Below, one piece after another: positions 1 through 64,000 of a DNA stretch of 64,000 nucleotides. The DNA is from Fistulifera solaris. Taxonomy: Eukaryota. The stretch lies in contig AP026144.1 of the NCBI GenBank assembly GCA_030295235.1, forward strand, positions 124,001 to 188,000. Direction: 5' to 3'. Under the pieces are notes generated by a model. That model was given only the letters and a program-made list of their open reading frames with translations, had not been told where the DNA came from and ran no database searches. Both the position numbers and the translations under genes were made by a program. How positions within the stretch are numbered: the first letter of the stretch is position 1; every line of letters begins with the position of its first letter.

Positions 1-1209
1 TCAATGTGCACAAAAGTAGGGTAGCATCGTCTTTGTTTCTATGTACAGTCAGTTCTGCAGCACACAATGTGCCTTGTGTCGTTTCGAAATGCTTCTGCTT
101 CTGCTTCAGTTCAGCTCCACCGAGAAAGGACAGCGTAGATTCTAATCCTCGCGAGGTGGTCTTCCACATAGTAGCATTCCATTGGGCTGGGGGCGCCGTA
201 TTCTCTTCAAACGATATAGTCACGAAGCTTGATTCAGCTGGTTTCGGACACACACGTGCGCATGCCAAGTGCGGTTGGGCAATCGTTCCTAACAAACGAC
301 GGGAAGTATGACTGATATCCTCTTCTTGGCTCCATACTTTGACAATAACGTCACCTCCAACCTCGTCCAAGCCCCACGTCAACCAACCCGAGTCCATCGT
401 AGCCAATCCAATTCCTGCATAGGACAAAGCCGAAAAGGAATACAAGACTCCGCCGGCGGATTGTCGATCCGTCACACGTAGATCATAAATACGCACCGTT
501 CCCCGGGCATCAAGAACCGCACATTCGTGAGGCTCAAGCCCCGGAGCCGTTTGCACGTATGGAGCGATAGCATCCCTTTCCGTATGCCAAACCGCAATGA
601 AGGACGAGATGGATGGCTCCGCAAGTCCCATGCGGCGAGGGCCGTGGCCGTAGCCGCCGTGACCACTGGACCGGGATACCAAGCTAACGAAACAATGGAA
701 GCCCGAGATTCCATCCCCAAACGTCCCCACAAGGGACTCAACCGAAGCCCGCTCACGTCCCACACAAGAACACCGTTCCCTTGCGCGGATGCGAGCAGTA
801 AATTGGATTGCGGCAGCGGATTCTGCGGCACAGCGGAAAATGCCAGAGAGACCGGAGCGGGCAAAGCGCGGTTTAACATCATGACAGGTTTGTGCATTTC
901 TTCCATTGAAAAGAGAGCAACACCATGCGGTCCTGCCACGGCTCCTAACGCGTTTCCTTCGAGTGTTGTGCAGCAGGCGAGTGCTTTGGGTTGAAACTTT
1001 TCATAACTTGCCAACGATTGAAACCGTGATTCCAGGGGAGACGCCGCGAATGCATTTTCAAACAGGGTACGCGTCGGTGTTGTCGCGGAAGATGAAAATT
1101 GTTGCTGCTGCTGTTGTTTCATGAAGAAATGAGGTAAATCTCGAGTATTGTTGTGTTCCGGAGAAGCAGGAAGTTGCGTCTGTAACGCGAGGCGAGAGGG
1201 AGAACTCAT
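1..1209 (-). CDS. WD40-repeat protein, 5' part (runs off the left edge); 1-bp frameshift near 575
   Basis: ORF 472..1209 has WD-type units (LLASAQGNGVLVWD, SLAWYP..AAWDLR). After a shift near 575 the frame continues DAIAPYVQ..GTVRIYDLR..VIVKVW open to position 1. Confidence 0.7.
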
Positions 1210-1786
1210 ATTTGTTGATTGATGATTTCTATTGTCGTATTTTTAAGACTGGAGGTGTCAGCACGACATGGCCCTCTGTTTTCTTTAAATTAGATACGAA
1301 CAGCCGATGATCACAAAGGAAAAAGAAATGATGTTGAGTATTTGTAATGTGTAATACTGGTATCGTATCCGTCGATCTTTCTTTTGCGTATTATGGGCGC
1401 AAATTGCAAAATCCCTACAAAAACTAGAGAACGAGCTTCTACTGTATCTACACTTAGTCCGTCCGCCCGTCCGTCATGTCAATGAACTTTTTTATTTCAA
1501 TGCAATAAGGTTTGCACGTCGATCGTCGATATTGTTTATTCATTCGCTTTGATGGGTCACTGTGCGACTTTTGAATCTTCTACCCAACACATCACTGTAG
1601 AATAAAAAGTAGTCTGGACGTTTTGCCATCATCACCTCTTCCTCCTCCGCACGAAAGTTCAGAAAAACCGAAACTCCGCGACGTGTCCAAACATGCCAAT
1701 CTTCTCGACGAAAATATTCTCGCGCATCTTTTCACATTCCTGCGCTATCTCACTTTTGTCACTCCACCTTCATCATCAACGACAAC

Positions 1787-3460
1787 ATGACACGTTACGG
1801 AAGTATTCCTGTTGTTACAAATGCCCACGAAGCAGTGGCTTTTCTAGAAACAGCCGACGAAAGTATCTCGATCGAACACGAACGACAAAACCGTCGTCGA
1901 ACGCCCCTTCTTCTCTTGGCTGCATTTGCATTGGGATGCGTTGCTTACATTGTAGTACCGTCTGCTTCCTGGACGACAGCATACATGATGATGCACGGAA
2001 CTCCCTATCATCGCAAACGTCATTTACTTGACAACAAACTCGATGGGAAAGAAATGTGGTATCCTCATCAGTCGGTTGATCAACTCGATCCTAAGGATCA
2101 TCGCACTTGGTCGCATCGTTTCTATAAAGTATCAAAACACTTTCAGGGACCAGGACATCCCATCTTTGTCGTCATTAGTGGCGAAGATGATCTTGATAGT
2201 CTGCTCTATCCTTTTATTGAAGAAGGTATGGCCTCCAAATTTGGTGCCTTTGTGATTGAGCCGGAACATCGTTTCTACGGCAAGTCACGTCCTCTCAAAC
2301 ACGAATCAGTGGCAAAGTATTCGCATTACTTGAGTCCAGATCAAGCTCTCCTCGATCTGGTGCAGCTTGTACAAGCCACACGCATGGAGCTCGGTTGCAG
2401 TTTATCACGCACCAGTCCCAAGTACTGCCCGGTCATTACCGTCGGAGGATCGTATCCTGGTTATCTAAGTGCCATGGCGCGTTTCTTGTTCCCCGATTAC
2501 ATTGATATGTCCTACGCGAGCAGTGCACCAGTGCAATTGTACAGTCAAAATGTCGATGCTTACTCCTACTATGACAAGGTTTCGGATGTTGCCGAAGCCA
2601 TGTCACCGGGTTGTCGGGATGCCAGTCGTCGCTTGCTCGACGAGCTCCGTGAAACCGTTCTCAATAGCGATTGGTCGGTCCATCAAGCGGCGGAGAAGTT
2701 AGGATATTGCTCCCATACGCTTCCTTCTTACTTTCATGATCTCGAAACGTTGGTCGAAGAAGGGGTCGTCTACATTGTTCCGGCCATTTTTGCCGAATTC
2801 AACATGTTCTCCTATCCACCTGGTCCCAAGACACAGAATGCACGTGTTTGCGAGATCTTCAAAAACGAGTCTCTCACGGCTTTTGAGAAGTTCCACGGAT
2901 TCTTTAGTATTCGTGGTGGACTCGTTAAACGCAAGGATGGTTCGTCCTGCTTTGATATGATGTCGGAGATGCCCGCTGGCAAGCATTCCCGTCTCATGGG
3001 CAGTGATTGGAGTGGCACGGGAGAAGGTCGCACGGGACTTATTTGGGAATTCCAGTGCTGCACCGATTTGGTCATTCGCACTGGTTACTCCAACGCCAGT
3101 ATGTTCTATCCCCGTGAGTTCAGTTATGAATGGCTCGAGGATCATTGTGCTGCTCGATTTCCTGGCTTTCACTGGAATCCTATGCGATTGCAGAACGAAT
3201 GGAACTTTGATCAAATGGAGGGGGCTTCTAACATTGTCTTTACCAATGGAATGAACGACGGGTGGGCCGTGACGGGAAGCTTCTTGCATGATCTGAGTGA
3301 CACTGTATTGGCGATTAACATTGAAGATGGAGCGCATCATTCAGATCTGGGACCTAAATACCCAAACGTAGATGATACAGTTGCTGTGAAAAATGCCCAA
3401 GAGCAAGTCATGGATATTTTAGACAAGTGGCTGAACGAAATCAAAGCCGGACAAGTCTAG
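1787..3460 (+). CDS. Peptidase S28 family serine carboxypeptidase (prolylcarboxypeptidase/DPP2-like), N-terminal membrane anchor
   Basis: EHRFYGKS, QALLD, nucleophile GGSYPG, ASSAPV, NIVFTNGMND and catalytic GAHHSDL motifs; hydrophobic segment near residues 40-58. Confidence 0.92.
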   Translation: MTRYGSIPVVTNAHEAVAFLETADESISIEHERQNRRRTPLLLLAAFALGCVAYIVVPSASWTTAYMMMHGTPYHRKRHLLDNKLDGKEMWYPHQSVDQLDPKDHRTWSHRFYKVSKHFQGPGHPIFVVISGEDDLDSLLYPFIEEGMASKFGAFVIEPEHRFYGKSRPLKHESVAKYSHYLSPDQALLDLVQLVQATRMELGCSLSRTSPKYCPVITVGGSYPGYLSAMARFLFPDYIDMSYASSAPVQLYSQNVDAYSYYDKVSDVAEAMSPGCRDASRRLLDELRETVLNSDWSVHQAAEKLGYCSHTLPSYFHDLETLVEEGVVYIVPAIFAEFNMFSYPPGPKTQNARVCEIFKNESLTAFEKFHGFFSIRGGLVKRKDGSSCFDMMSEMPAGKHSRLMGSDWSGTGEGRTGLIWEFQCCTDLVIRTGYSNASMFYPREFSYEWLEDHCAARFPGFHWNPMRLQNEWNFDQMEGASNIVFTNGMNDGWAVTGSFLHDLSDTVLAINIEDGAHHSDLGPKYPNVDDTVAVKNAQEQVMDILDKWLNEIKAGQV

Positions 3461-3647
3461 ATTAAGGAAGTAACGCAATCGTGAGATAGACTCGAGACAA
3501 GTTCTGTACTGCTAAGTGATAGCGAATTCTTCCGATTAGCTGAATAATTTGCTTTAAAATCGACAACGCGTTGCTGTAGTAAAGGTTACATTATAGACAG
3601 TAATTAGTTTACAATGAAAGGCATCGCCAATCAAAGGCTCGCTTTCT

Positions 3648-4401
3648 TCACGCAGCTGCAGCACCGCACGTTCGGGTCGAACTGATGGATCGGACGATCA
3701 ACATATTGTGGAAGTTCATGTATTCCTCCAACAGCGCTGTACTGAACGCAGATGCCACTTCTTCCATTTTCATCAAGGTCGCTGTTTCCTTTACACAGCG
3801 TAGAACGAGAATTTGCATGGCACGCTGCTGCATCTTCATGTATTCATCTACGATGTTAAAATCGTAAAGAAACGAGTCGACACTGGACAAAGACAGTGAC
3901 CATAACTCATGAGCACCCGCGAGTACTCCCCTCCAAGCTGGATTGCTTCGTGTCTGCGCTGATGTAGGCACTCGCCATGTTATTCAGCACTGTAGCAACC
4001 ACAACATCCACATGATACGCTTTCGTCGCAAAATCATGAGGCGCCGAAAATTGTATCAGGTAGCACTTGAAAGACATATTATCTTGCATTGCATTCTCGT
4101 CCAGCTCACTTCTTGCGATTGTAATGAGATCGTCGTCTGAAAGTATGAAAGGTGAAGCAAAAGCCCCGGTTTGTGCTGCACGAACTTGGTGCTGATTGAA
4201 GTTTGCGATATACTGATTTGCCTTGGACACAAAGGTATGCGCAGCATCCTCACAAGGGTGACCGCTTTTCAACAATGTTAGAGCATCGCAAAAGATTTCG
4301 ATTGCTTTTGCGTGACATCGTTTGTCAATAAGTGAAACAGCGATGTTATTTAAGGTCATCGCCATATTGAAGCAGGCTATGTCATCGCTTGTAGGTTGCA
4401 T
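3648..4401 (-). CDS. Diatom orphan helical (TPR-like) protein of the 'LNNxAVSL...AAAA-stop' family; frameshift near 3930
   Basis: N-terminal AMTLNNIAVSLI..AIEIFCDAL, internal VLNNMASAY, C-terminal TCGAAAA* in the adjacent frame (ORF 3648..3971); clear paralog at 26904-27680. Confidence 0.7.
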
Positions 4402-4771
4402 CGTCTCTTGATGATGGAGAAAACGAAGTTTTCTCGTCAGCTTCAGGTGAAGTGTCGGCCTTTGCTTCCAGTTACAGGAAAATTATAATGGGCTTGCTGA
4501 TTTGCCATTTGCCTCGCTTTTTTCTTCTTTTCTCCGCCCATGTACTTATTGCTTTTAGATTTGACTATTGACGTAGCACAAACCCAAGTCGAAAACCGAA
4601 CTGTTTCGATGAGTGCATGAGTGTGTATGAGGTACGAGTTTCTCGGAGTTATTTGAAAACACCGCAATCCATAAGAAGCAATACTGCAACTGCAGAAACC
4701 AACACGTACCGAACCCATCGCGGAGAAACACAAAGAAGAAAAACCATAAATTCACATGTATTGTTTTGCTT

Positions 4772-5236
4772 ATACCGTAATACCGTAGTCCAGTAGTCCA
4801 AGGTGCTGGCAGCTCGGAGTATACGCGATCTGAGATCTGAGAGCTGAGATCTTGCAATCCGAAATGGATACTGGATACTCGGACGACTACTACCCGGTTT
4901 ATGCATGATTAATGATTGGTAGGAAATCAGGAAATCCTATAAAAGTAACTCCGATATTCTCAATAGAGTAGTGTACCGACAGTCATCAGTCACCAGGTCA
5001 CCAGTCACCAGTCATCAGTCATGAGTGGTTGAGAGTGCGGTGGGGAGTGGGGAGGGAAAAGGGAAAAGTGATCCCATAAATCCATAACCTTCCACGTGCC
5101 ACGTAGATATTTACAGGTAGGTTCCACATGTAAGACCACCAGCGACAAGACAACGAAGAAAAAAGTAGCCAAGAGCCAAGAGTGTCAGCAGTCAGCGGTT
5201 AGCTCGTTAGCTCTCGGCTCTCGGCTATCGGCTATC
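4772..5236. repeat. Cluster of unrelated 7-8 bp tandem duplications
   Basis: For example gatctga x2 (4827), ggatact x2 (4866), aggaaatc x2 (4921), cagtca(c/t) x~6 (4980-5022), gtgggga x2 (5040), gggaaaa x2 (5054), agccaag x2 (5167), tcggct(c/a) x3 (5214). Confidence 0.85.
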
Positions 5237-5874
5237 ACGTACGGAGTGCAACCTACAAATAATAGGGATGTGACCTGGGCGAAGACAACTTTTTGGTTTT
5301 TGAGACTCGAGAATTCCGTCTCTAGAATATGTCGAAGCTTGCCTTTCGTCTCTAATCAGTTTGGAAGTAGCTACGGTACCACTTGTCAACCAGCAGGTAG
5401 CAGCATCGGCCATCGGCTATTTCACTTGTCAGACGCTAGACATGAGCCACATCAGGTTTATTATAAAGATGAGATCTGAGATGCTGTCAAATGCGAGTTT
5501 TCAAGTTATCGCTCTCTACCGACATATGGCTGTGACTATTGCTAGGTCAAAACTCGACTTGGACAACTTTAATTGTATGTGCCATGTGCCATCTTATATT
5601 TGATGCTTGATGCGTCGAGACTCGAGACGCTGATGATGGTTCAATGATACTGGTACAGTACAGGGTATCGTCGGATCCTTGGCTTACTTGCACCAAAGTA
5701 GAAGTGTCGGACCGGGCATTTTGCCTACAGAGTTCAGTACCGCACGCAAATCTCCGCCGATGCATTTGCACCTTCATCGCCCCACAGCGGTGCACATGCT
5801 ATTCGATTCGATTTTTGGCAATGATATGGTAATCTACCATCCATTGTAACGAGCATTGCTTCCCAAACCCAAAA

Positions 5875-7824
5875 ATGGAAACAAATTACCAATCGTTTGC
5901 TCCTCCTGATCCGTTGGAGTCGATTCCGTCATCGATTTCTCATTCGGGCTGTTCCGAACCAACGACGTCAACGGCTCAACATTCATATCGAGGCTTCTCT
6001 ACTTCAATTGCGGCTATTTTTCAAGATGAAGAGTATGCTGCGACTGATTGTTGTAGTTTGACGTGCTGTGGATTGATACAGTCGGATCGAGATCGCTTTT
6101 TAGTCACGGGCGTGCGACCTCCAACACCCTGTAAACGCATCAGTGTGCATTTTGTGTTGCCCCTGGTCCTCTTTTTTACCGCTGGATTACTGGCGGTGCA
6201 TATCCCGGAACATACATTCAATGAAATAGCCTGTACTGCTGTCGTATTGATGATTGTTGCTTATTTCATGGTACAATGCTACAAGGGAAGTCTAAAACGA
6301 AGGTTTGTGCGAAAGCAGTTGTTGCGGACAAAATATGAAATGATGCACGAAGGGCATTCCTCTGCATCATCGCAACATACACAAGATACAGAAGATGAAA
6401 ACAGCGATCACGGATACAAACCAGAACACCATTTGGGTCAACGGAAAAGCGATCTGCGGTGCGCTCATCCCTGTTGGATGATCGGATGTTATGCGCAAGA
6501 TCAAGCACACGATGACGACGAAGAAACGGACCTAAAACGACCGCAAACACTTTGTTCTTGGTTGTACTACTGGTGCTTTCCTTCCCCTCTCGCTGGATAT
6601 CATGTGCAAGTATGTGGAAGTTGTGCAATGGCACAAGAAGCTCGTGAACTCGCTCGCATTTTACCCCCTGCCGATCGACAAATTGATTACATTACCATGC
6701 AACCCTATCGGGACTATGCCAGCGGCAACAAACTATCCCAACTATCATGGCAATTGATTACATGGGCTTGTATATTTGTATTCGTCTTGATTCTTTGGTG
6801 CATGATAGGTCCCTGGTACATGAAACACGTCGTCATTGACAATCGGGCGAGTCGACATGTATTCGGGTGGATCGATCTGGGTATCTTCTTCTTGACATGG
6901 GGTGAGGCTATTGGATTGTTATTTGTATTTGCTAAATTTCTGAGCAAGCCAGAACCTTCACAACTCAGTGTAGACGCCATGATCAAGTTCTTTGCCGCTG
7001 GTTTTTGCTTGTCGACTTTCTTGGCGGTGGTCTGGCAAGTCTTTTTGGGCTTACTGGTGCAGACCATCATTGTATTAGCAATGGCTGTTGCGGGTGTGGA
7101 AGCAGTGGATTCTCCTGGAACCAACGGTTCCTCCTTCTTGAAAAATGCATTTGCACAGAACCCCTGGACCTTGATGAGTGCTTCCGATTTTATCGATTCA
7201 GTACAACACGATCATCCTATCTTTGCCTTGTTTTATATATTTTTTGCCACTTTCATTTTGGCTGCCATGGTGGAAGAACTGTGTAAGTATTACGGATATC
7301 GCATGTGCGAACACCCAGACTTGTTGTTCAACCAGAACGACAAATCCAAGCAAGCGCGCGGAGCTGCTATTACGATGGCCATGTTATCGACCGCCATGGG
7401 ATTTACTTGCTGTGAAAATTTGGTCTATGTCTTTGTCTACGGTGGCACAAGCACACAATTGGAATTTTCGATATTGTTCGCTCGGAGTTTGTTTCCTGTG
7501 CACCCATTAGCCGCTGCTCTACAAAGCTTGGGTGTTGTAGAACGAGATGTGGAGGCCCCCGCCACTACTCAAACGAAAAGCAAGCGATTCTGGGATTTTG
7601 TTATTCTCGGACCGGCCATCCTATTTCATGGGTTTTATGATTTCTTGATAGTGTGGCTGGATTATTTGGGGAGCGGGAATTGGACGCGACTGGAGTCAGT
7701 GGGGAGTTTTCTCGTTTTGTCAGCCTCATTAGCGTATTACATCAAGATGCGACGAAAGCAGCAGCAGCGATTGCAGCGACTAGACCGAGCCATGAATGCG
7801 ACTTCCACGACAAATGTAGTGTAA
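5875..7824 (+). CDS. PrsW-family intramembrane glutamic/metalloprotease with N-terminal PLAC8-like Cys-rich region
   Basis: PrsW motifs VEELCKY, GFTCCEN, PVH and HGFYD in a multi-TM C-terminal half; DCCSLTCCG and CAMAQEAREL resemble PLAC8 signatures. Confidence 0.8.
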   Translation: METNYQSFAPPDPLESIPSSISHSGCSEPTTSTAQHSYRGFSTSIAAIFQDEEYAATDCCSLTCCGLIQSDRDRFLVTGVRPPTPCKRISVHFVLPLVLFFTAGLLAVHIPEHTFNEIACTAVVLMIVAYFMVQCYKGSLKRRFVRKQLLRTKYEMMHEGHSSASSQHTQDTEDENSDHGYKPEHHLGQRKSDLRCAHPCWMIGCYAQDQAHDDDEETDLKRPQTLCSWLYYWCFPSPLAGYHVQVCGSCAMAQEARELARILPPADRQIDYITMQPYRDYASGNKLSQLSWQLITWACIFVFVLILWCMIGPWYMKHVVIDNRASRHVFGWIDLGIFFLTWGEAIGLLFVFAKFLSKPEPSQLSVDAMIKFFAAGFCLSTFLAVVWQVFLGLLVQTIIVLAMAVAGVEAVDSPGTNGSSFLKNAFAQNPWTLMSASDFIDSVQHDHPIFALFYIFFATFILAAMVEELCKYYGYRMCEHPDLLFNQNDKSKQARGAAITMAMLSTAMGFTCCENLVYVFVYGGTSTQLEFSILFARSLFPVHPLAAALQSLGVVERDVEAPATTQTKSKRFWDFVILGPAILFHGFYDFLIVWLDYLGSGNWTRLESVGSFLVLSASLAYYIKMRRKQQQRLQRLDRAMNATSTTNVV

Positions 7825-7925
7825 TGTGGCACGGTGTTCGCGGCTTCGCATAAGTTTAACAACGTTTTTGTATTACATGCACCTAATCTAGATGACATAA
7901 GTATCCTATTTGAGTAAGTTTCCTG

Positions 7926-8837
7926 TTAAGGCCAGTCTTCCAAATGAAGACTCGGCCACGGCAGTCCAGGCCTCGACCAATACGAAACGGAATCGACGCC
8001 CAAACAGGCTGATCCCAAATACACCAAGCCAGCTGTATTGTGTAACAAATCATCGGTCATTCCAGCATTGAGTGGTTGATCGGTGAATTGGATGGGTGCT
8101 TGCACACGAATGCAACGATCGATCAACTTTTGTTGAAGAAATTGTTGTGCGGTGAACGGACCTCCTTCGATCATGAGATGATGGACTTTGAACTCGTCTG
8201 ATAGAATATGCAGGACGGCAGTGAGTGAAATGCTTCCATCCTCGGTCGTGGGGACACGTCGAAAGTGTACCGCTTCCGAAAGATATTTTTTTATCGTCGT
8301 TGTTGTTGTTGTTGCGTCAATTGTGTAAAAGACGACCGTTTTGTATCCATCGTAAAAGAGCTGATACGAAGGAGCTGACGGCGATGGTCGGCAAAACAAG
8401 GAGAGAGATGGATCAAGAACGACCCGCAAGGGTTGCTGAGTGACTGTGACATTCCTACGGACTAATAAACTGGGATCGTCGGCTTGTACGGTCCCTTTTC
8501 CGACTAGGACGGCTTGACAAGAAGCTCGTAACCGATGCACCATATCTAGGGATGCGTCGCATGTAAAACGCTCTTGTACTTTAGCTCCCAAATCCGCAGC
8601 AGCACCTTTTGCGTCTACAGCGATTTTGAGTGTTATCCCGTGTATTGAACGAGTGCTAAAGCTTTCATTCTGTTTCGCATTGCGGTCACTAGAAAATGAG
8701 ACAGTTCGGTTTATTTTCTTGTAACGTCGTCGAATGCGAAAAGGAACAGGAATCGTCCAAGCCCCCGCTTCTAGAAACAGAAGACAGCCACTGCCTGACA
8801 GCAAGAGAATGAAATAGAATCGTGTCGCTGATAGCAT
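7926..8837 (-). CDS. RibD C-terminal (pyrimidine reductase/DHFR-fold) domain protein, probably plastid-targeted
   Basis: HRLRA..AVLVGKGTVQADDPSLLVR..PLRVVLD and LMIEGG motifs; signal peptide from ATG 8837 ending AGA-W. Confidence 0.85.
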   Translation of the reverse strand: MLSATRFYFILLLSGSGCLLFLEAGAWTIPVPFRIRRRYKKINRTVSFSSDRNAKQNESFSTRSIHGITLKIAVDAKGAAADLGAKVQERFTCDASLDMVHRLRASCQAVLVGKGTVQADDPSLLVRRNVTVTQQPLRVVLDPSLSLFCRPSPSAPSYQLFYDGYKTVVFYTIDATTTTTTIKKYLSEAVHFRRVPTTEDGSISLTAVLHILSDEFKVHHLMIEGGPFTAQQFLQQKLIDRCIRVQAPIQFTDQPLNAGMTDDLLHNTAGLVYLGSACLGVDSVSYWSRPGLPWPSLHLEDWP

Positions 8838-9728
8838 GATGATAGTTTTTCCCCCATCAATGTCATGTGAGAAAAATGCGAAACAAAAGACGAAGGGCCA
8901 CGAGCATTCCGAATTTTCGTCCACAATAAACTTCCGGGACTGAAAAGAACTTCAGTCGGAGGGAAAGGGAAAAGGAGCTTGCATGTCACGCTACCTGGTA
9001 TAGTAAATGCTGATGGAATTTCACGAGATGAGTAGACGCAAGTTCTTCCGCAATAGATAGTCAACAACCGAGTAATGATTGATGCATTTATAAATCAACA
9101 AAGTGGACTATGCCTTGGGCGCTTTATCTCCCGGACTGAAAATTTGAGTCGGCAGAAGAGGTCGCTTACACTTTACACTATAGTGATCATCCCTTTTTTC
9201 TAAAGCGATTGCCTGACGAAATTTGCTTTTCTTACAACGTAGCAACATCAATGACATAACTAACATCGAAAATAACGTCGTCAGTCTCAATACCATTGGA
9301 ATTGAATTTAGATGTTAATTAACATCATGGGGTCAAAAGTTTTGTACAAAGTCATTAATGTAACGCGACAGAGGCTGAAATTAGCTGAAGGCGGGCGAGA
9401 TAGTAAAGAATTACGCACAAGGCGCTCTCTAGTAAGCTTCTGACGTAGTTTAGTTGAGCCAAGACATTACTCCAAACATTGCTTAGTTGAGTCTTTTTCA
9501 CAAAGCACCAAGCCAAATCGAAAACATCAAAATAGCGGGCATTACCTGGTGTGACAAAAGACGTGCACGATGAACGGAACTCACTACTCAGAATTGTATT
9601 GTAGAAAACAGATATTACTGTTGGCACGGTTGCATTTCCATGCCCTTGTACTGAGTGTTGCATGTTTAGTTAATTCAGTCTATTAAAGCCACGTTCTTTG
9701 ATGTGGCTACAGTGACCAGATCGCTGGC

Positions 9729-11550
9729 TCAACTAATAGCTCGAAGCTCCAAATCGCCTCCCATCGTGTAACCGTCAGACCAGGCAGCTCTTCGGTAATT
9801 CCTCTGACCACGTCGTTCCTTGAAAAGACAGAACGCCAACAAGGCGAAAAGGGTCGCACCTACAACCAATGGAATGACAGATGCAGCATTGTCAGAGTTC
9901 TCCGATGGAATAGTCGGCGAACGGGGGGATGTGTGCGGCGGTACAACATTGCGATGCGGCGCCAAAGTAGGTTGATGAGATGGATCCTTTGTTGGAACGG
10001 GTATTGGAGCAGGACTTGCAGTCGTGCGTGGTATAGCTGTTTCCGTAGGGAAATTCGTTTCCGAAGAAAAGGGTGCTAATGACGATCCTTCTTCTTCAAA
10101 GTACGAAGGGGTCGGTGATTTGGTATAACCTTCGTCAATGGTTGGTGCGTAAGTGGGAAAAGGACTGCTGTTCGGGTTCATTGTGACACCGTTGTAAATA
10201 TCTATATCCTCGTCATCCGCACAAAGAGGCGAGCCATCATTCTCGGCAATCCGTTTGGGAGCTAAACCAACCTTGTTCTCATGAATGTCAAAAGCAACAA
10301 AGTTGCTTAAGAAAAACTGTTCTCCTAGCAACCATACGGAAAGGTTCTCATCGGGAAGCAATGTCAACAGACACCATTGGTCAACGTTCGAATCCAGATC
10401 CTCGACTTCGACTACTTCGTCCGTACTAAGCGGAGTGGTCATTTCCGTCAAATAGTACGCAACTCCATCGATATCGAAAACCAAAGCATCGACGGGAGAA
10501 TCACATGGACCAAAGCCGAACTCAAAAACAGTAGTATCGCAACTGACACTCTTCATGGCCCCCGATGCTTCTCCACGTGTGCCGCAATACCATCCCGGTG
10601 TTTGCTTCAAAAACGCTGCAACGACCGAAGATGGACCCAGAGAAAGGCCGCACTACTGTCTAACACCGCCGTTTCGACGAAGGGTAACTCGACGCCACCG
10701 ACCCGCGATGACTCGACTTTCAAGGCCCATAAAATGTCGACACCCATTTCGAGCGGTTGCACATCATGCCAGACAAGGCAGCCGGAATACAGAGTGCGAT
10801 CAATTCCTCCCAGTAGTATCTCGGATGATAATTCATCGCCCGTGAGATGCAATGCAAATATGGGACGAGGCAATGCATCGTGGAGCTGTTTAATGACCGT
10901 AGCAAAGTGTTCGACTTGACCTTCTCCGGTCAAGCCTTCATTGAGCGGACCCAAACCAAGATACCCATCCCACTGATTCGGACATGCCTGATCATAGTAT
11001 GATTCCATTTTATTAATGACGGCAAAGCCCTGTTCGGGTATTTGGATTTCATCGGTGAACGAAACTCGATCTTTGTACAGTAGCCCCGCTACCTGCAAAT
11101 TGAGGATGAAGAAAAGAAGAAAGAGTAATAAAGCAGTTAAAAAGACAAATCAACAAAATGTTCTTCAAACGGATCTGCGAACGTACTTGGTCTCCTCCAG
11201 TGACGGATTCGTACATGTTCTCCAAAGCGTTGTCGAACAAGGGCGTCGCGTTTGTTGCATCATATCGATTCGGTGTTTCTATGCAATCAACACAATCTTG
11301 GGATGTCACCCACAAATCCGTTGATGTCGTATCAACAACTAATTGAAATGGTTGTGTCCCGATGGTCACACTGACCGTGTAGAGCGGCATATCGTCATCG
11401 CACGGCTCGAGCGGCAGGGCATCGGCGTTGGCTTGTGCCTGGCGACGGCTCTTTTGATTCTTGCGTGCTCGAATCATCGTTTCTATCGTTTCTTTTCCAT
11501 CTGTTGTCAAAGAGGTCTTTGACCTCGAAAGAGAAAAGTCTTGTCATGGT
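9729..11550 (-). CDS. Pepsin-like (A1) aspartic protease with Pro/Ser/Thr stalk and C-terminal TM helix; intron 11093-11186, frameshift near 10640, start uncertain
   Basis: YTVSVTIGTQPFQLVVDTTSTDLWV, DGYLGLG, VLDSS and WLLGEQF..VAFDIHENKVGLA; the GT..AG intron joins GDQ to VAG in frame; TM segment VIPLVVGATLFALLAFCLF. Confidence 0.82.
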
Positions 11551-12136
11551 GAGATTTTTATATTGACTTGTATTGCTTCCCAGTGGCTCCGCAGTTATTG
11601 TTTGTTGTAGTGCGAAATGCGACGATTGTACCAGTAGCAGGCGCCTGGACGATATTTATTGTGTCTAACGTGCGTCCACGGAAAATCTGGGCAAGTGGTG
11701 CCTTCACGTACTCAGAAAATCTGTGGATGTGAAAATGTTCATGACTGAAAATTACTAGCGGCCTGTCTGATTAAAGTCTTCGATGCGAAATGCGAGTCAA
11801 AACGATTGTTTGTAGGTGTCTCGTGACTGAAAAACATTCGTGACGAGTTTCCACATTATTTTTAGCGCTTTGGTCAAAAGTCATGGAAGGGAAATCACCA
11901 GTAAAACGACGTTAAAACGAACAGTAAATTCCATATCGCTTCTCAACGGTAATAATTGATACAGAGGGCACTTATTAAATCATGAAACGACTATCCAATA
12001 GCAAGACCGGCCGGCGGATAGCACTTAGGAACTCACAAAGTGATGTGACAACACTTTGATAAACCGCAACGCACAACACACTAAAAAGCAACAGTCTCAT
12101 CATTCATTATTTGTACGGAGGATTATTTAAAACACA

Positions 12137-15100
12137 ATGGAAATTCCTATTTGGGAGCAAGCAAAGGAGAACTCTGCTCCTTTAGAAAGAGGACGTAATG
12201 TCGCATTGCTCGAGCAATCGGCGGTCGCGACTGAGGAGGATCGACGTGAGCTCGAACGCATGTTGCGTCATTACGAAAAATTAGTGCAACAAGAAGACGA
12301 CGATGCCCTCATTCACTGGCTTTCTTATATTAAATTCCATCAGGAATCATTCCCAGCCGATACGCACGAACAGTTCTTATTGTTGGAGCGCTGTTTTCGA
12401 GCCTTATGCCCCGTCCGAAAGTATGCGAATGACTTGCGGTTCATTCGCGTTTGCTGTCGTTACGCGGAACAAACGAAACGACCGCGGGAAATATTTCAAT
12501 ATCTGTATCAGCAAAATATCGGAGCGCAAGTTGCTATCTTTTGGGCGGCTTGGGCTTTTGTAGCAGAGAAAGAGCAGGATTACGCGTTTGCGGACAAAAT
12601 TTTTAACAAGGGATTGTCCAAAAAGGCGGCGCCTTTGAACTATTTACAACAACGGCACAAGCAGTTTCAACGTAGGATGAGTCGGTACTGGCTCAACTCA
12701 ACCAGCAATCAAGATCCCGACGATGATAACGATGACCAAGATGGGCGAGGTGTGCTAGGAGGTTTGTCGGAAGAATCGTTTCGTCGCAATGATCGTCGGG
12801 CTGCATCAAGACCAAACTCGCTGCGGAATCCTCGCATGCCTGCGACTTCTGCCACTTTTGCGACCCGGGGAACGTCAGCTCGAGCTACTTTGCAGAGACA
12901 GGATGAAAATCAACCATTTGCGATTTATACAGAACATACACAACCAGATAATGAAGCCTTGAACGATTCCCTCATTGAACCAGATGGCCGAGTTCTAGAG
13001 ACCGAAGAGGACCGTCTAAAGGAAAATACTATACTTCCCGAACGTTGGAACGAAAGGGGAGCTCTATCCACCAGTCATATATTCTCTACTACTCCAATTC
13101 TCTGTGCGCCCAAGCAGCCCGTAGCGTTTGCGGTGTATGTAGATGAAGAATGTGCCGCACAGCATCAACGCGAGCAAGTAGACAAGCGGCGTGCTGTTGA
13201 ACGCCATCGCCAAGTCCGCGACGAGAGGACTTTCAAAGAACGTGGAGTGGATAGCGTAGCCGAACGGCTAACCAACGACCCACTGCGTTATGTACGAGAC
13301 CCATCCCAAGTACAGTCCGACCAACCCGTTCGTCCTGAGGCGCCCTCGCAACTAAAATCACGAGGGTTTGACAAGATGCTGCTAAAGAGTCCCTCTGGCG
13401 CGGAGCAATGTTTTGAAGAGGCTCGTGGTCAAGCGAGCTATTTCAAACTCGTTTCGAGTTGTTCCAATGTGAATTTATTTGCGACGAGTTGTATCGATGA
13501 ACAAAATAACTCAAATATGTCCATGGACGAATCTACCAATACTTCCTACCATTCCATCTCCATTCAATCGGCTTGTGCAACATCAGTGGGAGCTCCGCAA
13601 GCCGTCGCTTTGACGCCAGGCCTACAGAACCGTCCCGTTGATCCAAACGTCACAACAGACAGTGCAACGTCTTCTGTAGCAGCTGGCGGGGTTGCCGATC
13701 CAACTATCAACACGCAATTGGCTTTGAGAGAATTATCAATGATGTTTTCGAGTCCTGCATTTCCGTTGATGGAACGAAGTCGAATTGAAGATCGTTCCGG
13801 TGGCTTGGGTCCCATTTTAAATGAATCCGGTGTTTCAGACGCATGCAATACTTCAGTAATTATTCAGCAAGAAGAAGTGTTGGCTGATTGTGATCCAGAC
13901 TCGTCATTACTTGTAGCAAAGGAACCGATGGCTGGCTTCGCTATCTTTACAGACGTTGAACACGACGACGTACCACCGGCGGATTGTGCAACAGCCGTTA
14001 AAGTACCTTTGAAATCTGCGACTGTCTTTAAAATCTACACAGATACTCCCGAAGCAGATGCTGGAGTTGAACCAGCAGAGGTGCCTGTGCGTAAGGACAC
14101 CCTGAAGCCAAGCCAAACATTTGAAATATTCATGGATGATTTACAGCCAGACCCAAGCAGAATGCTTTCTAGAGACACCGCTAACAGAGAGTTGCACGTC
14201 GATCGGAAGAAGAGAAGTGGCGTTCTGGAGCACATTGACGAGAGAAGTGATGACTCTAACTCCTGCGACGAAGAGAAGGATGGTGACACCGCAACATTTT
14301 CTCTTTTCAATGAGGTTGTTCAAATGTTGGACGATGTGAGCATTGGGGGCAATAGTGACGACTGCAATGGCAAAAGTGAGTAAGTTCATTTTGGGATTGC
14401 GCCTAAATCGTGCTTACAAATTTAACCACCTTGTGATGATACAGATTCAACCGATTTGACTAAGATTTGCAGCCAGTCAACGCACCATCCCGTCTTAAAT
14501 GCTAAGAGTATGATCTCCGACTACGCAAGTGTATACCAAGACTTGATCAAATCTTCGACGCACCATCTAAAGGGTAATGCGTCATCTCATTTTCCCAAAA
14601 TTCCAGCACTCACTCGGGTGCTTTCTGAACCGCAGACCATTTATGATCTGCAAGAGCATGCCTTACCACGTCCTCTCAAGCAACAGCAAGTAAATCAGGG
14701 TGTTGAAATAAGAATTAGTCACAGCTCAGCAAAAATTGTCACGGAGCTTGGACGAGGCTCTTTTGGAAGCGTCGCCTTGCTAGAATCAGAAACTACAGAA
14801 AAATTGCGATCAAATCTCAGGCACCAATCGACTGTCTCGCCCTCGAGTTTGATCTTTTACAAACGGCAAAAAAGCGCATAGGAACGAGAAATCTCTTTTT
14901 CCGGACCCTTTGTCGCTCATATTCTTTGCTGATGGAGCCTTGCTCGCAATGTCTGCTGTGACCACGTCGGGTTTGAATCTTATTGACCTTGTGAATGCTT
15001 ACACGTTACACGACGAATCCGTGCCAGAAATTGTAGTCCTTTACTACACCTCATTGATGCTTTTATATATTGAAATCCTCCATTGGAAGGCGAAAATTCT

Positions 15101-15745
15101 GGTACGTCTATCATGCAGAGACGAATGGTTTGCGATGCTATCTCATCTCTCATTTTCTTTGTTCTTGTTGAATAGCATTGTGATGTAAAGCCTGACAACT
15201 GGGTCCTATCGCAATCTCATACAATGGCGGGTGATTCTGTTGTTGGAACTGACCTTTGTTTGATCGATTTTGGGCGAGGTATTGATTTGGCTAAACATGA
15301 AGGGCGTGCTGTATCCCTGAGCGACAAAAATGTGATGAACAAGAGATTCATAGGACCTTCTTGTGTGGAAGAGATGATGTGTGTCGCGATGAGGAGAGGT
15401 CTTCCGTGGTCGTTTGACGCAGACACATTTGGTATCTGCGCGTGTGTTCATGTATTACTTTTTAGCTCGCACATTGAATTGAAGGAAGATAAAAACGGTG
15501 ATTGGGTTCCGATCGAACCGTTGGAAGGATTAACATACGCCACTTTTTGGGACGAGATGTTTCGGACATTGTTAAATCTAGACCCTGAAACACAAGTAGC
15601 GATTGGGTCACGTCCTCATTCTTTACGTGAGATGCGGAAGAAAATTGACAACGAATGGAAAGACGATATTGTTCTTCAAAGAGAGCTTCGCCGACAAGCT
15701 ACCTTGTTGCCCAGCACGCGAGATATTCTGAAGGAAAGGAAATAG
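12137..15745 (+). CDS. BUB1: Spindle checkpoint kinase BUB1/MAD3; introns 14376-14444 and 15102-15175, frameshift near 14802
   Basis: N-terminal WEQAKENSAPLERGR (KEN box) and Mad3/Bub1 TPR region, repeated F(A/E/K)I(Y/F)xD ABBA-like motifs; kinase LGRGSFG, spliced HCDVKPDNW, LIDFGRGID, PWSFDADTFG. Both introns splice in frame. Confidence 0.93.
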
Positions 15746-15824
15746 AAATTGTAGTATATCGAGCTAGCCAAAACGAATCTAATCTTAGATTTGTTGAATG
15801 TATCTGTTGCTGTAGATACTCTTT

Positions 15825-17229
15825 TTACATTTGTCGACACTGCACGTTACTGTCCTCTTCATACATAGGCCCTTGTCGCATGCCAAAAAACGGATTGGTG
15901 CCCTGTGCATGATAAAAGAAAGGATGTGGTTCGTCTTGTTCCTCTTCATATCGATGGCGTGTGTCATCAGGTGGAATTCCACTAGCGACTCCAAATTCAG
16001 AGCGTTTTGCTTGTGTCAATTCCAAAGTATCCTTAATGTGCGCAGGTTTTGTGCCTTCCATTTTATGAACAAGTCGTTTCAACTCCTTGTATTCTTCCCC
16101 CGTCAACTGATTGCGATGCTGTGGCAGTAACACCTCAAACTCGATGTATAAATCACCGAACTCGGTACCAGTTTTGGGCATACCGTATCCACGCAAGCGA
16201 TAGATATCTCCCGATTGAATCGAACCGGCTACTGCAATAGGAATCTCTTTTCCATTCAAGTGTCGAATGCGTCGTTGAAAACCACCCAACGCTTCACTCC
16301 ACGAAATCGATAACGACATGGCCAAATCATAATGCTTGCGCGTAAAGACATCATGCCGTTGCTGCTGTACGACTAACACCAGATCAGCAGGCGTTGCGTC
16401 CGGTACAAAATCAATTTCACCACTGCACAACACCACATGTCCAGCCTCGGTTCCAGGTGGAATGTGTACGGATACATGTTTAGCGTGATAATGCGTTTCA
16501 TGAAACGGCGAAGCATTGGGTGGTGGTACCAGAATCGTTTTGGTGATGCCGTGATATAATTCTTCCAATGTCAGGGTGATTTGATAACGAGTGGTGCGAT
16601 TGATGGGATGATGATTGTTGAATGGACGTGCCTGGTTAAAGAACTGTTGAAAGATGTCGTAGGGCATGTTTCCTTGTTGCTGCTGTTGCAAGCCCGCCTT
16701 GCCATATCGATTGTACAATTGCCGTTGTTCGGGATCCGAGAGTACTTGATAAGCTTCCGCGACTTTATCAAACGCACGTCGATCTCCTTGTGTCTTGTCG
16801 GGATGTGTCACAACGGCGCGCCGTCGATACGCCTTTTGTATTTTGGCGTCAGCATCGGGATGCAGACCATCTTGACGAGTCAATCCTAGTATTTGATAAT
16901 AATCGTCTTGTTTCAAAATGTCTTGCAGTAGGTGTTGTTGTCGTGTGGATGAAGCAGACGAAGAAGCATTCGATGTTGTATTTGTTGCGGTCGAGGAACT
17001 AGCGGAAGGAGTTTTCTTTTGCTCTTTTTCTTTTCTGATGATGAGAGTCTTTTGGTTCGTAAGTGGATGAATGATTGCTATCGGGTGCATTCGCTTCTGT
17101 TTCCCCGCCTCGCCAGGCTGTCGTCGAACGCAAAGAATCATGGGAAGGTGAGGACGAGGCATGCGAAGCAACAGTTGTGGCTGTTGATGTTGACAACGAC
17201 ACGAAACACAACCACTCCTTCTTCTTCAT
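15825..17229 (-). CDS. DnaJ/Hsp40 co-chaperone (J domain + C-terminal domain, CaaX end); probable frameshift near 17015
   Basis: DYYQILG..HPDK..AYQVLSDPEQRQLYNRYG, DnaJ_C region (TLEELYHG, GYGMPK, GDLYIEFEV), ends CRQM; likely ATG at 17229. Confidence 0.9.
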
Positions 17230-17822
17230 GAGTTTGATTTTATTCACACACACACACAGAAACAATCTGACGGTAGTACCAGTAATGCGATAGTACCCAG
17301 GTAAGTTTGCTTTGAAGGACGACTTTTTGGAAAGACGAAGACAAAAGGAATTGATGAAAAGAGGGAGAAAAAAAAACTACATGGTTACCTGGTACCGGTA
17401 GTCTTCCACGTGGATGACAATCGACAAGGAATGAAGGATTGGGATGTGACAATTGACAATTGCATGTCGGACGACAGTCAGATAGTCGCGGTGCGCTGTG
17501 ATCGAAGAAGAATATCATCAATCATCATCATCATCGGCGGAGTGCCTACTTGTCATTGGATACACATAACCGTTTCCCCTATCTATCCATACCAACGGAC
17601 AAATTTTAAGTCCGAATTGGTCCGCGAAAACAGAAAAGGGCGACCCTCTATTGGCGTACGAAGTAAATAAAAAATAGGTGGCAGAAGGAACAATCGTGTG
17701 AGCGGCAGAAACAAAAGAGCGTTGCGCAAAACAGAGAAATAGACATCTCACATCTCACATACCCCTAGAGTATTCATTCTTTTATAGATCCAAACAACAA
17801 CAAAAGAAAAAGAAAACAAATC

Positions 17823-19295
17823 ATGTCGAGTCTATCATACAAAGATAATCCTGGTGAAACATCGACGTATGGCGAGGACGCCTTTCCGCCCACGGCGAGC
17901 GTCTTTCGATCGAACGACGACAACGCCTCGACAGCGACCTCACGCCGTCGGAAGATTTGCTGCTGCTTGCCACGCCCGAAATCGCGACGTGGTGTTTGGA
18001 TGTTGCGAGCAGTCTTTGCCTTTGGATTGCTCTTGATGGCTGTCATCGGAGTGGCCGTCTATCTTGGAATGCAGAATTCTTCGTCCACGCCCCGCAATGT
18101 CGGTCCCTTGATCTCGTCAGAAGAGATGGATCGCTACTTACGTCAAGCCGTAGGAGCAAATGAATTGGAAAACAGAGACTCTTACACGAGTCTAGCCTAC
18201 CGATGGATGCTGCAAAATCCGTTTTCGTTACAAGAATTTCGTATGCGTGTGGAAGATCGTGTCTTGCAGCGCTACGCCCTCGCGTGTTTGTACTACGCCA
18301 CTTACCGCGTCAACAACGACTGGCTTCGTTACAATCAAGGTTTATTGGATGCTCAACCTCAAGACATTTTCGCCTGGACCGAAAGCCAAGGTTGGTTGGT
18401 ATACGCCAACGAGTGTGACTGGTACGGTATCACTTGCAATCAGTTCGGCTACGTCACCAGTTTGGACCTGGGCTCGAACGAGTTGACTGGAGAAATCCCT
18501 CCGCAGTTGCAGTACTTGAGTCACGGTCTAGAATTTTTGAATATCGAAGGCAACTACGCGTACAATGTTCATCCCCACTTTCTGGGAAAGCTGACCAATC
18601 TCAAGTACTTGTACATGAAGAGTTCATTGTTCGAGAGCGACGGTATTCCGCTGGTATTCGCTGCACTCACGAATTTAGAAGAATTCGATTGCTCGCACAC
18701 CATGTTTCACGGACCGCTACGCGAAGATATTTTCGAGAACATGGCACAGCTCCGGTATTTGGAAATTTCTGGCAATCAAGTGAACGGTACTCTCCCACAA
18801 TCCCTCATCAGTTTGCCCAATCTCAAGTATTTTTATGCTGATAGCGTAGGACTGACGGGCAATTTGGAGTTTTTGCAAGACATGAGTGCCTTAGTGGAGA
18901 CTTGGTTGGATCGCAATCCGACCTTGACAGGCACTCTTCCCACGGTTTTGGGACCACAGTTGGAGTCGCTGAGTTTGACACGCAACAATATCACGAGCAG
19001 TATTCCAAACGAGTGGGGTAGCCACTCCAAGTTGAAGCACTTGTGGTTGTACAGCAATTATTTGTACGGTTCCATCCCTCATTCCTTCCGAAAGTTGTCT
19101 CAATTACAGACGTTTGCAATCGAAGACAACTTGTTCACTGGAAATGTCGAGCACATGTGCACTGATTTGAGTATCTCAGAGTTTCAAGTCGACTGTGAAA
19201 TGGATTGCAGTTGCTGCAGTTGTTGTGGACTAGAATGCACCGGTGAAGGGATTGAACGTCTCAGTAACACAAAGTTACTGAGACACATCATATGA
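17823..19295 (+). CDS. Type II membrane leucine-rich-repeat protein (diatom-expanded family)
   Basis: N-terminal TM helix, QRYALACLYYAT and ECDWYGITC cap, plant-type LxLxxNxLTGxIP repeats, C-terminal DCxxxCSCC. Confidence 0.9.
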   Translation: MSSLSYKDNPGETSTYGEDAFPPTASVFRSNDDNASTATSRRRKICCCLPRPKSRRGVWMLRAVFAFGLLLMAVIGVAVYLGMQNSSSTPRNVGPLISSEEMDRYLRQAVGANELENRDSYTSLAYRWMLQNPFSLQEFRMRVEDRVLQRYALACLYYATYRVNNDWLRYNQGLLDAQPQDIFAWTESQGWLVYANECDWYGITCNQFGYVTSLDLGSNELTGEIPPQLQYLSHGLEFLNIEGNYAYNVHPHFLGKLTNLKYLYMKSSLFESDGIPLVFAALTNLEEFDCSHTMFHGPLREDIFENMAQLRYLEISGNQVNGTLPQSLISLPNLKYFYADSVGLTGNLEFLQDMSALVETWLDRNPTLTGTLPTVLGPQLESLSLTRNNITSSIPNEWGSHSKLKHLWLYSNYLYGSIPHSFRKLSQLQTFAIEDNLFTGNVEHMCTDLSISEFQVDCEMDCSCCSCCGLECTGEGIERLSNTKLLRHII

Positions 19296-19390
19296 TTCTG
19301 GCTGACTAGGTCCATCATTCACAGTATTATTTTTTAAATATTACATCTTGCATTTTACAAGCCTTTCGATCTCTCTACAAAGTAGTTAAT

Positions 19391-19644
19391 TGACGTGAAA
19401 CGCGCTGTAAATCCTCACTAGCTAAATTTCCTTAACCTTAAAGGGAATTGACCTGACGGCGACATTGTGCAACGTCGCTCTAGACCTTAAATAGATTTGA
19501 TCACACGAATGCATCGATTGTGCAACGTCGACGTCATTGAGCGAAACCGGTTGAACTGAAATCTCGCGCTTGCGTCGATTGCTCTGCACGTCGTACGTGG
19601 TATCTTACCGTGTCTCCTCGCGTGCTTCATAAAGTCAATGACGT
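19391..19644. promoter_or_regulatory. Cluster of TGACGT (CRE/CCRE/aureo-box type bZIP) elements upstream of the repeat-protein gene
   Basis: TGACGT at 19391 and 19639, ACGTCA at 19531, duplicated ATTGTGCAACGTCG at 19464 and 19517, further ACGT cores near 19587. Confidence 0.45.
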
Positions 19645-19879
19645 CTCTTTCTCGTGTTGTTGGCGTGTTGTTAATACGTTTGCCGTCGCTGACAATCACT
19701 AGTATTCACGGTATCAATCATTACTTCTTCGTGTTCTTCAAAGGGTCTCCTATCTCATTCGTATTGAAGAGAAAGGGCCGAACATCTTGAGGGAAACCAA
19801 GCTGTGAAGACGAAACGATAAATCTTTTCTCCTCGCAAACTCATTTCTCCAGAACGACTTTTTCTCAACACCATTCATC

Positions 19880-22078
19880 ATGAGATTCTCTGCAGCCGTT
19901 TCGATGCTCTTTCTCTGCATCAATCCCCACGAGGGCTTTCAACTTTCAGGAAATTTTTCTCCCTTTGGTAAGAGAATGGCAGATGGAAAGGGAAGCAGCG
20001 CTTACCTTGAAAATATGAAAGCTTCATCCTCGTATGGGGCGTCCTCGCCGGCGACGCCCGTCAATGCTTTTGTGGGTGGCGCCGCCAACAACAACCAGGC
20101 TTACAGTGCTCCTCCCAGTAGCTACAGTCCCTTTGGAAAAAAGATGGCTGACGGAAAGTCGAGTAGCCCGTACTTGAATGCTGTTGCATCGAACGCACCG
20201 ACATCCTCTTCTTACGAATCTTACTCGGCACCTATCGAGACGTCTTTTGGCTCTGCTCCTGTCGCTCCATCGGCTTCTACCAGCAGTTATTTGAGCAGTA
20301 TGGGCGGTGCCAGTGCCGCTCCAACCAAGCCAGGAAGTTATTCACCATTTGGTCGTAAGATGGGCGACGGGAAGTCATCTAGCTCGTATTTGAACACTGT
20401 CGCTGGACCGTCTAAGGCTAGTGGTTCATACAGTCCTTTTGGTAAGAAGATGGCTGACGGCAAATCGAGTAGCCCATATTTGAATAGTGTCGCTTCCGCT
20501 TCACCAGCATCAGCTTCTTTTTCGACACCTCTTGAGACTTCTTCTGGGCCTTCTGCCGTGGCTCCGCCGGCTTCTACCAGCAGTTATTTGAGCAGTATGG
20601 GCGGTGCCAGTGCCGCTCCAACCAAGCCAGGAAGTTATTCACCATTTGGTCGTAAGATGGGCGACGGGAAGTCATCTAGCTCGTATTTGAACACTGTCGC
20701 TGGACCGTCTAAGGCTAGTGGTTCATACAGTCCTTTTGGTAAGAAGATGGCTGACGGCAAATCGAGTAGCCCATATTTGAATAGTGTCGCTTCCGCTTCA
20801 CCAGCATCAGCTTCTTTTTCGACACCTCTTGAGACTTCTTCTGGGCCTTCTGCCGTGGCTCCGCCGGCTTCGACCAGCAGTTATTTGAGCAGTATGGGCG
20901 GTGCCAGTGCCGCTCCAACCAAGCCAGGAAGTTATTCACCATTTGGTCGTAAGATGGGCGACGGGAAGTCATCTAGCTCGTATTTGAACACTGTCGCTGG
21001 ACCGTCTAAGGCTAGCGGTGCATACAGTCCTTTTGGCAAGAAGATGGCTGACGGCAAATCGAGCAGTCCATACTTGAATGCCGTCGCTTCCGCTACGTCG
21101 GCTTCTGCTTCGTACGATTCGTATTCGGCCCCTGTTCAATCTGCTGCACCCGTTCAATCTTCTGAGCCTTCTGCCGTGGCTCCGCCGGCTTCGACCAGCA
21201 GTTATTTGAGCAGTATGGGCGGTACCAGTGCCGCTCCAACCAAGCCAGGAAGTTATTCACCATTTGGTCGTAAGATGGGCGACGGGAAGTCATCTAGCTC
21301 GTATTTGAACACTGTCGCTGGACCGTCTAAGGCTAGCGGTGCATACAGTCCTTTTGGCAAGAAGATGGCTGACGGCAAATCGAGCAGTCCATACTTGAAT
21401 GCCGTCGCTTCCGCTACGTCGGCTTCTGCTTCGTACGATTCGTATTCGGCCCCTGTTCAATCTGCTGCACCCGTTCAATCTTCTGAGCCTTCTGCCGTGG
21501 CTCCGCCGGCTTCGACCAGCAGTTATTTGAGCAGTATGGGCGGTGCCAGTGCCGCTCCAACCAAGCCAGGAAGTTATTCACCATTTGGTCGTAAGATGGG
21601 CGACGGGAAGTCATCTAGCTCGTATTTGAACACTGTCGCTGGACCGTCTAAGGCTAGCGGTGCATACAGTCCTTTTGGTAAGAAGATGGCTGACGGCAAA
21701 TCGAGCAGTCCATACTTGAATGCCGTCGCTTCCGCTACGTCGGCTTCTGCTTCCTACGAATCGTACATTGCTCCCCCCACGTCCAGCTACGCTCCCACTC
21801 CTGTTTCAGCACCACCGTCGGCATCAACTTTCTCGCAAACCCCAGCCGCTCCTGCAACTGCTGCTTCGACTGGCTTTTCATACTTGAATACATTGGCACC
21901 CGCGAATCCAGCTCCATTCAAGTACGCGCCAATAGACGGAAAGATGGGGGATGCGAGATCGGGAAATAGTTACTTGGACGGTCTTCGCAGCTACCAGCCA
22001 GTTTCGAATTCTTACGGGTCACTCCAGGACTCGTTCTCAAGTGCTACGGGTGTGAATGAAATGTCTGGACGTCAGTAA
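19880..22078 (+). CDS. Predicted plastid-targeted, Ser/Ala/Pro-rich disordered repeat protein (candidate pyrenoid linker)
   Basis: Intact 732-aa ORF; signal peptide MRFSAAVSMLFLCINPHEG followed by F; 12 SPFG(K/R)(K/R)M(A/G)DGK motifs plus xYL motifs; no globular domain. Confidence 0.85.
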   Translation: MRFSAAVSMLFLCINPHEGFQLSGNFSPFGKRMADGKGSSAYLENMKASSSYGASSPATPVNAFVGGAANNNQAYSAPPSSYSPFGKKMADGKSSSPYLNAVASNAPTSSSYESYSAPIETSFGSAPVAPSASTSSYLSSMGGASAAPTKPGSYSPFGRKMGDGKSSSSYLNTVAGPSKASGSYSPFGKKMADGKSSSPYLNSVASASPASASFSTPLETSSGPSAVAPPASTSSYLSSMGGASAAPTKPGSYSPFGRKMGDGKSSSSYLNTVAGPSKASGSYSPFGKKMADGKSSSPYLNSVASASPASASFSTPLETSSGPSAVAPPASTSSYLSSMGGASAAPTKPGSYSPFGRKMGDGKSSSSYLNTVAGPSKASGAYSPFGKKMADGKSSSPYLNAVASATSASASYDSYSAPVQSAAPVQSSEPSAVAPPASTSSYLSSMGGTSAAPTKPGSYSPFGRKMGDGKSSSSYLNTVAGPSKASGAYSPFGKKMADGKSSSPYLNAVASATSASASYDSYSAPVQSAAPVQSSEPSAVAPPASTSSYLSSMGGASAAPTKPGSYSPFGRKMGDGKSSSSYLNTVAGPSKASGAYSPFGKKMADGKSSSPYLNAVASATSASASYESYIAPPTSSYAPTPVSAPPSASTFSQTPAAPATAASTGFSYLNTLAPANPAPFKYAPIDGKMGDARSGNSYLDGLRSYQPVSNSYGSLQDSFSSATGVNEMSGRQ
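20274..21760 (+). repeat. Intragenic near-perfect tandem repeat, units of 297, 297, 321 and 321 bp plus a partial fifth
   Basis: Anchor cttc(t/g)ac recurs at 20274, 20571, 20868, 21189 and 21510; units are nearly identical at the DNA level and multiples of 3. Confidence 0.95.
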
Positions 22079-22171
22079 CGTTGATGCTTCATACAAGAAG
22101 CTGAGACGTCTCAAAAAAAGTACCACTTCGTAAATTTTAAAAAGAATTTGTTAAGGAGTTAATGCTTTGCC

Positions 22172-23086
22172 CTAATGTAATCTAGCGGCGGTATGATCCT
22201 TAGGTTTGTCTTTGCTAAGGAAGCCATGCGTGACTTCAGTGAGACGCTCTCGAATCATCATCAGCAATGCACTTTTAAGCAGTGTATGCAACAGTTGCAA
22301 GCGACATCCTTGATACAAACCAGAACATCCCCTTTCCATGTATTCTTTTCGCAACGTACTCCACAAATCCCCTTGAATCGATTGTGTCATGAGCAACATT
22401 TTCGCGCGAATGAGTGGATATGTCGCTATTGTAGCTACTAGTTTCGCAACAGCACCCATGCAGAACGCTTCCACCCAATGCAGTGTCCGTTTTTGTTGAT
22501 GACTGGCGTTGCGATGAAGTATTCTATGTCGGAGGCTGTCAAAGACAGTGTAATGAATGGACGGGTTGGCGCAAAGCAGGAGAGATGGCAACAATCCTTT
22601 CCAGTATTTAGATAGCTCTGAAGCGTATTGCTGAATAATTTCAAGATTTATTGGGGGAGATTGCGCTTGTTGAGGCTTGATTACCCTTTGATTATTCATG
22701 TGAATCTGTTGCTGTTGTTGCTCTTGCGTCGAAATGACATCCAACGGCAAAGTCACGAAAGTGTTACCGATAGCTGCTACTGCGGCCATCAGCAAGCGTA
22801 ACAGGACAGAAGGAGACTGCTGGTGGTGGTGATTCCTAACCATGCGTTGAACTGAGGAATACAGATAAAAATAAATAAAATTGCTCGCTGCCGTGTGCGC
22901 GCTTTTCCATTGAATTCCGGCTAAAAAGGAATGCAGTTTTGTGGAAGAAGATAACGCAGGACATCCCTGAATCAAAGTCTTGTAAACATCGAGCGGATAG
23001 AAAGACCATAAGGAGATTAAAGCGGCCAAAGTACCAGCTACGGCATCACTGAGTGCCCTATTAGACTGAGTTTCCGAGAATGACAT
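22172..23086 (-). CDS. Mitochondrial carrier family protein, peroxisomal adenine nucleotide/cofactor carrier-like (PMP34/ANT1 type)
   Basis: Px(D/E)xx(K/R)-type signatures YPLDVYKT, LPLDVIST, YPLIRAK; YWKGLLPSLLLCANPSIHYTVFD; GAVAKLVATIATYP. Confidence 0.85.
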   Translation of the reverse strand: MSFSETQSNRALSDAVAGTLAALISLWSFYPLDVYKTLIQGCPALSSSTKLHSFLAGIQWKSAHTAASNFIYFYLYSSVQRMVRNHHHQQSPSVLLRLLMAAVAAIGNTFVTLPLDVISTQEQQQQQIHMNNQRVIKPQQAQSPPINLEIIQQYASELSKYWKGLLPSLLLCANPSIHYTVFDSLRHRILHRNASHQQKRTLHWVEAFCMGAVAKLVATIATYPLIRAKMLLMTQSIQGDLWSTLRKEYMERGCSGLYQGCRLQLLHTLLKSALLMMIRERLTEVTHGFLSKDKPKDHTAARLH

Positions 23087-23245
23087 GCCTCTGGGACTGC
23101 GCTTTGTTTGCAATCACTTCAAATTTCTTTGCATTGAAGTTCTACAATACGAGGCGATAAAATTTCCTTCTTATTATCGTCTAGGAGAACAGAAAAAAAA
23201 CAAAATTTAATGCAGAATACAAGCGTGTGTGGCGTCTCATTATTA

Positions 23246-23631
23246 ATGACTGAAATCCAGTCTTGGAAAAGTAGAGCCTTCACTTTAGAATGAAAATTAT
23301 TAATCGACAGAGACTAACCCGGATATTGAGTATTTTTGACCACTCCAAACGATAATCGACACCCAATGGATTGCAATACGTAAAACGCACTAAAGATTAA
23401 ACGGTTCGAATGTATACGTAGTTCTCACTAGCTCTCATCAGAAAATTTATCGACAAAGTGTGGAATACGAACGGCTCATTCTGACCAAGTTTTCGGCCTT
23501 AACAATCGGGGGAGGGAAAAACCAATCTGAGTTACCTCTACAGTGTATTGCTCGCTTCATAATGTCGAAAATGTCCAGCTTTGTTGGCGACTCCACTACA
23601 TCGTTTTTCGGCAAGACTGGATTTCAGTCAT
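23246..23631. mobile_element. MITE-like element, 386 bp, with perfect 20-bp terminal inverted repeats
   Basis: atgactgaaatccagtcttg (23246-23265) and its exact reverse complement caagactggatttcagtcat (23612-23631); non-coding interior; no clear target-site duplication. Confidence 0.65.
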
Positions 23632-23815
23632 GAGTCAGGAATTGGGTATTGAATTATTTTCCCCATGTACAAGTTACAAGTAATCGTGCTTGTACGTGTA
23701 CTAAGCAAAATATCTACGCCCACATCCCACCTGAACAGCGAGTGCGGAAACAAACATCCCAAATGCAAGAGGCAATCCTTAAAATGCGAATTTCGCTTTA
23801 TTTAATTTTTTTAGT

Positions 23816-24784
23816 TTAGAACCTTCTCGACTTTTTGTGCTTACTCTTCGTCGCCTTGGCTTTGGACTTCTCGGAACGATTTGGATGCCGATGTCGTTGT
23901 CCCGAATCGCGGTCCAAAACTAAGTTGTCAACATTCGCCGCCAAAGACCCCAGATTGCTGTAATTCTCTCGCTGCAGGCGTTTTCTCTCTTTCTTCTCTT
24001 GCCGTGTCACGGTCAAACGCACAAAATTATCTTCTTCGTATTTTCGTTTCTCATTTTGACGTTGTTCCATGCGTTGGTATTCACGTGTGGCGTTAATGCG
24101 TTCACCGGCGCCTTGGTTGTCTTCGGTCTCGGGCGTTTCAGTGAATTCATGACGAAGGGCTTGAGCGATTTCTCCCGCTCGCAATCGTTGACGGAGTCGT
24201 TTTTGTTGAATTTCGGAAGTGTGTGTAGCATCATGTGTATAGGGAACTGCTTGTAGACGGGGTGCTTGATAAATTGTTTCGAAATTCGAGTCCTTGCTTT
24301 CTCCGCGCTCGAACGAAGCATCTTTCGTCCCATCGTCGTCATCTTCATCGTCGTCGTCGTCCTCTTCTTCATCCGCCAACTGTGGTTTGTAGGCCAACGG
24401 ATCTTCTGTTGTGTTAAAGTCACTGACACCGGCTGCTGCGAAGGTCGATGATTGCAAGGATAGCAATTTCTCAATGGGATATTTCAGTTTCGCATCCATC
24501 GTTTTAAGTTTTTCTAAAACAGTTCTCATTTCTAAAAGACGACTCGAATGGTTCTCGTTATCTGCGCCTCCGCCTTTCAAATGTACTACTAGGTCAATCA
24601 AATACGATAGCAAAACAGAATTTTTGACGTGCAAATAGTCCAGACCGGGTTTTTGAGTTAAGGGCTTGTGCGATAAAGTATCCTCATCCGTCGAGCGATA
24701 AAATCGTTCTAAATGCTCGTCAATGAGAGCTTGCACCGTCGACTGCACCTTGTGCATCGTCTCTTTCAAACTTGTTGTAGACAT
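23816..24784 (-). CDS. NGDN: Neuroguidin/Lcp5-like SSU processome protein (Sas10/Utp3/C1D family)
   Basis: GLDYLHVKNSVLLSY, LEMRTVLEKLKTMDAKLKYPIEKLL, IYQAPRL, YEEDNFVRL; acidic tract and basic tail. Confidence 0.85.
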   Translation of the reverse strand: MSTTSLKETMHKVQSTVQALIDEHLERFYRSTDEDTLSHKPLTQKPGLDYLHVKNSVLLSYLIDLVVHLKGGGADNENHSSRLLEMRTVLEKLKTMDAKLKYPIEKLLSLQSSTFAAAGVSDFNTTEDPLAYKPQLADEEEDDDDDEDDDDGTKDASFERGESKDSNFETIYQAPRLQAVPYTHDATHTSEIQQKRLRQRLRAGEIAQALRHEFTETPETEDNQGAGERINATREYQRMEQRQNEKRKYEEDNFVRLTVTRQEKKERKRLQRENYSNLGSLAANVDNLVLDRDSGQRHRHPNRSEKSKAKATKSKHKKSRRF

Positions 24785-25306
24785 TATTCGATCCAGATAG
24801 TTAATAGGTTAAAATCTTCCGAATACTTTTCTTTTGTTGTCCATTTTGTGTCTCACTTCAATTGTTGTTTTCTGTCCCGTTATTTTTGGTGGACTTGAGT
24901 GAACAGGTGATCGCACGACAGACGAACCGAAGTCACGAATTAATGAGTCGAAGAAACGGCGTTAAAATTCTGCCTCGTCGTGGACGCTACGTAGAATCTT
25001 GTAATGGAACGTCCTTCCCGACTAGTTCATGGAAGTCGCACCAGAGATTCGCCCTGCTCATAGGTTACTCATCAAAATACTGAAATTGACACTGGACGTA
25101 ACTCAGACATATATTCATAAATCTATGTGAAAGTGAATGCAAATGACTGTGCTCTGGCTTCCACGACGATCAACCAAGTGATCACATCAGATTAAAGGCA
25201 TGGCTACACGTAAAAGGATCTAAAACTACAGCAGAAAAAAAGCCAGGAGAATTCAATCACTTTATTAGACCCATTAGTTCCCTGACTCATACTCCGTATA
25301 AAATTT

Positions 25307-26285
25307 CTAATCACTGTTCATTTTTTTGAGCTGGTCGACCGTGCGCTGCAATCGGTGTTGCATCATGTTGCAAATATCGACATTGGCCTTTCCTACCTTG
25401 TGAGCAGGCATTTGAAGAACAGTCTTGACGTCTTGCAAAGCAAAGCGATAACGTTCAACACCTTCAAAGGCTTGAGCGCGTCGAATGAGTGCCTTGACAT
25501 TGTCAGGCTCGACTTCGAGTACCGACGTGCAGTCAGCAATGGTTCCATCGAAATGACTAATTTGCTTGTAACAAGCAGCGCGGTTAGAGTAGGCCTTGAG
25601 AATCAAATCCGACGTTCCTTGGTTCGACGCGATGAGGGCGTCAATGCATTTCGTGTATTCGACGGTGGCGGCCTCGAATTGGGCATTCTTGTACAAGTCA
25701 TCGCCCTTTTCTTTGTGCAATTCTGGGCCACTCAAACTCGCTTTGCGTTTCGCTTCAGCTTTTTCGTAAAGCGGGTTGACTTTGGCCTTGATTTTTTTCG
25801 ATTATGGGATTTCCCGAGTCAAGGCGACTCGCCAAATCGATCTGTTTGTAAGCACCGTAGACATCATTGGCAGCAAGAAGTTCCTCGGCCTTTTGACAGT
25901 ATGCGGCGACTTGATCGGCACGCACTAGCTCCTGTACTTGCTTCTTCATATTTTTCAGGTCCGCATTCGACGAATTGACTGCTAAACCGCTTTCGAGCGT
26001 CTTGACGCATTCGTCTAGTTGGTTGAGATTTTTCAACGCTACGGCAAGGCGAAAGTATCCTTTGACAAAGCTGCGATCTGCTTTGATGCAGTTGCGAGAA
26101 GCATCTGCCATTTCTTCGAATTTACTCAGTTTTTCGAAACAAGCCGCCATATTACTCCAGTACGCCGGAACAGAGTCATCTAACTTAGTCGCGGCTTGAT
26201 ACTTTTCGATAGCTTCTGCGTATTTTCCGTTTTTGAAGAAGGTGTTTCCTTCTTCTTTTAAAGCTTCAGCTCCTGCGTGTGGCAT
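25307..26285 (-). CDS. STI1/Hop-like tandem TPR co-chaperone; compensating indels near 25795 and 25760
   Basis: AEALKEEGNTFFKNGKYAEAI..SNMAAC..VKGYFR and HKEKGDDLYK..YSNRAACY..NVKALIRRAQAFE TPR clamps. Confidence 0.88.
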
Positions 26286-26903
26286 TATTTCAGATTCTTG
26301 TTTTGATTATTCAAAGTAGAAATAAGTTCGTCTTTCCCTCTTCTTCGTCTCGCTTCCGTACCTCGTATTCGATTTGCTGGTCGAGTTAAAACAGCGAAAG
26401 GTATTGGGGAAACAAAACGCACCACATCCACTCATCACTGCGCGTCTAACGCGCATTCGCCATTGGATTCCACGTGGAACATGAAACGTCGAAATTTATT
26501 GTCATTTTGAAGAACGGAAAATCAAACGCGCTACTTGCTACTTTATGTCAATCACGGATCAGCGCTAAAGCGGTAAAGGGTCGGCCGGGGTCACGAGACG
26601 GGGTATGTCCGCTGTCCGCTGTCCAATCAAGGCAAATCATTCCACTCTTCGGTCCAGAGCGAAAGATAATCCGTGTTCGGGTTTTCACTAGGCCACGGCA
26701 AAACAAAACGGGATTGCCAACGCACGACTTCTTCTCCGCGATACCTCACTTTCGCCGCCGTGAAAGCGAACGGCTTGCTAGAGGGTGAGCGACTAAGAGA
26801 ACTTAGCTTTTACCGATATCAGTGTCAACATTTTACATTTTAACGAGTCGCCTATGCGTTATGAGTATTTTTACAATTCAACTAGCCAACGAGAAACATC
26901 ACA

Positions 26904-27680
26904 TTTAGGCAGCAGCTGCGGCTGCTTGGCCGGCAAGGTTCGATAAAGAGAGTCCATTTTTATGAAACTCTCCAGGACATCTATCATTGTTGAATGGTAC
27001 GTTCTTGCATCAGGTAGAAAGCCGAGAACTGTTGAAATCCGATCCAAGTTTTGAAGAATGATGACAGATAGGGGAAATAATCGCACTGTCAGCTCGTCGT
27101 ACTCAATCTTGAAATTCTTGGATGAGATTGCAACCAAATTGGAACACGCCAACTGAAATAGCTTGTATGCCGCTTCCCAGAGATCAAGAGCTCGGTGTGA
27201 GTCAGTCTCGATGATTGCTGCACTGATGTAAGCGTTCCCGAAATTATTGAGGAGCAATGCTGCAATGAGCCCACCCATGTGCTTCTGAATTTCCGCTTCA
27301 TTTTTTGGGATAAGTTCAATGCGAATCAGGAAAAGCTTCAGTGTCTGTGAACTGTTAATGGCATCGTGCACAATGTTGCGCACGGACTCAGCGATATCGT
27401 CTTCGGTTATTACTTTGACTTCGACACCTTCACAGGCTGGATGCGACACCTTCTTGAATTGACTCTCTGAAAGCATCTGGTCGGCTTTATGAACTTTTTT
27501 TCGAGCTTCTGCTTCACGGTGAGTGCATGGTTCCTCGTTTGCATTTCTCAGGACTTGAATTCCGTCCGCGAAAGTTTCCATGGCTTCATTCAAATGCCCC
27601 TTCGATAGAAGCGACACTGCATTATTATTCAATGCAATCGCACAGGAGTAAGACCACCCAATATTGCTTGGCTTTTCCAT
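26904..27680 (-). CDS. Second 'LNNxAVSL...AAAAA-stop' orphan family member; 1-bp shift near 26940
   Basis: AIALNNNAVSLL..AMETFADGI and LLNNFGNAYISA align with 3648-4401; a shift near the end gives LAGQAAAAA*, matching the paralog's poly-Ala C terminus. Confidence 0.75.
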
Positions 27681-28066
27681 TGTCTGGTGTTATAATTTGT
27701 ATTATTTTTTGGAGGGATGATTAGTCGTTTGGTTTGAAAAATGAAAAAAGTTTGAATTTGTCAACATGAAAAAAAGGTTCTCGGAGTGTCGCTTTTCAAT
27801 CATTCGTTACTCGTTGCCGGACTTCGCTTAAGGTCGCCAGTAGCAAATCCCGAAAATGTCTCGATTTTCGGACCCAGCAACTTCACTATAACGTTTTTAG
27901 TAAAATCTACATCCGGAGAATGCAATAACATCGGAGCTGCAACATTCCCTAGAAATTATCGAGGCCAAAGAAAATCCGTAGTTAGTGAGTGCTTTAAATG
28001 ACCAGGTGACTACACTTTTCACTGGTACAACTTTCTCTTTTCAGTACATTCTGTCTTACAATGCAG

Positions 28067-28743
28067 TTTGACGTTTGACCTGTTAAGCCAACGGTCAGTT
28101 TTCTATTTTCTATGATGATGTTCTGTGTACTGTGTCAGATTTCATCCTAATTACAAGGTACAAGGTACTGATTTCTTTGTTCTCCTGACTCCTGATCACC
28201 TGCCTAAGCCTGAAGCCTGAGTTCTCTGTTTTTGAGCGACACACGCGACACACATTACACATCACACATGCACATGCAATTGTTATTTTGGGCATTGGGC
28301 TTTTGTTTTTTGGCTTCGGCTATGGCTTCTCGTCTTCCCTTCCTCTTGTGGCTTGCGGCTTGCGGTCTTGCGGTTGCTGATAGACATTAGACATAGAGAA
28401 TGACGAAGGCCTGCAACTCAGAACTGAGTGCAGGGATATTTTCTCTTAGAGTCCCCAGGATATAAGCCCACATGCCCACATGGTTCCTCCAAAGGTTTCG
28501 CCGGTCGAGTGTCGAGTTGCTTACACGATTGTTTTTCTGTTGAATGTTGAATTGCGTATTGCGGGTTACAAGTTACGTGTTATGTGTTATGTGTTGTAAC
28601 TGGTGACTGGTGACGACATTTCTGCGGAGTAAGGAGTAAGTAACGAGTAATTAACGATCTGTTCCGTTAAGGCCGAAAGAGTTTAATGTTTAATGACCCG
28701 GGTCGATTTGCGATGACTGTTCCCGTCGGCCGTCGGCCGTCGG
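28067..28743. repeat. Second cluster of unrelated 7-8 bp tandem duplications
   Basis: acaaggt x2 (28153), ctcctga x2 (28182), tagacat x2 (28381), gcccacat x2 (28466), gtcgagt x2 (28504), tgttgaa x2 (28538), gtgtt(a/g)t x3 (28577), ctggtga x2 (28600), ggagtaa x2 (28626), gtttaat x2 (28681), ccgtcgg x3 (28723). Confidence 0.88.
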
Positions 28744-29205
28744 AGTCGAACTGCGTTCACAGCTCTCACACGGTCGCGGACTGCGGTCGAGTCGTCCGAG
28801 TCACGAGATCTATTTACTTGGAACAAATCATTTCAAGTAATTTCAATTCGTTTTTTCGAATTAAGTATCGAAGTTAGCGGGCCACTTGCAAAATCCCTTG
28901 GCGAATAGAAATGTTAACACGGTGTAAACAGTGTTCTGTGGCTTGACTTGGCTTGTGCTTGTCTCCGACGACGGGCGGCAATTGAAAGACGACTTACAGA
29001 CGTCGATGAACGATGAATGAACAAACGAAGGAAATGAAATCGAATAGTTTAAAATAACACAATAATCACAATTACGGAAAAAGTCGTTCGTCATATGCAT
29101 TAAAAGGTTATTAATATCATCTCAAAACGATTCGATATGATACACGATCTTACTTGAAGTAAAAGCTTCTGCTTGTCAGTTTGCGAGATGTAGACAACAG
29201 CGAAA

Positions 29206-31666
29206 TCAACTCCTCGGCGAAAGGTCTCCCACCGCATCACATTCATTCATGGAGTAAATGTTGTGAGCTACCCGAGGAGGATTCAATTCTTTGTTTCCGC
29301 CAGAATTCTCTGTGCTGGTCGACGTTTCCGTGAGCGCCGTGGACACTCGCCAAACAACATGATTCTTGGGGCTATAACTAGGTGTATCCACTTCAGGGGG
29401 GATACTGCTGCGCGTCGCTGCGAACGGTATTTTCGGCTCTGAACGATTCCATTTTTACCAAATCCTTCGTTACGAGTTCCTCGAGAGCCTTCAAACCAGT
29501 TTGGTTGTTAAACTCGTGCATTTCGGAAGCGTATAACCAATGGGTGTTTGGTTGGTCTTTGCCTTTCATTTCAATCAATCCGCGATCTTCAATACAAACA
29601 GCTCGGGTGCACTCATTTCGAGTTCCTTTCGCGTCGTGTCGGAACAGTGTACCTTACCTGCTTGGCCAGTACTTTCATGACGAGCACTAGTGTTGATAGT
29701 GTCACCGAAAACACAATAACATGGGTTGGTCACACTACACCACTTGCGCAAGATCCGGAATGAATCCCGATACGCAATCGAATAGGCTTTCCGTCCATAT
29801 GAGACTTAACTAGCCCGCAACAATGACTGATGGCAAGAGCGAAATCAACGACGTTGCGAGCATGGCTTTTGTCACTATCGGAAAGGCCACTGCAGCAGAT
29901 CGTTTCCACTTTGAAGAAATTGAACTTCATGGCCAAGCAATCCATGATGCAGTAGAGCTGATTGAGCATGTTGATGACCTCCCACGGAAAGATTTGGTCG
30001 CAGATGCTTGTAAAGCCCGCGTTGTCTGAAAAGAAGACGGTGACATGGTTGTGAACACGCGTCTCGACACTCGGCACATTCGCAATCCTCGGGCAGAAGC
30101 GACTCGATTAGTTTCTTTTCCTTTGCAGGGACTTGCTGAGCTTCTCCACTTTTAACGCGTCGTTCATTTGACCACTGAGATGCTCGCGAAGAAACACACC
30201 ATCACGGTGCGATCCATGCACAGGAAGATCACTCAGGGTCAGCACCATGTCGCGTAGCTCGTTCAAGTTGTTGACGTCTGGGCACAGGATAACGATCCAG
30301 TCTGCTGGCTTGCGATCATCGAGACGAATAGCGCTGCCTTTGAATACGAGCTTTTGAGCGGATGGCATTGTCGGCTTGACTGTTAAGGCTTGATCCTCTT
30401 GCTTTCGGAGCCAGATAGAGCTCCAGACGGCTGCCGCGCGTTTTTCAACGTCGAAGACCTGTGCAGCAGGCATGCCAAGAAGATCGCTCTCGTACGTATT
30501 CAAAAGCTTGGGTAGCGCTTTACCGACTTGAAGAATATGCAAATCAGGGCCCAAAGTAATGTGGTAGGGAAACAATTTTCGGTAACCCTTGCCGACAATC
30601 CATCATTTTCGTTTGGAATCGTTGAAGAATAGCTTGTCGTGATGGACGTGTCTAAAGATTGATCGCTAAGCGATGCTCTCCGATACACTTTTTGTTGTTC
30701 AAAGTCAGTGACGGTGCTGTTTACTTTGCTCATGGGATCTTTCTCGCTCAATGCATCTATGGATGTGTTCACACCGCTGTTTTCGAGGGCCATGGGCATC
30801 GTTTGAAAACGTCACGCTGGTCACGGGGCACGTGTATGTCGTTTTGGGATGACGTTCCTTGTGGCTTTTGACGTAAAGGTCAGGCGAAGCACTGTACACG
30901 ACACCAGTGAAAGGGCACTTCACTTCAGTGGGACGGTTGTTTTCTCCGTAACAACTCTTTTCCGTGTGAGCTTGTACATGTTGAGAGGATCTTTGGTTGT
31001 GATTCTGCAACTGTTTGTAGCAAAGGCAAATTGTGGCGGTATGAGACTATGTGTATAGTTGGTGCTCGGCATCGTTGTAACCATTTTGAAACGTACCTGG
31101 TGACTTTTGCACCGTTTACTCCTTGAGAAGTCAGTTTGCCCAAAGACGATATCAAGATCTAATTCAGTCTGTGCCACACACCTGACAATACCTTTGGCAA
31201 TGGAGAGCCAAATAATTGCCTGTTGACGACAAATAGTACAAGATAATTGATTCGTCGTGATCGTCCATCTCCACCCAAAACTTCGGCATCGTCATCTTGT
31301 TGGGAAATGTCGTTTGTAGGTGGGAATGTATGGCGTTAATATTCGTCAACCAGTCTTTACATGTCGATCCTTAACACCAAGGAGGTTTTCGTAGCCTTCA
31401 CCAGCAACATATGGTGCCCAGAACTCACCAAGCGCTTCAAGGACTTGATCAACGGTGAGTCCGGAGACTTCACTTGCAGCAACAACGAGGTCGATAGTTC
31501 TCTGATCCGAATAGCTTTTGAGTTTCAAGAATCCTTCATCGTCTGCGAAGCGTTTCGCCTTTGACTTGACAGTGTGCCATCCTTCCAACCCGAACTTTGT
31601 TGATAAGTCCCTAAACGCTTTAGCGCTGACCGCTGACTCAGGCATTCCAAACTTGTTCTCTCTCAT
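29206..31666 (-). pseudogene. Decayed soluble guanylyl cyclase (H-NOX + HNOBA/PAS + coiled coil + class III cyclase)
   Basis: H-NOX fragments (YSDQRTIDLV..LEALGEFW..GYENLL; NAIHSHL), HNOBA (FPYHITLGPDLHILQVG; LSDLPVH), cyclase (VTVFFSD..FT; FKVET; RIGIHSG; YCVFGDTINTSARHESTG). At least six frameshifts, loss of the IGDAY segment and a break in the GVVG motif. Confidence 0.8.
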
Positions 31667-32802
31667 TCTAGTTTTGATTTTTCACGCATGAGGCCCGATG
31701 GCGGCATCTTTAATATTGGAAACATCAAGACATTTTGGTCCTCCGCACTTTATGCATATCTTCTGTTTCGATCCTAAATTCTATAATCCAAAAGGCCCAA
31801 GCAATCAGAATGCGTTATCCAAAAGCGACTTTTAAAGCGCCTGTACGCGATCCGGGAGGGCGGGTTTAAAAAATGGCGATCCATGGTCATTTTTGGATCA
31901 AGCTATTGTTGCATAAACCAGCGATTTTTACATCCTGTGGATTGAAATGAGGATGAATAGTAGTTTATGTGATGACTTCGTACGCAGCGCTCAAGAAAAG
32001 CTTTGTGGAAAGGCAGTGGCGATATCTTTTCGGATTTGGCCGGGTTGCCCTTACTTTTTCTCGGCTTGTAACTTGCCTCAAAAATCCGCAATATCTCTAA
32101 TTTTTGAATGAAGAGCTGTCAATCGACAATGACCGTCGGAAAGCGTGCATTTGGCCTCGATTCCGAAAGCCATAGAGCGAGTTTCGCGTACAAAGTCAAT
32201 ACTCAGTTTGGTCCCAACAATGATATATCAAAGAAAACATAGATGTTTATTGGTAATAGAAATAAATATTCATTAATCGTTACTATTGACTCAAGTTTAT
32301 TTGAATCTAAGCGGTTCTGTCGCTCGTGCGAAGTTGATGATCCGACGCAAGGAGAAAGAAAATTTTGAAGCGAAAATCGATTGGCAAGAATGAGACGATA
32401 AAGAAGCCTTTTCTTGTGAGAACGTTTGAAGCGAAGCAAGATGCTTTCGAACATTGTCACAGAATGGCGTCAGTATGTTTCTCGGCTTTCGGAGAGCTTT
32501 TGTCGGCAATGTTTTCTCTGTCGACAGTGAATTTTCGGTTGTTGGCAAGACCTAAAAGCTGATAAATCGGCACTCATACCCTCAAGGATGGCCAAGACAC
32601 TGCTCATTTATAAACCGCATATTCATAAGAAAGAGTGTTGAGCTGAAAAACAGCAAAAGTTACGCGGAATTCGATTGAAAACGCTAGTTTGATGTCGATG
32701 GCGACGAAAGAAATTTATTGAGGAACGAAGGGTTTGTGCGAACGACGAAACGCGAAAATTCACAAAACGCGAAAATTTATTGAGAATGGTACCAGTATGG
32801 TG

Positions 32803-32971
32803 ACGTACCCAGAAAATATGGGAGTGTGGTGTTTTCACGTACCCAGAAAATATGGGGGTGTGGTGTTTTCACATACCCAGAAAATATGGGGGTGTGGTGT
32901 TTTCACATACCCAGAAAATATGGGGGTGTGGTGTTTTCACATACCCAGAAAATATGGGGGTGTGGTGTTTG
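32803..32971 (+). repeat. 34-bp minisatellite, about 5 copies, bracketed by a ~28-bp direct repeat
   Basis: ac(g/a)tacccagaaaatatggg(a/g)gtgtggtgttttc starts at 32803, 32837, 32871, 32905 and 32939; gtttgtgcgaacgacgaaacgcgaaaatt occurs at about 32732 and 32967. Confidence 0.95.
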
Positions 32972-33337
32972 TGCGAACGACGAAACGCGAAAATTTATTA
33001 GAAAGACGCCTGTTGGCGTCTGCCCATGCTCGCTTCGCTCGCGAGCAGTAAAAATCCAAAAAGGTCCACCAGCATGGAGAAATCACTAAACATGGAATGG
33101 TTGCCCAATTTTTTGCGCGAAGAATAAACCACAATGATTCAGTTTCCTTCAATTTTTGTGATTCAGTGACCCCGTTCTCGATAAAGTTCTTGCAATTGTA
33201 CTTCCTTATACGGAATGAACAAACCCTTAGTTGACGTTAACTTGACCAGCAATTAAAACAACTTCCTGGTATCGGGAACCTACTAATCGTGTCGGAAGTA
33301 AACGCATACAAGTATTTCCCTACAACTGCCGACCCAA

Positions 33338-34612
33338 ATGACTTCTCTTCGATCCGCCCTTGTTCTTCTTTTGCCGATGCCGTTGCTCGGAAGCAAGGTA
33401 CTGGAATGGGAAGCCGCAACAGCCTATCCAGGACCGGCCAGACATCATCCTATAACCTTTGCGAACGAAACACACGGCTTCTTGTTGACCGGATCGACCA
33501 TCGATCAGACGGCTACTTCGGACTTTTATATGTACGATGCAGCGAACGACGTGTGGACGGATTTATCCAACCAAACGGGAAGTGCCTTTCCGGGTACACC
33601 TCGTGGTTACGCCTACGGTGTTGTGTTGAATGTACCGCTTCATTCGAAAGCTTATCTGGGCTTGGGAGCCGGCGAAACGGGGCTATTGAATGATTTCTGG
33701 GAATTCGACATGGTGACTCACGTTTGGAAGCAATTAGCAAATATGCCTATTGAAGGTCGACGACATCCTGCCATGAATGCTGTACGTAAAACAAATCAAG
33801 GCAATCGAATGGAAGATACCGTGGAACAATGGGAAATCCATGTCGGTTTGGGAGACGACAGTGGAGGAAATTTAAACGATTGGTGGATTTACGATATTGC
33901 CACAGATTCATGGGAAGCTGCGTCCGATCTTCCCGCTTCACCACGTCATCATCCGTTTCATTTTTCGCTCGGTGCTTACAGTTACACAGGATTGGGGCAT
34001 TCCAGTCAAGGCATCGAACGAGATTGGTTTCGCATGGAGAATCGTAAATGGGTAGCCGAGCCTAGTTTTGAGAGTTTCAACGAAGAAGATGTGTTAGTCA
34101 CAACGGAAGCTCGTGTAGCGGGAACACAATTTTCCATGGAATTTAATGGCAATTCGTCAAGCTCGCCTACTCAAGATGATTCGGAAACCGTTCTATTATC
34201 TGGTTCGATGGGCTTTGTGCTCAGTGGTGATGGCGACGACCACCGATCCATGACGGAAGGTGAATTTCATGCGTTTGATCCAAGTACCGGTCGATGGCAT
34301 ATCCTTCCACAGCATCCTGGCAGGTCACGCTGGGCTCCAGGCTCCTTTGTGATACGAGGATCGCCTGTAGTTTATTTCACCAGTGGATATGATCGAACGT
34401 CTCAAGAATTGTTCAATGATGTATGGCGGATAGATGTAACTCCGTTATTTGTTGAAGGTCCAAGTAATACCACAGAAACAGCACCGGTTAGCACGCCGTC
34501 AAATACTGGAGGAATGGAACCTACATCCAGTACTTTGATACGGAATGTGCGGTCATTTTGCCTGGTCTCTTCTTTTCTCTTGACAATTTATCTTGCAAGT
34601 GCAGGGTTTTAA
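33338..34612 (+). CDS. Secreted/surface kelch-repeat beta-propeller protein, possible GPI anchor
   Basis: Signal peptide; kelch repeats (RHHP..GFLLTG..DFYMYD..W; AYLGLG..NDFWEFD..W; NDWWIYD..W); Ser/Thr spacer and hydrophobic C terminus. Confidence 0.82.
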   Translation: MTSLRSALVLLLPMPLLGSKVLEWEAATAYPGPARHHPITFANETHGFLLTGSTIDQTATSDFYMYDAANDVWTDLSNQTGSAFPGTPRGYAYGVVLNVPLHSKAYLGLGAGETGLLNDFWEFDMVTHVWKQLANMPIEGRRHPAMNAVRKTNQGNRMEDTVEQWEIHVGLGDDSGGNLNDWWIYDIATDSWEAASDLPASPRHHPFHFSLGAYSYTGLGHSSQGIERDWFRMENRKWVAEPSFESFNEEDVLVTTEARVAGTQFSMEFNGNSSSSPTQDDSETVLLSGSMGFVLSGDGDDHRSMTEGEFHAFDPSTGRWHILPQHPGRSRWAPGSFVIRGSPVVYFTSGYDRTSQELFNDVWRIDVTPLFVEGPSNTTETAPVSTPSNTGGMEPTSSTLIRNVRSFCLVSSFLLTIYLASAGF

Positions 34613-35509
34613 CGGAAAAGTTTAGGGTCGAGTTTATACGGCGGCTACGCGAAAATCACGTAGACACTTGAAGCATCGTAGCTTTGTTCATTTCTACGTT
34701 TCGAGTGTAGCTCGACGATGATTCATGCTTGTAGATACGAGCAATCTATGTGTGTTGCGGTAAATGGGGCTTTGATGCAAAGCAGAGCCCACATGATGGA
34801 TTGGTCAGCCATGTGACCGTGCCTCAATTTAACCCTCTATCCAGGTATCCTCTCCATTTATTTCCCTACGAGGCCAACGTGAAAGGTACATAGACATTCG
34901 ATGCATTGCATCTTTCTTCGTTTATCTACCTCATGAGATGAAATAGATGTTGATTATAGCTAATCGGTATGATCTGTCTACGTTGGTAAGAGTTAAAGTG
35001 ACTTTGGTGCAGAGCTGGCTTGAAAAATCTACATGCGGCCAAAAGTAAGGCAACAAAACACCGTCGTTCAAACTACGAAAGGGTTAGGGATATTCAGTTT
35101 TTAAAAAGGTAACTCGACAGGATGTCAGCGTTGTGTTGTTATGACTAAAATACTTTGTAGCTAGCGAAACTAGCACAACGAATGGCTTTCTTGTGGCAAA
35201 ACGTCTCGCAAAGAAGCTAATTCATCATGACCTTTTGTAGGGATAGGACGTATAAGCATAGTAAATTCTACCCATTTTTGAACTGCCGTCGTGGAGAAAG
35301 GTCGTGTACTTTGTAGAGACATAGACCTATAGCCGATGAGGCAGCATCATCACTGCGACATGCAATACAGAAACGTGCTTTTGTAAAACTTTCTTCGGTT
35401 TGTTTTTATTCTTTGCTTGATCGAAGAGGACATTATTTATTTTTTAATTAACAAAATAAAAAAAGGAATATTTGGTACGGTGTGGTCGTGTATTGGAAGA
35501 AAGATTGAC

Positions 35510-36745
35510 ATGACAAGCCGACCGCTATTTGAAGTAGACGAGAAAGGCATACAGTGTTTTGTGGAGGATGTGCAATGTCTTTGGTGTTCATCATCACGCG
35601 GTCGTATAGATGAATGTCCTATCGCTGTACTCGAAGAACCTCCGTCGGCTTTGAAGTTTTTGCGCGATTTTGTTTCCGTCAGCCGACCGTGTATCATTCG
35701 TAATGCAGTATCGTTTCGTTGTACGGTCACCGATTTGGTGCGACTCGATCCGCAGATGCAACTCGTCGTTGATGTTTCTCCCGATGGGCATGCGGATGTA
35801 CTTCGCCATGTACAGACTCCCACGGAAAAGAAAGACGAAAGGATTCCCCCAGAGGAAGACGACTCGAATAAAAGCGATTGCATCCGTACCATATTTGTGC
35901 AGCCAGAGCAACGATGTATGACGATCGAATCCTTTTACAATCAACTCGTTCATCAAAGCAATCAACAAATCATCAAACGCAAACGTTCTTATGCAGGTCA
36001 AGAACCTTGTTCTCAGGTATTTCAAAGCATTGAGAAGCAAGCAGCAAAGAAAGAAAATGGTAATGATCCAATCAGCGACGAAACCTTGGAGGACGAAAGC
36101 GTCTTTTACTATTCGCGGCAAAACGATTGTCTTCGACAAGAGTTGACAGAATTCTGGAAATCTTCGACGACGACTCACGACACCAATCAACTACCCCAGA
36201 CCTTTGTATGGGCGGAAGAAGCCTTCGGCACAGGACCACCGCAAGCCGTGAACTTGTGGATGGGAAATGAACGGTCCGTATCTTCCATGCACAAGGATCA
36301 CTACGAGAATCTATTCTATGTGGCTTCGGGTGAGAAGTTGTTTACACTGTGTCCTCCTGCGGATGCTCCTTTCTTGTACGAGCAAAAGTGTGAAAGCGGT
36401 CGATTTCATTGGGATGCGGATCGGCGAGAATGGATGGTGCATCTCGAGGATGATGCAGACGACAATCCCAGTGTCGATGAACCTGTGCAAACTCGTTGGA
36501 TCGCCGCCGATGTCACTATGAAACATAATGTCGAGTATTCACAGGCATTTTCATTATTAAGATACACACATCCCGTCGAAGTCAAGGTGAAGGAAGGAGA
36601 ATTACTGTACTTGCCGGCATTGTGGTTTCATCGAGTTACGCAAACGCGTGAAACAGTCGGCGTGAATTACTGGTACGATATGAAGTTTGAATCTCCCAAT
36701 TGGACCTTTTTTCATTTATTGCAGCAATTCAAGCCTCCAACGTAG
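35510..36745 (+). CDS. JMJD7: JmjC/cupin-8 hydroxylase JMJD7-like
   Basis: FLRDFVSVSRPCIIRNA, VSPDGHAD, YYSRQNDCL, AVNLWMG..SSMHKDHYENL, LYLPALWFHRVTQ, VNYWYDM. Confidence 0.88.
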   Translation: MTSRPLFEVDEKGIQCFVEDVQCLWCSSSRGRIDECPIAVLEEPPSALKFLRDFVSVSRPCIIRNAVSFRCTVTDLVRLDPQMQLVVDVSPDGHADVLRHVQTPTEKKDERIPPEEDDSNKSDCIRTIFVQPEQRCMTIESFYNQLVHQSNQQIIKRKRSYAGQEPCSQVFQSIEKQAAKKENGNDPISDETLEDESVFYYSRQNDCLRQELTEFWKSSTTTHDTNQLPQTFVWAEEAFGTGPPQAVNLWMGNERSVSSMHKDHYENLFYVASGEKLFTLCPPADAPFLYEQKCESGRFHWDADRREWMVHLEDDADDNPSVDEPVQTRWIAADVTMKHNVEYSQAFSLLRYTHPVEVKVKEGELLYLPALWFHRVTQTRETVGVNYWYDMKFESPNWTFFHLLQQFKPPT

Positions 36746-37367
36746 ATGATGAATGGGAAGTATTGACTACTGAGTCTGTAAAGAAGTCTTGGCTCCACTC
36801 TGTGTTGTAACGATACCGCTCTCTCTCTAGTCACGCAAGCTCCTTAGCACTATCGTCCATCGGAAGAAGTAGCACGAGTTCTGTGATTCAATTTGAAATT
36901 AAAAGTCGTTGACCGAGTTGACCGGAATACACTGATACTTAGAAACGGGCTTATGCAGGCATCTTAATTTTTGGATAAACGCCGACGCTTAGAAACTTCA
37001 CGGCATGATTAATTGTAGCAGATCAATTTTCCTTAGTTTTCGTGGCCATTGCTTATTGCTGATATAAAAAGCACAGGTCTGGAATGAAACTCGAATCGAT
37101 ATACTCCGTCGGTAACCTTTTATTTATACTCCGTAGTATTTAGTAACTCGTTACTGAAAGTCAATCACGAGAAAACCCCGTCGCAAATTTTTTGCACCGC
37201 ATAGATGCTAGATGCGCGTTTATCATTTTTTAAGGTGATGATAAGTAAAGATGATGCGATCCTTATCGATACGCATTACCAACATCTTTTACGCGTAACT
37301 CTGCTATGACTGCTTTCAAGAAGATTCGACAAAGGCGAACAAACGAAAAAGGATTCACCAGATTATC

Positions 37368-40300
37368 ATGAATCGTCCTAGTGGACCTGCCACCGAAAGA
37401 GAGGAAGATTTCGAAGCCAAACTCATTTTCCTAAGAATAGAACCTCTCATCAATCCACTCTTACAAGCCACTCAAGAATACCGAGATCTTGTGACAGCCC
37501 CGTCACACTCTGTGAAGGTGCTTTTGTCTGTTTTGAAAATACAGGCGCAACTTTTACAGCGGCTTGACAGTCTTCTCCCTAATCTCGCGACGCAGCACAA
37601 ACTCTCGGAAACGCAGCTCTCCAATTCATTGTGTCTTTTGTTAGATTACATTCTTTTTCCGATTCTGGCGATTTTAAAGGGAACTGTCATTGGCTGGAAT
37701 GGAGAGGAACGAATCGACAAGGAACAATTGACGGTCAAGAGTGCTTCTTTTCTTGTCGTACAACAAACGGCTTCGCTTCTTTCGACGTTGCTGGATCTTC
37801 TGCGATATCCACCAGAAGAGAAGTTTATTGGTTGTCTTATAGCATGCGCCTTTGCTCTCCCGACCAGTCAGTATATGGCAAATGATTATCGCCATGAAAC
37901 GAGTTTAGATCGAGGGGACAACTGTTTGAAGCATTTGCTGGAGAGTATCCGTCGATTGGTGGGACACCCGGGATTGACGCAAAAACAAACGTTTGCTACA
38001 TTATTGGCGGGTGCACTGGATGGAGCTTTACTCGCTCGATTGGCCGATTGCATGGTTGCCGTCGTAGAGCCTTCTGAATCGGGAAAATGTGCCAATGCAG
38101 ACTTGCAACTCCAAGCACTGCTAACACTGCGAATTATCATGAAGACCGTTCCCATGGCGTCCGTCTGGAGGCATATCTTTCCGGGAATATTTGCTGGCCT
38201 CTATCGTTGCTGCTTGCAGGCCATGCGCATTGGTCAACAATCATCGAAATTGGCTGCCAATGCCCTAACCGTCATCGCGGATTTGTTACGATTTTGCGTG
38301 CAATCAGACAAGGTCTCTTTACAAAAAACCAGCAAGGTTTCGTTGGAAAACACGGTAACTGAAAAATTGAAAGCATTGACGTTGAACAGTGGCAATGAAA
38401 TAGGTCAATTGAGTTCTAGCAACGTTGAGAGCAACGACTTTGTCTCCCGAGCAAACAAATTACTACCCATGCCAATGACTGTTCTGATGAATATGACGAC
38501 AATGGCTTGCACCAAACAGATTCGAGAAGGTCTTCTTGAGCTTCTATCCGTCGTACTGGTTCAATCGTCGTCGTTTTGGGAACCAGGTAGCAATGTTGTC
38601 ACCGTGGCTTTTGAATCGTGTCTTGTTCTTTCGCAGGACATTCAACAAGACGTTTCCGCTGCAGCTATCGTGATCCTTACCGATTACAGAAAGAAAATAG
38701 GGTCAGAGTATTTGGGCTCGATTCCTCGTGTTGTCGGCCCGCGACTTATGTCTATAGTCAATGAACTGCCTACTTTGATGGAAGCAGCCAGAGAAACGGA
38801 CCTTGTCTCGTCGCTACGATTGGTAATTGGATACTTGGAAGCGATGACACTGTCTAAAGATACCGCAAAAAAAATTAAAGGCTTTCATACTGACAGAAGA
38901 GAACATGTTCATAATCAGGGACGTCTTCAGCTCACTTTGCAATCCTCTTGCGCAAAGCAACAATGTCGAAGACATGGAGCCAATGTCTCTTTCATCGCTC
39001 GTACTGAAGAACGAGCGGAAAGTAAAAATAATTGCATTAGACGAACAAAATGGGGAAGTCCAAAACGCCATTGAATCGGCGCTCTCTAGTTTGTCAAGGA
39101 TATTAGGGACGAAAGCAACCGTTTATGTAGTCGATCAATGTGTGGCAGATCTACATTCTGACGTCGAATCACGTCATTCGGCTGGTTTTTCGCAAGTTGG
39201 ACTGAATCAGGTCGTTTGGGCGAATTCTTGGACCGGCACAGTATACTTTTCGTCTTTTCTATTAAAAGGTGTTACAAAGTCGGAAGTGAAGTGTCGCAGA
39301 GAAAAATATATTCATCAATTATCACGTTCTACCCTTCCTCTGATCTTCAGTGAATCGATTTGGGGTCTGCCTATCGATGATGGTTTAGCATCGATAAAGA
39401 AATCGGAAGGAGTTACGATGCTAATCAATCAGCAAAACTCAATTCCAAGCGCAAAGGCTGCAAACGCTGATTTGATAGTGGCGCTTTTGAGCATTGTCGA
39501 GTCGATTGTTAATTTTGTGGATGCTAGTCCATTGGACGGGCACTTTGATGTTGCATTACTTCCTCTCCTCGAAAAGGCTATATCTAAATCGTCCAAAGTT
39601 TCAAATCGGGCACTTCATGTACTTTGCAAGCTTGAAAAACTAGCCTCCGACTCAGGTATTGACGCCTTGATTGTCAACAAAGTTGATTCGATATTTGGAG
39701 CGATCTTATTAAAAGTTCGCATTCCAGGGGGGCGACCGGTCCAGAAAGGGAGCGCAATAAGCAACGATATTCTGGTAACTTCTGAGGTAGCCATTTTCGC
39801 AATCAGCTCAATCACACATTCTTTCGCGAATGCTTCTCCCAGGGATTCTCAAAACATGGATGCTAGAGTAATTATGTCGCCACAAGAAGTCGTCCGAGAA
39901 TTGACGTTGCGTTTCGATCTCGCTGGGTCAAATGTGCAATCCGACGTTAGTTTGGCTACTGTCTTCTTGACTCTTTTCCATAATATCTCGGCTCTTCTTC
40001 ATGCTTATTACAAGTGCTGTTTCAAGGAAATGAATCAAGGAGCGTGTTTTCATTCTCCAGAGCCTTGGCTTGACATACTAGAGCCTTACCGAATAACTTC
40101 AGTTACGCCTGAGGATGGTTTTGCCGAGTATAGGAGAGGAAAAGAGCAAACGAACGAAGATATTCCTGGTGCTCTGACTTTACCTACAAGTCATTTGCAA
40201 AGAGACACCGATTTCATGGCGCTTCTCATTGCAAGAAACGCCTCCACACTTTCGCATCCAAGTTTGTCAATACAAATAAAAAGCTGCGACGCTCTGATTT

Positions 40301-41084
40301 CTGCCTTTCACTTTCTTGCCATCATAGCAGCAGTACCAATTCGCTCTGGCGAAGAAGAAACAAACGGTCCTCGCACTGCTGTTTTAAGGCAGATACACAG
40401 CGTGTGGCCTGCTGTTGCCGGTAGATTGAAATCAGTGAGCGCCGAAGTGCGACCATCGAATAAGACGTCATTGGTCATCAAATATCCCTCGTCGCAGCCG
40501 ATGCATATTGATGTTAGTGAAAAAAGAGTTTTTCTTTCGAAAGTATTCGAGCTTATTGCTGGAATGGCAGAAGCATCCGACGATTTCATGGCTAGAAGAT
40601 TTAGAGATGTAGTTTGGCCCTCTATCGGTGGATTGATGACACACTTTTTCAAAGGATCGAACGCTCAACAATCCGCGCATACGAGTCAATTTTTGGAAAG
40701 TGAGATTGGATTATTGTGCTCCATTATAAGTTGCTGTGGTCGAATGTTCAAGCACCGCGAAACGGGGGAAGCCTTAGCAGGGTTGATTCCTTCAATAGGG
40801 GGTATTATCATCCCTTTTATCGGAGACGAGAACAAGTGCGTCGCTGATATATGCATTGATACGCTGAAAGCCATGTGCTCTGTGGATAGTGACGCACTGC
40901 GAAGACCACTATTTGAGTTGGCTGGCATTTCTTTCAGAGCGTGCCCTCTTTTGACCAATCGGAAACCTCTGTCACGTTGACAAGCCGCAATTTCATTCAT
41001 AGCAAAGACTTTGCAGCTGAAGAAGCGGCTAAACACTTGATTGAATTTATAGAAAGCCTTCCCGAACAACCTCTTTTATCTTAA
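37368..41084 (+). CDS. TTI1: TTI1-like HEAT-repeat protein (TTT complex); frameshifts near 38880 and 40960
   Basis: LLDYILFPI, IFPGIFAGL, IHSVWPAV, DFMARRFRDVVWP and VDSDAL segments recalled as typical of TTI1; overlapping ORFs 37368..39074 and 38905..40980. Confidence 0.72.
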
Positions 41085-41451
41085 GAGGAAGAAGTGATTC
41101 TACAGCCGCCTACTGTATTCCATGACTATATCTGCGCCCACCCTTTTACTTAAAATCAGTCCTCATTTAAGGGTTGCGGAGTACGTCATCAAATGATTAC
41201 TTCGTATGCGATCAGATTGGATGCAATGAATCCAATCAACTTTCGAATAATTGGACTCGGAAGTCATAGCACGAAAACGACACTCGTATTACGCTCAGAA
41301 AGCTAGCAGAAATATAGACGAAAGCAGTCTGAAATACCAAAGCACCATGCAACTCTGACACGTTAATTTTACACAATGACCTAACCAAATAAATGAAGAG
41401 AGTATCCTTAAAAGACTCTATTCCACCGGCGTCAATCAACGCACGACCTAC

Positions 41452-42996
41452 TTAGTCCAGCATGACGTGAGCTATTCGATTGATCGCTTGCATTGGATTT
41501 GGTAATATCGGCAGATCACCTGTTAGCGCAGCATTCGATGCCAAGATGTCTTCTTCAAGGTAAAGCTCCTTTAAAGCTGACACATCACCAACCGTAACTT
41601 GAAAGGCTAATCTTGATATCACATTTTTGAGACCGTTCACAAGACTATCGCGTTCATCCAGCGTGTTAGACTCGAAGATGTATACCTGTCCATTGCTGAC
41701 TGTTATTGTAAAAAAGCAGAAATCTTCGCGTTCTTCCACTAGATCTTGATTGGTCAGTAGCTCGTCTCTGCTAGATGATTTTATGGAAACTATGTCAAAG
41801 AGGTCAATTGAGGTTGTAAGCGCATCATGAGTTTGACCTCCGACAACCGTTGTCCATGATATTCTGGGCTGTTCTGATTCGTGCTCGTTTAGATACGGAG
41901 AACCTTTCTTGACATGCATTGCTACTGTTCGTCCTTTCCAATCACTTGTTCCATTTCCTGCTGCTCCTGGTGCTTGAAGGTACAATAACGCAACCCCTTT
42001 TGTTGTCATCCGACGGATGAAGCGGAGCGTAAAGTCTTCATCGAAGTATGGACGGTCAGACTCAGCCGGATTTGCCGAAGTGCAAGCATTGTCATAGAAC
42101 AGATCAATAAGCCGTCGTACGGGATTCTTGGATAAACTGATCTCACGAAACGTTTCGCGAAACTGTGATTGAGCACCAAAGTTAACATCATCGGCACAGA
42201 ACGTACCAAATAGTTGTCGGGCTACATTGTCACGAACCGAGCTAGAGTCACCTTCTGGTTTCTTCGACTGGTCGTCGTCGATCATGATTGTATCATCGAT
42301 TGCAGCAGCATCCTTCGATTCATCTACAGACATGGTATTACCAAGAACAGGCGTGTCCGGAACGTCGTGAACGATTGCCGGTTGTTCCTCTACTAAACTA
42401 TCAGTAGAAGACAATGTAATTTTGACTCCGCTATCGGGCAAAGGAGGAGTTGAATACACAGAACCATTTTCCGAGTTATCAGGAGAGTCCACGGAGACTG
42501 GTCCTTTGTACGTTGCCTTTCGATAGGTCAAGAGGTCTTCCGGTCTCTTATCGGCCGATGGGGAATCCGGAACACGAAATGACTCTGGCGACATTCCTGT
42601 TCCTTCTACTGCGTCTGGCGATTCAAGGTATTTTCCATCCGGCGTTACTTCTACAGACATGGAAGTCGCAAGACGACCAAATGGTTCGGAAAGGTCGTCT
42701 GCCGTTACTTCCTCCGGAAAAAGGTTTCTGCGAATTCTTTCATCCATTTGTTCTTTCGATTCAGGGGTCAGTACCTCAACATCATCCCCGATTGTAATAT
42801 TGATTAACTGAGGTGTTTCGGGGACCAGTGTTACGTCAAAGTCGGCAGTGATTGCATTGGGAGATTTAAAGTTGTTGCTCTTCTTTCGGAAAGGAGGCAA
42901 AAATCTCCTCTGCGATGGATTCGTGCCCGTTTGTTCGGGTGATTTCTCCACGATATCGCTATTGTCGCGACGAGAAACCTTGATCGGAGTCACCAT
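41452..42996 (-). CDS. Uncharacterised protein with disordered N-terminal half and C-terminal PH-like domain
   Basis: Intact 514-aa ORF; SIDLFDIVSI..CFFTIT..YIFESNTLDERDSLVNGLKNVI is a PH-fold ending pattern. Confidence 0.7.
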   Translation of the reverse strand: MVTPIKVSRRDNSDIVEKSPEQTGTNPSQRRFLPPFRKKSNNFKSPNAITADFDVTLVPETPQLINITIGDDVEVLTPESKEQMDERIRRNLFPEEVTADDLSEPFGRLATSMSVEVTPDGKYLESPDAVEGTGMSPESFRVPDSPSADKRPEDLLTYRKATYKGPVSVDSPDNSENGSVYSTPPLPDSGVKITLSSTDSLVEEQPAIVHDVPDTPVLGNTMSVDESKDAAAIDDTIMIDDDQSKKPEGDSSSVRDNVARQLFGTFCADDVNFGAQSQFRETFREISLSKNPVRRLIDLFYDNACTSANPAESDRPYFDEDFTLRFIRRMTTKGVALLYLQAPGAAGNGTSDWKGRTVAMHVKKGSPYLNEHESEQPRISWTTVVGGQTHDALTTSIDLFDIVSIKSSSRDELLTNQDLVEEREDFCFFTITVSNGQVYIFESNTLDERDSLVNGLKNVISRLAFQVTVGDVSALKELYLEEDILASNAALTGDLPILPNPMQAINRIAHVMLD

Positions 42997-43683
42997 GGTG
43001 ACTGAATATTGTCTGGTGCTTTCGTTGCAGAGATAAGGTGGAGCTATGTGTCACAAAAATGGACAATAAATACGGTCAACGATGGAAAGATGATGATGAT
43101 GATTCTTGAAGGTCGCTATTGCACTATTCCACTTTGCAATTTTTTACTTTGATGTAATACAATGTAACGAGGCGATCCTTGTGTGACTGTTTCAGCGCTT
43201 GGTGCACCTAATGCAGAGGCAAACAAGCATGCAAGAGAAGACCTTGTTGCCATTCGAGGGGAAGACGTTCCAAGTGCCCGAAAGCTGCTTTGGCTTTCGC
43301 CGTTGAATGGGAAAAATAGGCGCACTTTTGGACACATTCGTTTACACCACCAAAAATACATGTGCCCCAACACCGGTACTCATTTTCATTAATCTTAGAA
43401 CAAGAACTGACAGAGAACCGTCCTCTTTGCGCTAAGTACTGGGTGCCGCGTCAATCATTCTCTCATCCGCGAAGCTTGAGTGGGAAAAAAGTGTAGGCCT
43501 TGTGGACGTCATCCTTGTGTGCACCGTTCCTCTTAAATTATGCTTTGTTCTGTTTGAAAAATAGATGATGACGAGCAAAGTGACAAAACAGCGGTTCCTT
43601 TCTGTTGAATTACCTGGCTCAGTGTTTACAAAGTCTTATTTATTATCTTTATATATACAAAAGCCTCTCTTCCTTTCAACGCA

Positions 43684-44683
43684 ATGCAGTCATTTGCGCT
43701 TCTTATTTACCTACTAGTCTATTCGACAACCGCAACCGACGCATTCGTTGTCCGACAAACGAGCAATGCGCATCCCCAATCGGCATTACGTTCATCAGCT
43801 GCAGGAATCCCTGTTACGATGATGGAATCCGTTGCCGATGCCATGTCGGGAGCAGGACCTATTCAAGTAGACATGAATCAGTACAATCTAGATCCAGAAA
43901 TTATTGCGAATGAATGGACTGCCGTTCTGCAACCGGCGACACCCCTGCAAGAAGAAGGTATTTATCTGCAAGCCAAAAACAAACGAGGAATTCTAGTCGA
44001 TACCGTGAAAATAAAGATCCCTCGTCGAAAAGGAAAAGGACTCGGATTAGAGTTACTGGAGCTGGCCGGTGGTCGAGAAGACGGGTTGGGGATTACCGTT
44101 GTGTCGGGTTTGGTGGAGGGCGGTTGCGCCGACGGCTCCGAAATAATGGTAGGAGATTCGATCAGCAAATTGCAAGTCGTCGATGCGCAAGAAAATGAAA
44201 TCGTTTCTGTTTCTACCGAGTGTCTGAGCTACGACGGCACGGTCGATGCCATTTTGTCGTTGCCACCGGCGGCAGATGGCCAAAGTATGGTGATTACGCT
44301 CAAGCGTCTTCGTCGCAAACCAAAAGTGCAAGTCACGATACAATATCCACCTTCCATGAAAGAAAATGATGTAACAATAGAATTGTTTTCGGGCGAAAAT
44401 CTGCGACGATCGATGCTAATTAAAGGGATAAAACTCAATGACCCCGCTCGCGCGTCGTTTCGATATTGGAGGGACCGGCAGCTGCGGTGCCGAAGGTACA
44501 TGTGGCACGTGTAGTATCAGCATCATTCGGGGACAAGAGCTATTAAGTCCACCGGGACAGACAGAGCAACAAATGTTCCGCAACAACCCGCGATGGCGAC
44601 TGTCTTGTAAGGCCCGCGTTGGATATGGCTTGCGGGAGGGAGAATTGGTGGTTCGTGTAAATCCAGGTCAATGGGAACAATGA
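43684..44683 (+). CDS. Plastid-targeted PDZ + 2Fe-2S ferredoxin-domain protein; extra base near 44445
   Basis: Signal ATDA-FVV; PDZ (GLGLEL..VVSGLVEGGCA..IMVGDSI); after the shift CGAEGTCGTC..WRLSC, a Cx5Cx2C..C 2Fe-2S motif. Confidence 0.85.
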
Positions 44684-45609
44684 TGTTTGCTATTACAGCA
44701 GCAACACTGATATATATCATTGCTATTTTGTTGATCAATTTGATCCGACGGTCTTTCCCGTGATTACCTTCAAGTATTTTGCGAGTCAGTTGTCAAAGAA
44801 AAGCGGACACCGCTGATTACGGACACATACCAAATACTCAATTCTCAGCGATAAAGTAAAGCAGTCTACTTTTCTCATTTTCACAGAAACAGCGTCATTT
44901 AGAAAGGATGCAACTGAAATATGTAAAGGTTTGTTTTGGTTAATACAAAGTAGGTCCATTCGTTTTCACCTTTGCCCACATTCAGTAATGAAATAAAATG
45001 ACAGCGTCACAGTTGTTAGCCAATCTTTGACAATCTCTTAAGCATATATAATTATCTCATCGGCGTAGTTACTTTATTGGCGTTATTATTGCGTTGGATT
45101 ATTGAAGCTGGCCCCCTTCCCCCATAGCTTTCACTTCTTTCCACTATACGGTAAAGTGTACGCTTTGACTTCCTGTGACTCGACTCATTATCAGTCCCAG
45201 CGTTGGTTGCCTACATTCACTGCGCTACGTTGTTGATCGATTTTGGACAACCAATTAAGCGATTACAAGTTTATTCCTAATTGCTTTCATCGTTGCATTT
45301 GTGTATTGATCACATTGTTGATTGGATTGCAACAAACGTTAGAACTGAGCAGTCCTTGTCCTTGTTTGTCCCGTTGAGTGCACTATACATCAAAGTGTCT
45401 GCGCCCTTTCAGGGTCTATGTATCCTTACCCTTATACTTACACACCACGAAGGAAGTCATCCTGACGAGCCGCATGCCGCACATGCACGCAAACTATTTA
45501 TCGTTTTCTGTTTTGTTGGGTTGAAATCTATTCTATCGCATTTGTGGCTCCTTGTTCGGTCGCCTTTGGTGCAAAAACTTCTTTCAACAGACTAGTGCTT
45601 GCAGTAAAC

Positions 45610-47228
45610 ATGACAAAACACCCAGACGAAGAAGAGACGCTTCCTTTGACGCGCAAGAACAGTCCGCGTCGTGCTTCCTCTTCGTTACTCGATGAGCTCC
45701 GTTCTTCGACTGATATTGTTTTTCAAAGTCGTTACAACTGGTTACTCGTCTTGGGACCGATGGCTGTCTTAGGAGAAGCATCCGGGACGCTCAATGAAGC
45801 GGCTTGCTTTGCCTTTTCGGGTTTGGCTTTGATTCCTCTGGCCGAACGATTGTCGTTTATTACCGAACAAGTTGCCGAACACACCAACGGAACGATCGGT
45901 GCTTTATTGAATGCGACATTTGGGAATGCTCCGGAATTATTAATATCGGTGGCGGCTCTCAATTCGGGTTACTACCGCGTCGTGCAGTTGGCCATGCTGG
46001 GGTCGATGTTTACGAATATGATACTGGTATTTGGTGTGGCGTGTTTAATTGGGGGATTTCGATGGCAAGTGCAAGAACTCCGATTAACCTCTGGTAATGT
46101 CAATGTGCTCATGTTGATGCTTTCGACGAGTGGATTGTTGTTTCCTGCGGCGTTGGTGTTGACGGGGCAACTCGATCTGGATGTACACAACCGCGACGAT
46201 CGCATACCCTCCAAACAAGAAGTCAAATTTTCCAGAGTCAATGCTGCTGTTATGCTCATTCTGTATTTATGCTTCTTACTCTTTCAACTCGGAACGCACA
46301 AGGACGAATTTGACGAAAAACCTCGTCCCAAGACTAAATTCAATGCATTTTGCCGGCGGTTTCTTCGACGCACCAATCAAGACGTTATCAGCAGTAATCA
46401 TGATTCGTTTTCACAAACCGAACTACGGTTACTGCGGCGAAAATCGCATCAATCCGAGTCAAAGCTTTTGAACGGGAACGATCTTATGAATATAGAGGAG
46501 GATGACACGAGCGCGGACGGTGATTCGTCTGTGCATCACCGGAGACGACAACGAAAAATGAGTTTGGGTAGAAGCATTCCTACCGCCGACGCCATGTTAC
46601 ATTCCAGCGTGTCTTCGGACAAGATGAAGCATGCCTTAGATTTGGATTTTAGCAGTACCCATCACGACGATGAAGACGGCAACGCGTCGGACGATTCCCA
46701 TGCACACCATTCGGGACCGCTCATTTCATTACGGGTGGGTATCGGGTGGCTTTTCATCATCACCTTGTGCGTATCTGCCATTACGGATGTTTTAGTAGAG
46801 ACGATTGATGGCTTTGCCGCACGCATGGGCGTCAGTCAAGTGTTTACATCCATGGTCATTGTACCGTTCTTTTCCAATGTGGCCGAGCAAGTGAGTGCTT
46901 TCCTTTTGCCTACCGGAACGAAATGGATCTTTGTGTGGGAGTCACTGTGGGAAGTGCTATACAAATAGCCACCTTTGTATTACCCGGCAGTGTGTTGATT
47001 GGAATGATGATGGATCGATCCATGACACTCTTCTTTCACGGCTACGAAACCGTTAGTTTGTTCTTTGGAGTCATGGTGGTGGGAGTGATTTTACAAAGTG
47101 GTACCACCAACTGGTTGGTGGGTGCTATTCTTGTGGGAATATATGTCATTTTTGCTTCTGGTATTTGGTTCCATGAAGTGGAGGAATTGACCGTGGATGC
47201 CGAGACCTTCCGCGTTTCGGGCGGCTAA
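45610..47228 (+). CDS. CAX: Ca2+/H+ exchanger (CAX, CaCA superfamily); 1-bp deletion near 46903
   Basis: GALLNATFGNAPEL alpha-1 repeat, SNVAEQ and GSAIQIATFVLP alpha-2 region, acidic/His-rich loop. Confidence 0.92.
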
Positions 47229-47789
47229 AGCAATGGGGGGATAAATTTTTCGCATCCAAGAGCCTAACGTGAATCAATTTTTCGAAGCGAAGAGAGGCGA
47301 GAAACAAAACGCCTTTTTCTGGTCATGAGAGGCTACTCAGCATGATATCCTTCAATCGACCCAAAGATCAGTGCAAATATGCATTGAGTTGAAAGTATTT
47401 GGATCAAAAGCATTCAACTGTAAGTTTGTTTTGAATATAGAATATTTTACAATTTTTCATGAACCCTCATACAAGGTAATTTGGGCGGACGGTTGTTGGC
47501 GGAAGTGCTGAGGTATTTTGTCATGGGAGGACAAGCAAAGACAGTTATGAATCAGGTGCATGTGAGACATCGACGTAAATAATGTCCGGTGCTATAGAAA
47601 CGTTGTTGCGAATGAATGGTCACTCGACATAACCATTTTACCAAGATTTTTATATGCAATTGGTGCTCCTAGATGCTGACATCAATAAAGTAAACCTGAA
47701 AGTAACTTGTGCTCATGTCCCATCCCTCAAATCTTTCGATACATTCTATGTTCGTTTAAGTGACTTCTACACACATTCCAACACAAATG

Positions 47790-49120
47790 GTTTCCAAAAC
47801 AATCTGCGAAACGAACGTATTGTAGGCAGCACTGCCGCTTCAAAAAGTATGCTAAACGATCTTCTGGTAGCTGCATGGTCGCTCCAAAAAATATGTATTC
47901 ATGACTGAAGTGCAGTCGTGGCGAAAAGCGGTCAACACTATTATCTATAGTAAATACGCAGACAACGTTTCGCAAAGCTTTTCAAGCCTATTTCACTGTA
48001 ATTACGACAAAAGGTTTCAAAAAAATCTGCGAAACGATCTTCTGGTAGCAGCATGGTCGCTCCAAAAATATGTATTCATGACTGAAGTGCAGTCGTGGCG
48101 AAAAACGGTCAACACTATTATCTATAGTAAATACGCAGACAACGTTTCGCAAGGCTCTTCGACATACAAATATTAAGTCGTGTAGTGCAAACGCCGCCAA
48201 AGCCTATTTCACTGCAATAACGACAAAAGGTTTCAAAAAAATCTGCGAAACGATCTTGTTGTAGGCAGCATGGTCGCTCCAAGAAATATGTATTCATGAC
48301 TGAAGTGCAGTCGTGGCGAAAAACGGTCAACACTATTATCTATAGTAAATTCGCAGACAACGTTTCGCAAGGCTTTTTGACATACAAATATTAAGTCGTG
48401 TAGTGCAAACGCCGCCAAAGCCTATTTCACTGCAATAACGACAAAAGGTTTCAAAAAAAATCTGCGAAACGATCTTGTTGTAGGCAGCATTGCCGCTCCA
48501 AGAAATATGTATTCATGACTGAAGTGCAGTCGTGGCGAAAAGCGGTCAACACTATTATCTATAGTAAATACGCAGACAACGTTTCGCAAGGCTCTTCAAC
48601 ATACAAATATTAAGTCGTGTAGTGCAAACGCCGCCAAAGCCTATTTCACTGCAATAACGACAAAAGGTTTCAAAAAAATCTGCGAAACGATCTTGTTGTA
48701 GGCAGCATGGTCGCTCCAAGAAATATGTATTCATGACTGAAGTGCAGTCGTGGCGAAAAACGGTCAACACTATTATCTATAGTAAATTCGCAGACAACGT
48801 TTCGCAAGGCTTTTTGACATACAAATATTAAGTCGTGTAGTGCAAACGCCGCCAAAGCCTATTTCACTGCAATAACGACAAAAGGTTTCAAAAAAATCTG
48901 CGAAACGATCTTGTTGTAGGCAGCATTGCCGCTCCAAGAAATATGTATTCATGACTGAAGTGCAGTCGTGGCGAAAAGCGGTCAACACTATTATCTATAG
49001 TAAATACGCAGACAACGTTTCGCAAAGCTTTTCAAGCCTATTTCACTGTAATTACGACAAAAGGTTTCAAAAAAATCTGCGAAACGATCTTCTGGTAGCA
49101 GCATGGTCGCTCCAAAAAAT
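47790..49120 (+). repeat. ~218-bp satellite array, about 6 units, with alternating (dimeric) internal variants and identical short outer units
   Basis: atgactgaagtgcagtcgtggcgaaaa starts at 47901, 48078, 48296, 48515, 48733 and 48951 (spacings 177, 218, 219, 218, 218). Confidence 0.95.
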
Positions 49121-49814
49121 AATATGCAAACGCATCTATATTTTCCTAATTGGGTTGGTTCTACATTTTTTATTGCAAATATCGATCGCCTTGAGCTAAA
49201 AATATGATTTGCGACACAACAAAAATATTTTCGAATCAAAGTCGCCTGTCGCCAGATGTCTGCATGGACGATGAACTGACAAATTATATATCAGGAAAGC
49301 GTCTCAATTTACTTCGCTCGATTAAAGAAAAACTCATACCAGTCTATAGGGTTCCATCGACATCGATTTTTTCACCAATCAGCGATTCTCCTCCATTTTT
49401 GGGGGGCTCGACCTCTACAGGAACGACGGTTTTGGTGTCAAGAAACAATTCGTCGTTGCATATCAGCAAAGCACGATCAATATATGCATTCGGTTCATAG
49501 CGAGAAAGCAAGTTCTTTGCGAAACGCAATCAAGAAAGGTCTTTGCTGCTTAATGGCGAATGGCGATAGAGGAGAAAGATCATGGAAAATGACATCAAAC
49601 GGCGCGAAAACGAGTTCTTTCGACGTCTGACTGTCGCTCGCTTCGCTCACGACTTTTATACAGAGTAATTTCCAATTGGTCCACCAGCATGGTATTACGA
49701 ACAATAATTGCCCACATTTCGGTGGTTGGCATCTTCATCCTATTTCTCTTTGCTTTGTCGTGTTACCTGGTACCAGGAACAAGAAGCAAAACATACCATA
49801 TTATCCTATTCATT

Positions 49815-51793
49815 ATGAAAGGCTGGCCTTTATGGATTAGTTTAGCATTGTTGCTGAGTGCAACAGATGCTTTCGTGACACCAATCAACGTTTTTACTCA
49901 TCGTCATCGGCAGCACTTTCAAAGTGGCCGATGTCATTCTCGAAACAGCCGACAATCTCTTCCACGACACTTGCTGCTGTGCCGTTATCGTCGATAACAA
50001 CACCGGAAACGGGTTCTGTAGCCCTCTGGAATTTGTTTCTTGAGACTCTCATTATCAACGGAGTTCCGGCTTTGTTTACGATTTTAACGATCGGCGCGGC
50101 CGCATTCTTTCTCGCGATTGCGCGCGGAAAAGATAAAAAGTCTACGGAACGATCCCCGTTCGGAGGAAAGAATCCAGTTTACCAGCTTTACGATGACTTG
50201 TATGGTGATCAAGATCAAACTACCGAAAAGGAACGAAAAAGTCCCTTTCAACGTCTCTTGGGATCGCGACAACCCGAACCGCTTCCGCAAAATGTCGGAG
50301 TCCCCGCCGAACAGTACATTACCCTCACTAATTTGAATCGCGTGTATGATTCCTACAAATACAGCATGACCGCTGCAACACAAAGTAAAGCAGCGGCGGC
50401 AGCCGCCTTTCGGCAAACGGCATTTCAGAATGCTTGGGTCAAGGCGGTGGCGGAAGATTCATCGGTGTGGCGCGAATTGCAACAAGCCGAAGCGGAATTC
50501 CTGGAGGAAGGTGCTTCTCTTACGTCAGATTTGCATGCTCTGCAAACGCAACTGACTCAGAATGTTGTTGATGAAGAGGTCAAGGCCATGATGGAGGATG
50601 GTGACGCTTCCTCTCTTTATCAACTGGATCCTCATGTGACCGTCAGCAACGTGACGGCAAATGCGACAAAGGTTGAACGAAAGAACCCTTGGAAGAGCAA
50701 AAACGTCAACAGTAAGATTCTGGAGCTGCAAAAATCAATTCAAGACTTGGAACTCGATTTTATTCGAAATGTGGTGAACATTGTTGGTCCGAAACATGCT
50801 GCCTCCGTTCGGACAGCCTTGATGGGTAATGTCGCCACGCGAGGCATTGGAAGTCTTTTACAAGACTTGCAAGATCGGCCACTGAACCAACTCCTTTCTT
50901 CCAAGGATCATGTTCGCCCAAATCTATTCGTCGCGCGCTTTCCCGGTGACGCCACAGCATCTCAGGTGGAAACACTCCGTGAAGAAGTCACCGCCATTGT
51001 GAATTCGGCTCGTCCGGGTATTGATGAAGCTCTGATTGTTCTCCAGACCGGAGGTGGAACGGTTACTGGCTATGGTTTAGCGGCGGCTCAGTTGCTGCGT
51101 CTCAAGACGGCCGGATTGAAACTGACGATTGCTGTGGAACAAGTCGCGGCGTCGGGTGGGTATATGATGTGTTGTGTAGCCGACCATATTGTAGCGAGTC
51201 CATTCGCTGTGTTGGGGTCGATTGGTGTAATCACCGACATTCCTAACGTATACGAAAGACTCAAAAGGAGGGCATTGAATTTCAAACTGTTACAGCGGGA
51301 AAGTTCAAACGGACTTTAACGCCCACCAAAAAAAGTATCGAAGGAAGATTTCGAAAAGACTAAGGCAGACGTGGAGGAAATCTTGGTGCTTTTTCGAGAT
51401 TTCGTCGCGGAAAACCGACCCCAATTGGATATTGAGAAAGTAGCCACTGGTGAAACATGGTTCGGAACAGCGGCACTCGAACGAAAGCTCTGCGACGAAA
51501 TCAAAGCGGTTGATGACACAATAGCTGATTTTGTCAAGAAGGGATACAATGTATTTGAAATTGAATATACTCCCCCAGTGGAAACCCTATTTGGTCGCAT
51601 TTCGCCAGCAAGTGCCGAAAAGCTGAATAGTACGGGTGGAGATGGGTTGCTAACAAAGGGTGTTACATGGCTCGTTCGGACAGTTGCTCGCGAGGTCACG
51701 AAGGAACTCGGAGGCTCGTTTAACGATGTTCCTTTACAGAACCGATATATGATGAAAGACGACAGGGCAGACAGAATCAGGTCGCAAGATTAA
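49815..51793 (+). CDS. Plastid-targeted peptidase S49 (SohB/SppA-like); indels near 49905, 51265 and 51330
   Basis: Signal MKGWPLWISLALLLSATDA-FVT; LREEVTAI, GGGTVTGYGLAAAQL, VAASGGYMMCC, GSIGV, TAGKFKRT, ATGETWFG. Confidence 0.9.
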
Positions 51794-51874
51794 GAGAGCT
51801 CGCATTCCCTTTACAAGCGCGATATAACATTGCTATTAGCTGGATGGTAAGTTAGTAAAATTTTTAATGACTTT

Positions 51875-54035
51875 TTAAATGCGCAAGTTGCCGACTGCCT
51901 CCGCCAACGAGGCATCCGAAATCACCTTGGCTTTGTCGCTACTACCACTAGATAACAAGCTCTTTAAGTCGCCGCTACTTTTACTGTTGGGCGTGATGGA
52001 AGGCTGGGTGAAAGGCTGGTTGCTGAACGAGCGACTTCGCTGCGCTTGGCGGTCGGTCTTGTCACTCGGGGACTTCGATGGTGATTTCGAGCGCAAGAGT
52101 GCAGCAATGTGACTTCCACTCGGACGCCGATTTCGGGGTGTTTTAGGCTCTGCGTTATCGCGTGAGGACAACCGATTTTGGAAAATATCTCTCTCGCTGA
52201 AAGCTCTTCCAGTCGATCGCCCGCGGCCTTTTGTGGGACGTATTACTTGTTCGTCACCATTATAGCTAGTGTTGTAAAATTCACTTTGACGTCGCGGAGC
52301 TTTCGAAGTCGCTTTCAGCGTGCTTTCTGTCAATTTTAACGTTGACAAATCTTCGCTCGCGCGACGGGTAGCTTTGACTAAACTTTCGTGGCTGGACCTC
52401 TGTGGAGCTGATCGACGAAGTACGTGTTCCGATTCACTTTTCTCCTTTACACGTCCACTTCCTGGTGAACGACGAGGCGTCATTCCCATCTCGACAACAT
52501 CTTTGTTGCGACTGTCGGGTGTCCTCATGTCTACTACCGGTAACTTGCGACTGCCCCGTCTAGGAGTCTTAAGCGCTTGACCAGGAAGAGTTGTTTCATC
52601 TCGTCCCTTGGAACTATCCGGACTCCGACTGAGTTTAAGTTTTCGCTCTTCGACCGCAGAAGCCGATTGCGGAGCCGGCGATGCCCGGGTCGAAATTTTC
52701 TTTCGACGTGGTGCTGGTGTCCGGAAGGAACCGTCCGCCGAAACCGTTCGGGGTGGCGGAGGTCTTCGGTTCTGGCTCGGGGTGTATCTCCCGCCGAACG
52801 ACTACGGGTGACACTGTCACGCTTTTCCTCCTCCTCCTCCACTTCATTTTCTTCGTCGGTATCTCTATACACTCCCGATGTTCCGACTGTGACGAATGAT
52901 CCATTTTTACTATCCCCTCCATCCAACGTCCCTCGTGTACGACCTGAATCGTGTTTGGCGTTGTCGTGTTCGTCGCCACTGAATAGCAAAGCATTTTCTA
53001 GAATATCACACAACGCTTTCATGGCCGGACGATGGATGGGATCCCATGCACTGGTTACCAGTTCGATCAAAGAGGACGACCAGTCATAGGGGTCTAGTTC
53101 CGGTCGCTGTTGTTGTGTTACGGTACGATAATACAGTTCAGCTCGACTCGAACAACGACGAAACGGAATTTTCAATGTGACCATTTCCCATAACATGATT
53201 CCAAAGGCGTAGACATCCGATGTCGATGATACGATACCAGAATAGACTTCGGGGGCCGCATACGGTAAAACGCGCCGTACATCATCGGATTGCTGCAAAC
53301 TCCGTGGAAAGTGTTGAGAATGCACGTGCCGGGCGTGCCGAAATTGACACAATTTGATGCGTCCATAGCGCGAATCGAAACCCACTTTAGATGGTGTGAG
53401 ATGATATACAATTTTCTTGCAATGCAAATACGCTATAGCCGATGCCACATCCATGGCAATTTCCAGTCGTTCGTGCAATCCCTTGGCGGAGCGTCTCCAG
53501 GAATCGATTCGATCGGGTAGCATTTCGACGACGCGATCAACAATGAGAAAAGCTCCCGTCCTCCCAGACGATAGAAGAGTATTTTCATCTTTTGCATTCC
53601 GTACGCTTGTAATATATGAGGATGTTTGGGAGATGCTGCTGTTAACATGTACACCTCGGTCACCCAGTCGATGACGGTATCTTCCGACAGTGGTGGCTGC
53701 AACGACCGCAATACAAAATGCCCGTCAATACTCCGATCCGCAAACCGACTTCTCGCATGTTCCATTCCTTTCCCAAAAGAACCCGATTGCAAATCCATGA
53801 CAATCCGGATAGTTCGTAATTCATGATCGGCGGTGTGATGCGACCAGTATACGGGGTCTTTGGAAACCACGACTTCATCACCGTGAAATATGGGAACGGA
53901 CGGGGTGATGCCATTGGTAGTAGGATCATAGAAATCTCGCGTAAAGCATTCTTTCGCTTGTGCAGCAACTTCAAGTAAAGACGTGATAGGTTGTGAGGTC
54001 TCTTCCGACGCGTCAGACGAGGATTGATGATCCAT
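51875..54035 (-). CDS. Diatom TKL-type kinase-fold protein, probable pseudokinase, with long basic disordered tail; frameshifts near 53585 and 52600
   Basis: HPHIL, ERLEIAMDVASAIAYLH, YAAPEV, SDVYAFGIMLWEM, RPAM; catalytic loop is IVYHLTPSKVGFD and the DFG position is CQF. Confidence 0.78.
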
Positions 54036-54529
54036 GGGATGGGAGACGAGTTTCACACAAGTTGTTGTTAATTATTTTGGATGGTGCAAATTACAATCCG
54101 TTCCTCCTTGTATCGTGGAAAAGGTACCGGTAACAGTTGAAGGTCTAGATAAATAATACTATCACAAACAACAAGTTTCACTGGATGAATGTTGTACGAT
54201 AGATAGGATGAGTATTATTTAAAAGTCTTTTTACGTCGCTTCTTTGGCGCATCGGTCTTTTTGTTTTGGCTTTTTTCTTTCTTTTTTCATGAAAGTTGAT
54301 TGGGCGAGAAAATGAGAAAGCGAAGCCGTTGCGTGAGTCCCATGAAAATGGAGTCGCGAATTGAGATGAAGGTTCGCATCCGGAAACACGTCACAATGTT
54401 TACTCTCAGTCACAGTGCTTCTCATTGTACTCGCCACTTTCACAATGTTGTTATTCCTTGCTTTGTAGTCTGCTATAATAATATATCCCCAATTCTTCCC
54501 TTTCCTTACTTTTCTATTGACGTCCAATT

Positions 54530-56017
54530 ATGATGCGAGCTATACATTCCTTGGTTCTTGGTTATTTATTTGCCTTTACGGATGCATTCTTACTTCGCAA
54601 CGTCGCATCTTCCCCTCATCACGCGACGGCACGATACGCATCTTCTAATTCTGCTTCTTCTTCTGCTCTGACAACATCACTTAACGTCACGATTGTTGGT
54701 GCCGGACCAGCAGGATTGTTGTTAGCACATCGATTGCTCGAAGGGGGAGCATCGGTGAATATTTACGAAAAGCGGGCACGGCCCGTCTTGGGAACACTAT
54801 TGCCGGGACGAGCGTATGCTCTCGGCATCGGACGTCGGGGTCGGACGGCCCTGCAACAAGCACCCAATGTGTGGGAAGCGGTTCGTCAGGCGGGTTTTCC
54901 TTCGGATCGATTTCGGTTACATGCGGGACCGGTGGCGTTGAGAATTACGAGACAGCGCCGGCCAGCAAGAACCATCATTACTTTGTTTTCAAAGTGATTT
55001 GTGTGCGGCGCTGTTGAAAGAACTGGAGCAACAATATAGTACGGATAGACTGACGATTCAATTCAATGTACCGGTCACGAATATTAATTTCAAAGATCGA
55101 ACCTGTCAAACAAAAAATGGTGAACTGGTTGCGTTTGATCTCATTGTAGGTTGCGATGGTGTTAATTCTGTCGTTCGAGAAGCTATGCAAAAGGAATGGC
55201 CGGCCTTTAAAGTAACCCAACGAGAACTTCCCGGAAAATTCAAAACGGTGCAATTACCCAATGTTCCCAGTGACAAGTTGGATCCAACGGCGGTCTCGCT
55301 AGTGATGCCGCAAAAGGAAGCACTACTGCCTTTGTCGAGCCGGTTTCCGACAGTGGTCGCTGTTGCGTATTATTTGCCGGTTCCAACTCCTCGGATCCAC
55401 TTCTGGTGTCAAGTGATGCGACGGAAATAGAGCAAGTGCTACAGGAACGCTATCCCTCGTTTCGACCGGAAGCGCTAACGTCGGCGGCCGAGCAATTGGC
55501 GAATATTCCCAAGGCCTCTCAGGCCTCGTCGGTTCAATGTAATATTTATCATTACAACGATGTAGCGGTGCTTTGTGGTGATGCAGCCCATGCGACGGGT
55601 GGCGTATCGGGACAAGGCGTAAACAGTGCCCTTACCGATAGTGTCGTACTGGCGGAATGCATCCATCAAAGCACTTCCATGCGCGAAGCATTGAATGCTT
55701 ATTCCATGAAACAGGTCCCCGAAGGTCACGCTTTGTATGATTTATCATTTCCACCACCACCGTCGAGCAAACTTGAAGCATTGGGTCGTACATTAGGAAC
55801 GCTTCGCGATTTCATTTTCCGAGGGCGTTTCGGAATTGGAAAACTTCCGATACAAGTGCAGTTGACCACATCGTTAGAATCTTTTGCTGATATACGACGC
55901 GCGCGAATGGACGGCTTTCCATCCCAGAGTGAATGGGAAAGGAAATTGTCGACTCTAGATGCATCCGCTGTAGCTAGTTTGTCAGCCCGAGGCAAAGAAA
56001 CAACAAGTACAAAATAG
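54530..56017 (+). CDS. FAD-dependent monooxygenase (kynurenine 3-monooxygenase-like family), predicted plastid-targeted; indels near 54942 and 55315
   Basis: Signal FTDA-FLL; IVGAGPAG, DLIVGCDGVNSVVR, LCGDAAHATGGVSGQGVNSALTD fingerprints. Confidence 0.88.
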
Positions 56018-56586
56018 TCAAAATTATTGTTAATGATAGGAGTCAGGCAAGGTTTCCATTCCGCCTTTGTACGAAATACAAGAATTAATAGAGTAAAAAT
56101 ATACGAAAATAAAGATCGTAGACTAGTCTTCCTAATTGTGGTAATTAGTCGTTCTTAAAGACGAATGATTGTATGAATCTATCATAGATCGCGGATCGTT
56201 TTGCTTTTACCTGTTAACCCTTTCTCCATTCTCCTTACAAAACAATGCTGCTTCACAATAGTATAAAACATGTTTTAGTACCGTGTTGCAGTGGTAATTG
56301 GGCTACACACTAAAATAATAGACTTCATTAAAACCGTGTAATTCTCCGCCGCGCGCACCGCTGCTCTCTCTATGAACGACAAACTGATAGAAACAAAATG
56401 AATAACATTGCAGGAAGGAAATTCGTTTTGTAATCTATTACATGAGCACTGAAATAGGGGGAGAGACTGTCGATGCTGAGCTAATTTACAATATTGACTG
56501 AAAAGTAAATTTGCAAGCCGAACGATTTTCGAATCATCATCATTCTTAACACACGCCGTCGTCACAATCTGATTGGAAGTATTGCA

Positions 56587-59500
56587 ATGTCTTCTCAGGA
56601 TCAAAATCTCTCGCAGAGTGATAGCTTAGAAAGGCGAGCACTGGAAAGTGAAGCGCAAACGTGGAGCATGGTCGAGACAGCGACGTCGGAAATAGGCCGA
56701 ACAAGGAACAATCCATCAATCCCATTTCGGATGAATTTACACCAGTCCAAAAAAAGGAAACGGAGAATCATTTCTTCCGAAACGACAAGCGGAAACTCGA
56801 GTAGCGGTAGTAGCAGCGAAGACGATATTGGCGACGACGAGGGGAGCACAGCTGTTGAATACAAACCGAGGAACGCTGCCGATACAAGTTCGCAAGGAGA
56901 GGTCACTGAAGGTGAACATAAGCGTATAACTAACAATGAAGCTGGAACTTCTGGGAATGATGGCTCTCCTATTTCACCACATTCTTCATTTCCTCAACCA
57001 GAGGGCTGGAGAGTAAAGTTGTACCGCTTGAATGCAGACGGAAGCTGGGATGATTGTGGAACGGGTCGCATCGTTTGCTTATACCGTCAACAGCAAAAGA
57101 GCAGCAAGTCGTTTGCCCCTGGCTCCGATCAATGGTTGTATCAAGAAACAGGCGAGGCAACATTATGTGTACATGCAGAAGTTACGAAGCAGAATCGTCA
57201 GCAGCGTGTTCTGTTGAGGACAAGGATTTTGCTTCGGGACGCGTATCAACGCCAAGGAGAGAATATAATAACGTGGTGCGAGCCGTACTACGGTGGAGAC
57301 CCAAATCAGCAAAGAAATTCAGCAAACCATCAGCACGGCCACGGTCATCATCACTCTAGTCCTGTTAGCGCTGAAAACAATGCTGGCGTCGATCTGGCGT
57401 TATCATTTCAAGACAATGCGGGATGTTTAGATATATGGCGCCAGATTACTCATGTTCAGCATTTTGCGGCAGAATTAATACGACAACAAGCGCAACCAGA
57501 TCGCGTTCAGGACATGGCTGCGCAGGTGGCGGCAGAGCATCACTCCAATCTGCATAGACAGCAACAGCAAGAATTATGGGCCCATTTGACCGATGAGCAC
57601 ACGAACTCTGTTTCTGAGGCGGAGGTACATTACAATAGTCTATTGGAGCAAGCGCTGGTGCAATCGTTACCAAGTCCACCAACGCTTGAGAATTTGGAAG
57701 ATATAGCGGACACAATCGCTGCTTTGCAACATACACAATACGCCCCTCAGCAACGAGAATACCTGGCACTTTGGATCGCGAACGATGATTGTTCTTATTT
57801 GAAACAGTTGATCGGTTTGTTTCCGGCAGCTGAGGCGAAAGGGGACTATGGGAAGCTGGCGACTTTGGCAGCATGCGTGAAAACAATCTTGCTTTTAAAT
57901 GAACCTTCAATTCTGGAGCTGGTCATCAACGTCGCTTCAATCTTTGAAGACATTTGCAGCTGTTTAGAATACGACCCTGATTTACGAGAGAAGGCAAATC
58001 ATCGATGGTTCCTGCAAGAAAGAGCTAAGTTTCGGACAGTGGTCCCTATGGAGGACCCCGAGTTGATTTCCGCAATCCACAGGGCATTTCGGGTCAATTT
58101 CTTGCGTGACACACTTTTGCGACCAACCATGGATGAATCAGCGCTGACTACACTAAGTTCGCTACTTACGTTTACTCATGCCGATGTTGTCAAAGGTGTT
58201 ATGCTATCAGGGTCAGGAAAAGAGGTCATTCTGAAAGACAGCTACTTAGTCCGGGTCATTCGTCTACTTGCCGTGGAAATTTACGCTCTGGCTGCACTCG
58301 ACTGGATGGACCTTGAAACTCACGCAAACGGAGAAAGCAAGTCGGCACTCACAGTTGCACCGGACGACGACTTCCTGGTTGGCGACCCGTCAATTGTCGT
58401 TGGAGAAGTTTCCCTCAATACAACGTCATGGAAACAATACCTGGCACCTCAAGATCGCACGCCGGCTTCGCGTAGGCTCCGCAAAGGTGGTTGCTTATAT
58501 TTTCTTCGCGAGCTATTCAATATGGTCCGAACGTCATTACAACAATGTGACAAAGACAACTTTTTTCCTGCTATATGTACGCTGCCGATTGCTTTGTATG
58601 AAGAACGAGAAATACCTGATAACGCCTCACAAGCAAGTCAGTTTGTGGAGGTTGGTAGCTTAGCAAGTACTATCAAGTCTTCTGGCGGAACGATAGACGT
58701 CGAGGTACCGGAAGGGGCGCAGCTGGATATCCCGTTTCCTTCAACGCCAGTTACGTTGTTATCATTGTTGGCGAGCGTGTTATCTGATCCTCACGCTGAT
58801 TTATCTGAAAAAAGTTGTGCTCTAGAAATAGTCTCGGGTGTTACGATGCACGACCCCGGTCTTGTAAGGATATGCTGTCTTGAATTTTACGATGAGTGGA
58901 TCAACAAAGGCGGTTCATCGATTCGACCTGAAGCAAATGAAAGTAAACAACTTATGTTGTCAAACCCTCCTCAGGATCTGCTGGCCTCGTTACTGGTCCT
59001 GTTGAATATAGAGACGGATGCTGGCCTGCTCTTACAAGTTACTGAGGTTTTGCGTGTTATTCTCGACACGGAGATAACAATTAACAAAGGCTCGTTGGGC
59101 CCCGGGTATGCTGATGACGCGGAACGCATGCCTGCTGGAAGCTATCAGCAAAACAATCTGCGTGAACGACATAACCAATCGGTTGCCGCTTCAATAAGCA
59201 CCGACCAGAAACAATTTTTATCGCTTTTCTACGAGCACTATGTTTCATGGCTGGTAGCCCCTTTCCAGTTCACTATTTTAATCCCAGTTCGCCGTGTACC
59301 GGAGGACGTCCTGTTATCCCCAGATGAATCTCCTCTGATGCAGAAGATTTTGACTGCTTTCAAGCAGGACGTCAACCCGGGAGACCATCTGTTGCATACA
59401 GTCCCGCATTGCGCAATTCGAAGTTCTTTCGCCGTTGAACTTCTGAGCTTTTGTGTTCGTGCCCACCAATACCGCACCAAGTTTTTCTTGCTGAAATCTC

Positions 59501-60228
59501 GTGTGTTGGCAAGTATTTTGAAGTTGCTTGGTCCTCAACAGCATCTTCACGGCTCGTCTGGTGACCGATGTTTGAAACTTGCAGCACTACGACTTTTGCG
59601 TTCAATCTTGTCCGTGAACGACGAATTTTATTTTCGGCACATCATACAACACGATCTATTCGCTCCTGTTTTCGAAGCATTTCGCTCCAACCCAGTGGGA
59701 GATAATCTCGTCTCTTCGGCAATCATCGAAATGTGTGATTTTATCCACACGGAAAACATCAAATCTCTTATCGAGTATATCGTGACACAGCATCTATCCC
59801 CTGCCGAATCGAAGAGTGAGGAACCCACTTTGGAGGATGTATCAAGTCCTTACGTTTCCACATTTACAGTTCTTCGTAAGGCTTACGAGTCGAATATGCG
59901 ACTCAAAATGGATGCGAGTGGGTTTACAGACGCTCGTAAGAGGCCCTCCACGGATCCAAGAGATCTCGGTACTGCGTCGCAAGGTGCGCATGGGGTCGGG
60001 TCGAACGAACGACAACTTACCGGAACGGCTCTCGAAGACCAACGCAAGTTTCAGCAGATGGATGAAGAGGAATCATATTTTGAGTCGGATGATGACAATG
60101 GAATTACTGACCGAGCTACTTCTGAAAGGAGCGATACCAGCAGCTCCAGAGTTTTCGAAGAAGATTTTCGAGCAAGAGATACCGTCAACAGCGGCTCGAT
60201 CATCGAGAGCAAAAATGACATTTGCTGA
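56587..60228 (+). CDS. PPP4R3: Protein phosphatase 4 regulatory subunit 3 (SMEK/Psy2)
   Basis: EVH1-like [70 protein letters not shown]. Confidence 0.93.
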
Positions 60229-60559
60229 TCCCAAATTTTTTGAGTGTTCCAGCGAAAAGGAGCAGTGAAGACAAAGTAGTGGTCGTACAAGCTAGAATGT
60301 ATCTGTGTTTGGCAAACAAGTGTGATTTAAAAAAGATACTGGAGGGGATCTCTCTAGTAGTTTTGATTCAAGCCTTCATTGTTTTCAAAAGCTAATAACT
60401 GGCCATTCGTCCGAGACGTCCGAATCGATAATGGAAAATTGCCCAAGAAAAGAATTTGAATAGTTGTCATTTTATGGTGCTTTCGTTCCCGCCATCGTTT
60501 GAGGTTCGTCGAAAGAACAACGTTGACTCCTCTACTCTAGCAATGAGTTATTTATTCTT

Positions 60560-60577
60560 ATACGGAGTACTCCGTAT
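60560..60577. other. Perfect 18-bp palindrome atacggagtactccgtat
   Basis: Read directly from the sequence; its half-site TACGGAGTA recurs in other intergenic spacers. Confidence 0.8.
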
Positions 60578-60936
60578 CTCGTTGTTGGCTAGCAACCTAG
60601 CGCACTACCGTTGAACCTTTGTTTCTGGTAACTCCGCTTACTTTGCTTCCGTACCCCGCACCGCACCCAGCAACCCGCCCTTTCCGACTGACATTCGTAT
60701 TGTATTCAGGAATGACCTGTCCAGTACCAGTTCGACACTATTAGCATAAAGTTTCCTGAACAAGAGTCATCGGTCATAATTATTTTTGGACTGGCCTTAT
60801 TTCGATTTCCACTTCGTTTCCGTGCCTGTGAGATGGGAGGTCGTAAGTCAGAAGTCAGAAGCGTTGCAGATGATTGAAAGCAAAACACCATCGAAAGCTG
60901 CTAAAGAATCTTTGCCCTTGAGTTATTTATTTCATT

Positions 60937-61662
60937 ATGCATCCGTTAAATACAACCTTAGAAGATTTGCCGCATGAACAAAATAAACCGAAGCGCCGGT
61001 CATCGCTTGATAACTCTTTGCTGGCACCTGGAAGGTCTTCGCGACTTCTTACGCATGCTGATGATGAAGACGGTAACCGACCGCGACGACTAAGCTTAGA
61101 CCATCACACAAGAATAACTATTACTTTCCTAGCCAGTGGTCATTTAAAGCGAACGCATGGTGACCTCGACATGGATTACCATAAATCTGATCATGGGCCT
61201 CAGCAGGGAGATGCAAAGAAGCTTTCATCTACTGGCACCACCGAAGAGCTATCGGATGGAGAATCAACGATAAGTTACGACGATTGCGATTCATTTTGTG
61301 ACGCTTCCGTACAGCAAGAGGCAGATAAGGATTACCTACGAAAAGACCTTGGCGCAAGCTGTGTATGGGACGATGTCACGATTAACACAGGTCTAGTAGA
61401 AGAGCTTGAGGAAATGAGCCTCGATTCTGTTCCAGAGGATCTTTGCGAGGTAGATGAAGAAGACGAAGAAGACGATGGAAAGAAAAGGCCACCTACTGCA
61501 GAGTCAGATTCAACTAATCCAGAACAGGGTACGGTCGGTGTGTTGAAGAGAGCGAAGAGGAGGAGCTTCACCAAGAGAATACCCCGTATCCTGTTCCGGA
61601 GTAAATCCCCTAAAGTGAATATTCGGAGAAAAGCAGCCGCGCAAGTGCAAGAACAACCCTAA
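60937..61662 (+). CDS. Hypothetical acidic, largely disordered protein
   Basis: Intact 241-aa ORF with coding-like composition and RRSSLD/RRLSLD motifs; no recognisable domain. Confidence 0.6.
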   Translation: MHPLNTTLEDLPHEQNKPKRRSSLDNSLLAPGRSSRLLTHADDEDGNRPRRLSLDHHTRITITFLASGHLKRTHGDLDMDYHKSDHGPQQGDAKKLSSTGTTEELSDGESTISYDDCDSFCDASVQQEADKDYLRKDLGASCVWDDVTINTGLVEELEEMSLDSVPEDLCEVDEEDEEDDGKKRPPTAESDSTNPEQGTVGVLKRAKRRSFTKRIPRILFRSKSPKVNIRRKAAAQVQEQP

Positions 61663-62302
61663 CTGCACGTTGTATCACCTTTACGCTATGGATCAGATCA
61701 CATTGCCGTACTCACGACAAGGATTCACTAGTTAAAGCGATCACATGACACAGATGAACACTCTGCTACACTTATCAAGACATATATATTTGCTATAGCC
61801 ACTGGTAAAGGTAGATGATGGTCAAGGTCTCTATTAGGGTAGAAAATGGCCAATCGTGTAGTCTTGCCTTCAGCGACGTCAGGATATTCCCCTCACGTCC
61901 GCACTCACAATGGGACCGATCTAGCACGATTAACCAATCCTTTCCACATCATTCAAGCTGTAGTATCTGTTAGAGATAACCAAAGGTATATTGATGTTGA
62001 GCATAGATGTTTTGGATGCGTGGACGACTTTTACATGCGTTATAGCCGAAACTAAGCCAGCAGAACATCAGGACCCGGATATTTGGAAAATGCAATCGAC
62101 AATCGAAGCATAATTCTAGAGCGGTACTAAGTACACTTTTTGTATACGGAGTACATGTTTTCGATAGATCACACCGCGTTGACGAGATGCACGATACATG
62201 ATACATGAGGCACTTCGAGTTGAAGGGAAAGCCAGCTAACGTTGTTCTTCATCGTTGAATGATCTAAAACACGCCATTCACTCGTTGATTGCCTAGTTGA
62301 AC

Positions 62303-62838
62303 ATGTCGAAACGCCTATTGAAGGTATGTGCGGGTTGTGGAGGACAAAAATGTTGAACCGCCTCGAGCGTGTCTGATTGCGTTACCTTGGTTCCTTTCTC
62401 CCCTTGTTGCAGGAACGCCAAAAACTTGAGCAGACTCCGTTGAGCTACGTCAAGAACATTGATTTAGTGGGAGACGATTTATTCGTTTGGGATGTTACTC
62501 TGAACGGCCCTCCGGATTCGCCATATCATGGGGGTAACTTCATTTTGCGCTTGGAGTTCCCCACTCAGTACCCTTTCAAGGCGCCGGTCCTCAAATTTCA
62601 AACGCCAATTTATCATCCTTCGGTTTTGAAACAGACGGGTGAAGTATGCGGTGCTGTCCTGGGCCAATGGGGTCCTACCTTGACCGCTGAACACTGCTTG
62701 CTGACAGTCTACAGCCTTCTTCAAGACCCTCAGCCAGATCATCCTCTGGAGGAAGATATTGCACAGCAGTTGGCGACTAATCGTAAAGAGTTTGAAAAAA
62801 TTGCAAAAAAGATGACGAAAGAGCACGCGATGAAATAG
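62303..62838 (+). CDS. Ubiquitin-conjugating enzyme E2; intron 62324-62412
   Basis: MSKRLLK|ERQK spliced at GTATGT..TTGCAG; GPPDSPYHGG, FPTQYPFKAP, IYHPSV..GEVC (catalytic Cys), W.P, PDHPL. Confidence 0.93.
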
Positions 62839-63657
62839 GTCTAAAAAGGAGACGTTTTCTACGAAAATTTTGACCGACGAGGTCGCGCCTAAGACATCAT
62901 GCGTACCTTAAACTTATTTGGTTATTAAGTTTTCTCATTGATTTCAAATTGATATTTACTGTTCAATTAAACGAAAATTTGGATGTGGCGTATTTGAGCT
63001 CGTCAAGGGCTTCGAAACATGTCACATTCGCTCAACAACGACGTACTCATCCACCAGTAGCTTGGTATCCGACTGCATCGTAGCTATTGCCCAAGCCACT
63101 CTTAGCATCGCCAGTACCACGATAGAACATCGTTTGGTTTTCAGCTGAATCAAAGCATGATTTGCACAGTTAGTTACAAAATTAAGAAAAAAATCATGAC
63201 ACACACTCGTCAATTCATATCATTTTTCTTGGCAATGTGACGGTCTACAATATTCGATAGATTCGACAGTTACCACTACAAGCACTGCTCTTTTAGGATA
63301 GGGAGAATCAATAGGTACAGACAATGAGAAATAAAATCATCATCACCTAGTAAATACACATAAGGGACCAAGATCTGACAAGATCGGAACGAATAATAAC
63401 GAAAACCTAACCCTATTGTTTTTTGGCTTTCGCATCTATTTACTCATAGCTAAAACTACAGTTCTTTCTAAGTGGGCCGATGATATTGGCAAAATTGTAT
63501 ACTCGACTACTTAATCATTTAGTGTTCTTTTCGAAGCCTCGCAAATAAAAGATCACGCTGATAGTATTACTCGATCCGGTACTGGATTTCCATTGTAATC
63601 ATTCATTTAGAGGACTCAACGCACAAGAAAGCCTTCGCTCACATTTTTAGTGAGTCG

Positions 63658-64000
63658 CTAATTCATTTTCAGCGGAAGGAGAAAACAACCAAACTCGGAT
63701 GCACCTATTCGAAGTAAAAGTAACTGCAACCCATTGAATCCAATATTCGACGGGGAGAGATTGCGACCATTGAAAGTGACACACACTGCAGTTAGAAACA
63801 TATAACCATCGTTGCTCTGACTATTCGCATCCAGAATCTGTCTCTTGAATCGATTGTCTACCACAAACAAAGGTAGACAGTCAAAGAAAGATTTAAAAAT
63901 CGCCTCTCCGCTCAGTTATATCTTGCAGGCAGCAATGGGTCAATGCTCAACGCTGCCTGCGGAGACTCGTCATTCTCCGTCTGGTCACGTTGCCCAACCC
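63658..64000 (-). CDS. Probable 3' end of a gene entering from the right edge
   Basis: Open coding-like frames from 64000 to about 63915 and from 63915 to the stop at 63658, implying one indel; product unrecognised. Confidence 0.35.

Follow-up and report, generated by a model that had tools for sequence, protein, structure and literature searches.

A motif-bearing repeat protein of the diatom Fistulifera solaris as a candidate plastid scaffold or pyrenoid linker

Locus and repeat architecture

The window analysed here is a stretch of 64,000 nt from Fistulifera solaris (assembly GCA_030295235.1, contig AP026144.1, positions 124,001 to 188,000 of the forward strand). Positions 19880..22078 of this window hold a gene for a 732-residue protein, P0001 among the 62 proteins compared in this work (labelled P0001-P0062). 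The features of the locus, in window positions, are:

19391..19644, both strands: three TGACGT elements found by sequence match, at 19391 (+), 19531 (-) and 19639 (+), 241-489 nt upstream of the ATG
19880..22078, + strand: intact, intron-less open reading frame of 732 aa, unbroken from ATG to stop codon (included)
19880..19936, + strand: putative ER-type signal peptide MRFSAAVSMLFLCINPHEG (aa 1-19) with a hydrophobic core and a hand-placed cleavage site
19937..19939, + strand: Phe20, at +1 after the putative cleavage (ASAFAP-type position), scored with the ASAFind matrix
19955..20014, + strand: first motif copy FSPFGKRMADGKGSSAYLEN (aa 26-45), beginning 6 residues past Phe20
20123..21737, + strand: tandem array, period 321 nt, 5.2 copies, 93% matches, the sole array reported by Tandem Repeats Finder
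21825..22066, + strand: stretch matched by a 242-nt contig of a freshwater metatranscriptome (run X2)
21923..21976, + strand: degenerate motif copy YAPIDGKMGDARSGNSYL (aa 682-699), fitting G[RK]KM[AG]D..SGNSYLDGL of P0046 and P0016
21986..22075, + strand: C-terminal tail (...SNSYGSLQDSFSSATG...) without repeats, common to a subfamily made up of P0046, P0018, P0057-59, P0052, P0061 and P0062 along with P0001

The body of the protein is built on the motif [YF]SPFG[KR][KR]M[AG]DGK, present 12 times (aa 26, 82, 154, 184, 253, 283, 352, 382, 459, 489, 566 and 596) at spacings of 30 and 56-77 aa, and every copy is followed by (G/S)SS(A/P/S)YL. There are 19 YL dipeptides, all of which fit Y-L-x-x-[LVMI]. 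Eleven motif copies, all but the first, lie in the tandem array, with starts at nt 20123, 20339, 20429, 20636, 20726, 20933, 21023, 21254, 21344, 21575 and 21665; the array also includes five SSYLSSMGG elements. The protein shows five tandem repeat units of 99-107 aa each. Composition is dominated by Ser (24.6%), Ala (14.8%), Pro (10.2%) and Gly (9.7%), followed by Tyr (6.0%) and Lys (5.9%), with a single Cys and no Trp. Basic residues outnumber acidic ones (53 K+R vs 28 D+E), giving a pI of 9.56 and a net charge of +24.5. An earlier note on this DNA had described an intact 732-aa frame, a Ser/Ala/Pro/Gly-rich body with 12 motifs and one degenerate copy in about five units of 99-107 aa, an SSxYL element after each motif and further SYL elements; the reading frame, the motif counts and the repeat units agree with that description throughout.

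Selection on the motif and traces of expression

The 12 motif copies are encoded by six distinct DNA versions. Considering all pairs of these versions, codon differences amount to 111 synonymous vs 51 non-synonymous, and codon use is mixed: Ser comes from both codon families (AGT/TCA/TCT), Leu from CTT and TTG, and the K/R positions from AAG and CGT. Given the six versions, the synonymous excess and the use of both Ser codon families, the repeats are more than the outcome of recent duplication; the motif is a selected element, maintained by purifying selection. Identity of stickers compared with spacers does not discriminate, since the Ser/Ala spacers align by composition: over six homologue comparisons the sticker was higher in five (by just 0.01 in two of them) and lower in one.

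The gene looks like a real diatom gene. Its motif is under purifying selection, related proteins form 35 clusters, and the 242-nt metatranscriptome piece is identical to it. That contig (0 other letters, depth 5.4, with DNA carry-over possible) is a weak hint for the candidate. In each of two small-share runs, X4 and X5, a single short piece of the gene is covered, 195 nt long in X4 and 164 nt in X5. Run X1 covers intergenic DNA as well and is thus probably DNA, of no value as expression evidence for this gene.

The hexamer TGACGT is defined as the diatom CO2-cAMP-responsive element in PMC11142338. Upstream of P0001 three sites are found vs 0.65 expected, and at least three occur in 3.8% of 584-nt segments of the same 64-kb stretch; these sequence matches are no more than a weak hint.

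Predicted disorder and domain searches

The disorder prediction that the earlier note had proposed points to a disordered protein: AlphaFold2, from an alignment of 2 rows, returned a mean pLDDT of 35.8 with 721 of 732 residues below 50. No helix, strand, folded or helical sticker appears in this 2-row prediction, folding upon binding being possible. A Pfam scan of P0001 found no folded domain. The one row near threshold, FNIII-A_GpJ (28.1 bits vs a cut-off of 27), was read as compositional bias because no single stretch passes alone. Likewise, 14 further family members gave no real Pfam domain, and none that is DNA- or lipid-binding.

The ESM Atlas gave no usable match for P0001; the best one for P0003, an arthropod low-complexity cluster of the GYR/YLP type that scored 0.77, was treated as noise. 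A complex prediction with four copies of aa 132-212 (score 0.02, mark 0.32) was taken as evidence in neither direction.

Leader peptide and plastid signal

At the N-terminus, a hydrophobic core follows Met-Arg (9-residue Kyte-Doolittle peak of 2.72 at aa 6-14) and leads into ...NPHEG|FQLSG. According to PMC4329603, one of the residues F, W, Y and L must stand at +1 for plastid import, and the transit region reportedly has to carry a net positive charge. With the ASAFind matrix (Table S2 of the same source, transit score cut-off 2), Phe20 gives a cleavage score of 4.70 and a transit score of 4.24.

The same position is conserved across the family. Among 16 members with a complete leader, the +1 residue is Phe in 15 and Leu in one (P0002), the sites being hand-placed and the 16 N-termini representing about 9 sequence types, hence not independent. 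Transit scores lie at 4.01-5.53 in 15 of the 16, and P0002 falls under the cut-off with 1.30. Several contexts are textbook cases: SASA|FNS in P0056, SDA|FVSPP in P0060, TNA|FVP in P0008 and AAT|FVP in P0005. A free scan for the best cleavage score was dropped, as any Phe wins such a scan (internal null median 4.73, 95th percentile 5.85). Given that the score is dominated by Phe and that internal positions score equally high, the weight rests on where the Phe lies relative to the leader.

The transit-like region of the family is weakly basic. In P0001, residues +1 to +20 carry a net charge of +2 with one acidic residue, and over the 16 members this charge ranges from -1 to +2, being zero or negative in eight. 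The first motif of P0001 also lies close behind Phe20, which leaves little space for a cleavable transit peptide. The hydrophobic leader and the Phe after its likely cleavage site, both pointed out in the earlier note, are borne out by the hydrophobic core at aa 6-14 and the hand-placed site HEG|F, and the ASAFind check that it had suggested comes out above the cut-off with the hand-placed site. Its claim of plastid import is supported in part: the conserved Phe and the transit scores support import of P0001 and its family on sequence grounds, and the weakly basic region and the score of P0002 speak against it.

One motif in several architectures

The family comprises 35 related protein clusters, and both of its named members are diatoms. 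Relatives are present in Mayamaea (GKY90407.1) and in Pseudo-nitzschia australis. It is small, uncharacterised and newly recognised here: in the literature on centric-diatom Rubisco linkers, diatom Rubisco-binding motifs and SPFG-type motifs we found no description of the motif or the family. Neither Thalassiosira pseudonana nor Phaeodactylum tricornutum is named among the homologue matches, and the family therefore cannot be a general diatom linker.

Its common motif reads K-K-x-S-Y-S-P-F-G-x-K-P-K-A...Y-L-x-x-hydrophobic, a conserved unit of about 22 residues when K-P-K-A and Y-L are included. In 23 representative proteins we counted 92 strict instances, 62 of which have YL, YM, YF or LY 14-17 residues past the Tyr. 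A pure repeat architecture is found in P0001-3, P0046 and P0057-59. P0008, by AlphaFold2, has helices at 46-105, 137-185 and 218-406 and a motif-bearing tail with pLDDT below 50; the same combination of long helices, hydrophobic segments and motif-bearing disordered tail is seen in P0060, P0048, P0051, P0055 and P0005. One motif is thus common to several architectures, both pure repeats and helix/hydrophobic proteins with tails.

Comparison with known Rubisco linkers

PYCO1 (Phatr3_J49957), the Rubisco linker of P. tricornutum and the sole one known from a diatom, has six repeats of about 80 aa and a pI of 10.03; Trp is essential for its binding, it had no BLAST homologue outside P. tricornutum, and its sticker was not found in other proteins of that species. 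Like PYCO1, P0001 is a basic, mostly disordered diatom tandem-repeat protein, with longer units. In both, an aromatic residue stands beside Ser-Pro and basic residues, and a separate Tyr motif is present: KWSPRGGS and GTGYNP in PYCO1 have their counterparts in K.SYSPFG.K and SYLxx-hydrophobic. This sticker likeness is one of pattern only. KWSP, WSPR, GTGYNP and GYNP occur nowhere in the 62 proteins, and phmmer searches of all PDB chains (E<=10) with P0001, P0003 and the 16-sequence profile A2 gave 0, 0 and 3 chance matches, respectively, none of them PYCO1, of which a fragment chain was possibly not in the set. Unlike PYCO1, P0001 lacks Trp and detectable PYCO1 similarity, and its motif is spread over several architectures. 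The different sticker expected by the earlier note is borne out by the comparison with PYCO1 that it had recommended.

The FLIPPer screen looks for linkers among largely disordered proteins with pI >8 and at least three repeats spaced 20-120 residues. P0001 agrees with this profile by its pLDDT, its pI and its 12 motifs at 30-77 aa, as do the green-algal EPYC1, CsLinker and SUPA1, which matches the linker-like architecture that the earlier note had proposed. EPYC1, CsLinker and SUPA1 differ from it in using repeated helical elements that bind form IB Rubisco, whereas P0001 has no predicted helix and no sequence relationship to them.

A parallel in organisation comes from Chlamydomonas, where the linker EPYC1 shares one Rubisco-binding motif with the membrane proteins RBMP1/2 and with SAGA1/2, which are SMC-like (PMC10473226). 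The P0001 family resembles RBMP1/2, SAGA1/2 and Cre03.g172700 in that one short motif is carried by both soluble repeat proteins and membrane or long-helix proteins. It differs in motif, lineage and Rubisco form, and Rubisco is a candidate partner only.

Interpretation and alternatives

The sequence and structure predictions mark P0001 as a credible candidate scaffold in the plastid or linker in the pyrenoid, a reading that we put forward tentatively and at less than even confidence. The protein would be nucleus-encoded, imported into the plastid, intrinsically disordered and basic, and would display some 12 short linear motifs (S-Y-S-P-F-G-K/R-K...S-Y-L-x-x-hydrophobic) and 19 Y-L-x-x-hydrophobic elements on Ser/Ala/Pro spacers. 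It could then act as a multivalent scaffold that organises a condensate in the plastid, the pyrenoid matrix being the likeliest one. In this model the aromatic/basic motifs would cross-link holoenzymes by binding to one another, to a recurring site on form ID Rubisco, or to both of these. Relatives with motif tails on long helices and hydrophobic segments may tether membranes or other structures to that matrix. Diatoms free of PYCO1 leave an open niche for another linker, which we count in favour; a predicted sticker without helix, the lack of PYCO1 similarity and the small size of the family count against a Rubisco linker.

Extending the Chlamydomonas analogy, we speculate that the motif may be a diatom counterpart of the common Rubisco-binding motif, such that soluble carriers would condense form ID Rubisco in diatoms lacking PYCO1 and proteins of the P0008, P0060 and P0005 types would link the matrix with the shell or with the thylakoid that penetrates the pyrenoid. 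This extension is possible but somewhat doubtful.

Much of the evidence would equally fit a multivalent protein that enters the plastid and serves as scaffold or adaptor for some hub besides Rubisco, be it the nucleoid, the architecture of thylakoids or envelope, or a different condensate in the stroma: the plastid signal, the disorder, the charge and the shared motif have nothing Rubisco-specific about them. As for the nucleoid, the basic tails rich in S-K-P-K, borne on coiled coils with a membrane anchor, presumably resemble plant anchors of the MFP1/PEND type. In T. pseudonana, for which no Rubisco linker is known, pyrenoid proteomics found no repeat protein, an argument that is weak because no family match is named as T. 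pseudonana. The Tyr/Phe/Pro/Gly-rich motif is more typical of a protein-binding motif or aromatic sticker than of DNA binding, and the lack of DNA- and lipid-binding Pfam domains in the 14 members also weighs against such hubs. We regard a non-Rubisco hub as a plausible but doubtful alternative.

A secreted wall or biosilica-associated protein, with an ER signal peptide only and a composition like that of cingulins or Amphora AC3362, is less likely than the plastid scaffold or pyrenoid linker, and we consider it unlikely in itself. P0001 resembles cingulins, silaffins and AC3362 in its putative signal peptide and in low-complexity repeats with much Ser, Tyr and Lys; these repeats begin almost at once after the leader, and in half of the relatives the transit-like region bears little charge. 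According to PMC4220933, the insoluble wall matrix does contain Tyr/Lys-rich repeat proteins that have signal peptides. P0002 reaches at least 10 Lys and 18 Ser per 100 aa, the thresholds used for such windows, in 114 windows. P0001 has none, and in contrast to the biosilica proteins it contains no KxxK and no RxL, and its Lys density is lower, never exceeding 8 Lys in 100 aa. Reading its sequence by eye, rather than by a count, reveals no pentalysine cluster of the silaffin kind (five Lys within 12-14 residues; PMC9650480). Relatives with helices of about 190 residues and internal hydrophobic segments also differ from known wall proteins. The conserved Phe at +1, canonical ASA|F contexts among them, argues further against secretion; such a conserved residue is not known to us from any family of secreted diatom proteins.

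Very improbable is an FG-repeat-like selective barrier or a low-complexity resident of the ER or periplastidal compartment without stromal role: SPFG is one flavour of FG repeat and P0026 has a sub-threshold Nucleoporin_FG hit (19.9 bits vs a cut-off of 32.2), but the conserved unit extends far beyond an FG dipeptide, and P0001 has a leader peptide and no Nucleoporin_FG row in Pfam. By the rule in PMC4329603, Phe at +1 points past the periplastidal compartment, and work on periplastidal proteins also enters this argument.

Significance

Much of the world's CO2 fixation takes place in diatom pyrenoids. Were P0001 to act in the wall or to scaffold the nucleoid, it and its relatives would still form a new conserved diatom motif family, of narrower interest. 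As a plastid scaffold or pyrenoid linker, it would belong to a motif family with plastid-looking members, both linker-like and tether-like, that offers a concrete hypothesis for the assembly of red-type pyrenoids and would supply synthetic Rubisco condensates with a new component. If the motif is indeed the counterpart of the one in Chlamydomonas, it would represent an independently evolved assembly code of red-type pyrenoids.

Sequence and genomic setting of the repeat protein

The following features were annotated in the window:

17823-19295, + strand: LRR gene, its product with leucine-rich repeats after a hydrophobic segment (Pfam LRR_8, 1.1e-18)
19880-22078, + strand: repeat-protein ORF, intact, 732 aa (P0001)
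20123-21737: tandem array within this ORF, 321-nt period × 5.2 copies, 93% matches (Tandem Repeats Finder)
22172-23086, − strand: mitochondrial-carrier-family gene (Pfam Mito_carr, 2.2e-27)
37368-39074 and 38905-40980, + strand: two long ORFs that overlap in different frames; a TTI1 C-terminal TPR domain lies in the second

The earlier note had described P0001 as an intact ORF with about five repeat units, 12 motif copies and a Ser/Ala/Pro/Gly-rich body free of folded domains, and it was right in all details checked, since ORF, motifs, repeats, composition, Pfam and AlphaFold2 agree. The motif [YF]SPFG[KR][KR]M[AG]DGK is present 12 times, each time followed by SSxYL, with one degenerate copy at aa 682; protein-level units span 99-107 aa and all YL dipeptides (19/19) match Y-L-x-x-[LVMI]. 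Ser, Ala, Pro and Gly make up 59% of the body, and the protein has a net charge of +24.5, a pI of 9.56, one Cys and no Trp. A Pfam scan found no real domain, and AlphaFold2, working from an alignment of two rows only, returned no secondary structure and a mean pLDDT of 35.8. None of the other ORFs in the 64-kb window carries the motif.

The 12 copies correspond to six distinct DNA versions, among which all pairwise codon comparisons give 111 synonymous versus 51 non-synonymous differences. Codons vary at conserved positions too: AGT, TCA or TCT for the invariant Ser following Tyr, CTT/TTG for Leu and AAG/CGT for the basic position. Judged from these codons, the amino-acid motif is kept by selection and not by copying alone, because synonymous differences prevail and invariant residues use differing codons.

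A 242-nt contig from a freshwater metatranscriptome run is identical to 21825-22066, where DNA carry-over is possible. Coverage in a second run, X1, extends over intergenic DNA, so its reads are probably DNA and uninformative on expression. One X1 contig lacks 122 nt at 19701-19824, a gap with GT..AT ends shortly before the ATG, and has an additional AA after 19872; this resembles allelic indel variation of the 5′ region more than an intron.

Three TGACGT elements lie on both strands 241-489 nt upstream of the ATG (0.65 expected; 3.8% of equal-sized windows in the 64 kb reach three, a figure uncorrected for multiple testing). TGACGT/C is described in PMC11142338 as the CO2-cAMP-responsive element of P. 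tricornutum genes induced by low CO2, and its presence here may be a weak hint of CO2 regulation.

Among the neighbours, the mitochondrial-carrier-family gene is convergent with the repeat gene, their stops being ~95 nt apart. Over 17811-18901, at the LRR gene, each of the runs X1, X4 and X5 has two versions with dozens of differing sites, pointing to two haplotypes or else a close paralogue. The overlapping ORFs probably form one gene with an intron or frame change. A BUB1-like gene is fast-evolving, with relatives at 90% and 86% identity and its nearest named relatives in pennate diatoms (Cylindrotheca 42%, Nitzschia inconspicua 37%, Bacillariaceae 37%). This identifies the window as nuclear DNA of a diatom, and the species probably lives in fresh water.

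A family sharing the motif

In a word-indexed search P0001 matched a single homologue, P0002 (E 1.8e-31, 32% identity). In exhaustive HMMER searches, a two-sequence profile against 1.84 billion representatives returned 20 proteins at E≤1e-3 and a 16-sequence profile 21 at E≤0.01, 15 of these new, for 35 related clusters in total. Two of the 35 are named by organism, both diatoms (Mayamaea pseudoterrestris GKY90407.1 and Pseudo-nitzschia australis MMETSP0139), and neither T. pseudonana nor P. tricornutum is among these two; the remaining labelled members are annotated "hypothetical protein". A literature search, with the supplements of two bioRxiv pyrenoid proteome papers outside it, returned no paper describing motif or family, and the family is new and uncharacterised.

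The family consensus is [K/P]-K-x-S-Y-S-P-F-G-[S/T]-K-P-K-A-V (from 92 strict instances across 23 representatives), mostly spaced 30-90 aa apart, with a YL/YM/YF/LY dipeptide 14-17 residues past the Tyr in 62 of the 92; D/S-Y-[LM]-S-[SA]-[LM]-G-G precedes many repeat units. The P0001 subfamily (P0046/P0016, P0057-59, P0052, P0061, P0062, P0018, P0009) has the G[RK]KM[AG]D...S-Y-L variant and a common C-terminal tail. Two long relatives with ASA|FNSYLAGL leaders, P0056 (1229 aa) and P0050 (930 aa), have degenerate repeats (S-Y-S-G-F-G-V-K and K-F-T-V-F-G-R-K-P forms) that show the extent to which the motif can drift.

Predicted plastid targeting

Of 36 representatives, P0001 counted, 16 have a complete hydrophobic leader; 20 fragments or truncated models were left out. 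With cleavage hand-placed right after the small residue closing the leader, +1 is Phe in 15 and Leu in P0002, as in HEG|FQL (P0001), VGG|FQL, AYG|FSS, SNA|FSG, SASA|FNS, SDA|FVSPP, TNA|FVP, AAT|FVP and TCS|FVS. According to PMC4329603, a plastid call needs F/W/Y/L at +1 and Phe is crucial for import. Its ASAFind matrix (Table S2, cut-off 2) scores the Phe members 4.0-5.5 and P0002 1.30, although the Phe term dominates and scans inside proteins score equally high. The 16 N-termini are not independent, since they amount to about nine sequence types. The plastid import claimed by the earlier note is supported at family level, but the transit-like region is only weakly basic (8 of 16 have no net charge or a negative one; it is +2 in P0001, where the first motif starts six residues past Phe20) and the sites are hand-placed. 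Plastid import is predicted with good, if incomplete, confidence.

Possible linker, other scaffold or wall protein

The linker-like architecture proposed for P0001 holds: disorder, pI above 8, at least three repeats and 20-120-residue spacing are features it shares with the FLIPPer class, whose repeated helical elements are missing from the AlphaFold2 model. P0001 resembles PYCO1, the Phaeodactylum tricornutum Rubisco linker (six ~80-aa repeats, pI 10.03), in pattern: both have an aromatic residue followed by Ser-Pro and x-Gly beside basic residues, with a separate Tyr element. Homology was undetectable by sequence search; the KWSPRGGS stickers, which bind the small subunit via an essential Trp, and the GTGYNP Tyr stickers are absent from every family member examined, and P0001 lacks Trp. 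Within the family, K-W-S-P is approached only by Y-S-P-F-G-K-K-W-(G/A)-P, with Trp after the basic pair, in P0020, P0047 and P0054.

We tentatively regard P0001 as a candidate pyrenoid linker or scaffold. The same predicted import and repeats would suit a plastid scaffold serving another hub, a slightly less likely reading. A secreted wall protein is unlikely: silaffin and cingulin features are lacking (no KxxK, no RxL, no more than 8 Lys in any 100 aa). Some other nature takes the small remainder.

Beside pure repeat proteins, the motif forms disordered C-terminal tails of other proteins, which start with a leader (Phe at +1) and contain long charged helices as well as hydrophobic segments in their interior. 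P0008 has AlphaFold2 helices at 46-105, 137-185 and 218-406 (pLDDT mostly 74-92), hydrophobic segments at 119-141, 181-200 and 443-468 and a motif tail at 547-891 (pLDDT <50); P0060, P0048, P0051, P0055 and P0005 are similar. In P0053 the tail is joined to an N-terminal part of another kind, non-helical and lacking any Pfam match, in which a hydrophobic 'FAFVNFARFAVPLRIGLALG' stretch occurs; this may be a third anchor type.

In Chlamydomonas, according to PMC10473226, one Rubisco-binding motif is common to the linker EPYC1, membrane RBMP1/2 and SMC-like SAGA1/2, and the authors of that review expect analogous motif codes of differing sequence in other lineages. The P0001 family motif is distributed exactly alike, and a Rubisco or pyrenoid role of P0001 is putative.

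Follow-up and report, generated by a model that had tools for sequence, protein, structure and literature searches.

Clustered 7-bp tandem doublets in diatom non-coding DNA look like an undescribed mutation signature

Short tandem duplications of unrelated words, most of them exactly 7 bp long, are scattered through the non-coding DNA of a 64-kb stretch of the Fistulifera solaris genome (the window, meaning the whole stretch of DNA that was analysed) and are crowded into two of its spacers, referred to here as hotspots 1 and 2. These doublets look like an undescribed mutation signature, and not like a device aimed at one gene family. They are probably the non-directed scars of fill-in at breaks staggered by about 7 nt, with transposon insertion and excision as the leading source. 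Doublets of the same kind also occur in the non-coding DNA of other diatoms, at a lower density than in the hotspots.

Fistulifera solaris is an allodiploid pennate diatom, and the window is assigned to its subgenome L because the 269-aa protein encoded beside hotspot 2 matches FisN_7Lh062, with residues 1-248 identical (248/252 aligned residues). The homeolog FisN_7Hh062 is 95% identical to the same protein, and a large protein collection holds only four relatives of it, at 94, 87, 79 and 49% identity. Eukaryotic domains found in the window by a Pfam scan are Mad3/BUB1, mitochondrial carrier, PP4R3, Sas10 and TTI1. The genes and repeat clusters that matter for what follows are listed below, with strand where there is one and the basis of the assignment in brackets where one was recorded.

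3907..4401, minus strand: 164-aa paralog of the 269-aa gene (BLASTP)
4500..5628: hotspot 1, with 14 exact 7-bp doublets and 5 exact 8-bp doublets (exact-repeat count)
5875..7824, plus strand: PrsW-like protease gene, divergent from hotspot 1 (Pfam scan)
17447..17760: three 7-bp doublets lying singly between the DnaJ and LRR genes, assigned to the background process
26530..26842: three more 7-bp doublets lying singly, in the spacer downstream of the 269-aa gene
26871..27680, minus strand: 269-aa gene for a lineage-specific TPR-like protein (Pfam scan and protein comparison)
27681..28065: nearly doublet-free stretch of about 385 bp beside the ATG of the 269-aa gene (exact-repeat count)
28066..28743: hotspot 2 core, 18 exact tandem doublets of unrelated words (script count of exact repeats)
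28939..29017: hotspot 2 tail, a period-5/6 repeat at 28939-28962 and a 7-bp doublet at 29004-29017 (repeat scan)
29730..31666, minus strand: intron-split gene with HNOB, HNOBA and guanylate-cyclase domains (Pfam; covered by read runs X2 and X3)

Hotspot 1 lies in a spacer bounded by the 164-aa paralog and the divergent PrsW-like protease gene, and hotspot 2 in a head-to-tail spacer, in which the 3' end of the guanylate-cyclase gene faces the 5' end of the 269-aa gene. The 164-aa and 269-aa proteins are 29% identical across 157 aa (BLASTP, E 3e-12), so that the two genes adjoining the hotspots do belong to one family, as the preliminary description of this DNA had proposed, as distant paralogs; they are the only members of the TPR-like family within the window. 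Judged by its sequence, the guanylate-cyclase gene would encode a soluble enzyme of the NO-sensor type in a diatom. Elsewhere in the window, an aspartyl protease gene at 9729-11510 on the minus strand is spread over three overlapping ORFs in different frames, and introns are likely.

Census, length and anatomy of the doublets

An exact doublet is defined here as an exact tandem repeat with at least two full copies, as counted by script. The core of hotspot 2 is composed of 14 doublets of 7 bp (starting at 28066, 28099, 28152, 28182, 28206, 28350, 28381, 28504, 28538, 28577, 28599, 28626, 28681 and 28723), two of 8 bp (28359 and 28466), one of 9 bp (28236) and one of 6 bp (28265), a number about 300 times that expected by chance. 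The repeat at 28723 reaches three copies (CCGTCGG x3), and four further period-7 doublets, at 28119, 28249, 28287 and 28415, carry a single mismatch. Compared with the non-coding background of the window, 0.83 per kb, the presence of 14 doublets in 678 bp has a Poisson P of 2e-15. Over the slightly longer interval 28050-29030, the counts for periods 3 to 12 are 8, 2, 1, 2, 15, 2, 1, 0, 0 and 0, against expectations, from period 3 on, of 10.75, 3.03, 0.83, 0.22, 0.09, 0.03 and then 0. The preliminary description had listed eleven duplicated words in this cluster, and every one of them is an exact tandem doublet where it had been placed. It had also put the start of the cluster about 400 bp upstream of position 27680; the measured distance is 386 bp, one low-complexity doublet (TGAAAAA x2 at 27735) aside. 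That doublet is the single one in 27681-28065, a stretch that is probably the constrained core promoter and 5' UTR of the 269-aa gene.

Both clusters are recovered by Tandem Repeats Finder, and a contig built independently from public reads matches 27770-29501 with 0 differing letters; thus hotspot 2 is not an error of this assembly. The duplications of hotspot 2 have added roughly 150 bp, or about 10%, to a spacer of about 1.5 kb.

Hotspot 1, within the spacer 4402-5874, is likewise improbable as a product of the window background (Poisson P 6e-11). Its existence had been reported in the preliminary description and is borne out by the count, although the claim that it starts some 370 bp upstream of the paralog does not hold, because the first doublet lies at 4500 and not at 4772. 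The words duplicated at the two loci arose independently, as had also been suggested. The one word said to be shared is indeed shared, ACTGGTG being a reverse-complement rotation of CAGTCAC; it is not counted as significant, since by our own estimate (some 18 x 18 pairs of words, with about 1170 distinct classes of 7-mers) about 0.3 such coincidences are expected by chance. Mutated units have in places been duplicated anew, as in GCTCTCG x2 followed by GCTATCG x2 in hotspot 1, and an imperfect array of about 6 CAGTCAY units occupies 4980-5021.

The length of the duplications is sharply fixed at 7 bp, 8 bp being a minor class. In the whole window, with chance levels taken from 20 dinucleotide-preserving shuffles, exact doublets of period 7 number 47 against 4.45 expected. 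The figures are 7 vs 0.85 for period 8 and 3 vs 0.15 for period 9, and the shorter periods are close to chance or moderately above it, at 27 vs 14.05 for period 6, 78 vs 51.7 for period 5 and 203 vs 189.7 for period 4. Exact recurrence of 7-mers behaves in the same manner, with 48 instances at offset 7 vs 2.6 expected, and 11 and 13 at offsets 8 and 9 vs about 3. Within hotspots 1 and 2, respectively, the counts are 1 and 2 for period 6, 14 and 15 for period 7, 5 and 2 for period 8, and 0 and 1 for period 9; periods 3-5 are at chance in both.

The flanks of the doublets are close to random. Among the 47 period-7 doublets of the window, the match extends past 7 bases by 0, 1, 2, 3, and 4 or more bases in 21, 9, 9, 3 and 5 cases, where random flanks predict 26.3, 13.3, 5.0, 1.7 and 0.7, and the 21 doublets in the first class have no flanking match at all; thus microhomology is not required. 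The slightly heavy tail of extra matches comes from a handful of units that underwent a second round of copying. In the window there is no excess of inverted 6-8-mers next to each other, and snap-back or templated-insertion repair was rejected as the origin on this ground. Nor is there a clear target motif among the 52 units with unambiguous borders, which display weak, non-significant trends only; this holds for nTnnnnAn, the target pattern of hAT elements, for which a weak, non-significant trend is the most that these units offer. Doublets overlap at 4772/4785, 5198/5210/5221 and 28350/28359, and from these overlaps and the re-duplicated mutated units it follows that neighbouring doublets are separate, successive events.

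A dead gene broken by frameshifts was considered as a source of the clusters and rejected. When one copy of each doublet is removed by script, no longer ORF emerges, the longest being 81 aa in hotspot 2 and 126 aa in hotspot 1. A search of 27000-33400 and 3800-6000 against Rfam found no family in either interval.

Distribution, spread and age

The doublets are restricted to non-coding DNA: 46 of the 47 period-7 doublets lie outside long ORFs, in 23.2 kb that make up 36% of the window (binomial P 1.6e-19). The spacer 27681-30107 contains 16 of them, nearly all within 28066-29017, and the 19.3 kb of ORF-free DNA outside the two hotspot spacers contains another 16, or 0.83 per kb, which is 12 times chance. 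These background doublets adjoin DnaJ, LRR, TPR and other unrelated genes, and the isolated cases singled out beforehand, at 17447, 17743, 26606, 37202 and 62193, are all present. Intergenic length alone, a possibility raised in the preliminary description, does not explain the hotspots, because other stretches without ORFs, of 2762, 2962, 1029 and 1162 bp, contain one doublet at most.

Other repeats occur in the window as well. A satellite of 218-bp units (about 4.8 copies, with a higher-order period of 437) at 47783-49121 fills most of a 3-kb gene-free stretch, where there is one 7-bp doublet. A 34-bp unit is repeated 4.9 times at 98% identity at 32806-32970 and is 71% alike to a double unit 21 kb away, at 11672-11739; the two are possibly members of a small dispersed repeat family.

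The spread of the signature beyond F. solaris was followed in 47 metagenome loci around relatives of Mad3/BUB1 (284.6 kb, 30-57% protein identity), collected by a metagenome scan with a Mad3/BUB1 alignment, which gave a closest locus of only 44-57% identity and no orthologous spacer. None of the 47 loci encodes a member of the TPR-like family (best tblastn E 0.13). One locus, L013, duplicates L014 and was dropped, and masking of stop-to-stop ORFs of at least 150 aa in the remaining 46 left 56,255 bases. In this ORF-free DNA, from loci not every one of which is proven to be diatom, doublets of periods 5 to 10 number 70, 30, 37, 6, 1 and 0, against 38.9, 11.7, 3.6, 0.9, 0.1 and 0.1 expected. The density, 0.66 per kb, is like that of the window background, and the ratio of 7-bp to 8-bp doublets is 37:6, compared with 45:7 in the window under the same mask. 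Inclusion of coding DNA blurs the spike, with 66 vs 20.2 at period 7 and 19 vs 5.4 at period 8 over the whole loci. The doublets lie between ORFs and form small clusters, such as those upstream of a hybrid histidine kinase gene in L011 (8111-8201) and in L012 (4335-4579), where the neighbours are an ADC-like gene and Mad3. L010, L021 and L031 have no period-7 doublets. L013 and L014, from the same species and 99.5% identical over 4778 bp, show one 4-bp gap and no 7-bp polymorphism at this small divergence.

In L007, 4 of the 5 period-7 hits fall in a family of CTAG-rich repeats, which may be a different phenomenon. The spacers of this pennate-diatom-type contig at 11280-11710 and 12140-12290 are full of CTAG-rich words such as TAGCTAG and TACTAG. 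Among them is a 110-bp piece that ends in perfect 16-bp inverted repeats and has a 7-bp direct repeat on its flanks; this could be either a small mobile element or a microsatellite of palindromic type.

The mismatch classes also reveal an age structure. If doublets were born at a constant rate and decayed by point mutation, those with 0, 1 and 2 mismatches would be expected in about equal numbers. In the 46 other loci, the three classes number 37, 77 and 275 against 3.8, 51.3 and 280.6 expected (sd 1.2, 5.8 and 14), an excess of about 33 perfect and about 26 one-mismatch doublets, with nil within noise in the two-mismatch class. The window background gives 15, 26 and 108 against 1.2, 16.1 and 90, with excesses of about 14, 10 and 18. 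Because the one-mismatch excess is of the same order as the perfect excess in both sets, the two-mismatch class being too noisy to use, the background fits steady birth and decay. Hotspot 2 has a different profile, 16, 5 and 8 against 0.1, 1.7 and 8.7, in which almost all doublets are perfect, and it is therefore a young burst, with an age of about 0.013 substitutions per site. For hotspot 1, with 11, 9 and 11 against 0.1, 0.5 and 7.8, the corresponding figure is about 0.05.

The public reads come from three runs of one study on one strain, none of them recorded as RNA; run X1 behaves like DNA of the same strain, and runs X2 and X3 cover genes only, and their missing cover over 27764-29179 was left out of the evidence. 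In run X1, a second copy, 80-95% alike and taken to be the homeolog, adds depth from 29180 on and not across 27764-29179, from which it follows that the homeologous spacer is unalignable at 80% and has turned over fast. The homeolog contig provides joints only (27951 to 28011 and 28041 to 28168), without letters.

From the background, 7-bp duplications are estimated to arise, per base, at about 0.008 times the rate of point substitution (an excess of 33 perfect doublets, multiplied by 14 and divided by 56,255 bases). A study on Phaeodactylum gives an indel-to-substitution ratio of 0.033 (1.58e-11 / 4.77e-10; PMC6604790). If that ratio carries over, a step from one species to another, the 7-bp class would amount to about a quarter of the indel rate.

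Candidate sources of the doublets

On the reading favoured here, the two strands would be opened about 7 nt apart in each event (sometimes 8, rarely 6 or 9), and the single-stranded overhangs would be filled in and the ends rejoined, leaving 7 bases copied in tandem. This break-and-fill chemistry, which we infer, would be the same as that which makes target-site duplications; the enzyme, and the reason why these two spacers are hot, are likewise put forward conditionally. The process would run at a low steady rate in diatom non-coding DNA, with many events occasionally falling within a few hundred bases, and selection would purge doublets from coding DNA, since an extra 7 bp puts a gene out of frame. 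Hotspot 2 would then record a burst that struck locally and recently, in the middle of its spacer, where constraint is lacking.

The leading source of the breaks would be repeated visits by a cut-and-paste DNA transposon that departs cleanly, and such an element, taken on its own, is a serious candidate whose chances fall somewhat short of even. Two variants are conceivable: an element whose target duplication is 8 bp, one base of which is usually lost when the element leaves, and an element whose target duplication is 7 bp. In the former case, an 8-bp duplication that had lost either junction base would read as a perfect 7-bp doublet, and the lost base would make 7 the most frequent length, accompanied by 8 and 6. 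Such elements prefer open DNA upstream of genes, jump locally and act in bursts. A hAT element excised from potato CDF1 leaves behind 7 inserted bp that form part of a direct repeat (PMC12344491), target duplications of 7 bp are made by Galileo, a member of the P superfamily (PMC2775673), and a Phaeodactylum MULE, the sole diatom DNA transposon found reported as moving, makes 9-bp duplications (bioRxiv 10.1101/2023.01.02.522487). A MULE-type source is at odds with the rarity of period-9 doublets here.

Several observations count against a transposon. The junctions of the doublets are almost always perfect, whereas footprints of hairpin-type excision usually have altered junction bases, and junction-altered period-8 footprints are not enriched (period-8 runs with exactly 7 matches number 4 vs about 3 extrapolated from shorter runs). 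About 18 fixed events in 680 bp would be extreme for any known local hopping. The position of both hotspots upstream of the only two family members in the window is, in addition, not predicted by a purely random process. The 64-kb window contains no transposon with terminal inverted repeats (TIRs) flanked by a 7-9-bp duplication, and a scan of 45 of its ORFs against Pfam found no transposase domain; the search for TIR elements in the 46 other loci gave 3 weak candidates, one of them inside the CTAG-rich repeat, vs 0 in one shuffle.

A separate repeat of the window deserves mention because it might point to a transposon responsible for the doublets. At 24955-25015, depth in run X1 reaches 2063, vs about 27 around it, and dozens of contigs diverge at the left edge, with joints that go back and inverted continuations; from these features the segment is identified as a degenerate member of a high-copy repeat family whose ends are inverted, and it is the single member in the window. 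Other copies of this repeat have CAGGG just outside the position of the left edge of the window copy, and this motif is reminiscent of hAT-type termini.

A close second source for the same break is a nuclease or recombinase that opens the strands in this way without any insertion. Thus a host nuclease, or a topoisomerase-like or tyrosine-recombinase-type enzyme, might make abortive double-strand breaks with a 7-nt 5' overhang in places to which it is recruited, the hotspots being such places, and fill-in followed by end joining would yield the doublet with no mobile element involved. This is a tentative possibility and a rather unlikely one, and the credit it receives is a share of that given to break-and-fill as a whole, not an addition to it. 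The evidence from length, microhomology and motif is the same as for the favoured reading, perfect junctions would be the simplest product of fill-in and blunt ligation, and no transposon is seen in the window. The similar 7:8 ratios of the two data sets, moreover, suggest one conserved machine rather than various transposon families. Precedents for parts of the scheme are known: type II topoisomerase mutants yield 2-4-bp duplications by fill-in of staggered breaks, and tyrosine recombinases cut with a 6-8-bp stagger. To our knowledge, however, the enzymes with a 6-8-nt stagger are all sequence-specific, unlike the motif-free doublets, and no candidate enzyme has been identified for breaks that we infer here. 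Replication slippage, in which the doublets would be the first step in the birth of heptanucleotide microsatellites, is improbable. Units that have gone past two copies (CCGTCGG at 28723, the CAGTCAY array, and GTGTTAT x2.7) and the five doublets with 4 or more extra bases are in its favour, but slippage needs a pre-existing repeat, which the doublets lacking any flanking match do not offer; 46 of the 47 stay below three copies, their words are unrelated, and slippage or microhomology predicts a smooth fall with length where chance levels at 3-5 and a spike at 7 are seen.

The preliminary description had suggested a dedicated system that diversifies the long promoters of the TPR-like family and thereby causes variation in expression, and this is now very unlikely. 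The coincidence on which it was built is real: two hotspots out of two lie upstream of the only two members, at similar distances from the ATG, the density of the hotspots is not explained by spacer length, and with about 30 genes in the window the chance of the coincidence would, by our estimate, be well under 1% had the family been named beforehand. The coincidence was picked post hoc, however, and only two members were examined. Against an aim at this family stand the 16 further doublets in ordinary spacers beside unrelated genes and the same spike and small clusters in 46 other diatom-type loci with no family member. Each hotspot is, in addition, shared with a second neighbour, hotspot 1 being equally upstream of the PrsW-like gene and hotspot 2 equally downstream of the guanylate-cyclase gene. 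The roughly 385 bp beside the ATG, where the tuning of a promoter would be expected, are spared, and the Pfam scan of 45 window ORFs yields no reverse transcriptase, recombinase or transposase that could serve a dedicated mutagenesis system nearby. Least credible of all is a functional role as cis-elements that selection maintains, paired binding sites for instance. The doublets do lie in upstream regions, but the words all differ and share no motif, the mismatch classes of the background fit neutral decay, conservation of the spacer does not extend even to the homeolog, and Rfam has no match to it.

Relation to known systems and significance

Scars left by staggered-break fill-in, the origin considered most probable here, resemble several known products without coinciding with any of them. 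The target-site duplications and footprints of transposons (8 bp for hAT elements, 7 bp for the P superfamily and Galileo) are likewise tandem copies of fixed length, of any word and without microhomology, and a fixed, family-typical duplication length is seen here, with period 7 dominant in the hotspots. The differences are that no element, transposase or occupied site is seen, that the junctions are nearly always perfect, that about 18 scars lie in 680 bp, and that the signature appears in many diatoms at once. Filled-in enzyme breaks, as in topoisomerase II mutants or the 1-bp templated insertions at Cas9 cuts, share the perfect copy, a length equal to the stagger and the independence from microhomology, but we know of no non-specific eukaryotic enzyme with a 7-nt stagger. 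The heptanucleotide simple sequence repeats (SSRs) of bacteria (cyanobacterial STRR, 'long SSR') are similar in period and in non-coding location; they form long arrays in which one unit recurs genome-wide, whereas the diatom words are unrelated, present in two copies each, and found in a eukaryote. Of the traits expected of an SSR, a copy number of at least three is reached by only 1 of the 47 exact period-7 repeats (3.0 copies), and one unit at many loci is absent, a single word being common to the two hotspots. In human DNA, most short insertions are tandem duplications of neighbouring bases, as here, although their spectrum falls smoothly and has no spike at 7.

A full-text literature search, supplements excluded, found no description of 7-bp tandem doublets in diatoms, and those parts of PMC10288648, PMC12130899, PMC8147415 and PMC8329260 that term look-up reaches hold nothing relevant. 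It is conceivable, and offered here as a hypothesis with less than even prospects, that diatoms possess an undescribed conserved machine, either host-encoded or belonging to one widespread lineage of mobile elements, that breaks DNA with a 7-nt stagger, accounts for a large share of short non-coding insertions (roughly a quarter of the indel rate, if the figures carry over) and occasionally acts in local bursts that rebuild the promoter-distal part of a spacer within about 1% divergence. On a bolder but still conceivable view, certain genes, those of the TPR-like family for instance, would attract the bursts.

For annotation, dense 7-bp doublets upstream of a gene are no evidence of a regulatory device, and the proportion of perfect to decayed doublets is a simple marker with which local bursts can be dated. 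If the interpretation is correct, a major group of algae would bear a new mutational signature in the form of a sharp, enzyme-like spike of 7-bp insertions, and this spike would point to an unknown nuclease or to a very active, cleanly excising transposon. It would also explain part of the growth and turnover of intergenic DNA in diatoms.
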